A stretch of DNA of 48,751 nucleotides. Source: Candidatus Nanoarchaeia archaeon (GTDB lineage Archaea > Nanobdellota > Nanobdellia > Woesearchaeales > GW2011-AR4). The number at the start of each line of letters is the position of its first letter. The stretch's first letter is position 1. A program made the translations under genes and the position numbers. The notes beneath the pieces are model-generated. The model worked only from the letters and a program-made list of their open reading frames with translations. It did no database searches and was not told where the DNA came from. Shown here one piece after another: positions 1-48,751 of the stretch. The stretch covers positions 1-48,751 of the forward strand of contig DATDYS010000018.1 of NCBI GenBank assembly GCA_035288925.1, read 5' to 3'.

Positions 1-306
1 TTCAACAATGTCACTTTTCTGGATGTTCATCTCGTGCTTGACCTGCTCAAGCATGTGCTCAATTTCAGAATACTTGACAGGCGCTGCCAAAATTCCCCTT
101 GCATAAGGGATATTGAAAGCTGCCTGCTCTGCATCCACTTTTGTAGCTGCTTCTATGAAGATGTATCCTCTCATGCCGTGCGGCCTTATTACAGAATAGA
201 CCTCAATCTTTTTCTTGATTGCATTGCTTGCAACAAAGTCCATAACTTGGTCTTCACGGTTTGCTGTCGTTCTCAACGCAAAAATTGTTTCGTCTTCTCG
301 TGTCAT
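1..306 (-). CDS. spt5: Transcription elongation factor Spt5 (archaeal NusG), NGN domain; 3' end runs off the window
   Basis: Reverse-strand ATG at 306-304. My translation is MTREDETIFALRTTANREDQVMDFV...VYSVIRPHGMRGYIFIEA...ARGIL...SDIVE, which fits the archaeal Spt5 NGN pattern. It is absent from the ORF track because there is no stop inside the window. Confidence 0.8.
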   Translation of the reverse strand, partial: MTREDETIFALRTTANREDQVMDFVASNAIKKKIEVYSVIRPHGMRGYIFIEAATKVDAEQAAFNIPYARGILAAPVKYSEIEHMLEQVKHEMNIQKSDIVE

Positions 307-374
307 TTAATCGTTCCGCGGGATTTCATATCCCGCATTGCATGCTTTTCCTCAATGCTTTTTGCAAAAGGTTG

Positions 375-405
375 GCAAAAACCGTTTCGTCTTCTCGTGT
401 CATTT
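375..405 (-). repeat. 31-nt duplicate of the spt5 start region (29/31 identical to 278-308)
   Basis: gcaaaaaCCgtttcgtcttctcgtgtcattt (375-405) versus gcaaaaaTTgtttcgtcttctcgtgtcattt (278-308). The second copy starts a 25-aa ORF (403..326), MTREDETVFANLLQKALRKSMQCGI. Confidence 0.7.
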
Positions 406-510
406 TAAGTTTTAATTATTATGGTTTACGAACTAGCCATTTTCTTTTTAAGGAAAAACTAGAATTAAGCCATTGTATAGGCAACTTATATATAAAGGTT
501 TTTATATTGA

Positions 511-1296
511 TTATTGGCGTGCATTCTCGGCATTTTTCTTTCTGAACTCAAAACTAATCCTGTTCAGCAGCGGAACAAACAAATTCGCAACAGCCAAAAC
601 GAAAGGAATTCCAAACACTGGGTTGTAGATTTCAATTCCAACCAGCATGAATGCAACCAAAATTCCGTAAAATATTCTTTGCCTTTTGGCGGCGGGGTTT
701 GTTTTCGGCTCTATCAGCATAAACATCGCAAAAAATAGAACCGTGCCGCTTTGCGCAACCAGGTTTGAAAAGTGCTGAAGCGGCGAAACATCCCTTAATA
801 GAAGGTAAAAATGAACCAAATAGTAAGTTAATAAAAAACTCAGCCCCAAATCAAATCTTTTTAATTTCCACAAAATAAAAAGCCCGAACAAAATTACCAG
901 ATAAAAGGGGGATGATATCCACCATGTATTCGGGGCTTTGAAAATAAGAAAAACAAGCAGGATTCCAAGATTTGCCGGATTGAAAATATGGCGGTGATTA
1001 ACCTTAATAAGATGTTTTGACACAATTGCAATTATTCCGGCAATAACATAAATATGCCAGCTTAAATTTTGAGTCAATAATCCGCCAATAAAAATTCCGG
1101 AAATGAGCGCAGAGTATGGAATTTCCCAAGTTTTAGACCAAAAATAATCAATCAGCAAATCCAGAATTGCCGCCGTTAAAACTGCAATCAAGACCGGGAT
1201 TAAAGATGATATTCCAAAATCATAAAAAAACGCACTTGCTAAAGTCAAAATTATCAGGAAAGCGGACAGGTATTGGTAGATTGTGAATTTGCTCAT
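511..1296 (-). CDS. Polytopic membrane protein, RnfD/NqrB-like
   Basis: The track ORF 511..1341 starts at TTG; the first ATG is at 1296 (MSKFTIYQ). It has many hydrophobic spans. The motifs HRHIFNPANLG and FFAMFMLIEPKTNP resemble RnfD/NqrB signatures. No other rnf/nqr genes are nearby. Confidence 0.5.
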   Translation of the reverse strand: MSKFTIYQYLSAFLIILTLASAFFYDFGISSLIPVLIAVLTAAILDLLIDYFWSKTWEIPYSALISGIFIGGLLTQNLSWHIYVIAGIIAIVSKHLIKVNHRHIFNPANLGILLVFLIFKAPNTWWISSPFYLVILFGLFILWKLKRFDLGLSFLLTYYLVHFYLLLRDVSPLQHFSNLVAQSGTVLFFAMFMLIEPKTNPAAKRQRIFYGILVAFMLVGIEIYNPVFGIPFVLAVANLFVPLLNRISFEFRKKNAENARQ

Positions 1297-1350
1297 TGCC
1301 GATTTAAAATCCAAAGGTATCACCTTTAAAATTATTATCAATCAAACTGT

Positions 1351-1551
1351 TTATTTCTTTCTTGCCCTTCCGCTTCCACCGGCTTTATAAGGTGAATAAT
1401 TCCCTTTCGCTTTCTGGCTTGTTTTCTGCTCGGGATAGACATCATAAACAACCCTTTCATCAAAGCCGCAGTTATTGCACTTTATTACGCTAATTCCAAG
1501 GTAGCTTAATGACCTAATATTCTTAGAGCTGCATTTCGGGCATTTAATCAT
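1351..1551 (-). CDS. Small zinc-ribbon protein with basic tail
   Basis: 66-aa ORF with CPKC and CNNC pairs and a Lys/Arg-rich C-terminus. No family recognised. Confidence 0.5.
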   Translation of the reverse strand: MIKCPKCSSKNIRSLSYLGISVIKCNNCGFDERVVYDVYPEQKTSQKAKGNYSPYKAGGSGRARKK

Positions 1552-1575
1552 AGAATAAGCAGGTAATCCGCGAAT

Positions 1576-1860
1576 TTAAATTATTTTCTCTTTTGTCTCC
1601 TTATTGACAATATGAATCACATTAACAGGGCATGAATCAGCGGCTTCCTTGTTTGCGGCAAAATCCTTATCACCAATATCAAGCTCTTCTGTCTCATCAT
1701 CTTTTTTTACCGAGCCGATTATGTCCGATTTGCCGTCTTCATTCATTTCCCAGAAATCTGGGGCAACAGCAGCGCATGCGGCGCAGCCTATGCAGTTCGG
1801 CCTGTCGTGCTGTATTTGAAATTTCTTTTCGGTTTTTATTTCCTGGGTTTGCTCTGCCAT
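1576..1860 (-). CDS. Small 4Fe-4S ferredoxin-like protein
   Basis: CIGCAACAAVAP plus a distal ADSCPVNVI cysteine give a single-cluster ferredoxin pattern. A TATA-like box lies 21 nt upstream of the ATG. Confidence 0.7.
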   Translation of the reverse strand: MAEQTQEIKTEKKFQIQHDRPNCIGCAACAAVAPDFWEMNEDGKSDIIGSVKKDDETEELDIGDKDFAANKEAADSCPVNVIHIVNKETKEKII

Positions 1861-1881
1861 CTCAAAAATTAATAATTACCC

Positions 1882-1891
1882 TTATATAAAA
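1882..1891 (-). promoter_or_regulatory. TATA box for the ferredoxin gene (leaderless-type spacing)
   Basis: The minus strand reads ttttatataa, ending 21 nt upstream of the ATG at 1860. Confidence 0.45.
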
Positions 1892-1975
1892 GTATCGCAG
1901 AATATCAACATTTTGCGGATTTTTATATTAGAAAATCGTGATTTTCTTTATATACAAGTTTGTGTTAATTTCTTA

Positions 1976-2875
1976 TTATATGCTGATAAAAATGATTCCT
2001 GCAACCACAAATGCAAGGGCAAGCATCTTAACCAACACGCTTTTTTTGTGTATATCTTCCATTATTATATTAGGAAAATACAGAGTAAATAATATTGCAA
2101 GGACAAAAACAAACAACGGAAGCGCTGCATTGCTCAATGCGCTTACAAGCGACACAGGGCCGAGAAATATGGCAAAATCAGAAGCTATGAAAGCAATGGA
2201 GTCAATAAGCATCTTAAACCCGATTAATCCCCTGATTTTATTTTTCATAGATTTAAACGTTTGAACAAAATCCTTTCTGACACTCGGAATCAGCAATACT
2301 GACAGCGCAACAAATCCAGTAACTCTCAGCCACAAAACAGCGCTCCAGAATCCAGTGACATTAAAGACGTGTTTTGCTGAGATATAAGCAACAGCAATAG
2401 CAATATTTGACGCAATCATAAGATAAAATGCCTTGCTTAATACAAACCTGTTATGGGATTGTTTATATGCAGCGATTATTCCAGCGCAGAGCAGCAGTAA
2501 AAATCCAAAAAGATGGTAAGGTGACAGGGATTCACTCAAAAAAATCGCGGAAAGCGCAAAGACAAACAATGGCGTGGACTGGTAAAGCAAAGTGATTCTC
2601 GATATTTCCTCGTACTGTATTGCCTTATAGTATAAAGTTACACCGATAGCAAATCCGGCGCTTGACAGCAGTGCAATCATAAAATCTTTTAGTCCCAATG
2701 GCTCAAAATTGAAAAAAAGAAGCAGGAATATAAATGCAAGGTTGGTCAGTCCGTTTATAACAATATAAACTAAAGGGTTTGAGATATGCTTTTTAGAAAT
2801 TATAAATTTATCTATCATTGTTGTGAAACTCCAGATAAACTGCGCCAAAAGAACAAAAAATATCCAATTTTCCAT
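1976..2875 (-). CDS. EamA/DMT-family transporter
   Basis: 299 aa with about 10 hydrophobic helices in two similar halves. The start lies 1 nt after the stop of the upstream thiolase gene. Confidence 0.65.
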   Translation of the reverse strand: MENWIFFVLLAQFIWSFTTMIDKFIISKKHISNPLVYIVINGLTNLAFIFLLLFFNFEPLGLKDFMIALLSSAGFAIGVTLYYKAIQYEEISRITLLYQSTPLFVFALSAIFLSESLSPYHLFGFLLLLCAGIIAAYKQSHNRFVLSKAFYLMIASNIAIAVAYISAKHVFNVTGFWSAVLWLRVTGFVALSVLLIPSVRKDFVQTFKSMKNKIRGLIGFKMLIDSIAFIASDFAIFLGPVSLVSALSNAALPLFVFVLAILFTLYFPNIIMEDIHKKSVLVKMLALAFVVAGIIFISI

Positions 2876-2876
2876 T

Positions 2877-3821
2877 TTAATTCTGATGCATCACGCTTTT
2901 TTTTAATCTTTCCAAATAATTGCAAGCGCTGCATGTTTCATTTGCGCTCGGCTCGCCGCATTTCGAGCAGGCCTGAGCCATTTCCCCCTTGAACTTCTCT
3001 TTCAGTATAGGCAAAGTTTCCAAAAATGAATTGACTATGGAATATTTCGTCCCGGCAAATTTCTGCTCCATGCCATTCAGCATGTCCCTAACCTGCGCCC
3101 TGAAAGAATGCGCAACATTTGGGCATTCGTTGAAATTATCCAATAATCCGTTTATGAAAGCGTAAGTTGTTACTTCCTTTTCCATGCATAAATACAATGG
3201 CTTTATCCTCTGTGAAAATTTACCATCATCGCTTACCCCGACTTTGGGTCCTAATCTTGCCGAGGCTCCAATATTATTTTTCATCTGGTTCATCATTATT
3301 GACTGGCATTCATCATCAAGATTGTGGCCTGTTGCCAGTTTCGTTAATTTTAACTCTATCGATTTCTTATTCAGCAAATATCTCCTAAAAACGCCGCAGA
3401 TGCTGCAGGGCTTCACATCCAAAATCTTGAGCATCTCATCCAGAGTTAAGCCAAACTCATCTTTATAGGAAAAAATATTCAGTTTAATATTGTTTTCATC
3501 GCAGAATTTTTGCGCTGTGGCCAATGTTTTGTCCCTGTAGCCGGCAATTCCCTCGTCAATTGCAATCGCCGTTATTTTTATTTTTGGATTTTGTTTTGAT
3601 AGCTTGTTTAGCAAGCGCAAAACGGTCAGCGAATCCTTGCCTCCTGAAATTGCAACTCCTAAATTTTCCTCTTTTCCAAGCAAATCAAACTGCCTTATTG
3701 TCTTAAAAACCTTATTTTCAAAATATTCATTGAAATGATTCTTGCAGAGCTTCTCACCGGCAGTTAATTGGATTACTGGCTTTTCGCTGCAGCAATTTTT
3801 ATTATTGATGTTTATTTGCAT
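2877..3821 (-). CDS. TtuA/NcsA (Ncs6/Ctu1)-type tRNA 2-thiolation PP-loop ATPase
   Basis: SGGKDS PP-loop, ATGHNLDDE, CSICGVFRR, and terminal Cys pairs (CSKCG...CSAC). It sits immediately downstream of a GG-ended ubiquitin-like ORF. Confidence 0.75.
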   Translation of the reverse strand: MQININNKNCCSEKPVIQLTAGEKLCKNHFNEYFENKVFKTIRQFDLLGKEENLGVAISGGKDSLTVLRLLNKLSKQNPKIKITAIAIDEGIAGYRDKTLATAQKFCDENNIKLNIFSYKDEFGLTLDEMLKILDVKPCSICGVFRRYLLNKKSIELKLTKLATGHNLDDECQSIMMNQMKNNIGASARLGPKVGVSDDGKFSQRIKPLYLCMEKEVTTYAFINGLLDNFNECPNVAHSFRAQVRDMLNGMEQKFAGTKYSIVNSFLETLPILKEKFKGEMAQACSKCGEPSANETCSACNYLERLKKSVMHQN

Positions 3822-3824
3822 TTT

Positions 3825-4040
3825 TCAGCCGCCAGAAATCACAGATAAAATTTTTATTTTGTCCTTGTCGTTTAATTTTTCATCTTCTAAAATTAACTCA
3901 CTGTTTCTTGAGACAATTACAGTTACGGGATTTATTTTTAATTTTTTCAGCAAGTCAGAGACTGATGAGTCATCATTTAACTCAGCATTTATATTTTTGT
4001 TTTCCCTGTCGATGAACACGGCTATTTTTATTTTTTTCAC
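3825..4040 (-). CDS. ThiS/MoaD/SAMP-like ubiquitin-fold sulfur carrier (C-terminal Gly-Gly)
   Basis: 71 aa ending ...LSVISGG. GTG start. The stop lies 3 nt before the thiolase ATG. Confidence 0.65.
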   Translation of the reverse strand: MKKIKIAVFIDRENKNINAELNDDSSVSDLLKKLKINPVTVIVSRNSELILEDEKLNDKDKIKILSVISGG

Positions 4041-4086
4041 GGCAATAGGGAGAATTTGTTTATTAATAAAGGTTATTGAGAAATTC

Positions 4087-4428
4087 TTAGCCGACAGAAT
4101 GCCCGCATCCGCACGTTCTTTTTACATTAGGATTATTAATTTTAAATCCAGCGCCTTGCAGTGCTTCCTTGTAATCAAGAGTTGAGCCTTTCATGAAAGC
4201 AATGCTTTCCGGGCTAATAAAGAGCTTTACTCCTTTGTCTTCTATCACCAAATCATTTTCTTTCGGAGATTTTTCAAGCCCCATTTCGTACATATAGCCA
4301 GAGCATCCGCCCATGACAATGCCTATCCTAAATCCATAATCTTTCTTGTTTTCCTTTTCCATGAAATGCTTTATTTTTGATGCTGCTTTGTCTGTTAAAG
4401 TTATTGGATTTTGAGCTGTTTGCTGCAT
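4087..4428 (-). CDS. sufA: IscA/SufA (HesB) A-type Fe-S carrier
   Basis: ITLTDKAASKIKHF..., GCSGY, C-terminal CGCGHSVG. The ATG at 4428 lies just after the sufC stop. The longer track ORF (to 4491) overlaps sufC. Confidence 0.8.
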   Translation of the reverse strand: MQQTAQNPITLTDKAASKIKHFMEKENKKDYGFRIGIVMGGCSGYMYEMGLEKSPKENDLVIEDKGVKLFISPESIAFMKGSTLDYKEALQGAGFKINNPNVKRTCGCGHSVG

Positions 4429-4429
4429 T

Positions 4430-5188
4430 CTAAGCCGCCTCCTCTTTCTCAAACTCCTTATACTCATCATATCCTCTCGCTTCCAGCTCATGCGCGAGCT
4501 CTTTTCCGCCGCTCTTTACAATTTTTCCCTTCACCATTATATGGACGGTGTCCGGCGTAATATAGTTTAGCAGCCTTTGGTAATGCGTTATAACCAAAAA
4601 CCCGGTGTTCGGGCCTACTAAAGTGTTGACTCCTTCCGCAACAACTTTTAATGAATCAATATCCAGCCCGGAATCAGTTTCATCCAGGATAGCCATATCC
4701 GGCTGAAGAACCGCCATCTGCAGTATTTCAGTTCTTTTCTTCTCTCCGCCTGAAAACCCTTCATTCAGGTATCTTCTTGCGAATTTATCCTCTATTTTGA
4801 GCAGGTGCATTTTTTCCTTCAGTAATTTCACGAATTCAGGCACCGGCAGCGGATTTTGCTTGACCGCATTGTAAGCCGTCCTCAAAAAGTTTGAAACCGA
4901 AACTCCCGGAATTTCCTGCGGATACTGGAACGACAAAAACAATCCCAGCTTTGCCCTTTCATCCGGCTTTAATTCAAGAATGTTTTTTCCCTTGTACCAC
5001 ACTTCTCCTTTGTCTACAACATATTTAGGATGGCCCATTAAAGTATATGCCAAAGTTGATTTACCGCTTCCGTTCGGCCCCATCAAAGCACAGACTTCCC
5101 CTTTCTTCACAGCTAAGTCTACTCCATTCAGTATTTGCTTGCCTTCGATGCTAACGTGCAAATCTTTTATAATTAATTCATCTGTCAT
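4430..5188 (-). CDS. sufC: Fe-S assembly ATPase SufC
   Basis: Walker A GPNGSGKST, LNEGFSGGEKKR signature and ILDETDSGLD Walker B. 252 aa. Confidence 0.9.
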   Translation of the reverse strand: MTDELIIKDLHVSIEGKQILNGVDLAVKKGEVCALMGPNGSGKSTLAYTLMGHPKYVVDKGEVWYKGKNILELKPDERAKLGLFLSFQYPQEIPGVSVSNFLRTAYNAVKQNPLPVPEFVKLLKEKMHLLKIEDKFARRYLNEGFSGGEKKRTEILQMAVLQPDMAILDETDSGLDIDSLKVVAEGVNTLVGPNTGFLVITHYQRLLNYITPDTVHIMVKGKIVKSGGKELAHELEARGYDEYKEFEKEEAA

Positions 5189-5339
5189 TTTTAACCCCTC
5201 CGAATTTTATGAAGGAGTTCCGATAAATCGCTATGCGATTTTCAATAACTCCGTTTAATTTTAAAGTTTTAATTTTTGAACTGTTTTTTTAAATTATTTT
5301 ACTGGAATTAGTTTTAATTTGTTTCTTAAATTTAATTTT

Positions 5340-5777
5340 TTACCTTTCCCTTTTAACTCCCGGCTCTTTAATATATTTTTCAAAAATCGTAATCGCGTTC
5401 TTGAACAGCACCATTGACAGTAGCGCGCATTTCAGCCTCGCTGCGCTGACTGGAATGCCAAGCATTTCCAAAATATCCTCTTTCTTCAGCTTTTTTATTT
5501 CATCAATGCTTTTTCCTTTTACTTTCTCTGTCAGCATCGAAGCGCTTGACTGCGAAATTGCGCACCCGTGCCCGTAAATCTTAACATCGGCAATGTTTCT
5601 GCCATCATCTATCAAAAAATAAACATCAAGCTCGTCACCGCACAGCGGGTTTTTTTCATGATGGTGGACCGTTGCATTCATTATTTTCCCAAAATTCCTT
5701 GGGTTCTTGTAATGGTCCAAAATGTTTTCCTGGTACATCTGGTCTATTTCTTCCATTTTTATCGACTTAAACTCCAA
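5340..5777 (-). CDS. sufU: SufU/IscU-type scaffold or sulfur acceptor (NifU N-terminal fold)
   Basis: ILDHYKNPRNFG, NPLCGD and GHGCAISQSSASM. An alternative ATG at 5756 would avoid overlap with sufS. Confidence 0.8.
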   Translation of the reverse strand: MEFKSIKMEEIDQMYQENILDHYKNPRNFGKIMNATVHHHEKNPLCGDELDVYFLIDDGRNIADVKIYGHGCAISQSSASMLTEKVKGKSIDEIKKLKKEDILEMLGIPVSAARLKCALLSMVLFKNAITIFEKYIKEPGVKRER

Positions 5778-6993
5778 AAATTTTCTTAACTTTGTACAGT
5801 GCCTCTACGAAATGATCAACTTCTTTCTCTGTATTGTACAAGTAAAATGATGCTCTTGCAGTTGCCGGCACTCCCAAAACGCCCATAAGCGGCATGCAGC
5901 AGTGATGGCCCGCCCTGACTGCAACTCCATCGCTGTCAAGTATCTGCGCAACATCATGGGCATGAACTCCCTTTACATTGAACGAGATAACCGCGCCCCT
6001 TTCCTTGGGGCCGTAAGTTTTTATCCAATCAATTTTTTTCAATTTTGCCATCGCATAATCAACCAATTCTGCATCATGGTTCCTTATATTTTCCATTCCT
6101 GTTTTTTTTAGATAATCAATTGCGGCGCCTAATCCTACGGCTTCTGCAATGTTCATAGTGCCCGCCTCAAATTTCCAGGGCAACTCGTTAAAGGTAGTGT
6201 CATCAAATTTTACTTCCCTTATCATTTCGCCGCCGTATAGGAATGGCTGCATTTCTTCAAGCAATTCTTTCTTGCCGTACAAAACTCCGATTCCTGTCGG
6301 GCCAAGCATCTTATGCCCGCTGAAAGCAAGAAAATCTGCATCCAATTGCTGGACATCAACCGGCATGTGCGGAACCGACTGGGCCCCATCAACAACCACC
6401 ATTGCCCCATGTTCATGCGCAATTTTTGCAATATCTTTTATTGGATTTATAGTTCCCAAAACATTTGAAGCGTGGGTTAATGAAACTATTTTTGTTCTTT
6501 TAGTTATATTTTCTTGAATGCTTTTTTTATCCAGATTCCCTTCTCCGTCGATTTTTATGAATTTTAATTTCAGCCCCCTTTGCTTTGCAAGCTGCTGCCA
6601 CGGAACAAAATTAGAGTGATGCTCCATCTGCGAGATTGCAATCTCATCTCCTTTTTTCAGTTTTGAAGTCAGTGAATATGCCAGCAGGTTTAATGATTCT
6701 GTTGTGTTTTTTGTAAAAACGATGTTTTGGTACGAATCAGCATTAATGAAATCCGCAACTTTCTCATGCGCTTCTTCATAAAGTTTTGTTGCTTCTTCGC
6801 CAATCTGATGGATGCTTCTGTGGATGTTTGCATTTGAATTTTTATAGTAATTATCCATTGCATCAATGACCTGCTTTGGCTTTTGGGAAGTTGCGGCGCT
6901 GTCAAAGTAAATCAACGGCTTTCCATGGATTTTTCTAGTTAAAATAGGAAAATCTTTTCTGATTTGCTCAATATTAAGTTTTGTTTTAATCAT
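5767..6993 (-). CDS. sufS: Cysteine desulfurase SufS (class V aminotransferase)
   Basis: 408 aa with SGHKMLGPTGIG (PLP lysine) and RAGHHCCMP (active-site Cys loop). Confidence 0.9.
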   Translation of the reverse strand: MIKTKLNIEQIRKDFPILTRKIHGKPLIYFDSAATSQKPKQVIDAMDNYYKNSNANIHRSIHQIGEEATKLYEEAHEKVADFINADSYQNIVFTKNTTESLNLLAYSLTSKLKKGDEIAISQMEHHSNFVPWQQLAKQRGLKLKFIKIDGEGNLDKKSIQENITKRTKIVSLTHASNVLGTINPIKDIAKIAHEHGAMVVVDGAQSVPHMPVDVQQLDADFLAFSGHKMLGPTGIGVLYGKKELLEEMQPFLYGGEMIREVKFDDTTFNELPWKFEAGTMNIAEAVGLGAAIDYLKKTGMENIRNHDAELVDYAMAKLKKIDWIKTYGPKERGAVISFNVKGVHAHDVAQILDSDGVAVRAGHHCCMPLMGVLGVPATARASFYLYNTEKEVDHFVEALYKVKKIFGV

Positions 6994-7267
6994 CTGAATC
7001 CTTCAGCCTAAAAAATGCCAATGTCCATCCATAGTCAACCTTGATTTCAGCTTTTGAACCTGCCGGCAAGACACCAACGAGCCAATTTTCGAAACTTCCG
7101 GTTAGTTTACCCCACAATGCCCATTCTGAGTAAGCCATTTCTGTCCTTGGCACTATTTCTCCAGTAGCCGGATCAAAACGGTATTCGCCTGCAAGGGATA
7201 TATGATACAATGCCTCGGGGAATCTTCTATGCATATCGCGCAAATTAATTTCAAGTTGATTCATCAT
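6986..7267 (-). CDS. Hypothetical 93-aa protein embedded in the suf operon
   Basis: Its ATG overlaps the sufD stop (ATGA, 7264-7267) and its stop overlaps the sufS start by 8 nt. It has no Cys and matches no family I recognise. Confidence 0.55.
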   Translation of the reverse strand: MMNQLEINLRDMHRRFPEALYHISLAGEYRFDPATGEIVPRTEMAYSEWALWGKLTGSFENWLVGVLPAGSKAEIKVDYGWTLAFFRLKDSDD

Positions 7268-8475
7268 TTCCTCACCAATTCCCTTATCTTTTCCTTCAAT
7301 TCTTCTGATGGAACTTTGTTAATCACCGGCTCGAAAAATCCTTCAACGATTAATTTTTCTGCTTCCTGCCTTGATAATCCCCTCGCCATCAGGTAAAACA
7401 AGTGCTCCTCGTCAATCTGGCCGACTGTCGCGCCGTGCGATGCTTTTACGTCGTTTGCATCAATCTTCAGGCTTGGAATTGAATTAGCCAGTGTCTTGTC
7501 GCCTAATTTCAAAATGTGATTCGCAAGATAAGAATTTGTTTTCTGGCCTTCTTTTGGAATCCTGATTAATCCGCGATAAACTGAAGAGGATTCATCTTTC
7601 AGAATTCCGTCAACCAAAATATCATTTATTGTGTTTTCGGCATTATGGTAAACATTTGTCGTGAAATCAATGTGCTCTTTTCGCTTTCCCAGGAATATCC
7701 CGATGTTGCTGCATTGTGAGCCCTGCCCGTTAAAGTTTGTGTCAATTCTTATCCTGTTTAGCTTTCCGCCGAAGCATCCCGAAACCCAGTTGATTGAAGC
7801 GTTTCTGTCTGCTGTTCCTATAAGATTGGTAAAGCTGCGTACATTATTTGTCCAATTATTTATATGGTAAAAATTTATTTTTGAGTTGGTGTTTGCAAAA
7901 ACCTCGGTAATGCAGGAATTTAGCTGCTCTCCAGCCGTTTCCCTATTTGAGTACTGCTCGATAAAATCCAGTTGAACATTTGATTCAACTACTATCAGAT
8001 TATGTAGAATGCTGTTCATCCCTTCCATCTCAAAATTAACCCTTATCGGTTCTGTCAGCTCAATATTTTTAGGAACATACAGAAAAATGCCGTGATTGAA
8101 ATGCGCTGCTGACAGTGCAACAAATTTGTCTTTGTCTATTTTACAAGATTTAAAAAAATAATTCAGTGCTGCTGGATATTTTTCAAGAGCTGAGTTAATA
8201 TCAGTCAAAATAACTCCCTGATTTATCAAATTCTCGCTTAACTCGGATGCTGATATTTTTACAGCCGATTCAAACGGCGCAAAATTTTCCAATTTTAATT
8301 TTTCAATCTCAGTATATCTCCAGTCTTCTTCCTTTTCCTTCGGCATGGGAACTGAATTAAATATTTCCAGAGCGTCCTCTTTTCTGCTTTTGGCAAAATC
8401 ACTATCCTTTTGCAGCAATTCCTTCATGGTATTTTTCATAATCAGATTCTCATGTTTAACGGCAGTATTAACCAT
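7264..8475 (-). CDS. sufD: Fe-S assembly protein SufD
   Basis: 403 aa. The C-terminal beta-helix region has LANSIPSLKIDANDVKASHGATVGQIDEEHLFYLMARGL, the same signature as in SufB. Confidence 0.85.
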   Translation of the reverse strand: MVNTAVKHENLIMKNTMKELLQKDSDFAKSRKEDALEIFNSVPMPKEKEEDWRYTEIEKLKLENFAPFESAVKISASELSENLINQGVILTDINSALEKYPAALNYFFKSCKIDKDKFVALSAAHFNHGIFLYVPKNIELTEPIRVNFEMEGMNSILHNLIVVESNVQLDFIEQYSNRETAGEQLNSCITEVFANTNSKINFYHINNWTNNVRSFTNLIGTADRNASINWVSGCFGGKLNRIRIDTNFNGQGSQCSNIGIFLGKRKEHIDFTTNVYHNAENTINDILVDGILKDESSSVYRGLIRIPKEGQKTNSYLANHILKLGDKTLANSIPSLKIDANDVKASHGATVGQIDEEHLFYLMARGLSRQEAEKLIVEGFFEPVINKVPSEELKEKIRELVRK

Positions 8476-8493
8476 ATAATTTTCCCCCGAAAA

Positions 8494-11043
8494 TCAGCCT
8501 ACTGATCCTTCCATGTTCATTGCTATCAGCCTGTTCAGCTCAATAGCATATTCCAAAGGCAGCTCTTTCGTGAATGGCTCCATGAATCCTGAAACTACCA
8601 TTGTCAAAGCCTGGTCCTCGCTTAGGCCGCGGCTCATCAAATAGAACAGCTGCTCCTCGCCGACTTTTCCGACAGTCGCCTCATGCTCGATGTTAACATT
8701 CTTTTCATTTATTTCCATGTAAGGGACCGTGTCAGAAGCTGATTTGTCATCCAGAATTAGGGCATCGCAGGTCACATGGGACTTTACGCCGTGGCAGCCT
8801 TCTGCAACTTTTAGCAATCCGCGGTAAGTTGTCCTTCCGCCGTCTTTGCTGACTGACTTTGAAACAATTCTGGATGTCGTGTTCGGGGCATAATGCAATA
8901 TTTTTCCGCCCGCATCCTGATGCTGGCCCTTGCCCGCAAAAGCAACGCTTAAAATTTCAGCTCTTGCCCTTTCGCCAAGCAAATAAATTGACGGGTACTT
9001 CATCGTGATTTTGCTCCCTAAATTCCCGTCAACCCAGAAAACTGTTGCGTCTTCGTAGGCGAATGCCCTTTTTGTCACGAGATTGTAAACGTTATTGCTC
9101 CAGTTCTGGATTGTCGTGTACTGGATTCTTGAGCCTTTTAATGCAATTAATTCAACAACTGCTGAATGCAATGAGTCTGAGGAATAGATTGGGGCTGTGC
9201 AATTATGAACTGCAATTCCATGAGCAACGTAGGATTCATCTTCCGCAACGCTGAAATTGTAAACTTCAACATCACTTACAGTTTCTTTTCTTATTTCTTT
9301 AATTGGAACAAATGCGTAATTTTCTGTTATTTGAGCATAAGAAAGCAATTCTTGTTTTAATAATAATTCAGAATTGTTTTCACTTTGATTAATATTTTTA
9401 CCAACAACATTTGCAAATTTACCTAAATAAGTACCTCCGACATAAACTACAAATGAATTATTTCTTGGAGCTTTTTTATTCCAAACATTTATTGATGCAA
9501 AAATATTCAATCTTAACAATAAATCCCTTGTTTGTCCAGCGAGCGATTCCGAAATAGTGTTAATTCTAAACATCCTCTTAAATCCCCATGAATATTCTTT
9601 ATTAGTGAAGCTTCCATCCCCGCTCCAGTAACCTTTGATAAATTCCGCCTGCTTTTCAGGAGCTTCAAGCATAAGCCATTTTGGAAGTGATTTATTTTTA
9701 GCTCCGGAATTAAATTCCTGCTTGAATATTCTGGCTGCAACAGTGCTGCATAACACTAGTGATATTCCGTTTTTGTATTCTTTGTATTCCAATGGAGATT
9801 TTCCAAAATATTTTTCAAGCAACTCTGCAACATCATCCAAATATTTTCTTTCATTTTTGTTAAAGGTGAAAGATAAGTAATTTTTTCCCATTACGCTGCC
9901 TTCCGCCATGTAATAGCCAACTAACCTAAAGAAATCCTTGTCTGTGCTTATTTTAAATTGGATTGTCTTTGCAGGATGTCTTCCTCTTCCGATTTTTACT
10001 GAGAAGAATCTTTCATCTTGGGAAACAACAGTTCTTTCAATTGGAATTGCAACATAATCTAATTTCTCTAAGTCTTTTGACTCAACCCAGTCTAGCTTCC
10101 ATTCTGTATTTTTATATTCAGCTTTTTGCCTCTTGACTGCAAGAACTGGATGCCCCCCGGTAATCTTTATTTTTTGCCTTGAGTCGCCATAATAATTTAT
10201 TGTGCAAATCACTCCATCGTGCTTTCTTTTCATTGTCTTGTAAACTTTTTTGTAAGAATGCGTATGTGTGAAAACAACATCTCCTTCTTTCACATCCTCG
10301 ATTTTCTTCATACCATCAGAAGTTTTTATTGGAGCACCTTTTTCAAAGCACCCCTCGATATAATGCACGCTTGAGCCCGGCTCAGCGATAATTAAAGTCC
10401 TTTCAAACTGGCCTGCATTTTTTGCATTTATCCTGAAATATGCCTGCAGAGGCAAATCGACCTTGACGCCGGCCGGAACGTAAACAAAGCTTCCGCCGGA
10501 CCATACTGCTGAATTCAATGCAGCCAATTTGTTGTCATTATAGGGAATCACAGTTCCAAAATATTTTTTCACGATTTCCGGATACTGCTTTAAGCCGTCG
10601 TCCATTCCCAGGAAAATGACTCCTTTGTCTTCCAAGTCTTTTCTTATCTTGTGGTACACAAGCTCGCTTTCGTACTGCGCTCCAACGCCTCCTAAAAATT
10701 TCTGCTCGGCTTCCGGAATTCCCAATTTGTTGAAAGTGTCTTTAATGTAAGAAGGAACATCATCCCAGCTTGTTTCTGACTTGTCAGAGGGCTTTACGTA
10801 ATAATGAATATTTTCAAAATCTATCTGGTTTAAATCTGCCCCCCACTGGGGCATCGGCCTTTTCTTGTATTCCTCAAAAGATTTCAAGCGGAACTTCAAC
10901 ATCCATTCAGGCTCATTTTTCATCCTGGATATTTCTTCAATCAGCTCTTTTGTCAATCCTTTTCCTGACTTGAAAATGTAGTCTTCCTTGTCATGAAAGC
11001 CGTACTTGCTGTAATCCTTTTCGAATGTTTGCTCCTGTGCCAT
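8494..11043 (-). CDS. sufB: Fe-S scaffold SufB interrupted by an in-frame intein (849 aa; 466-aa exteins)
   Basis: The extein sequence ...GSSVHYIEG / CTAPIYSSDSLHSAVVE... rejoins the conserved EGC(T/S)AP motif. The C-terminal SufB signature is EHEATVGKVGEEQLFYLMSRGL. Confidence 0.9.
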   Translation of the reverse strand: MAQEQTFEKDYSKYGFHDKEDYIFKSGKGLTKELIEEISRMKNEPEWMLKFRLKSFEEYKKRPMPQWGADLNQIDFENIHYYVKPSDKSETSWDDVPSYIKDTFNKLGIPEAEQKFLGGVGAQYESELVYHKIRKDLEDKGVIFLGMDDGLKQYPEIVKKYFGTVIPYNDNKLAALNSAVWSGGSFVYVPAGVKVDLPLQAYFRINAKNAGQFERTLIIAEPGSSVHYIEGCFEKGAPIKTSDGMKKIEDVKEGDVVFTHTHSYKKVYKTMKRKHDGVICTINYYGDSRQKIKITGGHPVLAVKRQKAEYKNTEWKLDWVESKDLEKLDYVAIPIERTVVSQDERFFSVKIGRGRHPAKTIQFKISTDKDFFRLVGYYMAEGSVMGKNYLSFTFNKNERKYLDDVAELLEKYFGKSPLEYKEYKNGISLVLCSTVAARIFKQEFNSGAKNKSLPKWLMLEAPEKQAEFIKGYWSGDGSFTNKEYSWGFKRMFRINTISESLAGQTRDLLLRLNIFASINVWNKKAPRNNSFVVYVGGTYLGKFANVVGKNINQSENNSELLLKQELLSYAQITENYAFVPIKEIRKETVSDVEVYNFSVAEDESYVAHGIAVHNCTAPIYSSDSLHSAVVELIALKGSRIQYTTIQNWSNNVYNLVTKRAFAYEDATVFWVDGNLGSKITMKYPSIYLLGERARAEILSVAFAGKGQHQDAGGKILHYAPNTTSRIVSKSVSKDGGRTTYRGLLKVAEGCHGVKSHVTCDALILDDKSASDTVPYMEINEKNVNIEHEATVGKVGEEQLFYLMSRGLSEDQALTMVVSGFMEPFTKELPLEYAIELNRLIAMNMEGSVG
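9202..10350 (-). mobile_element. 383-aa intein with LAGLIDADG homing-endonuclease domain inside sufB
   Basis: It starts CFEKGAPIKTSDG (Cys1, codon 10350-10348). Block B is ITGGHP. The two LAGLIDADG motifs are LVGYYMAEGSV and FIKGYWSGDGSF. It ends VAHGIAVHN (Asn codon 9204-9202), followed by the +1 Cys of CTAP. Confidence 0.85.
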
Positions 11044-11121
11044 TCTATTAATTTTTATTTACTGATTGATTTTTTTTATTTTTCTTACTAGTGATTTATA
11101 AAAAATTTAGGAATATGCTTC

Positions 11122-11523
11122 TTAACTTCTTGTTTTAACTGCCAGCAGCCCTTTATCAAAACACACATTGCAGGCAGACAGCTCTTTTGACTGGGAGCGG
11201 TGCAGTTCGCATAAAACCTTTCTGACTTTTGTAAGGCTGCTTATCCTGTACATTTCCCCCATCATCTTTTGCTTGCTGCTCTTGCCTGACAAAACTTTTG
11301 CCGCAGACTTCCTTATCTCATCGATAATGTCCTCGCTGAAAACAACTTCCGTTGCCCTTTTTGAGTGCTGGTACTGCGAAACAGCGGCTTCAGTTAAGCC
11401 TAGAAGCCTAGCCGCGTCTTTCTGGCTAAGGTTGTGCTCTTTGATGAAAATTTTAGCCAATTCCCTTCTGATAGCCGGCAGAATATACCTGACTTCAATC
11501 TCCTGCGGCATAGTTTCCTGCAT
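11122..11523 (-). CDS. HTH (XRE-like) regulator with C-terminal Cys motif, first gene of the suf cluster
   Basis: LSQKDAARLLGLTEAAVSQYQ helix-turn-helix. C-terminal pattern C-x12-C-x2-C (LCELHRSQSKELSACNVC). The first ATG at 11523 lies 21 nt below the TATA box; the track start at 11535 is TTG. Confidence 0.6.
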   Translation of the reverse strand: MQETMPQEIEVRYILPAIRRELAKIFIKEHNLSQKDAARLLGLTEAAVSQYQHSKRATEVVFSEDIIDEIRKSAAKVLSGKSSKQKMMGEMYRISSLTKVRKVLCELHRSQSKELSACNVCFDKGLLAVKTRS

Positions 11524-11543
11524 AATATTGTACAATAAGGAAT

Positions 11544-11555
11544 CTATATATAAAG
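11544..11555 (-). promoter_or_regulatory. TATA box for the HTH regulator / suf operon
   Basis: The minus strand reads ctttatatatag, 21 nt upstream of the ATG at 11523. Confidence 0.5.
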
Positions 11556-11658
11556 TTAACGATTGTTAACTTATTTGCAAAGATGATTATGATAAAATAA
11601 TGGATAGTTGTAGGACTAATTATTTATAACTACTGTATAATAACAAAAAATAGTAAGG

Positions 11659-11671
11659 TTTATATATAAAG
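11659..11671 (+). promoter_or_regulatory. TATA box for the radical SAM gene (divergent from the suf promoter)
   Basis: tttatatataaag ends 21 nt upstream of the ATG at 11692. Confidence 0.5.
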
Positions 11672-11691
11672 AAAAACTACTATAAAGCATA

Positions 11692-12603
11692 ATGGCAGAA
11701 GGGACCGTAGATTCAAAACTAAAGAGCACAACACCCACAATCAAGGAAAGCAGGGTCTTGGATATTCTAAGTACTGGTAATCTAAAAAGGCTTGTACTGC
11801 AATTTACACCAGATTCGTTGGAAGATTTAATAAAAGTGATTGGCCATGAGGCAATGAGTCTTGCCAATTATAATCGTTTTGGCATGTTTTCCAATATAGC
11901 AATTGAAACCACTTCAATATGTAATAGGCGCTGCGATTATTGTCCAGTTTCTATAAGTGACCTTTATCAAAGCAGGCCGCTTAAGCCAATGGATGATAAG
12001 ACTTATCATAACGTGATTGACCAGCTTGCGGCTGTAAACTACCAGGGAACTGTGGCTCTGCAGCACTATGGCGAGCCTCTGCTTGATCCAAAACTGGAAT
12101 CGCGAATTACTTACGCAAGAAAGCAGTTGCCAAATGCCTTCCTGGTCATGAACTCAAACGGCGACAGGCTTGACCCCGGGCGTTTTGTTAGGCTCGTCAA
12201 AGCAGGCATTGACTTAATACACGTAACAAACCACAATAAAAATGGCGAGCTGGAGCCAAGCCTGCAAGCACTGCAGGCTTACCTTAAAGGCCATCCTGAA
12301 CTGCGCAAGCATTTCAAAATGCGGGCTGGTGTCAGCTCATACTACAACAGGGGAGGCTTAATTGAAGCGCAGAATCCCAGAAAGCTTACGCATTGTGTAG
12401 ATGAGTCGTACAGTGCAAATGTAGATGTTGAGGGAAATGTAATACTTTGTGCCAATGATTATGTAGGGGATCACAGATATGGAAATGTAAATGAGAAAGG
12501 CATAGTTTCGATATGGTATGGGAAAGAATTTAAGGACTTAAGATCACGCAAAAAGCGCGGGCACTTTGATCTGGATATTTGCAAAAAGTGTGTAGGTGAA
12601 TAA
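11692..12603 (+). CDS. Radical SAM enzyme with C-terminal auxiliary-Cys (twitch/SPASM-like) region
   Basis: CNRRCDYC (CxxxCxxC), HYGEPLLDP, C-terminal CANDYVGDHRYGNV...CKKC. Visibly higher G+C than its neighbours. Confidence 0.75.
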   Translation: MAEGTVDSKLKSTTPTIKESRVLDILSTGNLKRLVLQFTPDSLEDLIKVIGHEAMSLANYNRFGMFSNIAIETTSICNRRCDYCPVSISDLYQSRPLKPMDDKTYHNVIDQLAAVNYQGTVALQHYGEPLLDPKLESRITYARKQLPNAFLVMNSNGDRLDPGRFVRLVKAGIDLIHVTNHNKNGELEPSLQALQAYLKGHPELRKHFKMRAGVSSYYNRGGLIEAQNPRKLTHCVDESYSANVDVEGNVILCANDYVGDHRYGNVNEKGIVSIWYGKEFKDLRSRKKRGHFDLDICKKCVGE

Positions 12604-12604
12604 A

Positions 12605-13315
12605 ATGAAACTTGACGAAATACTTAAAGAAAAACATGGGCGAACAAAAGAGTCTGATCAGCTGTTTAGTCCAAAAAGTAACCTGGGCAAAAAAACCGGC
12701 AGAGTTATGAACCATCTGAAAGTTGCAGCCGATTCCTCAGGTTCTCGAGCATTCCGCATTGCAGCTTATGGGGGTATTGGCGCTGTTGCAGCAGCATACT
12801 TGGCGAGTGGTTATATTAGCAGAGCAGGTGAATATGCTATAAATATCATAACAAATGTGCCTGGCCTTAAGGCACTCCCCCTTAAAGCAAAAGTGGGAAT
12901 TACGAGCCTTGCTCTTGCAACAGGTGGTGCTGTTTATGTTGGAAATGTGCCAGCCGATAATCACCAAAATCAATCTCAGCAAACAATCGAAGCAAAACTG
13001 CCTATAGAAACGTACAGGCTTACAGAAAATGATGTAAAAATTCACAGGAGAGATATCTTTTATGGCCTGCTCGAGAAAAAATTTGGATACCAAATGCATG
13101 ACAATAAAGGAAGATACGTGCCGCTTAGAACCACAGAGCACCATAAAAGCAACCACGAGACATTCCTTGATGCATTTAAGCGCCTGAATCCGGATCTTTA
13201 TAGCAAACTAAAAGATAGAGAGCGCAAAGCCAGACGCCCAGGTGATAGCATTTTCCAATACCTAAGGCCAGGAGACACCATATCGTTTTATACTGCCGAT
13301 ACGAAGCCGAAGTGA
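12605..13315 (+). CDS. Hypothetical protein with two predicted TM helices and a possible LysM-like C-terminus
   Basis: The ATG lies 1 nt after the radical SAM stop. Hydrophobic segments are FRIAAYGGIGAVAAAYLASGYI and GITSLALATGGAVYVG. The C-terminal ...LRPGDTISFY is weakly LysM-like. Confidence 0.45.
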   Translation: MKLDEILKEKHGRTKESDQLFSPKSNLGKKTGRVMNHLKVAADSSGSRAFRIAAYGGIGAVAAAYLASGYISRAGEYAINIITNVPGLKALPLKAKVGITSLALATGGAVYVGNVPADNHQNQSQQTIEAKLPIETYRLTENDVKIHRRDIFYGLLEKKFGYQMHDNKGRYVPLRTTEHHKSNHETFLDAFKRLNPDLYSKLKDRERKARRPGDSIFQYLRPGDTISFYTADTKPK

Positions 13316-13345
13316 CTCTCTCTACAAATTAAATTTTAACTTTGA

Positions 13346-13807
13346 TCAAAGAAGCCAATGCACTCCAAAATAAGCCAAAACTCCCAGGACTGCGCCCGCC
13401 AACACATCCATAAAATCGTGTTTTCTCAAATAAACTCTTGAAAATAAAATCCCAAGCGCAAGCACGGCCAAAATAACTGAAATGGAAATATTATTAAAAT
13501 AATAAGCGAAAAACACCGACAGGAAACCGGTTCTTGCGGCATGCAGGCTTGGAAAAGAAGCCGCATCTATTTTTTCTATTACATTGCGATAAGCAAATTT
13601 ATCGGGCCTGTTTTTGAAATAAACCAATCTTATGATTATGGTAAAAAGGTACATTAAAATTACTCCAACAAACAATGTTCCCAGGGAAGCGTAATCATTC
13701 AGCGCAAAAAACAGCATCATCAAAAGAACGTAAAAAATCAGGCTGCCGAGCGCAGAAATGTCCCGGAAAAAATCGCGCTTCTGCCTTTCAGCGAATTCAG
13801 ATTGCAT
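13346..13807 (-). CDS. PAP2-family membrane phosphatase
   Basis: KNRPDKF, FPSLHA and SRVYLRKHDFMD match the three PAP2 motifs (KxxxxxxRP, PSGH, SRxxxxxHxxxD). Confidence 0.75.
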   Translation of the reverse strand: MQSEFAERQKRDFFRDISALGSLIFYVLLMMLFFALNDYASLGTLFVGVILMYLFTIIIRLVYFKNRPDKFAYRNVIEKIDAASFPSLHAARTGFLSVFFAYYFNNISISVILAVLALGILFSRVYLRKHDFMDVLAGAVLGVLAYFGVHWLL

Positions 13808-13826
13808 AATGGATTAGTTTAAAGGG

Positions 13827-13837
13827 TTATATAAAAA
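13827..13837 (-). promoter_or_regulatory. TATA box for the PAP2 gene
   Basis: The minus strand reads tttttatataa, about 20 nt upstream of the ATG at 13807. Confidence 0.45.
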
Positions 13838-13852
13838 TGTTGTTGATATAAA

Positions 13853-13864
13853 CTTTTAAATAAT
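13853..13864 (+). promoter_or_regulatory. TATA-like box for the E1-like gene
   Basis: cttttaaataat ends 20 nt upstream of the ATG at 13884. Confidence 0.4.
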
Positions 13865-13883
13865 CACCGGATTAACTGCCATT

Positions 13884-14870
13884 ATGCGCTACATACGGCA
13901 GGAAATATTCAGCGAAATCGGAAAGAAAGGGCAGTCTAAATTAAGAAAAAGCGCCGTTGCAGTAGTTGGGCTGGGCGCATTGGGCAGCGTTGCCGCTGAA
14001 CTGCTAACGAGAGCCGGAATTAGAAAATTGATTTTGGTTGACAGGGATATTGTTGAAGTATCCAATTTACAGAGACAGGCATTGTACGGCGAATCCGATA
14101 TTGGAAAGCCTAAAGCAATTGCAGCTAAAGAAAAGTTAAACGATATTAATTCAGAAGTTAAAATTAAGATTTTTATTGATGACTTAAATCATAATAATAT
14201 AAGAAAAATAATAGATATTGAAAATGCCAATTTAATTTTGGATTGCACGGATAATCTTGAAACGAGATTTCTCATTAATGATTTTTCAATAAAGAATAAA
14301 GTGCCATTCATCCATTCCTCTGTAGTCGGAAGCAAAGGGTATATTTTAAATTTAGTTCCAGATAAAAATAACCCGTGCCTGAGATGTTTCCTGAAAGAAG
14401 CTGCGCAGCTGGATACATGCGAAACAGCCGGGGTTCTGAACACAATAACCCGCATAATACCATCAATTCAGGTAAACGAGGCAATTAAAATTTTACTGGG
14501 CAAAGATTATGAAAAAAATCTCTTATTTTTTGACGTATGGAAAAATGAGTTAATGAAAATTAAAGTAAATAAAAACAAAAAATGTGAATGCTGCGTCAAA
14601 AATAATTTTGAATATTTGAGCGGGAAAAAATCTTCCAAAACAACAAAAATGTGCGGAAATGATGTTTTCCAGATTAAAAATAAGTCAATTGATAAAAAAG
14701 AGTTTGATAATTTAAAAAATAGATTGAAGAAAATCGGGAAAGTGACTGATTTTGATTATTGCGTTAATTTTGACAACAAATTAACAATATTTCAGGACGG
14801 AAGGGCGTTGTTAAAAGCTAAGGATGAAAAAGAGGCAAAGTCTTTGTATTCTAGGTTTGTGGGGAATTAA
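13884..14870 (+). CDS. ThiF/MoeB/UbaA-type E1-like adenylyltransferase
   Basis: VVGLGALGSVAAELLTRAGIRKLILVDRDIVEVSNLQRQ, plus CLRC and CECC zinc pairs. Confidence 0.8.
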   Translation: MRYIRQEIFSEIGKKGQSKLRKSAVAVVGLGALGSVAAELLTRAGIRKLILVDRDIVEVSNLQRQALYGESDIGKPKAIAAKEKLNDINSEVKIKIFIDDLNHNNIRKIIDIENANLILDCTDNLETRFLINDFSIKNKVPFIHSSVVGSKGYILNLVPDKNNPCLRCFLKEAAQLDTCETAGVLNTITRIIPSIQVNEAIKILLGKDYEKNLLFFDVWKNELMKIKVNKNKKCECCVKNNFEYLSGKKSSKTTKMCGNDVFQIKNKSIDKKEFDNLKNRLKKIGKVTDFDYCVNFDNKLTIFQDGRALLKAKDEKEAKSLYSRFVGN

Positions 14871-14879
14871 TATAGTAGC

Positions 14880-15836
14880 TTAACAATTGCATTCCTTGAT
14901 GACTTTCTTAATCAAACTCGCAGATTTCCTCAGCTGTTTTTTCTCAACAGAATTCAAAGGCATTACAATATGCTCTTTGATTCCATTTCGGTTTACAATC
15001 GTCGGAACGCTCAGGCAGACATCGCTTACGCCATGGTAATCCGAAAGATAAGAAGACAAAGCAAGAACCTCGTTTTGGTTTGACAGGATGGATTTCACAA
15101 TCTTTGAAACCCCAAGGCCTATCGCATAATAAGTTGCGCCTTTTTTTGCAATAATTTCATAGGCTGCATTTTTCGTTTCGGCATAAATCTTGTCCATGGA
15201 TTTTTTGCTGTATTTTTTGAATTTCTTTAATGAAACTCCTGCAATGTTTGCAGTGCTCCAGACCGGAAATGACGAATCGCCGTGCTCGCCCATTATGTAG
15301 GCATGCACGCTGTTTGGGCTGACTTCGAAATATTGCCCGAGCATGTACCTGAATCGCGATGTATCCAAGATTGTTCCGGAGCCGATAACTTTATGATTTG
15401 GGAATTTTGAATATTTCAAAGTTAAATATGTCAAGACATCAAGAGGATTTGAGACAACCAATAGAATGCAGTCATCATTATTTGAAGTAATCTGAGGGAT
15501 CATTTCCCTGAAAATTTCGGAATTTTTCCTTACCAAATCAATTCTCGTCTCGCCCGGCTTCTGGTGCGCGCCTGCTGTTATGACAACTATATCTGCATCC
15601 CTGCATAAGCTGTAATCGCTTCCGAAAGAAATTTTTGTATTTGGCTTGAACTGCAGCCCGTGCTGCAGATCCATTGCCTCGCCCTCAGCTTTTTCCTTGT
15701 TTACATCAATTAATGTAATTTCAGAAGCGGCGCCTTCAATCAGGCACGCATAGGCTGCCGTGCTTCCCACGAAACCTGCGCCTACAATGGCTATCTTAGA
15801 ACTGTGATTCCCCTTTTTTTGCTCCAATTTAAACAC
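14880..15836 (-). CDS. ldh: L-lactate dehydrogenase (LDH/MDH family)
   Basis: IAIVGAGFVGS Rossmann motif. ITAGAHQKPGETRIDL has Gln at the substrate-specificity position. GEHGDS. GTG start at 15836 and no upstream ATG. Confidence 0.8.
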   Translation of the reverse strand: MFKLEQKKGNHSSKIAIVGAGFVGSTAAYACLIEGAASEITLIDVNKEKAEGEAMDLQHGLQFKPNTKISFGSDYSLCRDADIVVITAGAHQKPGETRIDLVRKNSEIFREMIPQITSNNDDCILLVVSNPLDVLTYLTLKYSKFPNHKVIGSGTILDTSRFRYMLGQYFEVSPNSVHAYIMGEHGDSSFPVWSTANIAGVSLKKFKKYSKKSMDKIYAETKNAAYEIIAKKGATYYAIGLGVSKIVKSILSNQNEVLALSSYLSDYHGVSDVCLSVPTIVNRNGIKEHIVMPLNSVEKKQLRKSASLIKKVIKECNC

Positions 15837-15875
15837 AATTAAACTTTCAGTAAGCTAATATATTAAGCTTTCCAA

Positions 15876-16838
15876 TCAGACTAACATGCTTTGCAGAGCA
15901 TTAAACAGGTATCCGGTAAATATTATTCCAAAAGTCACGATTCCAAAAAATATTGCAATAAGTTTTAGCTTCATAGCCCTTCTAAGGATTATAGCTTCAG
16001 GAAAGCTCAGCGCGGATATGGCCATCATAAAAGCAAGGGCAGTGCCGATTGGTATTCCCTTCTGGAACAAGGCTAACGCAATCGGAACAATTGCCGCGCA
16101 GCTTCCATACATTGGAACTCCGATTAAAGTTGCAACCGGGACAGTAAATATTCCTCCTTGGCCTATCAGCCTATGAATTAATTCTTCCGGAACATAATTG
16201 TGGATTACTGCGCCTGCAGCGACCCCAACTAAAATCCATATCCATAATTTTTTAACAATTGAAAATGCCTCATTTATTCCAAACAGAAATCTGCTTTTTA
16301 TATTCCTGTTCAAATCTTCACTTTTTATTTTCGGCTTTTTTGAAATCAGGTCTTTAACTAAATATTTGCTTAGATTCATCTTTCCCAGCATCATCCCAGA
16401 TATTGTTCCGATTAAAATCCCGCTGATGACATAAGCTAATGTTATTTTCCAGCCAAAAAATCCAAGCATCAGGACAACAAGATATTCATTTATTAGGGGG
16501 GAGGTTATCAGAAACGAAAATGAAACGCCCAACGGAATCTGCGCTTCAAGAAAGCTCAAAAATATTGGAACAGACGAGCAGGAGCAGAATGGCGTTACTG
16601 CGCCAAAAACTGACGCAAGCAGGTTTCCAGCCCCTGCTTTCCTGCCGCTCAGCCATTTTTTTATTTTGTCCTCGGAAATATAAGTTCTTAGTACGCCCAT
16701 TATAAATATCATAAGAAATAAGAGGAATACAATCTTTATAGAATCATAAACAAAATAATTTATTGATTCGGAATACTTTAAGCTTGGATTCAATCCTATG
16801 CCATTATACAGTCCCCAGTCAACTATTTGCTGCAGCAC
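15876..16838 (-). CDS. Predicted permease (COG0701/ArsP-like, two-Cys motif)
   Basis: 320 aa, polytopic, with TPFCSCSSVPIF. GTG start overlapping the stop of the upstream Cys-rich micro-ORF. Confidence 0.6.
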   Translation of the reverse strand: MLQQIVDWGLYNGIGLNPSLKYSESINYFVYDSIKIVFLLFLMIFIMGVLRTYISEDKIKKWLSGRKAGAGNLLASVFGAVTPFCSCSSVPIFLSFLEAQIPLGVSFSFLITSPLINEYLVVLMLGFFGWKITLAYVISGILIGTISGMMLGKMNLSKYLVKDLISKKPKIKSEDLNRNIKSRFLFGINEAFSIVKKLWIWILVGVAAGAVIHNYVPEELIHRLIGQGGIFTVPVATLIGVPMYGSCAAIVPIALALFQKGIPIGTALAFMMAISALSFPEAIILRRAMKLKLIAIFFGIVTFGIIFTGYLFNALQSMLV

Positions 16839-16954
16839 GAGCCTTCTTTTCCGTCACCATCGCAGCAGCATTCCTTTTCCTTTGACTTCTTTTCCATTTT
16901 TTTGTCAAGATTCTCAACAAATTTTCCAAATATTCCTTTTTTCTTTTCAGCCAT
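16823..16954 (-). CDS. 43-aa Cys-rich micro-protein (below the ORF-track cutoff)
   Basis: My translation is MAEKKKGIFGKFVENLDKKMEKKSKEKECCCDGDGKEGSCCSK. The SD-like ggagtgat lies 6 nt upstream. Its stop overlaps the permease start. Confidence 0.5.
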   Translation of the reverse strand: MAEKKKGIFGKFVENLDKKMEKKSKEKECCCDGDGKEGSCCSK

Positions 16955-17010
16955 TTAAATCACTCCAATAATTTTCTTATTTTTTCCTTTTCCACAGGCA
17001 AGCCGGAAAT

Positions 17011-17451
17011 TCACAGTGTTTTCTGGTCGACCGGAATGTTAATCATTTCAATTCCAATATTTTTTGCAACGTCAAAAATCCTCTGGTCGCGGTAGAATTC
17101 ACCATAATATATTTTTTTAATTCCAGCGTTCGCAAGCATCTTAAAGCAGGGCCAGCATGGAGATGCGGTTATGTAAACCTCCCCTCCGTTAATCATGACG
17201 CCGTTTTTCGCTGCCTGTAAAATTGCATTAGTCTCTGCATGAATTGTGGCAACGCAATGGCCGTCTTCCATCATGTGGCCTACATCATCGCAATGCGGCA
17301 TTCCTCTTATGCTCCCATTATAGCCTGTCGATAAAATAGTCTTGTCTCTTACAATCAAAGCGCCAACATGCTTTCTGTCGCAGGTGCTTCTGGTTGCGAC
17401 TTCTTTCGCTATGTTCATGAAATACTGCTCCCAGTTTGCCCTTTGCGTCAT
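17011..17451 (-). CDS. dCMP (CMP/dCMP-type) deaminase
   Basis: HAETNAI zinc motif and PCWPCFKML. The ATG at 17451 overlaps the upstream stop as ATGA. Confidence 0.85.
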   Translation of the reverse strand: MTQRANWEQYFMNIAKEVATRSTCDRKHVGALIVRDKTILSTGYNGSIRGMPHCDDVGHMMEDGHCVATIHAETNAILQAAKNGVMINGGEVYITASPCWPCFKMLANAGIKKIYYGEFYRDQRIFDVAKNIGIEMINIPVDQKTL

Positions 17452-18005
17452 TTTAAGCTTTCCATCCATTCATCAAATTCCTTATTTGCTTCTTCTATTG
17501 TTCCGTTGCTGCTTATGTGCTTATCAACCATAGAGAGGCACTTGTCAAGTTGCTGGCCGGATTCCTCGTTATTGTTCTCGCGCTGCTCGTGTTCTCTGAA
17601 CTCTTCGAACGTCGTTGCATCGCCAATCCTCCCCCTCTTCAAAAGCCTCTGAAACCTTATCTTTTCATCAGTTACAACGCCAACCAATAAAAAACCTTCG
17701 TTCTTTTTCAGCTCGCGTATCTCGCCCGGGTTTCTTATGCTGTCTATCACGAAATCTTTCCTGCCATTGAATTTTTCTTTTTGAATTTTTATATTTATCC
17801 TTTCAGCAAGAATTCCGTTTCCGAAATTTTTCCTTAACTCATTTCCTAGAGTTATCAGGCCGCTTCTAGAATAATCAAGTTTTCTTCTGTCCGCCTCTTC
17901 CCTTAAAGCGTCAGACAATGAAAAATAAGCAAATCCTTTTGACTGGAGATGCTTTGCAATCTCCCCCTTTCCAGCTGCGTTTTTGCCTGTTAGGCCGACT
18001 ATCAT
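17448..18005 (-). CDS. P-loop nucleotide kinase-like protein (dNMP-kinase / UPF0200-like)
   Basis: Starts at MIVGLTGKNAAGKGE (P-loop) and is translationally coupled to the dCMP deaminase. The exact specificity is unknown. Confidence 0.5.
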   Translation of the reverse strand: MIVGLTGKNAAGKGEIAKHLQSKGFAYFSLSDALREEADRRKLDYSRSGLITLGNELRKNFGNGILAERINIKIQKEKFNGRKDFVIDSIRNPGEIRELKKNEGFLLVGVVTDEKIRFQRLLKRGRIGDATTFEEFREHEQRENNNEESGQQLDKCLSMVDKHISSNGTIEEANKEFDEWMESLK

Positions 18006-18099
18006 AAAATAAAAGAAAATTAAATGAGTTAATAAATTTGAGCATTTTTGCAGCTCTTCAAAACAAACATTTAAATTGAAATTGTTTTTACAAAATCTT

Positions 18100-18426
18100 A
18101 TGGAAAGCACATATCAAAGGGGCATACGGATTATAAGGGGTTTACTGGGGGAGACCAAGTGGCAGGAATTAGAAGCTCAAGTTCCAGGTTTAGAGCAAAG
18201 TGTTGGAACTGCTTATGAAAGACAAGCCCGCAGAAATGCATATTTATCCCAGACGGAAACTCTACAAAGAGAGGCAGGCAGAAGAGTTAATGTGCCAGTA
18301 ACTCCACAGAATCTAGCTGACTTTGTGGAAGGTGCAGCAATGCTTGAAAAATTAAAATTACCAAAAGGGGTTATGTTAAGCATGCAAAGAATGGGTTATA
18401 ATCCACGCGCGATTTATTCTTTATAA
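18100..18426 (+). CDS. Hypothetical 108-aa protein (compositionally atypical orphan)
   Basis: ATG at 18100, with a TATA-like tttaaat about 25 nt upstream. Rich in R/Q/G/A, unlike its K/I/N-rich neighbours. Confidence 0.4.
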   Translation: MESTYQRGIRIIRGLLGETKWQELEAQVPGLEQSVGTAYERQARRNAYLSQTETLQREAGRRVNVPVTPQNLADFVEGAAMLEKLKLPKGVMLSMQRMGYNPRAIYSL

Positions 18427-18434
18427 GATTCAAT

Positions 18435-18887
18435 TCATTTCTTCTGCAGCTTTTCCAATTCTTCCGCGAACCTATCCAAGTCACCAAACTCGCGGTAAAC
18501 TGATGCAAACCTTATGTAAGCAACTTTATCAAGAGATTTCAGCTTTTTCATGACAATCTCCCCGATGACTTTGCTTTCAACTTCAACAGAATCCCTTTTC
18601 CTTAAATCGGATTCCACTTCATCAACAAGCTCATCTATCTTTTCAATGGGGATCTCTCTTTTTTCGCACGCCTCGATTATCCCGTTAAGGACTTTCTGCC
18701 TCTGAAAACGCTCTCTTTTGCCGTTTTTCTTGACAACGATGATATCCGCTTCCTCAACTCTTTCATAGGTTGTAAACCTTTTATTGCATTTCATGCATTC
18801 CCTTCTTCTTCTGGTTGCTTCCAGATTCTCAGTCTCCCGGGTATCAATGACCTGGGTTTCCTCGAAATTGCAGTAAGGGCATTTCAT
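18435..18887 (-). CDS. nrdR: NrdR transcriptional repressor (zinc ribbon + ATP-cone)
   Basis: MKCPYCNFEETQVIDTRE...RRRRECMKCNKRFTTYERVE, then an ATP-cone-like region (AYIRFASVYREF). Confidence 0.85.
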   Translation of the reverse strand: MKCPYCNFEETQVIDTRETENLEATRRRRECMKCNKRFTTYERVEEADIIVVKKNGKRERFQRQKVLNGIIEACEKREIPIEKIDELVDEVESDLRKRDSVEVESKVIGEIVMKKLKSLDKVAYIRFASVYREFGDLDRFAEELEKLQKK

Positions 18888-18907
18888 TTTGTTAAGTATC
18901 TGATTTT

Positions 18908-19189
18908 TTAAAGATAGCTGCCGCCAACATTATAAGCATCCATCAAGGGATTGCCTGTTGATTTAGCTTTTTTAGCCCAACTTAATCCTAAATCATATCT
19001 TGGCTGGTTTTCAATTTCTTTAGGATTTATCTGATGAGAGGTTACCTGGCTCCAACCCTCAGTTTCTGCACATTTAACTGCGGCATCAAGACTGAAAGCA
19101 AGAAAGAAAAGTTCAGCAGTTCTTTCTCCTTTTAGCCCAGTAACCCTTACAGCTAAAGCCCCCTGTCCTACCCTTTTCATAGTAGCCAT
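18908..19189 (-). CDS. Hypothetical ~90-aa protein (compositionally atypical orphan)
   Basis: MATMKRVGQGALAVRVTGLKGER... The start is ambiguous (ATG 19189 or 19180). A TATA-like tttttaagtata lies just upstream. Confidence 0.4.
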   Translation of the reverse strand: MATMKRVGQGALAVRVTGLKGERTAELFFLAFSLDAAVKCAETEGWSQVTSHQINPKEIENQPRYDLGLSWAKKAKSTGNPLMDAYNVGGSYL

Positions 19190-19270
19190 TGTAATAAGGC
19201 GTATACTTAAAAACATTTCGTCAGCATAAATCCAATAGTTTTTTAAAACAGGATAAAATTTCAAATAAGA

Positions 19271-20182
19271 ATGAAAAACAAAAAAATTAACGTAGGCGGC
19301 CAGGCAGTAATAGAAGGTGTTATGATGAGGGGGCCTGAAAAGTATGTAGTTGCTGCAAGGAATAAAAAAGGCATTGCTTACAAAAAAGGGAGCATTCCGT
19401 CAAAAAAGAATAAATTTCTAAAGATGCCTTTTGTAAGGGGATTTGTGAATCTTGCCGACATGATGGTTATCGGCATAAAATCAATAATATGGTCCGCTCA
19501 GCAGGCCGGGGAGGGAGATGAAAAATTAGGAAAAAACGAAATTGCCATCACCATGCTTATTTCTATCGGCGCGGTTATCCTATTCTTTATTGCGCTCCCT
19601 TATTTTCTCACGAACCTGATTGGAATAACAGAAGAGCAAAAGCCAATCCTGTTTAACATCATTGACGGGCTGATAAGGATTGCAATTTTCATGGTTTATA
19701 TTTATGCTATTTCATTTATGAAAGATGTCAAAGTGCTGTTCCAGTACCACGGCGCAGAGCACATGACCATTCATTGTTATGAGCATGGAAAAAAGATTGA
19801 TGCCGGTAATGTAAAAAAATTCACAACACTCCATCCAAGATGCGGGACCTCATTTTTATTGATAGTTTTTATAGTAAGCATTTTCGTGTTTTCGATTTTG
19901 CCGTCGCTGATGTCCCATTACTATCCAAATTTTGTAAATCTTAATGTTTGGGCCAGGAAGGGAATTTTGTTTCCGGTCAGGATTTTGCTGATACCATTTG
20001 TTGCCGGAATATCCTACGAAATTCTGAAAGCAAGCGACAAAAAGCAGGATAATATTCTGTTTAAATTAATCTCAATGCCGGGGTTGTGGCTTCAGAAGAT
20101 TACAACAAAAAAGCCAAATAATAAGCAGATTGAAGTAGCCATTTGCTCTTTGAAAAAACTGCTAGAAGTAGAAAGAAAATAA
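19271..20182 (+). CDS. DUF1385-family membrane protein
   Basis: GGQAVIEGVMMRG, YHGAEHM, HPRCGTSF. Confidence 0.75.
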   Translation: MKNKKINVGGQAVIEGVMMRGPEKYVVAARNKKGIAYKKGSIPSKKNKFLKMPFVRGFVNLADMMVIGIKSIIWSAQQAGEGDEKLGKNEIAITMLISIGAVILFFIALPYFLTNLIGITEEQKPILFNIIDGLIRIAIFMVYIYAISFMKDVKVLFQYHGAEHMTIHCYEHGKKIDAGNVKKFTTLHPRCGTSFLLIVFIVSIFVFSILPSLMSHYYPNFVNLNVWARKGILFPVRILLIPFVAGISYEILKASDKKQDNILFKLISMPGLWLQKITTKKPNNKQIEVAICSLKKLLEVERK

Positions 20183-20198
20183 AAAAATAAAAGAAGTT

Positions 20199-20447
20199 CT
20201 ACCTTCTTTTCCTCTTCCTTCCGCCTCTCTGCATTTTTGCGCAGGAAACGTCGCCTTGCTTGTCAATGAAATACAGGTATCCTGATTTTTTCTTGACGCC
20301 TGCCTTTGCCACAGCCTCAACTTTTGCTTTTCCTTTCTTGCGGCCGCCTCTGGACATCTTGGCGCGGGCTACATTGCCGTGCTTGTCGACAAAATAAAGA
20401 TAGCCCTTCTGCTTTTTGACTCCGACTTTTGCTACTTTTTCAGCCAT
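20199..20447 (-). CDS. Small highly basic protein made of two ~36-aa tandem repeats
   Basis: VAKVGVKKQKGYLYFVDKHGNVARAKMSRGGRKKGK and VAKAGVKKKSGYLYFIDKQGDVSCAKMQRGGRKRKR. The ATG at 20447 is preceded by ggggagg. Confidence 0.6.
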   Translation of the reverse strand: MAEKVAKVGVKKQKGYLYFVDKHGNVARAKMSRGGRKKGKAKVEAVAKAGVKKKSGYLYFIDKQGDVSCAKMQRGGRKRKRR

Positions 20448-20589
20448 GTTCAAAACCTCCCCTTGTTTTTTAAGACGTTAAAACTGTCTTATTCCTTTTG
20501 TTGACGAGCATGTATATAAAGATTTCGCTTTTACGACGAGAACATTAGAATGCGATAAAATTAAATATTAAAACGGGTTAGACAGCGAA

Positions 20590-20853
20590 ATGAAAGAAAA
20601 AATAATGCTGAGGTCAAAAGCAAAAACTCTCGAGCCCGTTGTGAGAATAGGAAAATCCGGCTTAACCGACAGCATGATTGGAGAGATAAATAAAAACCTG
20701 ATAAAAAGGAAGCTGATTAAAATAAAATTATTAAAATCGCCCGGTGACAGAAACGAAAAAGAAAATTTAATCACGTCAATAGTGGAAAAAACCCATTCTG
20801 AGCTTATAGATTCAGTCGGAAATGTAATTGTGTTATACAAAAAGCAATTATAG
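20590..20853 (+). CDS. YhbY/CRS1 (CRM-domain) RNA-binding protein
   Basis: LRSKAKTLEPVVRIGKSGLTDSMIGEINKNLIKRKLIKIKL. Confidence 0.75.
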   Translation: MKEKIMLRSKAKTLEPVVRIGKSGLTDSMIGEINKNLIKRKLIKIKLLKSPGDRNEKENLITSIVEKTHSELIDSVGNVIVLYKKQL

Positions 20854-21318
20854 CATCTCGTCTATTTTTTTTAGGTATTCCTTTATTCTGGAGTTAATGG
20901 ACGGCAGCAGGAACTTCTCAATCTTCTCCTCGAAAATCTCGTCCAGCTTGCTGTGCTCCACAATCCTGTAGGAGTTAAGGTGCTTTTCGACAATCAGCAA
21001 ATCCTTCAGCCTTTTCAGCTGCCTCCTGATGTTGGAAGAAGCTATGCCGAGCATCGGCAGCTTGAATTTTTTTCTTTCCTCAATGACTAAAGAGCAGATT
21101 TCGTCGCTTGTAAGGTTTGTTTTCTCTTTCTTTGCTTTAATTATAACAGTGAACACATCAACAATAACATCCCTTGAATCGCCGGGCTGCAATAACCCCA
21201 CTGACAGGCACAGTTTCCTTATCAGCTCCCGCTCGCTCAGGTTTGCGGGCTTTTCATATCTCCTCAAAGTTATTTCCGCCAGTGGAATGTCCTTTGCAAT
21301 CGTTTTTTGCTTTGCCAT
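20848..21318 (-). CDS. Putative winged-helix DNA-binding protein
   Basis: 156 aa. TATA cttatataaa lies 27 nt upstream of the ATG. Weak wHTH-like central region; the family is not certain. Confidence 0.4.
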   Translation of the reverse strand: MAKQKTIAKDIPLAEITLRRYEKPANLSERELIRKLCLSVGLLQPGDSRDVIVDVFTVIIKAKKEKTNLTSDEICSLVIEERKKFKLPMLGIASSNIRRQLKRLKDLLIVEKHLNSYRIVEHSKLDEIFEEKIEKFLLPSINSRIKEYLKKIDEML

Positions 21319-21375
21319 GATTAAAATATTTAAGAATTAAGAGGTTTATATAAGTTTTGATTAAATTGCAGTTAA

Positions 21376-21648
21376 CTAAAGCCCAAAAGTCTTCTCGAAT
21401 TCCCTCATCTGTTTTAATTTCTCGAAGAACTCAAAACCCTTGTCGGTCATTATAATATAATCATAATTTTTCTTCTTGATTTTTTTTACCAACTCCTTTC
21501 CCACCATGTCTTCCAGGTATAAATTCATCTGCCCGTGCGACAGGTTGCTTTTATACATCAAATGAGTCGGCTTTATCTCGCCGCCGCTGTTCTGCAGCGT
21601 AGCAAGCATATCCGTGATAATATCCAGCCTACCCCTTTTTCTTGGCAT
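21376..21648 (-). CDS. Winged-helix transcriptional regulator (COG3432-like)
   Basis: RLDIITDMLATLQNSGGEIKPTHLMYKSNLSHGQMNLYLEDMVGKELV. Overlaps the upstream membrane gene by 20 nt. Confidence 0.55.
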   Translation of the reverse strand: MPRKRGRLDIITDMLATLQNSGGEIKPTHLMYKSNLSHGQMNLYLEDMVGKELVKKIKKKNYDYIIMTDKGFEFFEKLKQMREFEKTFGL

Positions 21649-22327
21649 CCCGCAGCACCCTGATGAAAGTCATGAGCAAAATTAAATATCCAACCAGCTG
21701 TATTAATTCGGCAATTACATAATAAACATTGTTATAAAAAACAAATATTGAAAATATCTGGCTTACGCCGATGATTGCAAAGCTTGCTGTTACGAACTTG
21801 GATGCCGGCTGCTTATTCTTCCTATAAGTGCGGTAATACTGCAAAGTTATCAATGCCAATAAGGCAAGCGCGACTATGTGGAAAATAAAATATTCCAGCT
21901 CGCTGAAATAAGTCAGTATAAGTATAAAAAATACCATAAGAAAAATGTTTGATTTTGACTGGTTTTTTTGGTGAATGGAGTACAGCATGTAAAGACCGAG
22001 AAGAGTTAATAATCTGTAAAACAGGAAGCCAGCAAGAAATAATATGTTGGACACCTGTATAGTTGGGTAAGTTAAAATAAAATCTCCCAGGTGCCTTGTT
22101 ACAAAAACTTTGTAATATATTGTAAAATTTGTGAGAATCTTGAAAAGAAATGACAGGGCTATCAGGAAAAACGAGCCGGCAAGATAAAGGTAATTCTTGT
22201 TTTTCTTGTTTAATTTGTAGTACCTTACGGCGAAGGAAGCTATAAGGAGAAGGACAAAAGCGCTGACAGTATCAATAAGCAAATCCTTGCTATAAAACCA
22301 CTGCGGAGTATAGACTACCTGAATCAT
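21629..22327 (-). CDS. Polytopic membrane protein, unknown function
   Basis: 232 aa with about 7 hydrophobic spans. Co-oriented with, and overlapping, the wHTH gene. Confidence 0.55.
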   Translation of the reverse strand: MIQVVYTPQWFYSKDLLIDTVSAFVLLLIASFAVRYYKLNKKNKNYLYLAGSFFLIALSFLFKILTNFTIYYKVFVTRHLGDFILTYPTIQVSNILFLAGFLFYRLLTLLGLYMLYSIHQKNQSKSNIFLMVFFILILTYFSELEYFIFHIVALALLALITLQYYRTYRKNKQPASKFVTASFAIIGVSQIFSIFVFYNNVYYVIAELIQLVGYLILLMTFIRVLRDAKKKG

Positions 22328-22500
22328 AGTATCAGCTTTTAATTAGCCATTTAAAAAGCTTATGAAAGATGCTTCTGGAAGTTCCCTTCACAGGCTATTA
22401 ATAAAGGGCAATTATCCAATTCTTATGATTTCAATGAAGAAGCAAAATCCCAATCATCATGTGAGGAACTTAACGCCAACCCTAACACCTCCAAGTGTTA

Positions 22501-22537
22501 AAAATAAGTCCCGAGCAAAATCTCGGGAACTTATTTT
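22501..22537. terminator. 15-bp hairpin flanked by an A-run and a T-run (bidirectional terminator-like)
   Basis: aaaataagtcccgag / caaaat / ctcgggaacttatttt, with one bulged nucleotide, followed by t and aaaa. Confidence 0.45.
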
Positions 22538-22848
22538 TAAAATGCTCGAAAATCAGCACAATTCACAATCCTTACTTGATGATTTTCGACATGTGATCCT
22601 CTTTCCACGGGGGTACAGCACCCTGTGCCCTCTGGACAAGATGGATGATTTCAGGGACAAATAAATTTACAGGGGTTGCCATCTCACTATGTGAGCATCA
22701 TCCACTAATAAAATTAACATCATAAGGAAATTGCAATGGGAATTGTGATTATCAAAATATATTTTACAATGCGAACTGATGGCAACCCAAACAAAGTTGG
22801 GGCTTTTCGGTGAAGCCATAGATAAAAAAAGTTTAAAAGGTGATTTAA

Positions 22849-22977
22849 ATGAAAATAGAAGAAGTAGGCGGGCTGAAGGAATCTGAGCTGGATTTTTTAA
22901 GAATTCTGAGGAGGAAGCATACCGGCAAGCGCCAATGGGCTGATGACAAAGTAGATTATGTTTCTGATTCTATTTGA
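22849..22977 (+). CDS. 42-aa hypothetical micro-protein
   Basis: MKIEEVGGLKESELDFLRILRRKHTGKRQWADDKVDYVSDSI. A strong SD aggtgat lies 7 nt upstream of the ATG. Confidence 0.4.
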   Translation: MKIEEVGGLKESELDFLRILRRKHTGKRQWADDKVDYVSDSI

Positions 22978-23040
22978 TTTATTTTATTTATTTATTTTAT
23001 TATAAAAACATTTAAATAATTGGACTATAACAACAATTAA

Positions 23041-23226
23041 ATGGAAAAAGAAGATCCAATACCAAAAGATTTGTTTAATATTCTTGCATGCCCCCTATGC
23101 AGGGCTGATTTGGAGTACACTAAAGGCAAGAAAGCTCTTGTGTGCGCCGGGTGCGGCACGAAGTATCCGATAGAGGGGGATATACCCATCCTCCTTTCCC
23201 CAAAAGACAGGAAGCGGTTTAAATAA
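23041..23226 (+). CDS. Trm112/UPF0434-family zinc-ribbon protein
   Basis: LFNILACPLCRADLEY...LVCAGCGTKYPIEGDIPILL. Confidence 0.75.
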   Translation: MEKEDPIPKDLFNILACPLCRADLEYTKGKKALVCAGCGTKYPIEGDIPILLSPKDRKRFK

Positions 23227-23264
23227 TAAGGTTTATATTTAGTTGGCTTATCTTTATTCTTATT

Positions 23265-23348
23265 GCCGACGTGGCACAATCTGGTACTGCGCTAGCCTTG
23301 AGAGCTTGTTCCCGCAAGGGTTTCTCGGTTCAAATCCGAGCGTCGGCG
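23265..23348 (+). tRNA. tRNA-Ser (anticodon UGA), class II with long variable arm, no encoded CCA
   Basis: Hand-folded. Acceptor stem gccgacg/cgtcggc. 3-bp D stem. Anticodon loop ct-TGA-ga. Variable arm ccc-gcaa-ggg. T arm ctcgg-ttcaaat-ccgag. Discriminator g. Confidence 0.85.
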
Positions 23349-23357
23349 TTTTTAAGT

Positions 23358-23379
23358 AATCCGAGTCGCGGCGTTTTTA
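23358..23379 (+). repeat. Imperfect duplicate (19/22) of the tRNA-Ser 3' end plus trailer
   Basis: aatccgagTCGcggcgttttta versus aatccgagCGTcggcgttttta at 23333-23354. Confidence 0.6.
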
Positions 23380-23420
23380 TATTTTTTCTTGAGAGAAGAC
23401 TTAAATATTAGTTAAACATA

Positions 23421-23654
23421 ATGAATAATATGTCTAAATCATTTGATATTGTAATAAATGAGGAGCGGATTAACAAAAAAAAGATTTTTGTAGTCTACTG
23501 CCTAAATCTGGGAATAACCGGCCAGGGCAAAACAGTTGAAGTTGCAATGGGCAATATCGAGGATGCAATCCGGCTGTATCTGGAAGAAAATCCCGGTGAC
23601 ATGCCAAATAGTGAAGATTTAATGCCGCCTATGGCAACGAGAATATTTATTTGA
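23421..23654 (+). CDS. HicB-like / UPF0150-family protein (no adjacent HicA)
   Basis: FVVYCLNLGITGQGKTVEVAMGNIEDAIRLYLEE fits the HicB N-terminal fold pattern. Confidence 0.5.
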   Translation: MNNMSKSFDIVINEERINKKKIFVVYCLNLGITGQGKTVEVAMGNIEDAIRLYLEENPGDMPNSEDLMPPMATRIFI

Positions 23655-23710
23655 ATTATTTCTTGAGTTAAAAAAGGAGGATTTTTAAATTTATTACCAA
23701 CTCTGATTTT

Positions 23711-24418
23711 ATGCTTAACAAACTCAAAAAAGAGCTTGCAAGATTTGGAAACCCAGAAAAAGCAAAGATACTTTCAGGGTTTTTTAAAACAGGCAAAGGG
23801 CAGTACGGCTACGGCGATGTTTTTCTCGGAGTAAAAGTTCCTGAAACAAGAAGTGTTGCGAAAAAGTTTAATTCATTAAGCTTAAAAGATTTAAAAAAAT
23901 TATTATCCAGCAAGATACACGAAGAAAGGCTGTGTGCTCTGCTTATTCTTATAGATAAATATAAACAATCAGATTCAAAGAATAAAAAAATAATCGTAGA
24001 TTTCTATCTAAAAAATACCAAGAAAGTAAACAACTGGGATTTGGTTGATTTAAGCGCAGACAAGATTCTTGGAAACTATTTGATTGGCAAAGATAAATCA
24101 GTTTTATACAGGCTGTTAAAATCGCAGAATCTGTGGGAAAGGAGGATTTCAATCATTTCAACATTCGCTTTCATAAAAAACAATAAATTTGACGACACAA
24201 TAAAAATTTCTGAAATTTTATTAAATGATAAGCACGATTTAATCCACAAAGCAGTCGGCTGGATGCTACGCGAAATGGGAAAGAGAGATGAAAAGGTTTT
24301 GATTAAATTCTTGAATAAAAATTATAAGAAAATGCCGAGGACTATGCTGAGGTATGCGATTGAAAGGCTGGATGAAAAGAAAAAAGGAAGATACATGAAT
24401 AAATCAAAACGGCTCTAG
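23711..24418 (+). CDS. DNA alkylation repair protein (AlkD-like HEAT-repeat)
   Basis: FGNPEKAKILSGFFKTGKGQYGYGDVFLGVKVPETR and HKAVGWMLREMGK. Confidence 0.7.
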   Translation: MLNKLKKELARFGNPEKAKILSGFFKTGKGQYGYGDVFLGVKVPETRSVAKKFNSLSLKDLKKLLSSKIHEERLCALLILIDKYKQSDSKNKKIIVDFYLKNTKKVNNWDLVDLSADKILGNYLIGKDKSVLYRLLKSQNLWERRISIISTFAFIKNNKFDDTIKISEILLNDKHDLIHKAVGWMLREMGKRDEKVLIKFLNKNYKKMPRTMLRYAIERLDEKKKGRYMNKSKRL

Positions 24419-25045
24419 GAGCCCCCTAGTGAACACAGTCAGGTTCAGTCCATTAGGGGACTGGGTTTTAACGGCATGAACTTCCCTATAAACGCCATTG
24501 GCAGGCAAAAACCTGTAGCGAGTTGATGCCTGAGCAGGTGCATCACAAATGTAGGCCCCGTTAAGTGGATGCTCCGGGATAGAATTTCCTAGAAAAGCGA
24601 ACTGCGACATGCCATCTTCAGTAAACCGCTGGGCTCTGAAAGTGCGCGGTTCTAGGCCGAGTCGCCTTTCCAAATCACACCCGATTTCCAATAGCATATT
24701 AAATCCAAAAGGTGTATCTTCAGGCAGTTCATCCTTTCTGGGATGGGCAACCGTAAAATATGGAACTTGGTTTACTGTTTCAATCCTATTCTGCACACTT
24801 TGGTTTCGTGTCCGGACCGCTACAATGCCATCTGTATGGGAATATACCATTATTACTGTGCCATCTGCAAATACATATTCCAAACCAGCCGGCTTTTGTG
24901 ATGCCTCATGCGCCAGAACTACACCTTGATTCCTCCTATCATCCGGCAAAGAATCGTATGCTGCTCTGAACACTGACTTCTGATTATCTGTTGCAAGTAT
25001 CAGAGCTGCATCAAGCCTTGAAAAACCCGAATTAAGTTCCCCCAT
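24404..25045 (-). CDS. Hypothetical 213-aa protein (G+C-rich orphan)
   Basis: Clean ATG ORF, convergent with and overlapping the alkD-like 3' end by 15 nt. No motif recognised. Confidence 0.45.
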   Translation of the reverse strand: MGELNSGFSRLDAALILATDNQKSVFRAAYDSLPDDRRNQGVVLAHEASQKPAGLEYVFADGTVIMVYSHTDGIVAVRTRNQSVQNRIETVNQVPYFTVAHPRKDELPEDTPFGFNMLLEIGCDLERRLGLEPRTFRAQRFTEDGMSQFAFLGNSIPEHPLNGAYICDAPAQASTRYRFLPANGVYREVHAVKTQSPNGLNLTVFTRGLLEPF

Positions 25046-25132
25046 TAGATAAGGATTCCAAGTATAGTTTAAATATTTTTGGATGAAAAAGAGTAAAATA
25101 AAAATTATACAAAATATAAAAAAATAATTTAT

Positions 25133-27325
25133 CTAAACCCCAACCATCGCGTCTGTTAATCCTTTCCTGTTCTTGATTTCCTGCACAACTTTCATCTGCA
25201 ACTCAGTAGGCAATCTTTCAAACGATTGGTCAACCAGAGATGAAACACCACGGCCTTCTGTTGCCGACCTCAATTCTGACGACCAGTTAAGCATGTTCAT
25301 AACTGGCAACTTGCCTTTTACAAACACTAAAGCCTCTTCCTGATTTAAATCAAGCAGCTGCCCTCTCATGCTGGAAACCAGTTTTGTGACGCTGCCCATG
25401 TATTCTACGGGAGCTTCGATTAACATTATCTGCATTGGCTCCAGCATTATTGGATTGGCGGTTAACATCGCTCCCCTAATGCCTTCCCTGATAGCGGGAT
25501 AAACCTGCGCAGGCCCTCGGTGAATTGCATCCTCGTGCAAATTTATATCAGTCATAATAACTTTTACTCCGGTGCACGGCTCTCTTGCAAGAGGGCCTTT
25601 TCGCATGACTTCTTCAAACATGTCAAAAACCATTTCCAAAACTTCTCCAAGATAAACCTGCCCCCTTGTCTTGTCAACGAAAATATTTCCGTTGTAAATG
25701 TTCTTAATCTGCTCCGCTTCCTTTGAGTCCATTCCGGTGCTCATGAATGCAGCCCTTATGTCAAGATTCTTTTTCTTGATTCTTCCTTCGGGAACTGTGC
25801 CTTCCTTAATCAGCTTGTAAACTTCAGGAGTCAAAGGCTCAACAATAAAATAAAACTTGTTGTGCTTGTTGGGAGTTTTTCCTTCAATTTCCTGAGATAA
25901 TTTGGTAACACATTCCCTGAAAACAACTATTGGCGAAGAGGTTTTTACTTCAACGCCTTTTTCCGTTATGATTCTGTTCTCTATAATTTCAAGGTGCAGT
26001 TCGCCCATTCCGGAAATTAAATTTTCTCCGGTCTCTTCATTGATTTCTATGACAATGGAAGGGTCTTCTCTTCCGACTTTTCTGAGAACTTCAATCAGCT
26101 TGGGCAAATCTGAAGCTTTTTTGGGCTCAATGGCTTTTGTAATGACCGGCTCAAAAATATGCTTCAGCTCTTCAAATGCCTGCTCCGGCTCTGTTGTAAC
26201 AGTCTCGCCCGCGTTTCCAAGAACTCCGGAAATTGCGCAGACATTCCCGGACGGGATGCTGTCGGTCAATTCCGGCTTGATGCCGTTGTAAACATAAAGA
26301 TTCTGGATTCTCTGGTTTTGCTTTGCATTATTGAGATAAACTTCCGTTCCGCTTGTCAGGGTTCCCGAGAACAATCTTCCAGCTGAAATATCCTTTCCCG
26401 AGCGCGGGTCAACTACAATTCGTGTAATGACGAACGCCAGCTTCCCTAATGGATTGCAGGTCATTAAATCTTTTCCCAACTCGCTTTCTATTTCCCCATG
26501 CCAGATTTTTGGAATCCTGTAATTCTGCGCAAATATAGGGTCAGGAAGGTGCCTGATTACCATATCAAGAATGACTTCGTGAAGGGGGGCCTTCTCCCAC
26601 ACCCATGCCTTTCTTTCATCTTCGCTCATTTCATAAATTTTTAAAATATCCTTGAATGAAACATTTTTCTTCTGCATGTACGCGAATGACAGCGCCCAGT
26701 TTTCTCTTGCTGAGCCGAAAGCGACTGAGCCGTCCAAAATGCTGACTTTCCATGCCTGCTTGAACTGCGGCTCTGCAATGTCCTCAATCAGCTTGTTAAA
26801 GCCTGCAATCAGCTTAAGAAATCTCTCCTGTATTTTCTCCGGAGAAAGATGGAGCTCCTTAACCAGCCTGTCAACCTTGTTGATGAAAAGAACCGGTTTG
26901 ACACGCTCTCTTAAAGCCTGCTTGACAACTGTTTCTGTCTGCGGCATCACACCTTCGACAGCGCAAATCAAAACAACCGTTCCGTCAATGGCCCTCATTG
27001 CCCTTGTGACGTTTCCGCCAAAATCAACGTGGCCCGGAGTGTCGATTAAATTGATTAAATATTCATGCTCCGCAAAATTGTGAATCATAGAAACGTTTGC
27101 AGCATCAACTGTCATCAGCCTTTCCTGCTCGTCCTTATGCTGCCAGGTCTGCATGCCTTCTTCTAAATCGCCTGCGTATTTAGAAGCCATATGTCCGGCT
27201 GCTGCAAGAAGATTGTCTGTGAACGCCGTTTTTCCGTGATGTATATGCGCAGAAGTGCAGATATTCCTGATGAATTTGGGATTTTTAGTAATCCTTGCAA
27301 CCGCATCCGCCATTCGTTCTGCCAT
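25133..27325 (-). CDS. fusA: Translation elongation factor aEF-2
   Basis: 730 aa with AHIHHGKT (G1), DTPGH, NKVDR and the diphthamide-region HEDAIHRGPAQ. Confidence 0.92.
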   Translation of the reverse strand: MAERMADAVARITKNPKFIRNICTSAHIHHGKTAFTDNLLAAAGHMASKYAGDLEEGMQTWQHKDEQERLMTVDAANVSMIHNFAEHEYLINLIDTPGHVDFGGNVTRAMRAIDGTVVLICAVEGVMPQTETVVKQALRERVKPVLFINKVDRLVKELHLSPEKIQERFLKLIAGFNKLIEDIAEPQFKQAWKVSILDGSVAFGSARENWALSFAYMQKKNVSFKDILKIYEMSEDERKAWVWEKAPLHEVILDMVIRHLPDPIFAQNYRIPKIWHGEIESELGKDLMTCNPLGKLAFVITRIVVDPRSGKDISAGRLFSGTLTSGTEVYLNNAKQNQRIQNLYVYNGIKPELTDSIPSGNVCAISGVLGNAGETVTTEPEQAFEELKHIFEPVITKAIEPKKASDLPKLIEVLRKVGREDPSIVIEINEETGENLISGMGELHLEIIENRIITEKGVEVKTSSPIVVFRECVTKLSQEIEGKTPNKHNKFYFIVEPLTPEVYKLIKEGTVPEGRIKKKNLDIRAAFMSTGMDSKEAEQIKNIYNGNIFVDKTRGQVYLGEVLEMVFDMFEEVMRKGPLAREPCTGVKVIMTDINLHEDAIHRGPAQVYPAIREGIRGAMLTANPIMLEPMQIMLIEAPVEYMGSVTKLVSSMRGQLLDLNQEEALVFVKGKLPVMNMLNWSSELRSATEGRGVSSLVDQSFERLPTELQMKVVQEIKNRKGLTDAMVGV

Positions 27326-27386
27326 TTTTAGTTACCTTTTTAAAATTTTAATTTTGTAAGTTGAAGTTATTTTTAAATGTTTATGT

Positions 27387-27773
27387 TTATGGTTCAGACG
27401 GAATTTGTTCTATTCTTCTTTCAAGGCGTTCAAAAGCCTCTCCGGAATCCTGAGTTGTAAAATCTTGGCGAGGAGTATCTAATTTGCTTCCTGAAACAGT
27501 GAAGGCATTTGTAGGGGCATCATATTGAAAAGTGATAGTATTGCCGCTACCTCTTTTGCCTTCATAAATTAAACGCCACCAAAATTCCCCAGCATTAAAT
27601 TGAAGTGGCCAATCTCCAGATTTTCTTAGACACCCAAATTCATCCATGCGCTGCTCAAATGTCAATCTCGTCAAATATTTTGTTGGTTTTGCCCATTCAT
27701 AAGGTGCTATGACAGAATCTAAAGTTGATGTTATAGCTTGAATAAATTTTCCATCAGCTAAATTTTCCGGCAT
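27387..27773 (-). CDS. Hypothetical 128-aa protein between ndk and aEF-2
   Basis: The ATG lies 16 nt after the ndk stop, with ggggat SD-like. Trp/Phe-rich (GEFWWRLIYEGKRGSGNTITFQY). No family recognised. Confidence 0.5.
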   Translation of the reverse strand: MPENLADGKFIQAITSTLDSVIAPYEWAKPTKYLTRLTFEQRMDEFGCLRKSGDWPLQFNAGEFWWRLIYEGKRGSGNTITFQYDAPTNAFTVSGSKLDTPRQDFTTQDSGEAFERLERRIEQIPSEP

Positions 27774-27789
27774 TTAAAATCCCCAATAA

Positions 27790-28269
27790 CTAGAAAACAT
27801 GCTTCTCGTGAACTGTTGTGTAAGTGTGCAGCTCATTCGGCTTGAACCATAATTTGATTTCAGAGTCAGCTTCTGCTTTGCTGCCGGAAGCGTGAACTAC
27901 ATTTTTACCGCCTGTGCCTTTCTTTGAAGCGTATGCCATGCTGATGTGGGCATAATCCCCCCTTATTGTTCCGGGCGGTGATTCATGGGGCGATGTTGAG
28001 CCAACCAGCCTTCTTACATTCTCAACTGCGTGAACTCCTTCAAGAACAACCGCCACAACCGGCCCTTCCGTTATGAAATCAACCAGCTCTTTAAAAAAAG
28101 GCTTTGCTTTATGAACGCCATAATGAGTCTCAGCAAATTTTTTGTCTATCCAAACCATCTTCATTCCAACGATTTTCAAGCCTGCATTCTCAAATCTCTT
28201 TATTATTTCACCCACAAGGCTTCTTTCAACGCCGTCCGGCTTGACAATCAAAAGGCTTCGCTCAATCAT
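27790..28269 (-). CDS. ndk: Nucleoside diphosphate kinase
   Basis: The start MIERSLLIVKPDGV overlaps the L24e stop (ATGA). NVVHASGS active-site His. Confidence 0.88.
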   Translation of the reverse strand: MIERSLLIVKPDGVERSLVGEIIKRFENAGLKIVGMKMVWIDKKFAETHYGVHKAKPFFKELVDFITEGPVVAVVLEGVHAVENVRRLVGSTSPHESPPGTIRGDYAHISMAYASKKGTGGKNVVHASGSKAEADSEIKLWFKPNELHTYTTVHEKHVF

Positions 28270-28457
28270 TCCAATCCCTCTTGCTTCTCGCGCTTGAATT
28301 TCTTGCTCCACTTAGTCTCTAGGAATTTTCTTCCGAGCTTTATGTGGTTCTTCTCGCACTTGGATGAGCAGAAATATAATACTTTCGCATCTTTCTGCAC
28401 GTAAATCTTCCCGGTTCCCTTTTCAATATTTATTCCGCAAAAAGTGCATTTTGGCAT
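28266..28457 (-). CDS. rpl24e: Ribosomal protein L24e
   Basis: MPKCTFCGINIEKGTGKIYVQKDAKVLYFCSSKC. Confidence 0.9.
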   Translation of the reverse strand: MPKCTFCGINIEKGTGKIYVQKDAKVLYFCSSKCEKNHIKLGRKFLETKWSKKFKREKQEGLE

Positions 28458-28503
28458 TTTGGATTACCTTTTTTATTTTTATTATTAAAATTAAAATAAA
28501 TTA

Positions 28504-28830
28504 TTAACCCGAACCGCGACCGCCTTTTGTTAATTGGCCCGCTTCGAATTCTGTTTCCCTAAGCATTAAAGTGTCGCCAATCTGGATTGGGCCTTTTACG
28601 TTTCGCCTTAAAATCTTGTTCTTGTCGCGCCCGTCCATTACCCTGCATCTTACCTGGATTGCTTCCCCTCTTGCGCCGGTTCTTCCGATAATCTCTTCAA
28701 CCTTTGCCGGAGTTGCGAACGAAAAATTAACTGAGCCTTTTACCTGCTCTTCCTGAGGCTTGGGCGTTCTCTTCTTAACCTGCCCCCTGTCTTCCTCTTT
28801 CAGATGCTTTGCTGGGTCTTCTTTAGCCAT
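28504..28830 (-). CDS. rps28e: Ribosomal protein S28e with ~38-aa Lys/Glu-rich N-terminal extension
   Basis: Core AKVEEIIGRTGARGEAIQVRCRVMDGRDKNKILRRNVKGPIQIGDTLMLRETEFEA. There is no internal Met before the core. Confidence 0.85.
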   Translation of the reverse strand: MAKEDPAKHLKEEDRGQVKKRTPKPQEEQVKGSVNFSFATPAKVEEIIGRTGARGEAIQVRCRVMDGRDKNKILRRNVKGPIQIGDTLMLRETEFEAGQLTKGGRGSG

Positions 28831-28831
28831 A

Positions 28832-29176
28832 TTACTTCTTCATGCCGTCGCTAATCTGCTTTATCAGCTGTTTTGCTTCTCCCTCAACAACGATTGCCAC
28901 GCACCCGGTTGGAACATCAATGCCAGCTGCTGCGCCAAGCTCTTCCTTGCTTGGAACCTGCACGCACGGAATTCCTTTTTCTTCAGAAAGAAGAGGTATG
29001 TGCATTGTAATTTCAGGCGGATTGATATCTTTTGCAATCACAACAAGCTTAGCCTGCCCTTTTTCAATAGCTTTTGTTGCTTCGTTTGTTCCTTTTCTCA
29101 GCTTTCCTGTAGCCTTGGCTACTTCGATAGCCTCGTAGACCTTGTCAATCATTTCCTTTGGTGCTTCAAAAACCAT
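28832..29176 (-). CDS. rpl7ae: Ribosomal protein L7Ae
   Basis: The start MVFEAPKEM is preceded by ggagga. KLRKGTNEATKAIEKGQAKLVVIAKD. The track ORF extension to 29266 is treated as leader. Confidence 0.9.
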   Translation of the reverse strand: MVFEAPKEMIDKVYEAIEVAKATGKLRKGTNEATKAIEKGQAKLVVIAKDINPPEITMHIPLLSEEKGIPCVQVPSKEELGAAAGIDVPTGCVAIVVEGEAKQLIKQISDGMKK

Positions 29177-29227
29177 TTTTAATCGTCCTCCGCTTTCCAA
29201 TATAATTGAGGATAAACAAAGAATTTG

Positions 29228-29277
29228 CTTACCTCTCTCAGCCAGTATTTTTACCGGCATCATCAATCATAGGTAAG
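29228..29277 (-). promoter_or_regulatory. Box C/D-like K-turn motif in the L7Ae mRNA leader
   Basis: The minus strand reads CUUACCU-AUGAU-UGAUGA-U-GCCGG-uaaaaaua-CUGGC-UGA-GAG-AGGUAAG. This gives a 7-bp outer stem, UGAUGA and CUGA boxes, and a 5-bp inner stem. Confidence 0.5.
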
Positions 29278-29293
29278 CTATAGGAAATTTATG

Positions 29294-29306
29294 CTATTTA
29301 TATAGG
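29294..29306 (-). promoter_or_regulatory. TATA box for the L7Ae-S28e-L24e-ndk operon
   Basis: The minus strand reads cctatataaatag, about 20 nt upstream of the K-turn-like element. Confidence 0.5.
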
Positions 29307-29375
29307 TTTCGGAAAATAAGATTTTGACCAGCCTCCCAAAAATTTATAACCATACATATAGTTCTAAACATTCCC

Positions 29376-29723
29376 ATGAGAATTGGATTGGTCAAACTTA
29401 TAAGGACTCTCACAAGAACAAATGGATCTGCCAATGAGCAGCAGGCAGTGCTACAAACTGAAAAACTGACAAGATATCAGGTATACTGCCAGTCATGCGG
29501 CAGTGATATTACTGAAAAAGGTGGAGAAGTGGCCATATCTTCTGGTAAAGTATATTGCGCTCCGGATAAAGGAATGAGATATGGGTGTATTATTCAGGCA
29601 GCACATGACCGTAGGGAACACAGTACTACAGCAGACTATTTTGACAATAGCCAATTGCAGGAAGGGATTGCCAAAGGCAAATTACTGCACTATGGCACTC
29701 TTGAAAATGCACTGCACAGTTGA
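29376..29723 (+). CDS. Hypothetical 115-aa Cys-containing protein (atypical orphan)
   Basis: CQSCG...C...C pattern. TATA-like aaaaatttataac lies about 25 nt upstream. Confidence 0.4.
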   Translation: MRIGLVKLIRTLTRTNGSANEQQAVLQTEKLTRYQVYCQSCGSDITEKGGEVAISSGKVYCAPDKGMRYGCIIQAAHDRREHSTTADYFDNSQLQEGIAKGKLLHYGTLENALHS

Positions 29724-29759
29724 ATAAATTTATATACAATTTAAGATTCTGTCAACAAG

Positions 29760-30656
29760 ATGGTTTACAACTGGCTTGCTACAAATTTTATGCCTGCTTT
29801 GATAACTTTTGCCCTGTCATTGATTGTCCTTCTAATAGGATCAATCACTGATTTGAAAACACGTGAAGTTCCTGACTGGGTTAATTACGGGCTGATAAGC
29901 GCGGGAATCGGGCTGAATTTATTATTTACAGTTATATATCAAACTCCGTCATTCATAATAAATAGCCTCGTCGGACTGATAATTTTCTTCGGCATCGCTT
30001 ACTTGATGTTCTACATGGGGCAATGGGGCGGCGGAGACAGCAAGATGATAATGGGATTGGGTGCTGCAATAGGAATTAATGTCGGCTCGTTTTCCTCGGA
30101 ATTTTTATTTGGGTTTCTGATTAATGCTTTATTCGCAGGCGCAATCTATGGCCTGCTGTGGAGTTTCTATCTTGCATACAAAAACAGGCAGAAATTCAGG
30201 AAAGAATTCAAAAAAGTTTTGTCGCAGGAGAAATCAGAAAAAATTAAGTGGATTATCCTGGCATTGACCATTCTTTCAGTTATTGTATTTTTTATTATAA
30301 AAATTAATTACATCAAAATCCTGGTTTTATCCTTTGCATTCATGGTTTTAACTACATTTTACCTCTGGGCATTTGTAAGGGCAATAGAAAAATCATCAAT
30401 GTACAAACTAGTTGAGCCCTCAAAATTAACCGAAGGAGACTGGATTGTGAAAGACATTTATTACAGAAAGGAGTATATCACAGGCCCGAAGGATTTAGGC
30501 ATAGAAAAAAAGCAAATCATAAAACTCATAGAGCTTTACAGTAAAAAGAAAGTTGGAAAGATTTTAATAAAAGAAGGGATTCCTTTTGTTCCGAGCTTTT
30601 TGATTGCTTTCATCATCACATTTTTCCTCGGAAACCCGATGATGTGGATTGTTTAA
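29760..30656 (+). CDS. A24-family prepilin/preflagellin peptidase
   Basis: SITDLKTREVPDWV and WGGGDSKMIMGLGA (the two catalytic Asp motifs). Polytopic. Confidence 0.75.
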   Translation: MVYNWLATNFMPALITFALSLIVLLIGSITDLKTREVPDWVNYGLISAGIGLNLLFTVIYQTPSFIINSLVGLIIFFGIAYLMFYMGQWGGGDSKMIMGLGAAIGINVGSFSSEFLFGFLINALFAGAIYGLLWSFYLAYKNRQKFRKEFKKVLSQEKSEKIKWIILALTILSVIVFFIIKINYIKILVLSFAFMVLTTFYLWAFVRAIEKSSMYKLVEPSKLTEGDWIVKDIYYRKEYITGPKDLGIEKKQIIKLIELYSKKKVGKILIKEGIPFVPSFLIAFIITFFLGNPMMWIV

Positions 30657-30716
30657 AAATAAAGGTTAAATTTCAGAAATATAGCTCTCGAAGACGAATT
30701 AGTAAATGCAAAAAGA

Positions 30717-31259
30717 ATGGCACAGCGAAGTGCTAATCAGCTATTAGAGCTCCAATTTCAAGAATTGCTGGGAAGAAGCACAAGCCAACTCGAAACTACC
30801 ATACTTAAAATTGAAAAGGGTATCGGAGTTGCCATTCTTGTGGACACCTTAAATCAAAAAGAGCATCAACCATTGCTACTTGAATATGCAGACAAGTTTG
30901 TTGTTGAATTTTTAGGATATTTGAAAACTGGAATTCTGCACAATACTCAAATAGTAGAATTATTAATTGCAAGAAGGAGGGGTAAATGGGCAAGTCCACT
31001 TGTAGCTGATAGTTACCACGTAGAACGAACAGGTCCAGGACATTTCCAAATTAAGAGGGGCAGCTTAACATTTCCAATCGTACGCAAATATGCCGATCAC
31101 ACGCAATATAGGCCTCCAGTCGTTGCTGCCGCCGACACTGGGGGGAGCCAAGTTTATAATAATGTTCCACCCCAACGTGGACAAGACCTACCTCGCGAAA
31201 GTGTATTTAGAGTTATAGTAGGAACTGCAAGAGATTTGTATCGTGCAATTAGATATTAA
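30717..31259 (+). CDS. Hypothetical 180-aa protein (atypical orphan)
   Basis: Clean ATG ORF with no recognisable motif. G+C visibly above its neighbours. Confidence 0.4.
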   Translation: MAQRSANQLLELQFQELLGRSTSQLETTILKIEKGIGVAILVDTLNQKEHQPLLLEYADKFVVEFLGYLKTGILHNTQIVELLIARRRGKWASPLVADSYHVERTGPGHFQIKRGSLTFPIVRKYADHTQYRPPVVAAADTGGSQVYNNVPPQRGQDLPRESVFRVIVGTARDLYRAIRY

Positions 31260-31264
31260 TTAAA

Positions 31265-31807
31265 CTAAGGTATCCTTCTTATCTGCCTGGAGAAATATTC
31301 TTCCTCTTCGTCGGACAAAACAACCGGCTTTGGAGCTGAAACTTTCGGAGTTTTCTTTTCTTTTTCAAAATTGCCGACGTTTTTGGCAGAGTCTTTTAAT
31401 TTTAGCTCTACTGTGGACATTTCCTCCTCGCTCAGCTGCTTCGGCTGCCATTGTAAATTAATCCCGTCATTCTCTTTTCTTGGGATAACATTGATCATGA
31501 AATGAGCAACAGTCTGGCCTGCCGGAATTCCATTTGCGACAAAAATGTTAGTTCCCTGCGCGCCGAGCGCCTCAAAAATTGCAGTTGAAATTTTATTGGA
31601 TACCTGGAACATTTTTCCGATTTCAGAATCCGGAACTTGCTCTATTATAGGGTAATGGTTTTTTGGAATCACAAAGCAATGGCCAGGATTTGCTCCGTTG
31701 ACATCGAGAACCGCCATGGTTAAGTCATCCTCATAAACTTTCTTGGATGGAATTCCACCTCCGACAATCTGGCATATTATGCAGTTTTCCCGAACTTTGC
31801 CTGCCAT
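31265..31807 (-). CDS. HIT-superfamily-like protein with degenerate histidine triad
   Basis: CIICQIVGG...GHCFVIPKNHY, but the triad region reads HFMINVIPR. Lys/Glu-rich C-terminal tail. Confidence 0.6.
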   Translation of the reverse strand: MAGKVRENCIICQIVGGGIPSKKVYEDDLTMAVLDVNGANPGHCFVIPKNHYPIIEQVPDSEIGKMFQVSNKISTAIFEALGAQGTNIFVANGIPAGQTVAHFMINVIPRKENDGINLQWQPKQLSEEEMSTVELKLKDSAKNVGNFEKEKKTPKVSAPKPVVLSDEEEEYFSRQIRRIP

Positions 31808-32499
31808 TACTTAACACCCAGAATTTTTGAAATATCGTCCAGATTGATTCCGCTCTTCGGCTGGTCAACTGCTAAATTAGTTTTAGCCTGTTTTTTTGTT
31901 TTCTTCGGAGGCTCTTCCTTTGGAGTTTCATTAATTTTCTTTTCCGGAAGTGGCGCAAACTGCGGAATAAACGGCGGTTCTTCTTTTTCTACTGTACCTC
32001 CAAGCGCAGCAGCGAGCTTGCTGCCTATCAACTCAATCTCATTTTCATTCATGGTTTTCTGCGGCAAAACAAAATTTATGCCGTCATTCTCTTTTCTCGG
32101 AATCAGATGGACCATGAAATGCTGCACCCTCTGGCCTGCCGCAATCCCATTTGCCACTACAATGTTAGTGCCCTGCGCATCGATGGAGCGGAGCATTGAA
32201 TTGGAAAGCGCTTTCACAACCAGGAAAACATCGGCAACATCCTCATCCGGAAGCTGAGGCATGATGGAATAATGCTCTTTCGTCATTATGAGGGTATGCC
32301 CTGGATTTCCGGGATTGATGTCTAGAATTCCAATTACCTTCTCATCTTCATAGATTTTTTTGGCCTGAATTTTGCCGGAAACTATTTGGCAAAAAATACA
32401 CTGCTTTTTCTGAAAGTCCTTCAGCTCCTCAGGAGACATATTCTTTATTTTCTCCTGCAAAGCTTTCAGCTGCTCCTGCGACATGTTTTCGTCTGCCAT
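31807..32499 (-). CDS. HIT-superfamily-like protein, tandem paralog, degenerate triad
   Basis: CIFCQIVSG...GHTLIMTKEHY. The triad region reads HFMVHLIPR. Its stop overlaps the start of the downstream paralog by 1 nt. Confidence 0.6.
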   Translation of the reverse strand: MADENMSQEQLKALQEKIKNMSPEELKDFQKKQCIFCQIVSGKIQAKKIYEDEKVIGILDINPGNPGHTLIMTKEHYSIMPQLPDEDVADVFLVVKALSNSMLRSIDAQGTNIVVANGIAAGQRVQHFMVHLIPRKENDGINFVLPQKTMNENEIELIGSKLAAALGGTVEKEEPPFIPQFAPLPEKKINETPKEEPPKKTKKQAKTNLAVDQPKSGINLDDISKILGVK

Positions 32500-32538
32500 G
32501 GCTTATCATTATTTACATGTTTTAAATAGTTTACTGGC

Positions 32539-33039
32539 TCAGCATAATAACTGCTCAGGCGCGGGTGTTATCCTTGCTGATTCTCCGGCGCCCTCAGCAA
32601 AAAATGATATTTGCCCTGCATTCGACTTCATGCATAAATAGCCGGGGCTTTCAATTTCCAGGCTGCCTGCATAAAATGAATGCCGGATTTCATTTCCAGC
32701 CGCTAAAAATATGTTATTTGCCGCCCGTGTCTGAAGAGAATCCCTAATAATAGGAACATCATTAAACAGATTAGGGTTAATCCCAGCTTTCAAGTCCAAA
32801 AAATAAACTTTTTCAACATTGCACGGCATCTTAAGCGCCTTCAGCTCTTTTTCGCCATACCTAAGGCCCTGATTCATGTTCCTCAAGTCAATTTCCATTC
32901 TGGACAAGTCAGCCTGGCAGGAGCGCGAAGATATGAGATTAATGAGCTTATAGCCCCCAACCAGTATGGCCATGGAAATAAAAGCAACAATCAGGTATTT
33001 AAAAACTTCCGAAGCGCCCTGCGATTTTCTGTTAAGCAT
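32539..33039 (-). CDS. Putative archaeal type IV pilin-like protein (class III signal peptide)
   Basis: N-terminus MLNRKSQGASEVFKYLIVAFISMAILVGGY: basic residues, then QG|A, then a hydrophobic helix. Confidence 0.4.
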   Translation of the reverse strand: MLNRKSQGASEVFKYLIVAFISMAILVGGYKLINLISSRSCQADLSRMEIDLRNMNQGLRYGEKELKALKMPCNVEKVYFLDLKAGINPNLFNDVPIIRDSLQTRAANNIFLAAGNEIRHSFYAGSLEIESPGYLCMKSNAGQISFFAEGAGESARITPAPEQLLC

Positions 33040-33174
33040 AATGAAAACTTGATTGACACTTATTTAAATGTTGTGGATAGGATAAATTTAAAATAGGGGG
33101 ATAAAAATTATATTGTAAAGTACCGATTTAAGATTAATGCCAAATAAAATTAAAATATTAGTTCAAAAACAAAA

Positions 33175-33963
33175 ATGACAAGGATCACTTTAGACTTGAC
33201 AAAAAGCATAGAAGAAAATGCCGCTGCCTATTTCGAAAGGGCAAAGAAAGTGAAGAAGAAGATAGGGGGGGCTGAAGCTGCGCTGAACGAGAACCTGAAA
33301 AAACTGGAAGAGCTTGAGCACAAAAGGGACAAAATAACTGCTGAAAAATCAAAGCAGGAAAAATTGAAGGAAAGAAAAGCTGAATGGTATGAAAAATTCA
33401 GGTGGTTCATGAGTTCCGAAGGGTTTCTTGTCTTAGGAGGAAGGGATGCAACTTCAAACGAGATTGTGATAAAAAAGCACACTGAGCAGAATGACTTGGT
33501 TTTTCACACTGACATGGCTGGCTCTCCGTTTTTTGTAGTCAAAACATACGGAAAGCCTGTCGGGGGAAAAACAAAAGAGGAAGCTGCAGATGCGACGTGC
33601 ACTTTCAGCAGGGCCTGGAAATTAGGGCTGCAGGCCAGCCCAGTTTTTTACGTGAATCCCGACCAGGTAAGCAAGAAAACAAAAGCCGGCGAATTCATGG
33701 GCAAGGGCGCTTTCATGATTTACGGCAAGACAAATTACATCAACAATAAAATAAATCTTGCAATCGGAATAAACCAAAACCAGCAGATAATGGCGGGGCC
33801 CGTGGAAGCGATAAAAGCGCATTGTGAAAAATATGTCGAGCTTGTGCAGGGCGATGAAAAATCAAGCTCAGTCGCAAAATACATCCAGCATAAAATCGGC
33901 GGCTCTTTGGACGAGATAATAAGGGCGCTGCCATCAGGCGGGTTTAAGGTGAAGAAAGGTTAG
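33175..33963 (+). CDS. NFACT-R (DUF814) domain protein, RqcH/Tae2 C-terminal-half homolog
   Basis: Coiled-coil N-terminus, then GFLVLGGRDATSNEIVIKKHTEQNDLVFHTDMAGSPFFVVK. Confidence 0.65.
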   Translation: MTRITLDLTKSIEENAAAYFERAKKVKKKIGGAEAALNENLKKLEELEHKRDKITAEKSKQEKLKERKAEWYEKFRWFMSSEGFLVLGGRDATSNEIVIKKHTEQNDLVFHTDMAGSPFFVVKTYGKPVGGKTKEEAADATCTFSRAWKLGLQASPVFYVNPDQVSKKTKAGEFMGKGAFMIYGKTNYINNKINLAIGINQNQQIMAGPVEAIKAHCEKYVELVQGDEKSSSVAKYIQHKIGGSLDEIIRALPSGGFKVKKG

Positions 33964-34095
33964 TTTGCACCAAATTAAGTTACATCATGGGGTGGATGGA
34001 AGGCAACTAAATAAAATTTAGTGCAAGTGGACATTCCCTCCCTTAGTAATTAATTTAAAATAAAGAATTACAAAAAATCGACTAAACAAATAAAA

Positions 34096-34899
34096 ATGTT
34101 CATCCAAATAAACCCTGAAACACCAAAATTTAAGTGCAGCGCCTGCGGAACCTGCTGCAGCCATATCAGGGGAATAATTCCAAATGATGACCAGAAATTC
34201 ATAAAAGAAAATGCTTTCGGAAAGCTGCCGGTCGTCCAGTTGGTTCCAGTCGAGAGAATGACTTTTCCTTTGTGGGGCTGGGAAGCAAAAAGGTTTATGG
34301 AATGGCAGAAAGAAGTAAACATTGACGCAAAAATAAAGCCGTTAAGGGCAATTCTGGATTTGAATTCAAACAAAGCAATCATTTTAACATATTTCATGGA
34401 CAGCGGGACTGATGCATGCCCCATGTTAAAGGATAATAAATGCTCAATCTACCACACAAAAAGAGCCTATGTATGCAGGCTGTTCCCGTTCAACAGAAGC
34501 CCCTTCATAAATATCGGCCCGGAATCAAAAGAAAGCCTATTTGGCAGCTGCGGCGCTATGGAAAAAATAATTCCCGCAATGCCGGATGATTTTAATGAAA
34601 TGATAAAGTTTTTAAATGAAGCGTTTCCTGACGGCTCTTTCCTGAATGCCGTGCAGAATGATATTATCATAGAATGGGCAAACAAAATAATTGTTAGCTT
34701 AATAAAGGAAAAAAGGATAAGGCCGGCAGTGAATTATCCCTATGATTTGTTGCTGAAAAGAATTTCCAGCGCTGAAAAAATAGACTTCACGGATTTTTTG
34801 GCTGAAATAGGGCACACAACTGCAGAAGAAATGGAAAATTTAATAAACAGATTTGACAGCAACAGCGATGCGCAGGAGAAAATAGCATCCTTCATCTGA
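34096..34899 (+). CDS. YkgJ-family (UPF0153) Cys-cluster protein
   Basis: CSACGTCCSHI, a later CPMLKDNKCSIYHTKRAYVCRLFP. Confidence 0.65.
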   Translation: MFIQINPETPKFKCSACGTCCSHIRGIIPNDDQKFIKENAFGKLPVVQLVPVERMTFPLWGWEAKRFMEWQKEVNIDAKIKPLRAILDLNSNKAIILTYFMDSGTDACPMLKDNKCSIYHTKRAYVCRLFPFNRSPFINIGPESKESLFGSCGAMEKIIPAMPDDFNEMIKFLNEAFPDGSFLNAVQNDIIIEWANKIIVSLIKEKRIRPAVNYPYDLLLKRISSAEKIDFTDFLAEIGHTTAEEMENLINRFDSNSDAQEKIASFI

Positions 34900-34902
34900 G
34901 TT

Positions 34903-35080
34903 ATCGCAAATTGTGGTAATTGGTTTAATATGTCGGAAATCGCAAATTTTATGGAATTTATTACGATTTCCGAGCATGCTCAAAAATTCCATTATGTATT
35001 CGTAACTTGGAATTTTTGACAAATAGCCGCAATTTGCGAGATAGACAATTGCGTGTAAATATAACAAATCAACGCAATTG
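34903..35080. promoter_or_regulatory. Repeat-dense control region upstream of nnrE (candidate operator sites flanking a TATA box)
   Basis: atcgcaaatt occurs twice (34903, 34939), with an inverted 9/10 copy at 35031. caattgcg (35046) and cgcaattg (35073) bracket taaatataa (35056-35064). cggaaatcg/cgatttccg form a 9-bp stem (34934/34964). Confidence 0.45.
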
Positions 35081-35091
35081 GATATATCACA

Positions 35092-35685
35092 ATGATTTCA
35101 TCACAAGAAATGAGAATTTTAGAGGCAGAAAGCGAAATACCACGCAGCGCTCTAATGGAAAATGCCGGCAAGGCAGTTTACCAAATTCTAAAGCAGAGGA
35201 TGGACCTGAAAGAAAAAAAAATTCTGGTCATCTGCTATCACGGAAACAATGGTGGGGACGGATTTGTTGCTGCAAGGCATTTAAGCGATGAGGCTGAAAC
35301 CGATTTATTGTTTATAGGCGATGAAAACAAGATGAAGAAGGAAGCGCTTGCGAATTTCAAGAAAATCGAGCACAACGGCAGGATACAAATGCTTTCTGAC
35401 GAGGAAGTTAATTTTGATGAATATGATATTATTATTGACGCAATTCTCGGCATAGGAATAAAAGGCCGTTTGAACCGTGAAATTTCCGCAATAATTGACG
35501 ATGTAAACAATTCAAAGGCCTACAAGGTTTCCGTTGACATTCCAACCGGAATCGACCCCGACACAGGGGATATTGTGGACAAGTGCATCAATGCCGACTT
35601 GATTGTGACCTTTCACGACATGAAGAAAGGCATTGAGAATTTCGAAGACATAGTCGTTGTTGCCGACATAGGGCTGCCGAAATAA
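35092..35685 (+). CDS. nnrE: NAD(P)H-hydrate epimerase (YjeF N-terminal domain)
   Basis: MENAGKAVYQIL...YHGNNGGDGFVAARHL. Confidence 0.8.
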   Translation: MISSQEMRILEAESEIPRSALMENAGKAVYQILKQRMDLKEKKILVICYHGNNGGDGFVAARHLSDEAETDLLFIGDENKMKKEALANFKKIEHNGRIQMLSDEEVNFDEYDIIIDAILGIGIKGRLNREISAIIDDVNNSKAYKVSVDIPTGIDPDTGDIVDKCINADLIVTFHDMKKGIENFEDIVVVADIGLPK

Positions 35686-35742
35686 GCAAAGTTTATATTA
35701 ATCAATTTCTAGTGCATTTTATAATAAAAAACAAATTATAAA

Positions 35743-36612
35743 ATGAGATTCATAACAAAAAAAGATATCAAACTGCCGAAAAGAGTATCAGAAAGCCACA
35801 AAGGAGACAACGGACTGGTTCTGGCTGTCGGCGGCTCGAAAGATTTTGCCGGCGCCACGGCGCTTGCGGGGCTGGCTGCATTGAGAAGCGGCTGCGACCT
35901 GGTGAAAATAATTGCCCCGGAAAAAGCTGCATGGGCCATCAACGCTTATTCTCCGGATTTAATGACAGTGAAAATGAAATGGGATTATGTTAATTCAGAT
36001 TATTGCCAAATTGTTAAAAAAGAAATGAGGAAGTATAATGTTTTATTAATCGGCAACGGCGTTGGGCTAAAAAAAGAATCAAAAAAAGCCTGCAGAAAAA
36101 TAATCCGGGAAATTAAAAAATTAAAAGTAATTGACGCCGATGCAGTCAAGTCCATCTCGATGGGCGGCTGTGAAAATTCAATAATTACGCCGCATTCAAA
36201 GGAATTAGAATATTTTTTAATTAATTCTAAAATAGGTAAATCAGCAATCAACAAAATTAATAGAGAAAAAAATATAATTAAAAAATCAAAATTAATTAAA
36301 AAAACAACTCAGAAATTTCTTAATCAAGATAATATTATTTTATTAAAGGGAAAAATTGACACAATAATTTCAAGAGATAAAATATTTTATGTTAAGGGCG
36401 GCAACCCCGGAATGACCAAGGGCGGAACTGGCGATGTTTTGGCCGGATTATGCGCAGGTTTTTTAGCACAAAGCAAAGATTTGCTGCAAAGTTCAATCAA
36501 TGCGTCCCATTTTAATAAAAAAATAGGCGATATTCTATTAAAGAAGAAAAAAGGATTTGCTTATCTTGCTAGTGATATGGTGGAAGAGATAAAGAGAATC
36601 AGAGACCAATAA
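35743..36612 (+). CDS. nnrD: ADP/ATP-dependent NAD(P)H-hydrate dehydratase (YjeF C-terminal domain)
   Basis: HKGDNGLVLAVGGSKDFAGA and GGNPGMTKGGTGDVLAGL. Confidence 0.8.
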   Translation: MRFITKKDIKLPKRVSESHKGDNGLVLAVGGSKDFAGATALAGLAALRSGCDLVKIIAPEKAAWAINAYSPDLMTVKMKWDYVNSDYCQIVKKEMRKYNVLLIGNGVGLKKESKKACRKIIREIKKLKVIDADAVKSISMGGCENSIITPHSKELEYFLINSKIGKSAINKINREKNIIKKSKLIKKTTQKFLNQDNIILLKGKIDTIISRDKIFYVKGGNPGMTKGGTGDVLAGLCAGFLAQSKDLLQSSINASHFNKKIGDILLKKKKGFAYLASDMVEEIKRIRDQ

Positions 36613-36614
36613 AC

Positions 36615-36968
36615 CTATTCCTGCACATACTCATTTCCCATAGCCAGGCATATTTCAGCTTTCTTCAGCTCTTTTCCTAAATAAGCCGCATGCTCAAGCC
36701 TATTGAACCAGCTCTTTTTGTGCTTCTCGCTGTAATCAAAAATTGTGGTGTATAAATCCTGCGCTCTTGTCCCCCGGAATTCTTTCAATATTGCATGATT
36801 ATAATCACATATTCCAACCCCTATCTCATGGGTGTCGCTGTAGACTCTGATAAGAACATAGCACCCTTTGTCTATTCTGAAGTCCTTATAATCATCGTAT
36901 TTATTAGCCCTTATAACTTCAAAATCCTTGGCCTGCTTTTGCTTCTTAACCCATTTCGGCTTTTCCAT
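36615..36968 (-). CDS. Small conserved protein, possibly DUF4346-like
   Basis: IDKGCYVLIRV...GTRAQDLYTTI...RLEHAAYLGKELKKAEICLAMGNEYVQE resembles DUF4346 from memory only. Confidence 0.4.
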   Translation of the reverse strand: MEKPKWVKKQKQAKDFEVIRANKYDDYKDFRIDKGCYVLIRVYSDTHEIGVGICDYNHAILKEFRGTRAQDLYTTIFDYSEKHKKSWFNRLEHAAYLGKELKKAEICLAMGNEYVQE

Positions 36969-37097
36969 ATGGTAAAAGGAATAATATTAGTTTAAAAGGG
37001 TTTGGTCTAATTTGAAATGTGGAAATCCTTTTTCATTATACTATTATTAAGTAATAACAATCAAAAGATTTAAAAATGGGGTAATCACTCCTAGATT

Positions 37098-37322
37098 ATG
37101 GCTAAAAATATACGCACAATTCCAAAACCCGGTAGAAGAAAATTCATTGGAATGGCAGACCAAGCAGTTAATTCAGGAGACTCTAACGGAAAACTTCAAG
37201 CTTTTAGTAAGTTTGCAGACAGGACCGAGCAGTATGTTCTAGCCAATAGCCCGAATATGGGTGAATACCATCGGCAATTATTAAAATCCAAAATTGAAGG
37301 CATCAAAAATTTTCGATTCTGA
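37098..37322 (+). CDS. Hypothetical 74-aa protein (atypical orphan)
   Basis: Clean ATG. TATA-like gatttaaaaat lies about 25 nt upstream. No motif. Confidence 0.35.
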   Translation: MAKNIRTIPKPGRRKFIGMADQAVNSGDSNGKLQAFSKFADRTEQYVLANSPNMGEYHRQLLKSKIEGIKNFRF

Positions 37323-37474
37323 TTCTTGAGTTTTTTCTTCTTCAAAATGTCCAAAACGATATATTTATATACTATTATTTAAAATATTTAAAAGATTATC
37401 TTAAATTATATTAAAAATAACATAAAATATAATATTAAAAATAATAGTTTTTAGTCGTCAAATGCGGTGCCTAA

Positions 37475-37669
37475 ATGGTTAAAATTCAAAAGCTTCCGTC
37501 CGGTCAGCTGGTGATTACCCTCCCCAAGCTTCTCGCAGAGTATGAGGGCCTGAAAAAGGGCATGGAGCTTGATTTCAAAAAGCACAAAGACGGATTCATT
37601 CTGGAGATAAAGCGCGGCAGTTCTGATTCTGATAATGTAAAAATCTCAAATAAAAAACGAAAAGGGTGA
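37475..37669 (+). CDS. AbrB/SpoVT-type DNA-binding domain protein
   Basis: KLPSGQLVITLPKLLAEYEGLKKGMELDF. Confidence 0.55.
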   Translation: MVKIQKLPSGQLVITLPKLLAEYEGLKKGMELDFKKHKDGFILEIKRGSSDSDNVKISNKKRKG

Positions 37670-37675
37670 AGGCAA

Positions 37676-37828
37676 TTGAAAATAGAAGAATTGGCTAAAA
37701 TAATGGGCAAGAGCAAGTGGGAAGTGGAGCAAATGTTAATGAAAGACGATGTGATTGAGCTCAACCTGAATGAGCGGAGCAAATCGCGGCGCATCAGGGA
37801 GGACGACGAGCTGAGAATTTTTGAATAA
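37676..37828 (+). CDS. Possible 41-50-aa micro-ORF coupled to the antiporter gene
   Basis: (M)KIEELAKIMGKSKWEVEQMLMKDDVIELNLNERSKSRRIREDDELRIFE. TTG at 37676 or ATG at 37703. Its stop overlaps the kef ATG (TAATG). Confidence 0.3.
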   Translation: MKIEELAKIMGKSKWEVEQMLMKDDVIELNLNERSKSRRIREDDELRIFE

Positions 37829-39540
37829 TGGTGCAGAATATTTTTTTCGAACTGAGCATTGTAGTGGCGGCAGCGACATTGGTGTCGATTTTCATGAAAA
37901 TCATAAAGCAGCCGCTTATAATAGGCTATATAATAACCGGCATCGTCCTCGGCCCGTTCGCATTAAATCTGGTTCAGCCGTCTGACACTTTAGTTACATT
38001 TTCTGAGATAGGTATTGCATTTCTTCTGTTTATAGTCGGATTAAATCTTAATTTCAAAACCCTAAAAGATGTAGGAGTTATCGCCCTAATTACGGGCACA
38101 GCGCAGGTAGCAATTACTTTTGTTGCAGTGTATTTCATTTCTAAATTTTTAGGATTCTCAGGCATAAGCTCGCTGTACATAAGCGGGGCGCTGACATTCA
38201 GCAGCACAATTATAGTCGTGAAACTGCTGCTTGACAAGCATGATATGGATACATTGTACGGAAAAATAGCGGTCGGGCTGCTGCTTGTGCAGGATTTTAT
38301 TGTTATAGTCTTGCTCCTTTTTTTGTCACCGTCGGTTGGCGTGCAGAGCTTTTCAAGCCTGGCGCTTTCAACCGTCATCAAAGTGGCTGTCGCCATCGCG
38401 CTTGTAATGCTAGTGACCAGTTATTTTGTCCCGAAAGTGCTTGAGTTCACAGCCAAATCACAGGAATTATTATTCCTATTTGGCATAAGCTGGGTACTTC
38501 TGCTAGCCTCATCTTTAAGCAGGATTGGGTTTTCAATAGAGATGGGCGCGCTGTTTGCCGGAATAAGTCTTGCTTCGTCCCCGTTCAGCCTGGAAATAGG
38601 CAGCAAGCTTAAGCCGTTAAGGGATTTTTTCATAATATTATTTTTTATTTCACTTGGCTCGCAGATGGTTTTTATACTGACTGCGGACACTATTCTAAAA
38701 ATTATAGCCTTGTCTTTGGCTGTCCTGGTTTTGAAGCCGATAATAGTAATGTCAGTCATCGGGCTGATGGGCTACAAGAAACGAATTGGGTTTTTGACGG
38801 GAATTTCACTCGCGCAGGTCAGCGAGTTTTCTTTTATACTGATAATACTGGCAGTAAATCTGGGGCAGATAAGCCAGGAGACCGCATCGCTTGTAACTTT
38901 AGTCGGGCTGATAACAATAGCCGGCTCTTCTTATTTGATACTGAACAATTACAGCCTGTACCAGAAATTTTCCAATTATCTTTCGATTTTTGAGAAAAAC
39001 AAGTCAAGCACCGTGAAAGAGCCGGTAAAATCCGATGAATTCAAAATAGTGTTGTTCGGGTATAACAGGATAGGATTCAGCCTGCTCAAGTCATTCAAAA
39101 AACTGCGCAAGACATTCCTGATTGTTGATTATAACCCCGAAACAATTGAGATGCTCAACAGCCACGGGATATGCTGCAGGTACGGCGATGCGTCAGACCC
39201 GGAGCTTATCGGGGAAGTAGGGCTGCAGAGCACGGAGCTCGTGATTTCCACAATACCCCAGATAGATGTAAATCTCCTGCTTGCTGAAAAAGTAAGGAAA
39301 ATAAACAAAAAAGCGGTTGTTGTCATGACATCGCACAATATTGATGACGCATTCAGTCTTTACGAGGCGGGAGTTAACTATGTTTTAATGCCGCATTTTC
39401 TGGGAGGGGAGCATGCATCCGCTTTAATAGAAAAATTCGGAACTGATATCAATAAGTTTGTGAAAGAGAAGCTAAATCACATAGAAGAGCTGAACCAGAG
39501 GAGAAACTTCGGGCACGAGCACCCAACGCATAATTTATAA
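37828..39540 (+). CDS. CPA2 (Kef-type) cation:proton antiporter with C-terminal RCK/TrkA-N domain
   Basis: 570 aa with about 12 TM helices, then IVLFGYNRIGFSL...GDASDPE, a Rossmann-like RCK domain. Confidence 0.8.
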   Translation: MVQNIFFELSIVVAAATLVSIFMKIIKQPLIIGYIITGIVLGPFALNLVQPSDTLVTFSEIGIAFLLFIVGLNLNFKTLKDVGVIALITGTAQVAITFVAVYFISKFLGFSGISSLYISGALTFSSTIIVVKLLLDKHDMDTLYGKIAVGLLLVQDFIVIVLLLFLSPSVGVQSFSSLALSTVIKVAVAIALVMLVTSYFVPKVLEFTAKSQELLFLFGISWVLLLASSLSRIGFSIEMGALFAGISLASSPFSLEIGSKLKPLRDFFIILFFISLGSQMVFILTADTILKIIALSLAVLVLKPIIVMSVIGLMGYKKRIGFLTGISLAQVSEFSFILIILAVNLGQISQETASLVTLVGLITIAGSSYLILNNYSLYQKFSNYLSIFEKNKSSTVKEPVKSDEFKIVLFGYNRIGFSLLKSFKKLRKTFLIVDYNPETIEMLNSHGICCRYGDASDPELIGEVGLQSTELVISTIPQIDVNLLLAEKVRKINKKAVVVMTSHNIDDAFSLYEAGVNYVLMPHFLGGEHASALIEKFGTDINKFVKEKLNHIEELNQRRNFGHEHPTHNL

Positions 39541-39590
39541 GTTTAAAATAAATTTTAATAACCAATTCAAATAATTAATCGGCGAAAGTT

Positions 39591-39828
39591 ATCAGGGAGG
39601 GAACCCAAAGTTGCACCAGATTGGATTTATCCGCCCTGACTTGCGTGTGAGAACGGGTGACATGCGAGAGTTCGCTCTCGCTCACTCAGGTCACTCTTCG
39701 AACACGCTCACCGTTTAAGTACCCACCCCAAACCATTTAATAAAATCGTGCTCGATAAATAAAAGAAAAATATAAGGTGTGGGAACCATCTGGAATCGGT
39801 TGAGAGCAAGTGACAATGTTCCCCTGAT
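39591..39828 (+). ncRNA. Copy 1 of an unclassified block-conserved, self-complementary element (candidate structured RNA)
   Basis: It shares six ordered blocks with 44958-45124. The termini atcaggg/ccctgat are complementary. It contains an 83-nt hairpin insertion. The strand is assigned only by co-orientation with the downstream genes. Confidence 0.45.
39643..39707. repeat. 65-nt GC-rich extended hairpin module inserted in copy 1
   Basis: Nested stems gcgtgt/acacgc, gtgac/gtcac and gcgagag-ttcg-ctctcgc. The core is related to the hairpin at 41390-41454. Confidence 0.55.
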
Positions 39829-39958
39829 GAAAAAGTTAAGTAAAAAGCTAATAATTAATATTAAAAAACCGTTCAAAACCAAATATTAGACTAAAAATAT
39901 AAATTAAAATAATTAGATTTAAAAACATTAGAAATTAAATCAGGCAAAAAAGAGGAAA

Positions 39959-41365
39959 ATGGCAACAACTGAAGCTGATTTGAAGAAGCATGGCTTTGAA
40001 AAGATCGAGGAAAGCGAGGAGTTCAGAGGCTCCAAGATAAAAACTGGCTATCCTCAGCCGTCAAGGAGGTACAGGCTTCACTACGAGGGCTACAATATTT
40101 CCATCGAAGAGCCATATTTCTGGACGCTGCACTATCTAAGGTATTTCGGCGGGTTTCCGAGAATAGACAAGATAACTGACGTTTTTGCAGCCGCTGAGAA
40201 CTCCGCTTTTTTCGGGGCGTCGCAGCAGAGAATCGGGCTGCAGCAGGACAAGGTCAGCCAGTTTCTTGCGACAATCGGAAAAATGGTAAGGGAGCTCTTC
40301 CAGCTTGTGAGGGAGATGAGGATTCTTGACGAGAGGCTAAGCTATTACGCCGACAGCTATACGAACAGCCCAAGCGCGGAAAGCGCAGAAATAACATTAA
40401 AGGGAATCTGGGTTGATTTAGTCGAACAGGGCGCAAAAAATCCTGCTTCAGTTTATGGAATGGCGCGTGAAGTCCAGTTCACGACACTGCCGGACTTGTT
40501 TTTCAGCACGAATCCGAAAAAGCAGGAGGATGTTGATGTTGTTGTCGAAAAAGACAGGGGGCAGTTCAACCGAAAAGTCAAGGAAGTTTTGAAAAGAAAG
40601 CTGAGGTCTTTTTTGGCGTGGAAAGAGCATTCTTATGACGAGTTAAAAAACAGGAGAAAGTTCACACTTAAATATTTGCGGCAGCACTTTGAGATAATCA
40701 GGATGTACATGAATTGGGTAAAGCCGTACCTAAAAAATATACAAAGGCTGCAGCTGGACCAGTCGAAATCCGACACTCCTGATTTGATTGTTGCATTCGA
40801 AAGCTCTATGATTGAAGTCGAGATTCTTGCGGTCAAGCCCGGAAAAATAAACCAATGCATTCTGATGCATTATCTTTTCAGGACCCGCCCGGAAATGAAT
40901 TATTCACAGGAATATCAAAGAGGGCCTATACACCTTGGAAGGGTTGAAATTGATTTTAGGGCTTACGCGTGGAGCGACAAGGACATCGAGAATTACAAGA
41001 GATTAAGGGATCAGGAGGATTTCAAGCTGCTTGGGGTTGTTGACGGCTCTGTCAAGGCAGCGCTCGAAGCTCTTGGAGATGAGCTGATGAGATATCTAAA
41101 AGAAGCAGGGGAGGAGTTTGAAGAGAAAAAAGAATCTCCAAAGGAGAAATATAAGCAGAGCGGAACTTTCTTATCAGTGTTTCAGGGTTTTGCAGAATTG
41201 TTCACATCATTTAATGCAAAAAAAACTTCGCGGCCAAAAAAAGTTTCCCAGACGGACCTGATGAAAGACGCCCTCGCGAGAAAAGAAGCGGCAGACAAAG
41301 TGAAAAAAGTCATGTGGAACACTTACCATCATTTCAAGAAGCACCATGATATGCTGAACTGGTAA
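39959..41365 (+). CDS. Hypothetical 468-aa protein (orphan; Lys-rich C-terminal tail)
   Basis: ATG preceded by agagg. Long uninterrupted ORF in a G+C-richer island. No domain recognised. Confidence 0.6.
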   Translation: MATTEADLKKHGFEKIEESEEFRGSKIKTGYPQPSRRYRLHYEGYNISIEEPYFWTLHYLRYFGGFPRIDKITDVFAAAENSAFFGASQQRIGLQQDKVSQFLATIGKMVRELFQLVREMRILDERLSYYADSYTNSPSAESAEITLKGIWVDLVEQGAKNPASVYGMAREVQFTTLPDLFFSTNPKKQEDVDVVVEKDRGQFNRKVKEVLKRKLRSFLAWKEHSYDELKNRRKFTLKYLRQHFEIIRMYMNWVKPYLKNIQRLQLDQSKSDTPDLIVAFESSMIEVEILAVKPGKINQCILMHYLFRTRPEMNYSQEYQRGPIHLGRVEIDFRAYAWSDKDIENYKRLRDQEDFKLLGVVDGSVKAALEALGDELMRYLKEAGEEFEEKKESPKEKYKQSGTFLSVFQGFAELFTSFNAKKTSRPKKVSQTDLMKDALARKEAADKVKKVMWNTYHHFKKHHDMLNW

Positions 41366-41389
41366 AAGGGTTTCGCCCCTTTAGGACGA

Positions 41390-41454
41390 GAAACTTTTTA
41401 GTGACTTGTGAGCGAGTTCGCAACGAGCTCACTCGCATTTGACTAAAAAGTTTC
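41390..41454. repeat. 65-nt extended hairpin module downstream of ORF468
   Basis: 13-bp outer stem gaaactttttagt/actaaaaagtttc. The inner gtgac-ttgtgagcgagttcgcaacgagctcactc core resembles 39656-39690. Confidence 0.55.
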
Positions 41455-41526
41455 ATCAAAAATGGAGGCCTCGCATTCGCTCAGCCCCCAGAAATTTTAT
41501 ATTTTGATAATTTTATAAAAATGCCC

Positions 41527-41547
41527 CCACATGTCGCATGTGGTTTT
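41527..41547 (+). terminator. 7-bp hairpin plus T-run (terminator-like)
   Basis: ccacatg-tcg-catgtgg followed by tttt. Confidence 0.4.
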
Positions 41548-41711
41548 ACTTTGCAGAACAACAAAATTTTTGCCTCCGCTAAGACAGTGGTAAAGTTATA
41601 ATAGGGAAATCTGAATGATTCCTTATCTCGACATTTTCATTCAAAGTTATCTTAGAAAATTCTAACTATTGCATAATTTTTCAAAGTGTTCTACAGGGCG
41701 TTACATAGATT

Positions 41712-41993
41712 CTACTCCACCATTATATCAAGAATCTCTTCAAGTTCTCTTGTTATTTCTAATCCATGCACAGAGGTTGAACTATGGTGAGGTACAGCCT
41801 TATCTAAAATAGCAATCCTTTCCTCTGGAGTTAATCTTCTATACGCCTCGTTAACTGCATCATAGAGCTTCTTTACAGCTAAGTTTAAAGTAGAATCCTG
41901 CATAACCTGTGCACCCGCATTTAAAGCACAAGAGTGTGCATGAAAAATACTGGCATATTGCTCAAGAGATGGAATTGTGATTTCTTTTGCCAT
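41712..41993 (-). CDS. Hypothetical 93-aa protein (orphan)
   Basis: Clean ATG ORF, MAKEITIPSLEQYASIFHAHSCALNAG... No motif recognised. Confidence 0.4.
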   Translation of the reverse strand: MAKEITIPSLEQYASIFHAHSCALNAGAQVMQDSTLNLAVKKLYDAVNEAYRRLTPEERIAILDKAVPHHSSTSVHGLEITRELEEILDIMVE

Positions 41994-42132
41994 ATTTCAG
42001 AAATAACAAAAAAACAAGCCAACTATTTAAATTTATGCATGCTGTCAGTCTGGGCTATATAGATGGGGATTTCTATTCTATTGCCAAGTTATATAACCAA
42101 ATATTTAAATAATTGAATTCTTATACATAATT

Positions 42133-42672
42133 ATGAAAGCAATAGCAATATTTTCAGCGATATTCCTTGTTTTTTTTGTAGGGTGTGTTCTTCCAAATGA
42201 GCCAATCGCATGCACTGCAGATGCCAAATTATGCCCGGATGGAAGTGGGGTCGGAAGAGTAGGCCCGAACTGCGAATTTGCGCCTTGCCCAGAAACAAAC
42301 AGCACACAAACAGCATGCGAATCATCAGAATGCGGGCCGCAGTTAGGCATGCCCAACTACCTTTGCCCCGACGGAAAAACAACAGCTGGGCCAACGGGAA
42401 GATGCCTCAGGAATTCAGATGGGACGTGCGGATGGGAGGTGACCAGCTGCCCAGCTCCAAATCAAAACGAGCCACTAAAGCAGAATTACTGCACAGCAGG
42501 GCAAAGGCAGGGGGAAATGTGCATTGAATTATACCAGCCGGTCTGCGGATGGTTTGACCCTGCAAGAGTGCAATGCATAAGGTATCCATGCGCAAACACT
42601 TTCAGCAACAGCTGCTTTGCGTGCCACGATGATAAAATTCTTTACTGGACAGAAGGCGAATGTCCGAAATAA
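42133..42672 (+). CDS. Cys-rich secreted lipoprotein with C-terminal Kazal-like domain
   Basis: Signal peptide plus lipobox FFVGC. Repeated LCPDG...C modules. C-terminal CIELYQPVCG...CANTFSNSCFAC shows Kazal-type spacing. Confidence 0.6.
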   Translation: MKAIAIFSAIFLVFFVGCVLPNEPIACTADAKLCPDGSGVGRVGPNCEFAPCPETNSTQTACESSECGPQLGMPNYLCPDGKTTAGPTGRCLRNSDGTCGWEVTSCPAPNQNEPLKQNYCTAGQRQGEMCIELYQPVCGWFDPARVQCIRYPCANTFSNSCFACHDDKILYWTEGECPK

Positions 42673-42736
42673 AAATTTTAAAACCATTAACTATTTATAC
42701 AAGCTTCCCAATAAATTTCTAAAAAAGGTGTGTTAA

Positions 42737-44872
42737 ATGCAATTTAACAGCGGCTATTCTGTCCATCCGGCAGCGGATTATTTCAATGCCATGGACCAGC
42801 CCTACGGCGAAAAGCCGGCTTACGGCGGCGATTTGGGGATAAAAGACATCGGAATGAGCGTTCCAATGGGGATTTCCGCGGCAAATGTCGCAGGCATTTA
42901 TTCTAAAATAAGGATGGGCGCGGGGAACATTGAAATTCAGTTTCCCGGGTACAGAAGCGGCCAGAGAAATGCGCAGACTCCTGAAATGTTTGGCGAAGAC
43001 CAAAGGCAGGCAATCAGGGAACTGTCGATGGCCAATGAGGTCAAGTTCACAACCCACGCTTCTTTCCAATTGATGGGATTAATGGGACGCGATGAGAGAG
43101 GAAATTTCTCGCTTACCGGGGCAACGCAGGACCTGTTTGAATTGAAGAGGGCTATTGATTTTCAGGGCGACATGGGAGGCGGCTCCGTTGTAATCCATTC
43201 CGGGGAGTTTGAAAGGCCGATAACCGACATGTATCTTGATGACGAAACCGGAAAAATAAATCTGGCAAGAGACCCAAGCGGCAGATTGCTTTTCAAGCAG
43301 GCCCACACGCAGGAAGTGGACGCGCACTTTGAATTGCTGGATGACAGGACATCAGCAAAGATTGAAACTGTGCAGAAAAACAGGTTGGTTGCACACCCGG
43401 TATGGAGGCGTGCAGACCATGATTACGATTTCATCGATAACAAAGGAAATTCAGCCCATATAAAAAAAGGGGATTACATAGATTACGAGAACAGAAGGAT
43501 AATCAATCCCTATGATGCAAGAGAAGGCAGAGTTCCTGAATTTGATCAGAGTAAAAAAGAATTCAAAGTCAAGCTTAAAACGTTTGAAGAATTTGCAAGA
43601 GAAGCCGAGGAATACAACAAGTGGTTTGAGCAAAAGGAGCACAGAAAACCCAATTATTATGAGAAGAGGTATCCGGAAGAAGCATATGTCAAGGCAACCC
43701 TTGAGTCGCAGGAAGGAATTGCAAGGGGATGGAGTTTGCAGTATTCGAAAGATTCTCAGACATGGCTAAAGGCTTTAAAAAAACTGGAAGAATCAGAAAA
43801 ATATTATAAAGAATTAAAAGGTAAAATTCCGGTTGAGGAGCAATGGAAGATTATGAGGGAAGACAGGGAACTGCAGCAGGCAACACAGGGATTTGCAGGG
43901 CCTGAAATGGTGGATCCATTGGTATTAATAGAAAAAGCAAAGTTTGACGTTGCGAGAAGATTGGAATTTGACCGTTCAACCGCCGCTTCCCAGGAACAGC
44001 AAGCGGTAGACACAGCCGAGACAAAAAGGCATATTGTAACCCCAATCAAGCGCCTGGAGAAAGAGGGAATCAGATTGTATGCAGAAGCTGCAATTCACGC
44101 TTTGCAAAAAACAAAAGACCCAAACAATCCTGTTGTCCTTGCCGTTGAGCATATTTTCCCGGAAAGATTCGGCGGACATCCCGAAGAATTGAAATGGATA
44201 ATCAGAAAAACAAGGGAAAGAATGGTTGATATGCTTACAAAGCCGGAAATCACATACGGAGCCAGCATGGCGCCCGGCGAAGTGACAGCCGAAACTCTCC
44301 AGCCGAACCCTTATTATATGGGCATAAGCAAGGAAGAAGCAGCGAAACTGGCTGAACGCCACGTCAAGGCAACGATTGACACAGGCCATATTAACCTATG
44401 GAGAAAATACTGGCAGGATGACCCCCGCAAGACCCAAGAGCAAAATGATGTTGACTTTAACAAATGGGCAGTAAAAACAATTGAAAGCCTGGCCAAAGAC
44501 AAAATGGTAGGTAATGTTCATCTTGCGGACAATTATGGGTATCATGACGACCACCTTGCGCCCGGGCAGGGAAACAGCCCTGTAAAAGAAATCGTTTCAA
44601 CCATCAAAAAATATGGCTATGACCGGGCATTTACCGTAGAGCCGGGAGCTGACGCTTCAACTGACCTGAGCGATTTCCACGGGTTGATGAAAACATGGAA
44701 ATTCTTCGGCAGCCCGGTTTACGGGATGGGATTCAGGGGGGGCGGAGCGCCTCAGACATGGGGCGATGTGCAGTATTCATTCGCCGGGCAGAACAAGCCG
44801 CCTTACTATATCTTCGGCGCCTATGCGCCCTCAAACGACTGGACACTATGGAGCGCAGTTCCATTAGAATGA
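42737..44872 (+). CDS. Xylose-isomerase-like (AP endonuclease 2 family) TIM-barrel protein with ~300-aa internal insertion
   Basis: Barrel motifs GNIEIQF, GGSVVIHSGE, VVLAVEH, ATIDTGHINLW, NVHLADNYGYHDDHLAPGQG and AFTVEP. A charged helical insert spans about aa 160-465. Confidence 0.6.
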   Translation: MQFNSGYSVHPAADYFNAMDQPYGEKPAYGGDLGIKDIGMSVPMGISAANVAGIYSKIRMGAGNIEIQFPGYRSGQRNAQTPEMFGEDQRQAIRELSMANEVKFTTHASFQLMGLMGRDERGNFSLTGATQDLFELKRAIDFQGDMGGGSVVIHSGEFERPITDMYLDDETGKINLARDPSGRLLFKQAHTQEVDAHFELLDDRTSAKIETVQKNRLVAHPVWRRADHDYDFIDNKGNSAHIKKGDYIDYENRRIINPYDAREGRVPEFDQSKKEFKVKLKTFEEFAREAEEYNKWFEQKEHRKPNYYEKRYPEEAYVKATLESQEGIARGWSLQYSKDSQTWLKALKKLEESEKYYKELKGKIPVEEQWKIMREDRELQQATQGFAGPEMVDPLVLIEKAKFDVARRLEFDRSTAASQEQQAVDTAETKRHIVTPIKRLEKEGIRLYAEAAIHALQKTKDPNNPVVLAVEHIFPERFGGHPEELKWIIRKTRERMVDMLTKPEITYGASMAPGEVTAETLQPNPYYMGISKEEAAKLAERHVKATIDTGHINLWRKYWQDDPRKTQEQNDVDFNKWAVKTIESLAKDKMVGNVHLADNYGYHDDHLAPGQGNSPVKEIVSTIKKYGYDRAFTVEPGADASTDLSDFHGLMKTWKFFGSPVYGMGFRGGGAPQTWGDVQYSFAGQNKPPYYIFGAYAPSNDWTLWSAVPLE

Positions 44873-44957
44873 ATTCTTAAGAGAAATAATTATATAATTG
44901 TTATGAAATAGGACTTATTCTGCGGATAGTTTTGATTTAAATAATGAATTAAACTTA

Positions 44958-45124
44958 ATCAGGGAGGGAACTTGATTGTCGCACTTTAGGTTATTTATCC
45001 GCCCTCCACCCACCCAAAGATATAAACCAATCAAGTGCAACTGTTGCTCAATAAGAGGAACACAGAAATAAGGTGTGGGAACTATCAGCAATCGGTTGGG
45101 GGCAACAGGCAATGTTCCCCTGAT
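44958..45124 (+). ncRNA. Copy 2 (minimal, 167 nt) of the unclassified structured element
   Basis: It has the same six blocks as 39591-39828, no hairpin insertion, and its own 8-bp helix cttgattg/caatcaag. Confidence 0.45.
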
Positions 45125-45199
45125 AAAAAATTTAATAAAAAATATTTAAAACATTGAACATCAAAAATTAAATCAAAAAAATAAAAACTTACAATTAAA

Positions 45200-45694
45200 A
45201 TGATTGACAAAAAAGATCTTGCAAAGCTCTCCCCTGAAGAGAGGATAAAGCGGCTGAAGCAGCTGGAAGAGGAAAGAAAAAAAGACGCAGGTGAAATAGA
45301 GCAGCTAATAAAACAGTCAATGCAGGAATTAAAGACCGATAGGCTTGCAGAGGAAATTACACCGGAGCGGAAGGCTGTTGACATTTCAAGATTGTTTGAA
45401 AAAGAAAGCGGCGGCAGGCTCGAGAAAGCTGCAAGGCAGTCGGGCAGCGCAGCAGCGGGAAATTACCAGACCGTAACCCAGGTATACCAGGCTTATTCGC
45501 AGTTAAGGGAATTCTATGGCATAGTTGCGGGCGGAAGCAACCTAAGCCAAGACCAGCTTAGGGCAATAGGCCAGATAGGGGAAAAGCTGAACGTTGCCGA
45601 AAAATACATGACAGAGAGCGAGAGAACAGCATCAAAGCTCAATGCAAGCAAGGCAGTTCTGTATAAATTAAAAAAAGAGACGGGATTGGAATGA
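45200..45694 (+). CDS. Hypothetical 164-aa protein with coiled-coil-like N-terminus (orphan)
   Basis: Clean ATG, EERIKRLKQLEEERKKDAGEIEQLIKQ. No domain recognised. Confidence 0.5.
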   Translation: MIDKKDLAKLSPEERIKRLKQLEEERKKDAGEIEQLIKQSMQELKTDRLAEEITPERKAVDISRLFEKESGGRLEKAARQSGSAAAGNYQTVTQVYQAYSQLREFYGIVAGGSNLSQDQLRAIGQIGEKLNVAEKYMTESERTASKLNASKAVLYKLKKETGLE

Positions 45695-45704
45695 TTGATT
45701 TAAT

Positions 45705-46343
45705 CTAAGCTGTTTTTCTCTTAAGATAATAGGCAACTTTATCCAGCAGGAACCACATCTTAAACTCCTGCCATTCCGCTATATCCATCCCACCCATAGG
45801 TACCATTGACATAGTATCGTAACCGCCGGCTCCAACCCCAAATTCTCTCCCGCCATGCCTAAAATATTTAATATGCGCTGCAGCCTTGTCCATAGTTTCA
45901 ACAGAAGCCATCGAGAATCCTTTCTCTGCATTATTTTGCCCGTCAGAATTGGCAAACGATTGATACATTCCGTGAGCCCTGAATTTTCCCACATGGCTAA
46001 AAATTTTTTCATAATCTACATAAGAAGTCTGAATTCCGCCATAATTCTTAGAGACGGTCCCATAACCGCCGATATTTTCGTCCTTATTATCCTTAATTAT
46101 ACTATAAACCTTGCCTGTTTGTGCAGGCGATTTTTCTTTTGCTTCCTTTCTTGCAGTTTCAATGGAATTTCTTATAAAGATGTTAATTAAAGTTGATATT
46201 GGAATCTGAGAAGAAGGTTTTTGCGCCTTTGCCCTTTGTTTTTTTGAAGTTATCTTTAATCTGGGAACTTTAATTCTGGATTTGATTATCTTAACCTTGG
46301 AAAAATCCTTTCTTATTTTTTCAGCCAGTGTTACATCTGCCAT
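45705..46343 (-). CDS. Hypothetical ~212-aa protein (orphan; basic N-terminus, Gly/Met-rich C-terminal half)
   Basis: First ATG at 46343 (the track start at 46352 is GTG). No domain recognised. Confidence 0.5.
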   Translation of the reverse strand: MADVTLAEKIRKDFSKVKIIKSRIKVPRLKITSKKQRAKAQKPSSQIPISTLINIFIRNSIETARKEAKEKSPAQTGKVYSIIKDNKDENIGGYGTVSKNYGGIQTSYVDYEKIFSHVGKFRAHGMYQSFANSDGQNNAEKGFSMASVETMDKAAAHIKYFRHGGREFGVGAGGYDTMSMVPMGGMDIAEWQEFKMWFLLDKVAYYLKRKTA

Positions 46344-46451
46344 TTGGTTCACTTGGATATAACATCCAACAGAAGTGCTTATATTAAAACTTTGCGATTT
46401 TCACTAAAATAGGGCAAAATATTTAAAGCCAAGAAAAAGCAGATAATTAAA

Positions 46452-46985
46452 ATGAAAGAATTGGTTTTTAAGAAAATAAAAAGGGAATATGATGATTTCT
46501 ACAAATCGCTTATGAAAAGGGGCAAGCTTCCGATGTGGAGCACCGAAAAAGGATTTTGGAACGCGTCTATCGCGGACGAAGTTTTTGAAAGCTTTAAGAA
46601 AGTAAAGCTAAACAAGTTCAAAAACTTCCTTGACATAGGGAGCGGCGACGGAAAAGTTGTTCTGATTGCATCATTGTTCTGCAAGAACGCCGAAGGCATA
46701 GAGATAGATGATATTTTGCACCACAAAGCCATTGAAATCCAGTCAAAGCTTAAAGTGAACAATGCCGTTTTCCATAACAAAGATTTTTTCGAGCATGACT
46801 TTTCTAAATATGATGTATTGTTCACTGCCCCCGATACTCCGTTTGAAAGGGGGCTGGAAAACAAACTGCTTAAGGAAATGAGTGGAAAGCTGATTCATTA
46901 CGGGCATCATTTTCATCCCCAGAATCTGAAGAAAGAAGATTCTTTTACGGTGAACGGGACGCTGGTTAGCTTGTATTCTAAGTAA
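46452..46985 (+). CDS. Class I SAM-dependent methyltransferase
   Basis: FLDIGSGDGKVVLIAS (motif I) and EGIEID (motif II acidic residue). Confidence 0.7.
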   Translation: MKELVFKKIKREYDDFYKSLMKRGKLPMWSTEKGFWNASIADEVFESFKKVKLNKFKNFLDIGSGDGKVVLIASLFCKNAEGIEIDDILHHKAIEIQSKLKVNNAVFHNKDFFEHDFSKYDVLFTAPDTPFERGLENKLLKEMSGKLIHYGHHFHPQNLKKEDSFTVNGTLVSLYSK

Positions 46986-47814
46986 AAACCATAACCCCAA
47001 AATTCTCGCCTGAAATCCCAACATCATTGACAAAAAAATTATTTTTGTCTGTTATTTTTAATTTATTATTTGAAGAAACAAGAAAGTATAATTTGCTTTT
47101 AGCAGTGCTTACAACATCGCCATAGATTAATTTATCATTGTTTCTCTTGTACCTTCTTAACAAAAATATTCCTTCGTCCATTGTATAAATCACAGCGGAT
47201 TTCAAAACGCCGGAAAACATTTCTGCAAGCTCTTTTGAATGTTTATGAACAATTTTAAGATTATTTTTTGCAATTTCAATTGAGTGGCTGCATCCAAAGC
47301 TGTGCGGAAAATGGCTTAATAACGAAATGTCAAAATGCCGTGCAGCAATATTATTGTAGAATGAAAATTCAAAGCCGCCGGAATTTTTAAGAACTTTCAA
47401 AGTCAAATCTATGTTTTTCTCATCAAAATTTTTCTGGAAAAATTCACAGCAGCATTCTGGATAGCCGAGAATCAGTCCAAGCTCAAGATGATTATTTTTC
47501 TCCTCTGCAATTTTTGCCTTTTCAGCTTTATCTTTGTCTTTCGACAGATAAACAAAAAAATTGGCTTTTCTTGAATCATCCTTAGGAATTTTTATAGATT
47601 TGTCAGAGTAAAACTCGCTTTGGGTGTTTTGTTTTATGGCTTTAAAGTCTGAAACAGAATAACTTAGCTTATTTTCATCCAGGAAATTGGTAACTTTATC
47701 CAGTTCATCTTCAAAAACAATAATTCTTGCGCATGGCTTTGCATCTTCCAGGACATAAAGGACTTCCAGGGATTTTGTCAGCGAATGAAAGATTTGCTGA
47801 AGCTGAGGTATCAT
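46978..47814 (-). CDS. Hypothetical protein with GYPECCCEFF Cys motif
   Basis: The start MIPQLQQIF lies 1 nt after the upstream stop. The motifs are LGLILGYPECCCEFF and HFPHSFGCSHS. The family is not confidently recognised. Confidence 0.5.
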   Translation of the reverse strand: MIPQLQQIFHSLTKSLEVLYVLEDAKPCARIIVFEDELDKVTNFLDENKLSYSVSDFKAIKQNTQSEFYSDKSIKIPKDDSRKANFFVYLSKDKDKAEKAKIAEEKNNHLELGLILGYPECCCEFFQKNFDEKNIDLTLKVLKNSGGFEFSFYNNIAARHFDISLLSHFPHSFGCSHSIEIAKNNLKIVHKHSKELAEMFSGVLKSAVIYTMDEGIFLLRRYKRNNDKLIYGDVVSTAKSKLYFLVSSNNKLKITDKNNFFVNDVGISGENFGVMVFT

Positions 47815-47815
47815 T

Positions 47816-48082
47816 TTAGTCTTGCTGCAGGGCAATCTGCTCCAATTCCAGAAGTTGTTTTTTAAGGTCAACAGAATTAAGCAATGTGCATATTTGGTCT
47901 CTTGAAACGAGCAAGCCCTTAACTTCAGTAAATGGCACCTGTTGAACGCCTGCTGAACTCCGGCATCTAAAATAGTCTGGCCCTACTCCAACCACTTTTG
48001 ACAAGTGCAATCCTCCCGTGTGAGTTCCGATAAGATAAAAATAACCTATGTGGGCATCAACAGGCCTAATTTGGTATGTCAT
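47816..48082 (-). CDS. Hypothetical 88-aa protein coupled to the GYPxCC gene
   Basis: ATG ORF with higher G+C. Its stop lies 1 nt before the downstream ATG. Confidence 0.4.
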   Translation of the reverse strand: MTYQIRPVDAHIGYFYLIGTHTGGLHLSKVVGVGPDYFRCRSSAGVQQVPFTEVKGLLVSRDQICTLLNSVDLKKQLLELEQIALQQD

Positions 48083-48208
48083 AGGCGGCAGAATGATACA
48101 AAAACTTATAATGCTTTCGGAAAATAACAGGAATAAAAATAAATGTGTTTAGCCGTCAGAACAATCAAAACCGCAAACTATAAAAAGAAATTACCTTATT
48201 GGATTTTC

Positions 48209-48751
48209 ATGGCTGAAGAAGAAATGAAGGAAAGTGATTTTGAGCACCAGTCGTGCCCCCTGTGCGGCGAGAAGACGCTGATATTAACAGAAAGGGATAC
48301 CGAAGTGCCTTATTTCGGCAAAGTCTACATGTTTTCTATGACGTGCAACAGCTGTAAATACCATAAAGCGGATATTGAAGCGACTGAGCGGAAGGACCCG
48401 GTAAAATATGAATTTGAGATTTCAAGCGAGGAGGATATGAAAGTCCGCGTTGTCAAATCCTCTGAAGCGACTGTAAAGCTGCCGCATATCGCATCAATAA
48501 CACCGGGGCCTGCGGCACAGGGCTATGTTACAAACGTTGAAGGAATCCTTAACCGGGTCAAGTACCAGGTTGAAGTCGCAAGAGACAGCGAGGAAGATGA
48601 AACCGAAAAGAAAAAAGCAAAAAACCTCCTGAAAAAGCTGCTGAACATCACGTGGGGGAAAGAAAAGCAGAAATTAATTATAGAAGACCCAAGCGGGAAT
48701 TCCGCGATAATAAGCGATAAAGCCATCAAAAGCCAGCTGAAAGTGAAGAAA
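48209..48751 (+). CDS. ZPR1-type zinc-finger protein (3' end beyond the window)
   Basis: My translation is MAEEEMKESDFEHQSCPLCGEKTLILTERDTEVPYFGKVYMFSMTCNSCKYH...VVKSSEATVKLPHI... It is open to the window end, so it is absent from the ORF track. Confidence 0.7.
   Translation, partial: MAEEEMKESDFEHQSCPLCGEKTLILTERDTEVPYFGKVYMFSMTCNSCKYHKADIEATERKDPVKYEFEISSEEDMKVRVVKSSEATVKLPHIASITPGPAAQGYVTNVEGILNRVKYQVEVARDSEEDETEKKKAKNLLKKLLNITWGKEKQKLIIEDPSGNSAIISDKAIKSQLKVKK

Follow-up and report, generated by a model that had tools for sequence, protein, structure and literature searches.

Among the short repeats with which the element described here may be compared, REP units are single palindromes of 20-40 nt mobilised by RAYT transposases, and Correia and ERIC elements consist of long inverted repeats that are almost perfect. 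The genomes of DPANN archaea are very small and their intergenic spacers short, and to our knowledge no small interspersed repeat has been described in them. The archaeal hosts named in a review of prokaryotic MITEs are a few genera, including Sulfolobus, Halobacterium, and Haloquadratum, with no DPANN lineage among them (PMC10969869), and BOX elements are modular, display MITE features, and carry boxA/boxC modules that can stimulate downstream genes (PMC3049150). The 48,751-nt contig of Candidatus Nanoarchaeia archaeon analysed here in its whole length (DATDYS010000018.1, hereafter the window) harbors an element that we consider, with a probability of about one in two, to be a new, low-copy, mosaic, and non-autonomous intergenic repeat resembling MITE or BOX elements.

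An initial annotation of the window had proposed that six blocks recur in the same order in two copies of a non-coding element whose ends are self-complementary. All six are present in copy 1 and collinear in copy 2, the element is indeed non-coding and conserved in blocks, its ends are complementary as described (ATCAGGG/CCCTGAT), and the hexamer GGGAAC does occur twice and its partner GTTCCC once. A search of the window at 0 mismatches returns each of the three long blocks two times and no more, a repeat finder run on the window pairs copy 1 with copy 2 over 98 nt at 79% identity, and chance cannot account for three exact matches of 14-15 nt in collinear order within 240 nt. The further proposal that this is not a plain local duplication is supported as well; the number of two copies has to be corrected, since a third copy reduced to the 5′ half lies in the window and others were found in related genomes. 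The features of the family and of its nested repeat in the window are as follows.

33965-34046, minus strand: third copy (wP), 5′ half only, found by nhmmer and the covariance model
39591-39828, plus strand: copy 1 (c1), full element, 156-nt core plus 82-nt nested hairpin, covariance-model score 125 bits
39591-39604, plus strand: terminal motif copy m1 (ATCAGGGAGGGAAC), 5′ end of the alpha unit; in copy 2 at 44958-44971
39611-39616, plus strand: TTGCAC block, complementary to GTGC of the GTGCTCGAT block
39626-39637, plus strand: C-rich block (TTTATCCGCCCT), a degenerate inverted copy of the terminal motif; in copy 2 at 44994-45005
39640-39721, plus strand: nested GC-rich hairpin of 82 nt inside copy 1
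39722-39728: block CCCACCC; in copy 2 at 45009-45015
39748-39756, plus strand: GTGCTCGAT linker block
39772-39828, plus strand: beta unit, 57 nt
39772-39786: block ATAAGGTGTGGGAAC; in copy 2 at 45068-45082
39794-39802: block AATCGGTTG; in copy 2 at 45090-45098
39814-39828: block CAATGTTCCCCTGAT; in copy 2 at 45110-45124
41385-41462, plus strand: member of the GTGACTTG hairpin family, related to the copy 1 insertion, outside the main element
44958-45124, plus strand: copy 2 (c2), full element, 167 nt, covariance-model score 160 bits

The full element consists of an alpha unit, a linker of about 50 bp, and a beta unit of 57 bp. The alpha unit is bounded by the terminal motif AT(C/A)AGGGAGGGA(A)C and by the degenerate inverted copy in the C-rich block, while the beta unit runs from a second direct copy of the motif (ATAAGGTGTGGGAAC) through 31 nt containing AATCGGTTG and GAGAGCAA to an inverted copy (GTTCCCCTGAT). 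The motif, AT(C/A)AGG..GGAAC, is present three times, at the 5′ end, internally, and inverted at the 3′ end, in addition to its degenerate inverted copy, and the extremities form a terminal inverted repeat (ATCAGGG(AGG)GAAC versus GTTC-CCCTGAT) with an 11-bp match and a 3-nt indel. Three shared blocks had escaped the initial annotation, namely T(T/C)GCAC, G(T)TGCTC(A/G)AT, and G(A/G)G(A/G)GCAA. The motif copies are spaced by about 42, 63, and 40 bp and the insertions measure 41-84 bp, figures in which we regard any helical phasing as numerology.

Copy 1 measures 238 nt and copy 2 167 nt, a difference that is due almost wholly to the one 82-nt hairpin nested between the C-rich block and CCCACCC of copy 1. 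Copies devoid of it measure 156-167 nt, that of L005 being 159 nt long, and the 3′ 83 nt are constant in length in every copy. The nested hairpin has relatives at 41385-41462 and among the hairpins of a related locus (L014), and is missing from the orthologous copy in L011; a hairpin repeat unrelated to the element is nested inside copy 1, and hairpin insertions occur at three different points of the element. The differences between blocks had been taken as fitting a structural RNA, a view that the observations do not support: the gap in length is a nested hairpin of another family, and the 5′ halves differ because modules have been exchanged between copies.

Related copies are found at no less than five other loci in closely related Woesearchaeota/Nanoarchaeota metagenome contigs; the independent loci number seven. 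The copies returned by exact-pattern scans of sequence collections all lie in Nanoarchaeota/Woesearchaeota-type contigs, and the remaining matches, few in number, are due to chance. In about 220 kb of related DNA nhmmer recovered the same set and nothing else, as did a covariance model constructed on six copies, which detected no additional or more diverged ones. Three pattern scans of the viral collection IMG/VR gave chance matches only and blastn against plasmids and phages gave no match. The family is restricted to a narrow clade of Woesearchaeota/Nanoarchaeota (DPANN) groundwater archaea. Its wP copy shows the order CTAAGGGAGGGAAT, TTGCAC, TTGCCTTCCATCCACCCC, GTGCAA and lies antisense between two co-directional genes, adjoining the stop codon of the upstream gene.

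Copies have been gained and lost at intergenic sites among close relatives. The c1 site is filled in the window, L011-13, and L018 and empty in L051, L016/17, L014, and L015, the spacer of L051 measuring 88 nt next to an ORF468 that is 94% identical. The wP site is filled in the window only, with a spacer of 19 nt in L011 and of 2 nt in L014; the site between the genes for AdoMet decarboxylase and CN hydrolase is filled in L008 and is a 65-nt spacer in L054-58; and that between the CBS-HTH regulator and SAM synthetase (metK) is filled in L005 and occupied by unrelated sequence in L054. Empty orthologous sites are known for the c1, wP, c2, and L008 sites, and the family is missing from relatives at 86-94% protein identity. 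The insertion edges are not clean, the entire AT-rich spacer differing in every filled/empty pair beyond the element itself. The element is also mosaic, since orthologous copies bear different alpha units and the halves occur alone: alpha-only, beta-only, and alpha plus beta forms are all found, with the 5′ half alone at wP and in L006 (399-493) and the 3′ half alone at the c2 site of L019-22 and L010, the AATCGGT block being lost in L019. When copy 1 is compared with its L011 ortholog, the variable stretch from the C-rich block to GTGCTC (V3) is 90% identical and the alpha region only 47%; in the alpha region copy 1 is closest to L008 (72%) and L011 to L005 (76%).

It is tempting to propose that the two stretches of the window are members of a young family with a non-coding core of about 156-167 bp, which would spread by non-autonomous transposition or recombination and whose modules would be exchanged by homologous recombination across the conserved blocks. 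These blocks may be sequence-specific sites for a protein supplied in trans, the candidate binders being enzymes encoded elsewhere, either a transposase or a recombinase, and DNA-binding proteins of the host. Such sites would explain why sequence rather than pairing is conserved, why the length of the spacers is kept within 1 nt despite the drift of their sequence, and why one motif is used in both orientations. The flanks of six copies share no consistent target-site duplication; offset A/T-rich matches in two of the six (AAAGTT in copy 1, TAAAATT in L008) are inconsistent in length and position. No transposase, integrase, or reverse transcriptase is encoded in the window or adjoining any copy, and no autonomous element with the same ends was found in the window or in the related loci examined. 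Because the copy number looks low, the argument for mobility is drawn entirely from presence/absence and mosaicism. The block-wise conservation is stronger than would be expected of a decaying transposon relic and points to selection on the internal blocks, for which an RNA function would also account. In addition, even the half copies retain the TTGCAC/GTGCAA complementarity in its interleaved arrangement with GGGAGGG/CCCTCC, which a model restricted to terminal inverted repeats does not predict.

The RNA alternative is a family of small non-coding RNA genes, trans-acting or otherwise, a reading that we entertain as a tentative and rather unlikely one. In such RNAs the helices GGGAGGG:CCCUCC and UUGCAC:GUGCAA would interleave to form a pseudoknot in the 5′ domain, GGGAAC:GUUCCC would make a hairpin around a conserved loop of 31 nt in the 3′ domain, and AUCAG:CUGAU would close the ends; the C-rich tract (CCCUCCACCCACCC), left exposed, might bind G-rich or Shine-Dalgarno-like targets by base pairing. 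In line with this proposal, the complementary blocks are kept in every copy, and both half copies retain GGGAGGG, TTGCAC, the C-rich block, and GTGCAA, end just past GTGCAA, and have spacers of 18-20 nt unrelated in sequence. The GTGC partner is mutated to TTGC in copy 2, where an additional AAGTGCAA (45033-45040), new and complementary to GCACTT, lies 3 nt upstream; the closing stem shows a single compensatory change (ATAAG/CTTAT in L011); and one-sided changes lead to G:U five times on the element strand versus twice on the other. Hairpin insertions are tolerated at the three points mentioned above, and AT-rich TATA-like words stand 4-14 nt upstream of every copy.

The structural evidence is less favorable to RNA genes. 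Without the nested hairpin, minimum free energy z-scores, which are blind to pseudoknots, range from +0.3 to -2.1 and are alike on both strands, and the value of -2.4 for copy 1 is due to that hairpin, which belongs to another repeat family and is not an expansion segment. An unbiased scan for covarying helices gave nothing beyond 4-bp chance stacks. With 6-12 sequences, in which most pairs are invariant, the proposed helices show one compensatory cell versus seven unpaired, and the covariation measures were reached by 166-216 of 500 shuffles under two explicit models that include pseudoknots. The distance between the element and the TATA-like words upstream of it varies, and the flanks are unconserved; the 3′ flank is A-rich with no oligo-T terminator; the halves are found separately, and L019 does without the AATCGGT block; and absence from relatives at such high protein identity would be unusual for a functional RNA gene. 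The structured RNA put forward by the initial annotation finds no support in the near-zero z-scores, the empty helix scan, or the covariation, which is not above shuffles, and in several copies the blocks proposed to pair vary without compensation. That the initial annotation could not place the element among tRNA, SRP, RNase P, C/D sRNA, or the riboswitch classes agrees with the searches of Rfam 15, in which the whole window at gathering threshold has tRNA-Ser (23265-23348) as sole match and E-value scans of copy 1 and four compact-copy loci yield noise only (E > 2); ARAGORN, run for tRNA and tmRNA, likewise reports that tRNA-Ser alone, elsewhere in the window. Our search of the literature on structured or non-coding RNAs of DPANN or Woesearchaeota returned nothing relevant.

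A few known classes were considered in turn. A C/D box sRNA has to be rejected, as CUGA is present at the 3′ end but no copy has a conserved C box (RUGAUGA) and the C/D families of Rfam give nothing above noise. An integron attC site is also rejected: GGGAAC...GTTCCC keeps AAC/GTT but reverses the purine/pyrimidine pattern of RYYYAAC...GTTRRRY, there is no extended hairpin, the copies lie 5.3 kb apart in conserved synteny, and the window has no integrase. For a CRISPR remnant, replication-origin boxes, and a permuted or split tRNA, either the defining features are missing or the multi-copy, strain-variable nature of the element disagrees.

The most ambitious RNA proposal, which we judge improbable, is that of a mobile, pseudoknotted DPANN small RNA, new to description, that would spread between intergenic sites as a unit, with a 5′ domain able to act alone and a C-rich tract that might act in trans on G-rich or Shine-Dalgarno-like sequences, or with a catalytic or guide role.

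Returning to the mosaic intergenic repeat, its position relative to genes deserves attention, and the promoter-like features next to the two main copies are listed below.

39829-39850, plus strand: A-run and TATA-like tail (GAAAAAGTTAAGTAAAAAG) immediately 3′ of copy 1, recurring after most copies
39918-39942, plus strand: TATA-like box of ORF468 (TTTAAAAACATT) and AAATTAAATCA motif, between the element and the ATG at 39959
45145-45175, plus strand: TATA-like box and AAATTAAATCA motif upstream of ORF164 (ATG at 45200)

At the five full-copy loci the downstream genes, namely ORF468, ORF164, an HTH-adenylosuccinate lyase fusion, a CBS-HTH regulator, and a CN hydrolase, are unrelated and have no common functional theme; two half copies lie antisense between genes. 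Contrary to what had been annotated, neither ORF468 nor ORF164 is an orphan, and the AlphaFold2 model of ORF468 has a mean pLDDT of 56, too poor for a fold search. The similarity noted in the A-rich spacers is real: TTTAAAA(A)CATT and AAATTAAATCA are common to the upstream regions of both genes, and AAATTAAATCA occurs only twice in the whole window, each time 27-35 nt before a start codon (ORF468, ORF164). In all five full copies the beta end is turned toward the downstream gene, 50-130 nt from its ATG. An A-run and a TATA-like box come next, within 1-7 bp, the TATA-like box lying directly after CCCCTGAT. The orientation and the neighboring box raise the possibility that the element influences transcription of the gene, which may well be a side effect comparable to that of the pneumococcal boxA/boxC modules.

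Should this influence be the function itself, we would be dealing with a portable module of cis-regulatory DNA, an upstream activating or operator region coupled to BRE/TATA, whose half-sites (GGGAAC/GTTCCC and TTGCAC/GTGCAA) would be bound by a transcription factor and gather the downstream genes into one regulon. We hold this possibility to be doubtful; it overlaps with the mosaic repeat and does not exclude it. It would account for the conservation of sequence rather than pairing at fixed spacing, for the motif in direct and inverted orientation, for the co-orientation of the five full copies with a gene whose TATA-like box is so close, and for the upstream motifs common to ORF468 and ORF164; the outer end of two half copies likewise faces the TATA-like box of the next gene, and at the c2 site the beta unit was kept and the alpha unit decayed in two lineages. 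However, TATA-like words are everywhere in AT-rich spacers, so that adjacency argues only weakly, and the ancestral promoter of ORF468 persists at the c1 site, 90 nt further downstream of the element. The half-sites are 31-60 bp apart, a distance beyond the reach of an ordinary dimeric factor, the copies have no regulator gene linked to them, and the downstream genes lack the functional theme of a regulon.

The same promoter bears on the riboswitch or attenuator leader that the initial annotation had suggested, in which mutually exclusive pairings would control ORF468 and ORF164. The redundancy of G- and C-blocks is real enough for GUGGGAAC to pair with either CCCAC or GUUCCC, and the full copies are co-oriented with their genes. 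The TATA box and Shine-Dalgarno sequence of ORF468 nevertheless stand between the element and the ATG, and the equivalent of this promoter is present at the empty sites of relatives, which would place the element upstream of the promoter and not in a leader. The element is missing upstream of orthologous genes in close relatives, the genes at the other loci are unrelated to ORF468 and ORF164, half copies are antisense between genes, and there is neither a terminator or SD-sequestering platform nor covariation nor an Rfam match. Contradicted by both promoter position and presence/absence pattern, such a leader seems to us highly improbable. Even less credible is a coding origin on either strand, as a small protein gene or a fragment of a pseudogene. 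Copy 2 has an antisense ORF of 65 codons (44915-45112), L001 has a sense ORF across the element, and a 3′ half of fixed length might in principle keep a reading frame, but the open frames lie on different strands in different copies, most copies have in-frame stops, the variable positions of the 3′ half (alignment inspected by eye) are even over codon positions (7, 6, 6), and the indels that separate copies (V1 of 8 or 9 nt, V2 of 16 or 17 nt, a 1-nt deletion in L008) break the frame and contradict a coding reading.

In these data, at least two families of short intergenic repeats, the mosaic element and the GC-rich hairpin, turn over between strains that differ by about 5% in flanking protein. 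They enlarge spacers of 2-90 nt to 130-410 nt, settle directly 5′ of promoters, and exchange modules. If the mosaic repeat is the right reading, the element would offer a marker for strain typing, an example of the remodelling of regulatory regions in reduced genomes, and a lead toward the enzyme responsible for its movement; should the internal complementarities reflect an RNA fold instead, the element would represent a new archaeal RNA class.

It is worth returning to the known systems with these data in hand. The block order of the 5′ half mirrors the P1-P2-P3-P1′-P4-P2′ order of HDV-like ribozymes, with a G-rich block, TTGCAC, a short hairpin region, a C-rich block, a variable region that tolerates insertions, and GTGCAA. 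In contrast to these ribozymes, the base of P1 has G.A in place of the G.U of the cleavage site, the nearest C lies 1-9 nt before GTGC depending on the copy so that no catalytic C (J4/2) is conserved in position, the P2-P1′ region of 16-17 nt leaves no tight P3/L3 with P1.1, and no HDV family of Rfam matches; on inspection of the alignment an HDV-like ribozyme was therefore rejected. Riboswitches and attenuators share with the element conserved blocks with alternative pairings on the same strand 5′ of genes, but the element appears to lie 5′ of the promoter, precedes unrelated genes, is missing from orthologous leaders, and lacks covariation and an expression platform.

Repeats offer closer likenesses. 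Like BIME/REP and ERIC/Correia, the element is a mosaic of short motifs and palindromic units in intergenic DNA and is accompanied by further small palindromic repeats, those of the GTGACTTG hairpin family; it differs from REP in that no RAYT-type gene was seen with it and from Correia/ERIC in being complementary at its ends only. With MITEs it shares a non-coding core of less than 200 bp, imperfect terminal inverted repeats of 11-14 bp, and dispersed intergenic copies polymorphic in presence among close relatives, whereas it lacks a target-site duplication or a found autonomous partner and has an internal third copy of the terminal motif, block-wise conservation with drifting spacers of fixed length, and half copies that retain the conserved internal complementarity. 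The likeness to BOX (boxA-boxB(n)-boxC of S. pneumoniae, BOX-type of S. suis) is one of kind only, with no sequence relationship and an archaeal host. BOX folds into stable stem-loops, whereas the core of the element has z-scores near 0; BOX has reported target-site duplications, whereas the element has no consistent ones; and in the data examined the element is of much lower copy number, with no middle module open to tandem amplification. Like BOX, it is nonetheless short, non-coding, and intergenic, MITE-like without a transposase of its own, with end modules that are complementary to each other, a variable interior, modules assembled in different combinations, and other repeats nested inside.

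The element that the initial annotation had described as a two-copy candidate structured RNA upstream of orphan genes is best read, at roughly even odds (about 0.5), as a new mosaic intergenic repeat similar in kind to MITE and BOX elements: young, low in copy number and non-autonomous. The six blocks reported for copy 1 are where they had been placed and recur in the same order in copy 2; each of the three 14-15-nt blocks occurs exactly twice in the window, and a repeat finder run on the window returned a 98-nt pair at 79% identity between the two copies. The complementary ends ATCAGGG/CCCTGAT are borne out, as are the two GGGAAC against one GTTCCC, and the similarity of the A-rich spacers is genuine, AAATTAAATCA being found only twice in 48.7 kb, 27-35 nt 5' of the ORF468 and ORF164 ATGs. 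The count of two has to be given up, since a profile built from the copies detected one more in the window, of half length, and further copies occur in relatives, which makes a family. The neighbouring genes are no orphans either: ORF164 has 158 homologs and ORF468 >1,700 (73-95% identity), the latter across Woesearchaeota with conserved synteny.

33965-34046 (-): third copy, 5' half only
39591-39828 (+): copy 1, upstream of ORF468
39640-39721: 82-nt GC-rich hairpin inserted in copy 1
39959-41365 (+): ORF468, 468 aa
41385-41462 (+): hairpin just 3' of the ORF468 stop codon
44958-45124 (+): copy 2, upstream of ORF164

ORF468 itself is a highly conserved protein without assigned function; it matched nothing in Pfam, NCBIfam or PDB sequences, and AlphaFold2 gave a poor model of it (mean pLDDT 56), with a confident beta-sheet core and long low-confidence helices.

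Without nested insertions, full copies measure 150-167 nt and are readily alignable. From 5' to 3', their conserved blocks are:

Block 1 (5' end): AT(C/A)AGGGAGGGA(A)C
Block 2: TTGCAC
Block 3: (T)TGCCCTCCACCCACCC
Block 4: GTGCTC(A/G)AT
Block 5: A(A/T)AAGGTGTGGGAAC(C/T)ATC
Block 6: AATCGGT
Block 7: G(A/G)G(A/G)GCA
Block 8 (3' end): ATGTTCCCCTGAT

The spacers between blocks drift in sequence and keep their length within 1 nt, and the 3' 83 nt are of the same length in all copies. The terminal motif is present three times, once at either end of the element (inverted at the 3' one) and once inside it, where the 3' half begins; the C-rich block contains a degenerate inverted copy in addition. Given these direct and inverted copies, the element is therefore composite: a 5' unit (alpha), a linker and a 57-nt 3' unit (beta), both units being bounded by inverted repeats. 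Stand-alone forms consist of alpha with the next spacer and GTGCAA or, separately, of beta with the linker.

Scanned with an exact pattern, outside which diverged members fall, the genome and metagenome collections yielded related copies solely on Nanoarchaeota/Woesearchaeota-type contigs, many of them from the Hainich aquifer, and the copies listed are thus a lower bound; viral, plasmid and phage collections yielded none. Orthologous loci were retrieved via homologs of ORF468, ORF164 and SAM synthetase, and adjoining genes were named by Pfam. Both nhmmer and a covariance model (R1), the latter proposed in the initial annotation, recovered exactly the known copies and no additional one in ~220 kb of related DNA. 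Loci on related metagenome contigs (L numbers) are:

L001: copy 5' of an HTH-adenylosuccinate lyase gene
L005: copy 5' of a CBS-HTH regulator gene and divergent from metK, the SAM synthetase gene
L008: copy between S-adenosylmethionine decarboxylase and CN-hydrolase genes
L006, L009, L010: copy 2 orthologs
L011-13, L018: copy 1 ortholog
L019-22, L010: 3' half alone, at the copy 2 site
L006 399-493: second 5'-half-only copy, between ribosomal protein S6e and aIF2-gamma genes

Comparison of filled and empty sites speaks of turnover. The copy 1 site is empty in L051 (88-nt spacer) despite a 94% identical ORF468, and the element is also missing there in L016/17, L014 and L015. At the site of the third copy the window's spacer of 132 nt has counterparts of only 19 nt (L011) and 2 nt (L014); the L008 site holds a 65-nt spacer and no element in L054-58, and an unrelated, strongly folding sequence occupies the L005 site in L054. 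Copy 1 and its L011 ortholog are 90% identical in the spacer from the C-rich block to GTGCTC and only 47% in the alpha region, where copy 1 resembles L008 (72%) and L011 resembles L005 (76%); modules have therefore been exchanged between copies. Insertion edges are not clean because the whole AT-rich spacer differs at each filled/empty pair. Target-site duplication, one criterion for a MITE in the strict sense, was not consistently found at the copies, and the element is therefore classed as MITE- or BOX-like in its way of working and not as a proven MITE. It would spread, decay and recombine between intergenic sites within one Woesearchaeal clade, its conserved blocks probably serving as protein-recognition sites.

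The window is ordinary chromosome, with SUF operon, EF-2, L7Ae, NDK and NrdR genes, and holds no transposase, integrase or reverse transcriptase. Its SufB gene (8494-11043, -) is split by an intein with a LAGLIDADG homing-endonuclease domain and adjoins an uninterrupted SufB/D-family paralog (7264-8475); the NrdR-type repressor (18435-18887, -; zinc ribbon and ATP-cone) is here encoded in an archaeal genome. A 127-nt direct repeat (31440-31566 and 32057-32183, 77% identity) lies within two adjacent HIT-family (DcpS_C/HIT) paralogs, also in tandem in L011, and a 31-nt direct repeat (278-308 and 375-405; 94% identity, 97-nt spacing) inside or beside ORF 34-408. The AP_endonuc_2-ORF164 junction, where copy 2 sits, is an apparent insertion hotspot, other genes being inserted in close relatives: in place of copy 2 are a Laminin_G_3 protein gene in L011 (16209-17927) and a ParE toxin pair with an unknown ORF in L018 (6062-7655).

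The difference in length between copies 1 and 2, previously taken as a sign of structural RNA, comes from the 82-nt insert, which belongs to a second family of small palindromic repeats and is nested in copy 1. It is related to the hairpin behind ORF468 and to two hairpins in the more distant relative L014 (16050-16100 and 16195-16275), with local alignment scores of 33-36 (null: 15.7 +/- 4.4). Its reading as an RNA expansion segment was rejected, given these related hairpins and the L011 ortholog, which lacks the insert. Different hairpins are inserted at other points of the element in L001 and L010/L018. The second family consists of long GC-rich hairpins on GTGACTTG(T/G)GAGCGAG...CTCGC(T/A)CAC; the L014 pair shares one intergenic region, one of the two carrying a nested hairpin itself, and L014 ORF468 is 86% identical. 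Beyond ORF468 and its hairpin, ~670 nt (41463-42132) hold no convincing plus-strand gene, only a 93-codon minus-strand ORF (41712-41993) and more short hairpins, e.g., CCACATG-TCG-CATGTGG near 41527-41543; this is a variable island, because the equivalent L011/L018 region holds different small genes. The unrelated ~250-nt sequence separating the CBS-HTH regulator gene from metK in L054 (3010-3260, -), also in L055-L057, has four or five perfect hairpins and a folding z-score of -4.4 (0/200 shuffles fold as well); Rfam gave no family, the best being a sub-threshold match (E = 0.0016), and the sequence could represent a further structured RNA or repeat.

That the element is a small pseudoknotted RNA family seems to us unlikely. 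Both independent half copies retain TTGCAC and GTGCAA with constant spacing, and this pair interleaves with GGGAGGG/CCCTCC as in a pseudoknot; in copy 2 the usual GTGC partner is gone, and a new AAGTGCAA stands immediately 5' of that block. Both features favour an RNA or a single-stranded DNA fold, and pseudoknots are outside what minimum-free-energy folding can score. Against this, the tests applied gave no RNA-structure signal. Rfam and ARAGORN returned nothing at the element; z-scores of nine copies freed of nested hairpins range from +0.9 to -2.1, alike on both strands (copy 1 with its hairpin reaches -2.4, the hairpin being the cause), and an unbiased screen for stacked covarying columns yielded on either strand just 4-bp G:U-rich chance stacks. 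In two explicit models (closing stem, GGGAGG:CCUCCC, UUGCAC:GUGC..AA and GGGAAC:GUUCCC; alternatives UGCUC:GAGCA and CCCAC:GUGGG; 6-12 sequences), most pairs are invariant, one compensatory cell (L011, closing stem) stands against seven unpaired, and 166-216 of 500 shuffles equalled the covariation measures. The conserved blocks are thus complementary, as had been noticed, without a sign that their conservation reflects pairing rather than sequence.

A portable regulatory DNA module, a reading that overlaps that of a repeat, is rather improbable. All five full copies are co-oriented with the gene behind them, whose ATG is 50-130 nt away, and an A-run and a TATA-like word, e.g., AAAAAATTTAATAA or GAAAATTTAAAATA, come within 1-7 nt after CCCCTGAT; both half copies are inverted, so that their outer end also faces the next gene's TATA-like box. 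The spacers being very AT-rich, this adjacency is only suggestive of a meaningful arrangement. A riboswitch or attenuator leader, as first proposed, is effectively excluded: ORF468 has its own TATA-like box and SD (39918-39955) between element and ATG, with an equivalent arrangement at the empty sites L016, L014 and L051, the genes downstream of the five full copies are unrelated to one another, their orthologs in near relatives lack the element, and the half copies are antisense to both neighbour genes. A coding element was rejected as very unlikely, with open frames on different strands in different copies, single-nucleotide spacer indels and no codon periodicity at variable positions. As for the repeat of MITE/BOX kind, boxA and boxC modules of BOX elements affect downstream genes (PMC3049150), an effect that the position of our element by downstream promoters recalls.

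Follow-up and report, generated by a model that had tools for sequence, protein, structure and literature searches.

BOX repeats of pneumococci are modular, intergenic, species-restricted and structured, and are co-transcribed with neighbouring genes (PMC3049150, the source for RUP and SPRITE as well). Like REP/BIME, ERIC and Correia repeats, BOX (boxA-boxB-boxC) is a short non-coding unit with separable modules in varied combinations. Such repeats are intergenic, occur in one species or clade only, are nearly absent from relatives, and have predicted secondary structure and insertion sites polymorphic between strains. Prokaryotic MITEs are non-autonomous intergenic elements mobilised in trans (PMC11602168). 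Riboswitches and other cis-regulatory leaders represented in Rfam are located on the sense strand upstream of genes and combine conserved blocks with variable linkers. Nanoarchaeum equitans has split RNA genes, whose tRNA halves are joined via complementary GC-rich extensions.

The element described here was compared with all these systems. It shares with the BOX-type repeats every feature listed above, co-transcription with unrelated neighbouring genes being predicted in our case. It differs from them in being archaeal (DPANN), not bacterial, and in having no sequence similarity to them; its copy count is three in 49 kb, as counted in the window only. Its blocks are perfect between diverged paralogs, which is a stronger conservation than reported for selfish repeats, and no mobilising transposase with matching ends was found in the window or in the loci compared. 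We regard the element at 44958-45124 (copy 2) as a member of a lineage-restricted family of modular intergenic interspersed repeats from a groundwater Woesearchaeota/Nanoarchaeia (DPANN) clade, an explanation to which we give roughly an even chance. The repeat is probably transcribed as a structured RNA.

Positions refer to the window, i.e., the whole stretch of DNA that was analysed (48,751 nt). The designations L002 to L064 stand for the loci compared. The following features were distinguished in the window.

33966-34046, minus strand: third copy, a solitary 5' module (nhmmer: full-element model, E=2e-9; 5'-module model, E=3e-19).
39590-39828, plus strand: copy 1, full element with an 84-nt insert (covariance model R1, 140 bits).
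39779-39889: paralog, in copy 1, of the candidate small ORF (36 aa).
44884-44900, plus strand: conserved AT box AAATAATTATATAATTG, directly after the stop codon of the 711-aa gene.
44958-45124, plus strand: copy 2, full element with the 5' module joined to the 3' module (covariance model R1, 174 bits; nhmmer E=4e-48).
44958-45041, plus strand: 5' module of copy 2; the same module is solitary at 33966-34046 (minus strand) of the window and at 403-492 (minus strand) of L011.
45042-45124, plus strand: core of the 3' module of copy 2, found without the 5' module in L010/L024 and L019-L022.
45075-45149, plus strand: candidate small ORF in the 3' module with a GTG start and 24 codons, MGTISNRLGATGNVPLIKNLIKNI (coding support weak).
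45125-45146, plus strand: conserved A-rich tail AAAAAAUUUAAUAAAAAAUAUU past the terminal stem (repeat D1 reaches 45142).

Copy 2 is 167 nt long, from a(44958)tcagggagggaac through caatgttcccctgat(45124), as read in the window sequence. All coordinates and counts given for it in the earlier note agree with this sequence. The blocks ccgccct (44999-45005), cca (45006-45008) and cccaccc (45009-45015) are located as claimed, cttgattg (44971-44978) and caatcaag (45028-45035) are exact reverse complements of each other, and a comparison of the 3' domains shows exactly 8 differences between copies 1 and 2. Copy 2 starts 85 nt past the stop codon of the 711-aa ORF (end 44872) and ends 75 nt short of the ATG of ORF164 (45200); copy 1 (end 39828) and copy 2 are direct repeats bracketing about 5.1 kb. 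Copy 2 is not the minimal version defining the core of the element, as had been proposed: the copies in L002 and L009 are 164 nt long. Where its two modules join, copy 2 has 9 extra nt (GUGC-AACUGUUGC-UC) and retains both junction motifs (GUGCAAC and UGUUGCUC), which are merged in the other copies.

The 5' module (about 85 nt) has the composition GGGAGGGAAC..UUGCAC..GCCCUCCACCCACCC..GUGCAA, i.e., a G-rich box, a UUGCAC/GUGCAA stem and a C-rich tract located between the strands of the stem. Its blocks in copy 2 are AUCAGGGAGGGAAC (44958-44971), UCGCAC (44979-44984), AUUUAUCCGCCCU-CCA-CCCACCC (44993-45015) and GUGCAAC (45035-45041). The 3' module (also about 85 nt) is GCUCRAUAAA-N17-GUGUGGGAAC..GUUCCCCUGAU with an A-rich tail; it consists of the AT box GCUCRAUAAA, a second G-rich box, a C-rich end and the tail. 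In copy 2 it is represented by UGUUGCUCAAUAAG (45042-45055), a 17-nt variable spacer, AUAAGGUGUGGGAAC (45068-45082), AAUCGGUUG (45090-45098) and CAAUGUUCCCCUGAU (45110-45124). The spacing from GCUC to GUGUGGGAAC is constant at 26-27 nt in all copies despite the differing sequence between them. The modules are fused at four loci (window copies 1 and 2, L002 and L009). The 5' module is solitary at two loci, the third window copy and L011, in both cases terminating just past GUGCAA, and the 3' module occurs without the 5' module at two others (L010/L024 and L019-22). L018 also carries the 3' module, at a point where its contig starts and is cut. Separable sub-units in differing combinations across loci, intergenic location at every copy, a narrow lineage and polymorphism between strains, all characteristic of modular interspersed repeats, were found for this element.

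The spaced pattern GGTGTGGGAACN7AATCGGTTG (27 nt) occurs twice in the window vs. 0.00 occurrences expected. Without the insert of copy 1, copies 1 and 2 are 72% identical, and 72 nt of them fall within six perfect runs of 6-15 nt. The linkers between the invariant blocks of these two copies are fully diverged and variable in length, and this pattern points to constraint on specific blocks, as the earlier note had supposed. The 100-nt flanks of the two copies are 54-60% identical, which is the level of the AT-rich background. With flanks unrelated, a larger segmental duplication, one of the outcomes that would have spoken against a discrete RNA, is ruled out. Att-like direct repeats around a 5.1-kb island were rejected on the same grounds; in addition, the genes in between (ORF468, TIM-barrel protein) belong to the core set, and their order is conserved across Woesearchaeota. 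A second such outcome, that only two copies exist anywhere, is contradicted by homologs detected with nhmmer and the covariance model on contigs from closely related groundwater Woesearchaeota/Nanoarchaeia (DPANN). With homologs in relatives, the element is discrete and recurrent.

Of 185,579 species genomes, a single one matched (a Nanoarchaeota MAG), and five matches came from JGI metagenomes. The clade sequence covered amounted to about 110 kb, with several loci chosen for containing the element, and the 48.7-kb window has three copies. A viral or mobile-element origin was rejected: two specific patterns had 0 matches in IMG/VR, and the 38 matches of a 15-mer were all due to chance according to nhmmer. 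Rfam 15 (4227 models) yielded no relevant match, either for the whole window at the gathering threshold or for both copies at E<=10; matches to RAGATH-20, SCARNA18 and PK-repBA (E about 5) were considered chance, and tRNA or tmRNA was excluded as the identity of the element. At the copy-2 site of L015, GUUGCAC..GUGCAAC with a GAAGCAAU-loop hairpin was suggestive by eye of a distant homolog and was rejected (nhmmer E=10, covariance model not significant).

The insert of copy 1 occupies 39638-39721, between CCGCCCU and CCCACCC, in place of cca. It had been described as an 83-nt hairpin at exactly this joint; the place is correct, and the size is 84 nt. The orthologous copy in L002 (6670-6833) is without the insert. 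The earlier note had taken the hairpin for the behaviour of a loop or junction in a folded RNA, against which stands the resemblance of the insert to a second palindrome in the window (41390-41454). Because of this resemblance, the insert is possibly a secondary insertion; judging by its sequence, it may be a separately inserted palindrome and not growth of the RNA's own helix. A BHB intron was rejected, since the junctions, inspected by eye with no tool run, lack the 3-nt-bulge/4-bp-helix geometry.

Contrary to the claim of two copies in the window, a third one, a 5' half, is present at 33966-34046 on the minus strand. Covariance model R1 scores it at 27 bits (E about 4e-5). The copy lies directly against the stop codon of NFACT-R_1, a convergent gene (end 33963), and is divergent from the CxxCxxCC gene (start 34096). 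In L002, where no third copy is present, these two genes are just 20 nt apart. The insertion brings about 25 nt of AT-rich upstream sequence of its own.

Presence of the element varies between strains with 92-95% identical flanking proteins. In L014 and L017, ORF468 is 94-95% identical, yet no element is located upstream, and the spacers are just 61-89 nt. L002 has copy 1 and lacks copy 2 and the third copy, while L019 has the 3' module only at the copy-2 site. L005, L006, L015, L063 and L064 are without the element and retain the order ORF470 - TIM-barrel gene - ORF165; relatives of 73-87% identity with the same gene order lack it as well. Homologs of ORF164 without the element upstream were found in L002, L005, L006, L018, L063 and L064, and the same was seen for ORF468 in L014, L017, L005, L006 and L015. 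The neighbours of the copies are unrelated: ORF468, ORF164, an HTH+CBS gene, an Ig-like protein gene, rpS6e/eIF2-gamma and NFACT/CxxCxxCC. Other copies precede the HTH-CBS gene and the Ig-like protein gene, and 5'-half copies lie antisense between the rpS6e/eIF2-gamma and NFACT/CxxCxxCC genes. ORF468, ORF164 and the 711-aa protein had no match in Pfam, NCBIfam or PDB beyond a C-terminal xylose-isomerase-like TIM barrel.

These distributions bear on the view of the earlier note that the element is a riboswitch-like cis-regulatory leader RNA of ORF164 and, for copy 1, of ORF468, with the blocks as the sensor and the variable joints as loops. Each copy that has a 3' module is in sense orientation and precedes a gene by 47-170 nt, as seen at four independent loci, and the conserved promoter-like box 44884-44900 is located upstream of copy 2. 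Also as in known leaders, variable linkers alternate with conserved blocks, one joint tolerates a large insertion, and the G-rich and C-rich boxes permit alternative, mutually exclusive pairings (P3 vs. P4, see below). However, strains of 94-95% identity have the same genes without the element, as do all more distant relatives, and the genes downstream are functionally unrelated. The 5'-half copies are antisense to both neighbours. Copy 1 is located upstream of the conserved proximal box of ORF468, ATTTAAAAAC, which is present in the element-free L014 too. The element matches 0 of the 4227 Rfam models, shows no significant covariation and has no link to a gene family or pathway; an association kept across species with genes that are orthologous or related in function, typical for riboswitches and leaders, was not seen. 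Being strain-variable, missing in syntenic distant relatives and positioned beside unrelated genes, the element, as judged by these comparisons, is not a conserved leader of ORF468 or ORF164. We consider a riboswitch-like leader quite unlikely.

L019 and L022 share the AT box 44884-44900 with the element-free L063 and L064; in L063 it is about 30 nt ahead of the ATG. This box likely represents the ancestral ORF164 promoter, and copy 2 would then be located between the promoter and the start codon. Modules are gained, lost, truncated and probably exchanged between copies in strains with 92-95% identical flanking proteins. For the modular repeat family that we favour, the following mode of action can be proposed. 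The repeat would be transcribed together with the neighbouring gene or just upstream of it, and its G-rich and C-rich boxes would pair to form a multi-stem junction, with stem P1 closing the element. If the repeat affects the gene at all, it would do so as a generic structured leader or insulator, influencing stability, translation or read-through; such action would resemble bacterial BOX/REP-type repeats and not a ligand- or regulon-specific riboswitch.

The stems proposed are P1 (AUCAGGG/CCCUGAU), P2 (GGAGGG/CCCUCC) and P3 (CCCAC/GUGGG) or the alternative P4 (GGGAAC/GUUCCC). Every one of them can form in each copy possessing both strands. P1 is changed on both sides in L002 (AUAAGGG/CCCUUAU vs. 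AUCAGGG/CCCUGAU), which is one clean compensatory event. The covariance-model alignment (about 7 independent sequences) showed no significant covariation: 92.7% of cells are paired, and both-sided changes are limited to two pairs, a number that 102 of 500 shuffles reach as well. Most paired blocks are invariant, so they are uninformative on pairing either way. The folding energy of copy 2 was unremarkable (z = -1.17; antisense strand -0.35), with z-scores of -1.78 for L002, -3.03 for L009 and -2.71 for copy 1. Support for RNA pairing is thin. The 8-bp helix cttgattg/caatcaag, which the earlier note had assigned to copy 2, is exact there but recurs only in copies sharing its 5' strand by descent (7 bp in L009, about 5 bp in L002) and is absent in copy 1 and both half copies; it is incompatible with the GCAC/GUGC pairing, which is conserved better. 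For the 3' module by itself, RNAalifold gave -8 kcal/mol and no covariation. An internal helix in this module was rejected, the variable triplets UGG/AGC/CAG vs. GUGA/CAGG/GUGG not pairing mutually. A variable hairpin after UUGCAC could be drawn in most copies, with energies no better than those of shuffles. The 3'-end CUGAUGA was not accepted as a hammerhead or C/D-box motif, as it is found in copy 1 and L009 only and not in copy 2, L002 or L011.

The modules might alternatively be small trans-acting RNA genes, in which the exposed C-rich tract (CCCUCCACCCACCC, anti-Shine-Dalgarno-like) or the G-rich boxes pair with mRNAs or rRNA, and solitary 5' and 3' modules could assemble in trans via the inter-module stems P1 and P3. 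Consistent with this, the 5' module is self-contained, occurs in either orientation to its neighbours and, in the window, has its own AT-rich upstream sequence. Both solitary 5' modules are followed after GUGCAA by a U/C-rich stretch, solitary modules retain the boxes able to pair with the other module, and the boxes are invariant, not covarying, as predicted for seed or target-pairing regions. However, the U/C-rich stretch is made up of the end of the convergent coding sequence, the full copies are not followed by a U run of the terminator type, the spacing between the 5' module and the TATA-like boxes ahead of it is not fixed, and the solitary 5' modules came from other contigs or organisms than the solitary 3' modules. 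We regard trans-acting RNA genes as unlikely.

With the split RNA genes of N. equitans the element has in common the DPANN lineage, the location of 5' and 3' parts at separate loci and the complementary GC-rich segments kept by the parts (here P1 and P3). It differs in that fused copies exist, that it is not a tRNA or any known RNA, and that its halves are known from DNA sequence alone. In a reading of this kind, the modules would be parts of a dedicated, undescribed DPANN RNA, whose invariant G-rich (Shine-Dalgarno-like) and C-rich (anti-Shine-Dalgarno-like) boxes recognise a fixed partner, for instance the ribosome, or each other. The RNA would function fused or assembled in trans from separately encoded halves, as a non-tRNA analogue of the split genes or as a portable translational control device moved between genes by the lineage. 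This reading seems to us highly unlikely. The perfectly conserved 9-15-nt blocks among diverged paralogs exceed the needs of a selfish repeat, which speaks against the repeat family that we favour, and hint at a specific partner, which may be a protein, rRNA or a ligand.

DPANN archaea have small streamlined genomes, and very little is known of their non-coding RNA or repeat content. A strain-variable, modular, structured intergenic repeat would be among the first such families described in them. If transcribed, the repeat could serve as a marker for strain-level dynamics and as a handle on the reshuffling of leaders, promoters and mRNA structure in DPANN; because of its invariant sequence boxes, it would also offer a candidate RNA-partner interaction. 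If it is merely a selfish repeat, its value is mainly descriptive.

A function at the DNA level would take one of two forms. The 3' module could be a portable promoter cassette, in which the BRE/TATA-like GCUCRAUAAA is set a constant 27 nt apart from an initiator region, GGGAAC, and the G/C boxes serve as transcription-factor sites, or the element could be a decaying MITE with the ATCAGGG...CCCTGAT ends as transposase sites. The fixed spacing of the AT box and G box despite variable sequence, G/C boxes without significant covariation and a second TATA-like tail after the element are in line with the former. Resemblance to MITEs includes the size of about 160-240 nt, the non-coding and intergenic nature, presence/absence between strains, truncated derivatives and terminal inverted repeats. 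The latter are a perfect 7-bp ATCAGGG...CCCTGAT (11/14 with a gap) in copy 1, copy 2 and L009 and ATAAGGG...CCCTTAT in L002; across the window and about 250 kb of archaeal loci, these end motifs were seen in copies of the element only. Unlike MITEs, the element is conserved block-wise over the whole unit, with at least 6 internal blocks and not the ends alone, and the shared internal end point of the solitary 5' modules resembles a module boundary, not random decay. No autonomous partner IS was found in the window or loci. Target-site duplications were found neither at the third copy (window vs. L002), nor at copy 1 (vs. L014), nor at copy 2 (vs. L019/L063), where the spacers are AT-rich and partly unalignable, so that short ones could be missed. 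The both-sided change of the terminal repeat at the orthologous L002 site is what selection for pairing, not decay, predicts, and the sense strand folds better than the antisense one. On balance, a DNA-level role is distinctly improbable.

The modular repeat was also weighed against a small protein gene. Here the 3' module would encode 22-40 aa (MGTISNRLRATSNVPLIKKL...), starting at the GTG within GGTGTGGGAAC, and the 5' module would be a structured leader, with P3 sequestering the start region. All 8 copies keep the frame open (22-40 aa), while the other two frames reach stops; its first 17 codons are free of indels, and several changes are synonymous (ACC/ACT, CCC/CCT, CTG/CTT, AGC/AGT). Conservation extends past the 'end' of the element as K-K-L-x-K-K-L, the ORF in L019 stops 1 nt ahead of the ORF163 ATG, and the JGI annotation has one copy as a gene of 50 aa. 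Against coding, variable columns show no codon-position bias (7/7/11), and the ratio of synonymous to non-synonymous changes (43:140) is similar to that in another frame (41:114). No Shine-Dalgarno sequence is present at proper spacing, the C-termini and lengths vary freely, and K/N/I runs arise easily in the A-rich sequence that makes up the downstream open frame. A profile search of 5.8 billion proteins retrieved just the one JGI-called copy, by which a fragment of a larger protein family was rejected too. A small protein gene is very improbable in our view. The A-rich tail at 45125-45146 may represent a TATA/BRE-like box or else code for the Lys-rich end of a small ORF; its sequence AAAAARTTWARTAAA is common to copy 1, copy 2, L002, L011, L010, L018 and L019.

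Copy 2 of the element, which precedes ORF164, had been placed 85 nt after the 711-aa ORF (a TIM-barrel gene) and 75 nt before ORF164, and both its 167-nt location and this spacing were confirmed. The ccgccct, cca and cccaccc blocks lie at 44999-45015, and the count of 8 differences from the 3' domain of copy 1 (upstream of ORF468) was right. Without its insert, copy 1 was 72% identical to copy 2, including six perfect runs of 6–15 nt that total 72 nt. The 27-nt spaced pattern of the 3' domain occurred twice in a scan of the window vs. 0.00 expected. The 100-nt flanks of the two copies were 54–60% identical, the level of the AT-rich background. The likeness of the copies is far above chance.

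No Rfam model matched the element. Exact-pattern scans, nhmmer profiles and R1, a covariance model of the element, agreed on the following set of copies in the window and in loci of related archaea (L numbers).

Copies of the element
Window 44958 (atcagggagggaac) to 45124 (caatgttcccctgat), + strand: copy 2, 167 nt, read from the window sequence
Window 39590-39828, + strand: copy 1, full (pattern scans, nhmmer, R1)
L002 6670-6833: full, ortholog of copy 1 without the insert
L009 1336-1499, - strand: full
Window 33966-34046, - strand: 5' half only, ending directly after GUGCAA
L011 403-492, - strand: 5' half only, ending directly after GUGCAA
L010/L024: 3' half only
L019-L022: 3' half only, at the site orthologous to copy 2
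L018: 3' module upstream of an ORF468 homolog, where the contig is cut

The element is thus new to Rfam, real and recurrent. The window holds a partial third copy (33966-34046) besides the two of the earlier note; an R1 search with filters off found no further copies there. Since the L002 and L009 copies are only 164 nt long, copy 2 is not the minimal version that defines the core. The existence of full, 5'-half-only and 3'-half-only copies shows that the element consists of two joined modules. The 5' module reads AUCAGGGAGGGAAC, linker, UUGCAC, variable hairpin region, (U)UGCCCU-CCA-CCCACCC, linker, GUGCAA. The 3' module reads G(U)GCUCRAUAAA, 17 variable nt, GUGUGGGAAC, about 31 nt with AUC..UCGGUUG..GCAA, CAAUGUUCCCCUGAU, AAAAARUUWARUAAA. 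Copy 2 retains both junction motifs (GUGCAAC-UG-UUGCUC); fusion of the two to GUGCUC leaves the junction of copy 1, L002 and L009 shorter by 9 nt.

The G-rich boxes (GGGAGGG, GGUGUGGG) and C-rich boxes (GCCCUCC, CCCACCC, UUCCCCU) permit four pairings, which can form in every copy having both strands.

Predicted pairings
P1: AUCAGGG/CCCUGAU, terminal stem
P2: GGAGGG/CCCUCC
P3: CCCAC/GUGGG
P4: GGGAAC/GUUCCC, alternative to P3

RNAalifold recovered P1, a short P2 and P3. The strongest individual indication of RNA structure came from L002, where the terminal stem at the orthologous site is altered on both sides to AUAAGGG/CCCUUAU. Folding z-scores were -1.17 for copy 2 (-0.35 for its antisense strand), -1.78 for L002, -3.03 for L009 and -2.71 for copy 1, to which the insert contributes. 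In a model-guided alignment of 10 matches, 92.7% of cells were paired and both-sided change was seen in 2 pairs only, a number matched by 102 of 500 shuffles; most paired columns were invariant. These results make an RNA structure plausible without proving it. The 8-bp helix described for copy 2 (cttgattg, 44971-78, with caatcaag, 45028-35) is exactly complementary. L009 has 7 bp of it and L002 a part, but copy 1 and both half copies lack it. The helix moreover crosses the GCAC/GUGC pairing, for which the solitary 5' modules have 6 perfect bp.

Conservation extending past the terminal stem would also be accounted for if the 3' module encoded a small protein, a minor rival reading. A frame opening at the GTG in GGTGTGGGAAC is present in 8/8 copies and spans 22–40 codons (MGTISNRLRATSNVPLIKKL...).

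Candidate small ORF
Window 45075-45149 and 39779-39889
Also in L010, L011, L018, L019, L002 and L009

However, variable columns were distributed 7/7/11 over the codon positions, the synonymous to non-synonymous ratio (43:140) was no better than that of another frame (41:114), and a profile search of 5.8 billion proteins found just one copy, called as a 50-aa gene. The coding signal of this candidate is weak.

The insert in copy 1 measures 84 nt (39638-39721) rather than 83 nt and is absent from the L002 ortholog. It forms a long hairpin with the tip GCGAGAG-UUCG-CUCUCGC. Just downstream of ORF468, window 41390-41454 forms a near-perfect palindrome whose 31-nt arms are 3 nt apart, and the two have GUGAC.UG.GA.GAGUUCGC...GCUCACUC in common. 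Their local alignment scored 25 (shuffles: mean 13.6, sd 2.1; 1/500 reached 33). The insert may have come in secondarily as a different small palindromic repeat, and together with the palindrome it may represent a second family of such repeats. As a possibly separate repeat, the insert speaks less strongly for the folded-RNA loop it had been taken for, although the joint does tolerate interruption. Additional GC-rich hairpins occur at window 41460-41550.

Copies come and go between close relatives. In L014 and L017, with ORF468 94–95% identical, the 61–89 nt upstream of this gene contain no element, even though L014 has the same upstream Na+/H+ exchanger gene as the window. L002 has copy 1 but neither copy 2 nor the third one. 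The third copy sits between the stop of the NFACT-R_1 gene and the start of the CxxCxxCC gene, a site empty in the 95%-identical L002 (20 nt between the genes vs. 133 nt in the window). L019 has the 3' module alone at the copy 2 site, with a clearly homologous flank. Relatives at 73–87% identity (L005, L006, L015, L063, L064) lack the element, and among 185,579 species genomes the only match was a groundwater Nanoarchaeota MAG. At the copy 2 site of L015 (87% identity), positions 5420-5545 hold a different structured stretch: a GUUGCAC-19 nt-GUGCAAC hairpin, a GGCACCCA..UGGGUCGCC hairpin with GAAGCAAU in its loop, then CCUGAU. It looks remotely like the element, but neither nhmmer nor the covariance model gave significance.

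Genes beside the copies are unrelated: ORF468, ORF164, an HTH+CBS protein adjoining SAM synthetase and an Ig-like protein, with rpS6e/eIF2-gamma and NFACT/CxxCxxCC beside half copies. All 3'-module copies, at 4 independent loci, lie sense-upstream of a gene by 47–170 nt; the two solitary 5' modules run antisense to the genes on either side and adjoin the convergent gene's stop codon. This distribution argues against a gene-specific regulator. Modular, gained, lost and truncated between near-identical strains, confined to a narrow clade and with unrelated genes as neighbours, the element behaves like an interspersed repeat. Among known kinds, it comes closest to bacterial intergenic repeats of modular, structured type. 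Pneumococcal BOX elements, for example, are species-restricted, transcribed together with adjacent genes and thought to work via secondary structure (PMC3049150). Inverted ends and polymorphism are shared with MITEs (PMC11602168); unlike these, the element has no target-site duplications or partner transposase in the data at hand.

The relation of the copies to their genes differs. A AAATAATTATATAATTG box directly after the TIM-barrel gene stop (44884-44900) is kept in L019/L022 and in the element-free L063/L064; in L063 about 30 nt separate it from the ATG of ORF165, the counterpart of ORF164, and it fills almost the entire spacer. This box is probably the ancestral ORF164 promoter, in which case copy 2 was inserted between promoter and start codon, and its transcription as a leader is likely. 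Copy 1, in contrast, is followed downstream by a proximal ATTTAAAAAC box some 45 nt ahead of the ORF468 ATG; L014 has this box too. Several boxes of 9–15 nt are perfectly conserved between paralogs amid completely diverged linkers, which does not fit a purely selfish repeat. This would allow for a specific partner, and for the element acting as a trans-acting or split RNA or as a portable leader/promoter cassette.

The 5.1 kb between copies 1 and 2 was ruled out as an island or segmental duplication: it is core genome, as the order ORF470 (counterpart of ORF468), 720-aa protein (C-terminal xylose-isomerase-like TIM barrel), ORF165 is group-wide. ORF468 has more than 1,700 homologs (73–95% identity), the named ones all from Woesearchaeota or 'Nanoarchaeia' MAGs; ORF468 matches nothing in Pfam, NCBIfam or PDB, and no homolog has a Pfam domain. 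The trio is a core DPANN gene cluster with no assigned function.

Conserved trio in the window
39959-41365: ORF468
42737-44872: TIM-barrel protein (711 aa; 720 aa in the group)
45200-45694: ORF164, coiled-coil protein (165 aa in the group)

The ORF468/TIM-barrel spacer and the spacer preceding ORF164 are strain-specific cargo hot spots (window 41366-42736; L002 8461-10938; L018 1672-3443 and 6062-7655); the genes are directly adjacent in more distant relatives. Cargo includes ParE-type toxin genes, a Laminin_G_3 protein, a Sigma54_DBD-like protein and a Cys-rich secreted protein (window 42133-42672). The sole Rfam or ARAGORN match in the window was a tRNA-Ser (UGA anticodon; 23264-23349, + strand). 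Two conserved small ORFs, each about 50 aa long (one MVKVQKLPSGQLVITIPK..., the second acidic; window 37475-37669, L005 6607-6911, L006 6610-6913) lie 5' of ORF470 in distant relatives and 5' of the inserted Na+/H+ exchanger gene in the window's lineage; they may be a pair of AbrB/SpoVT-like small regulators.
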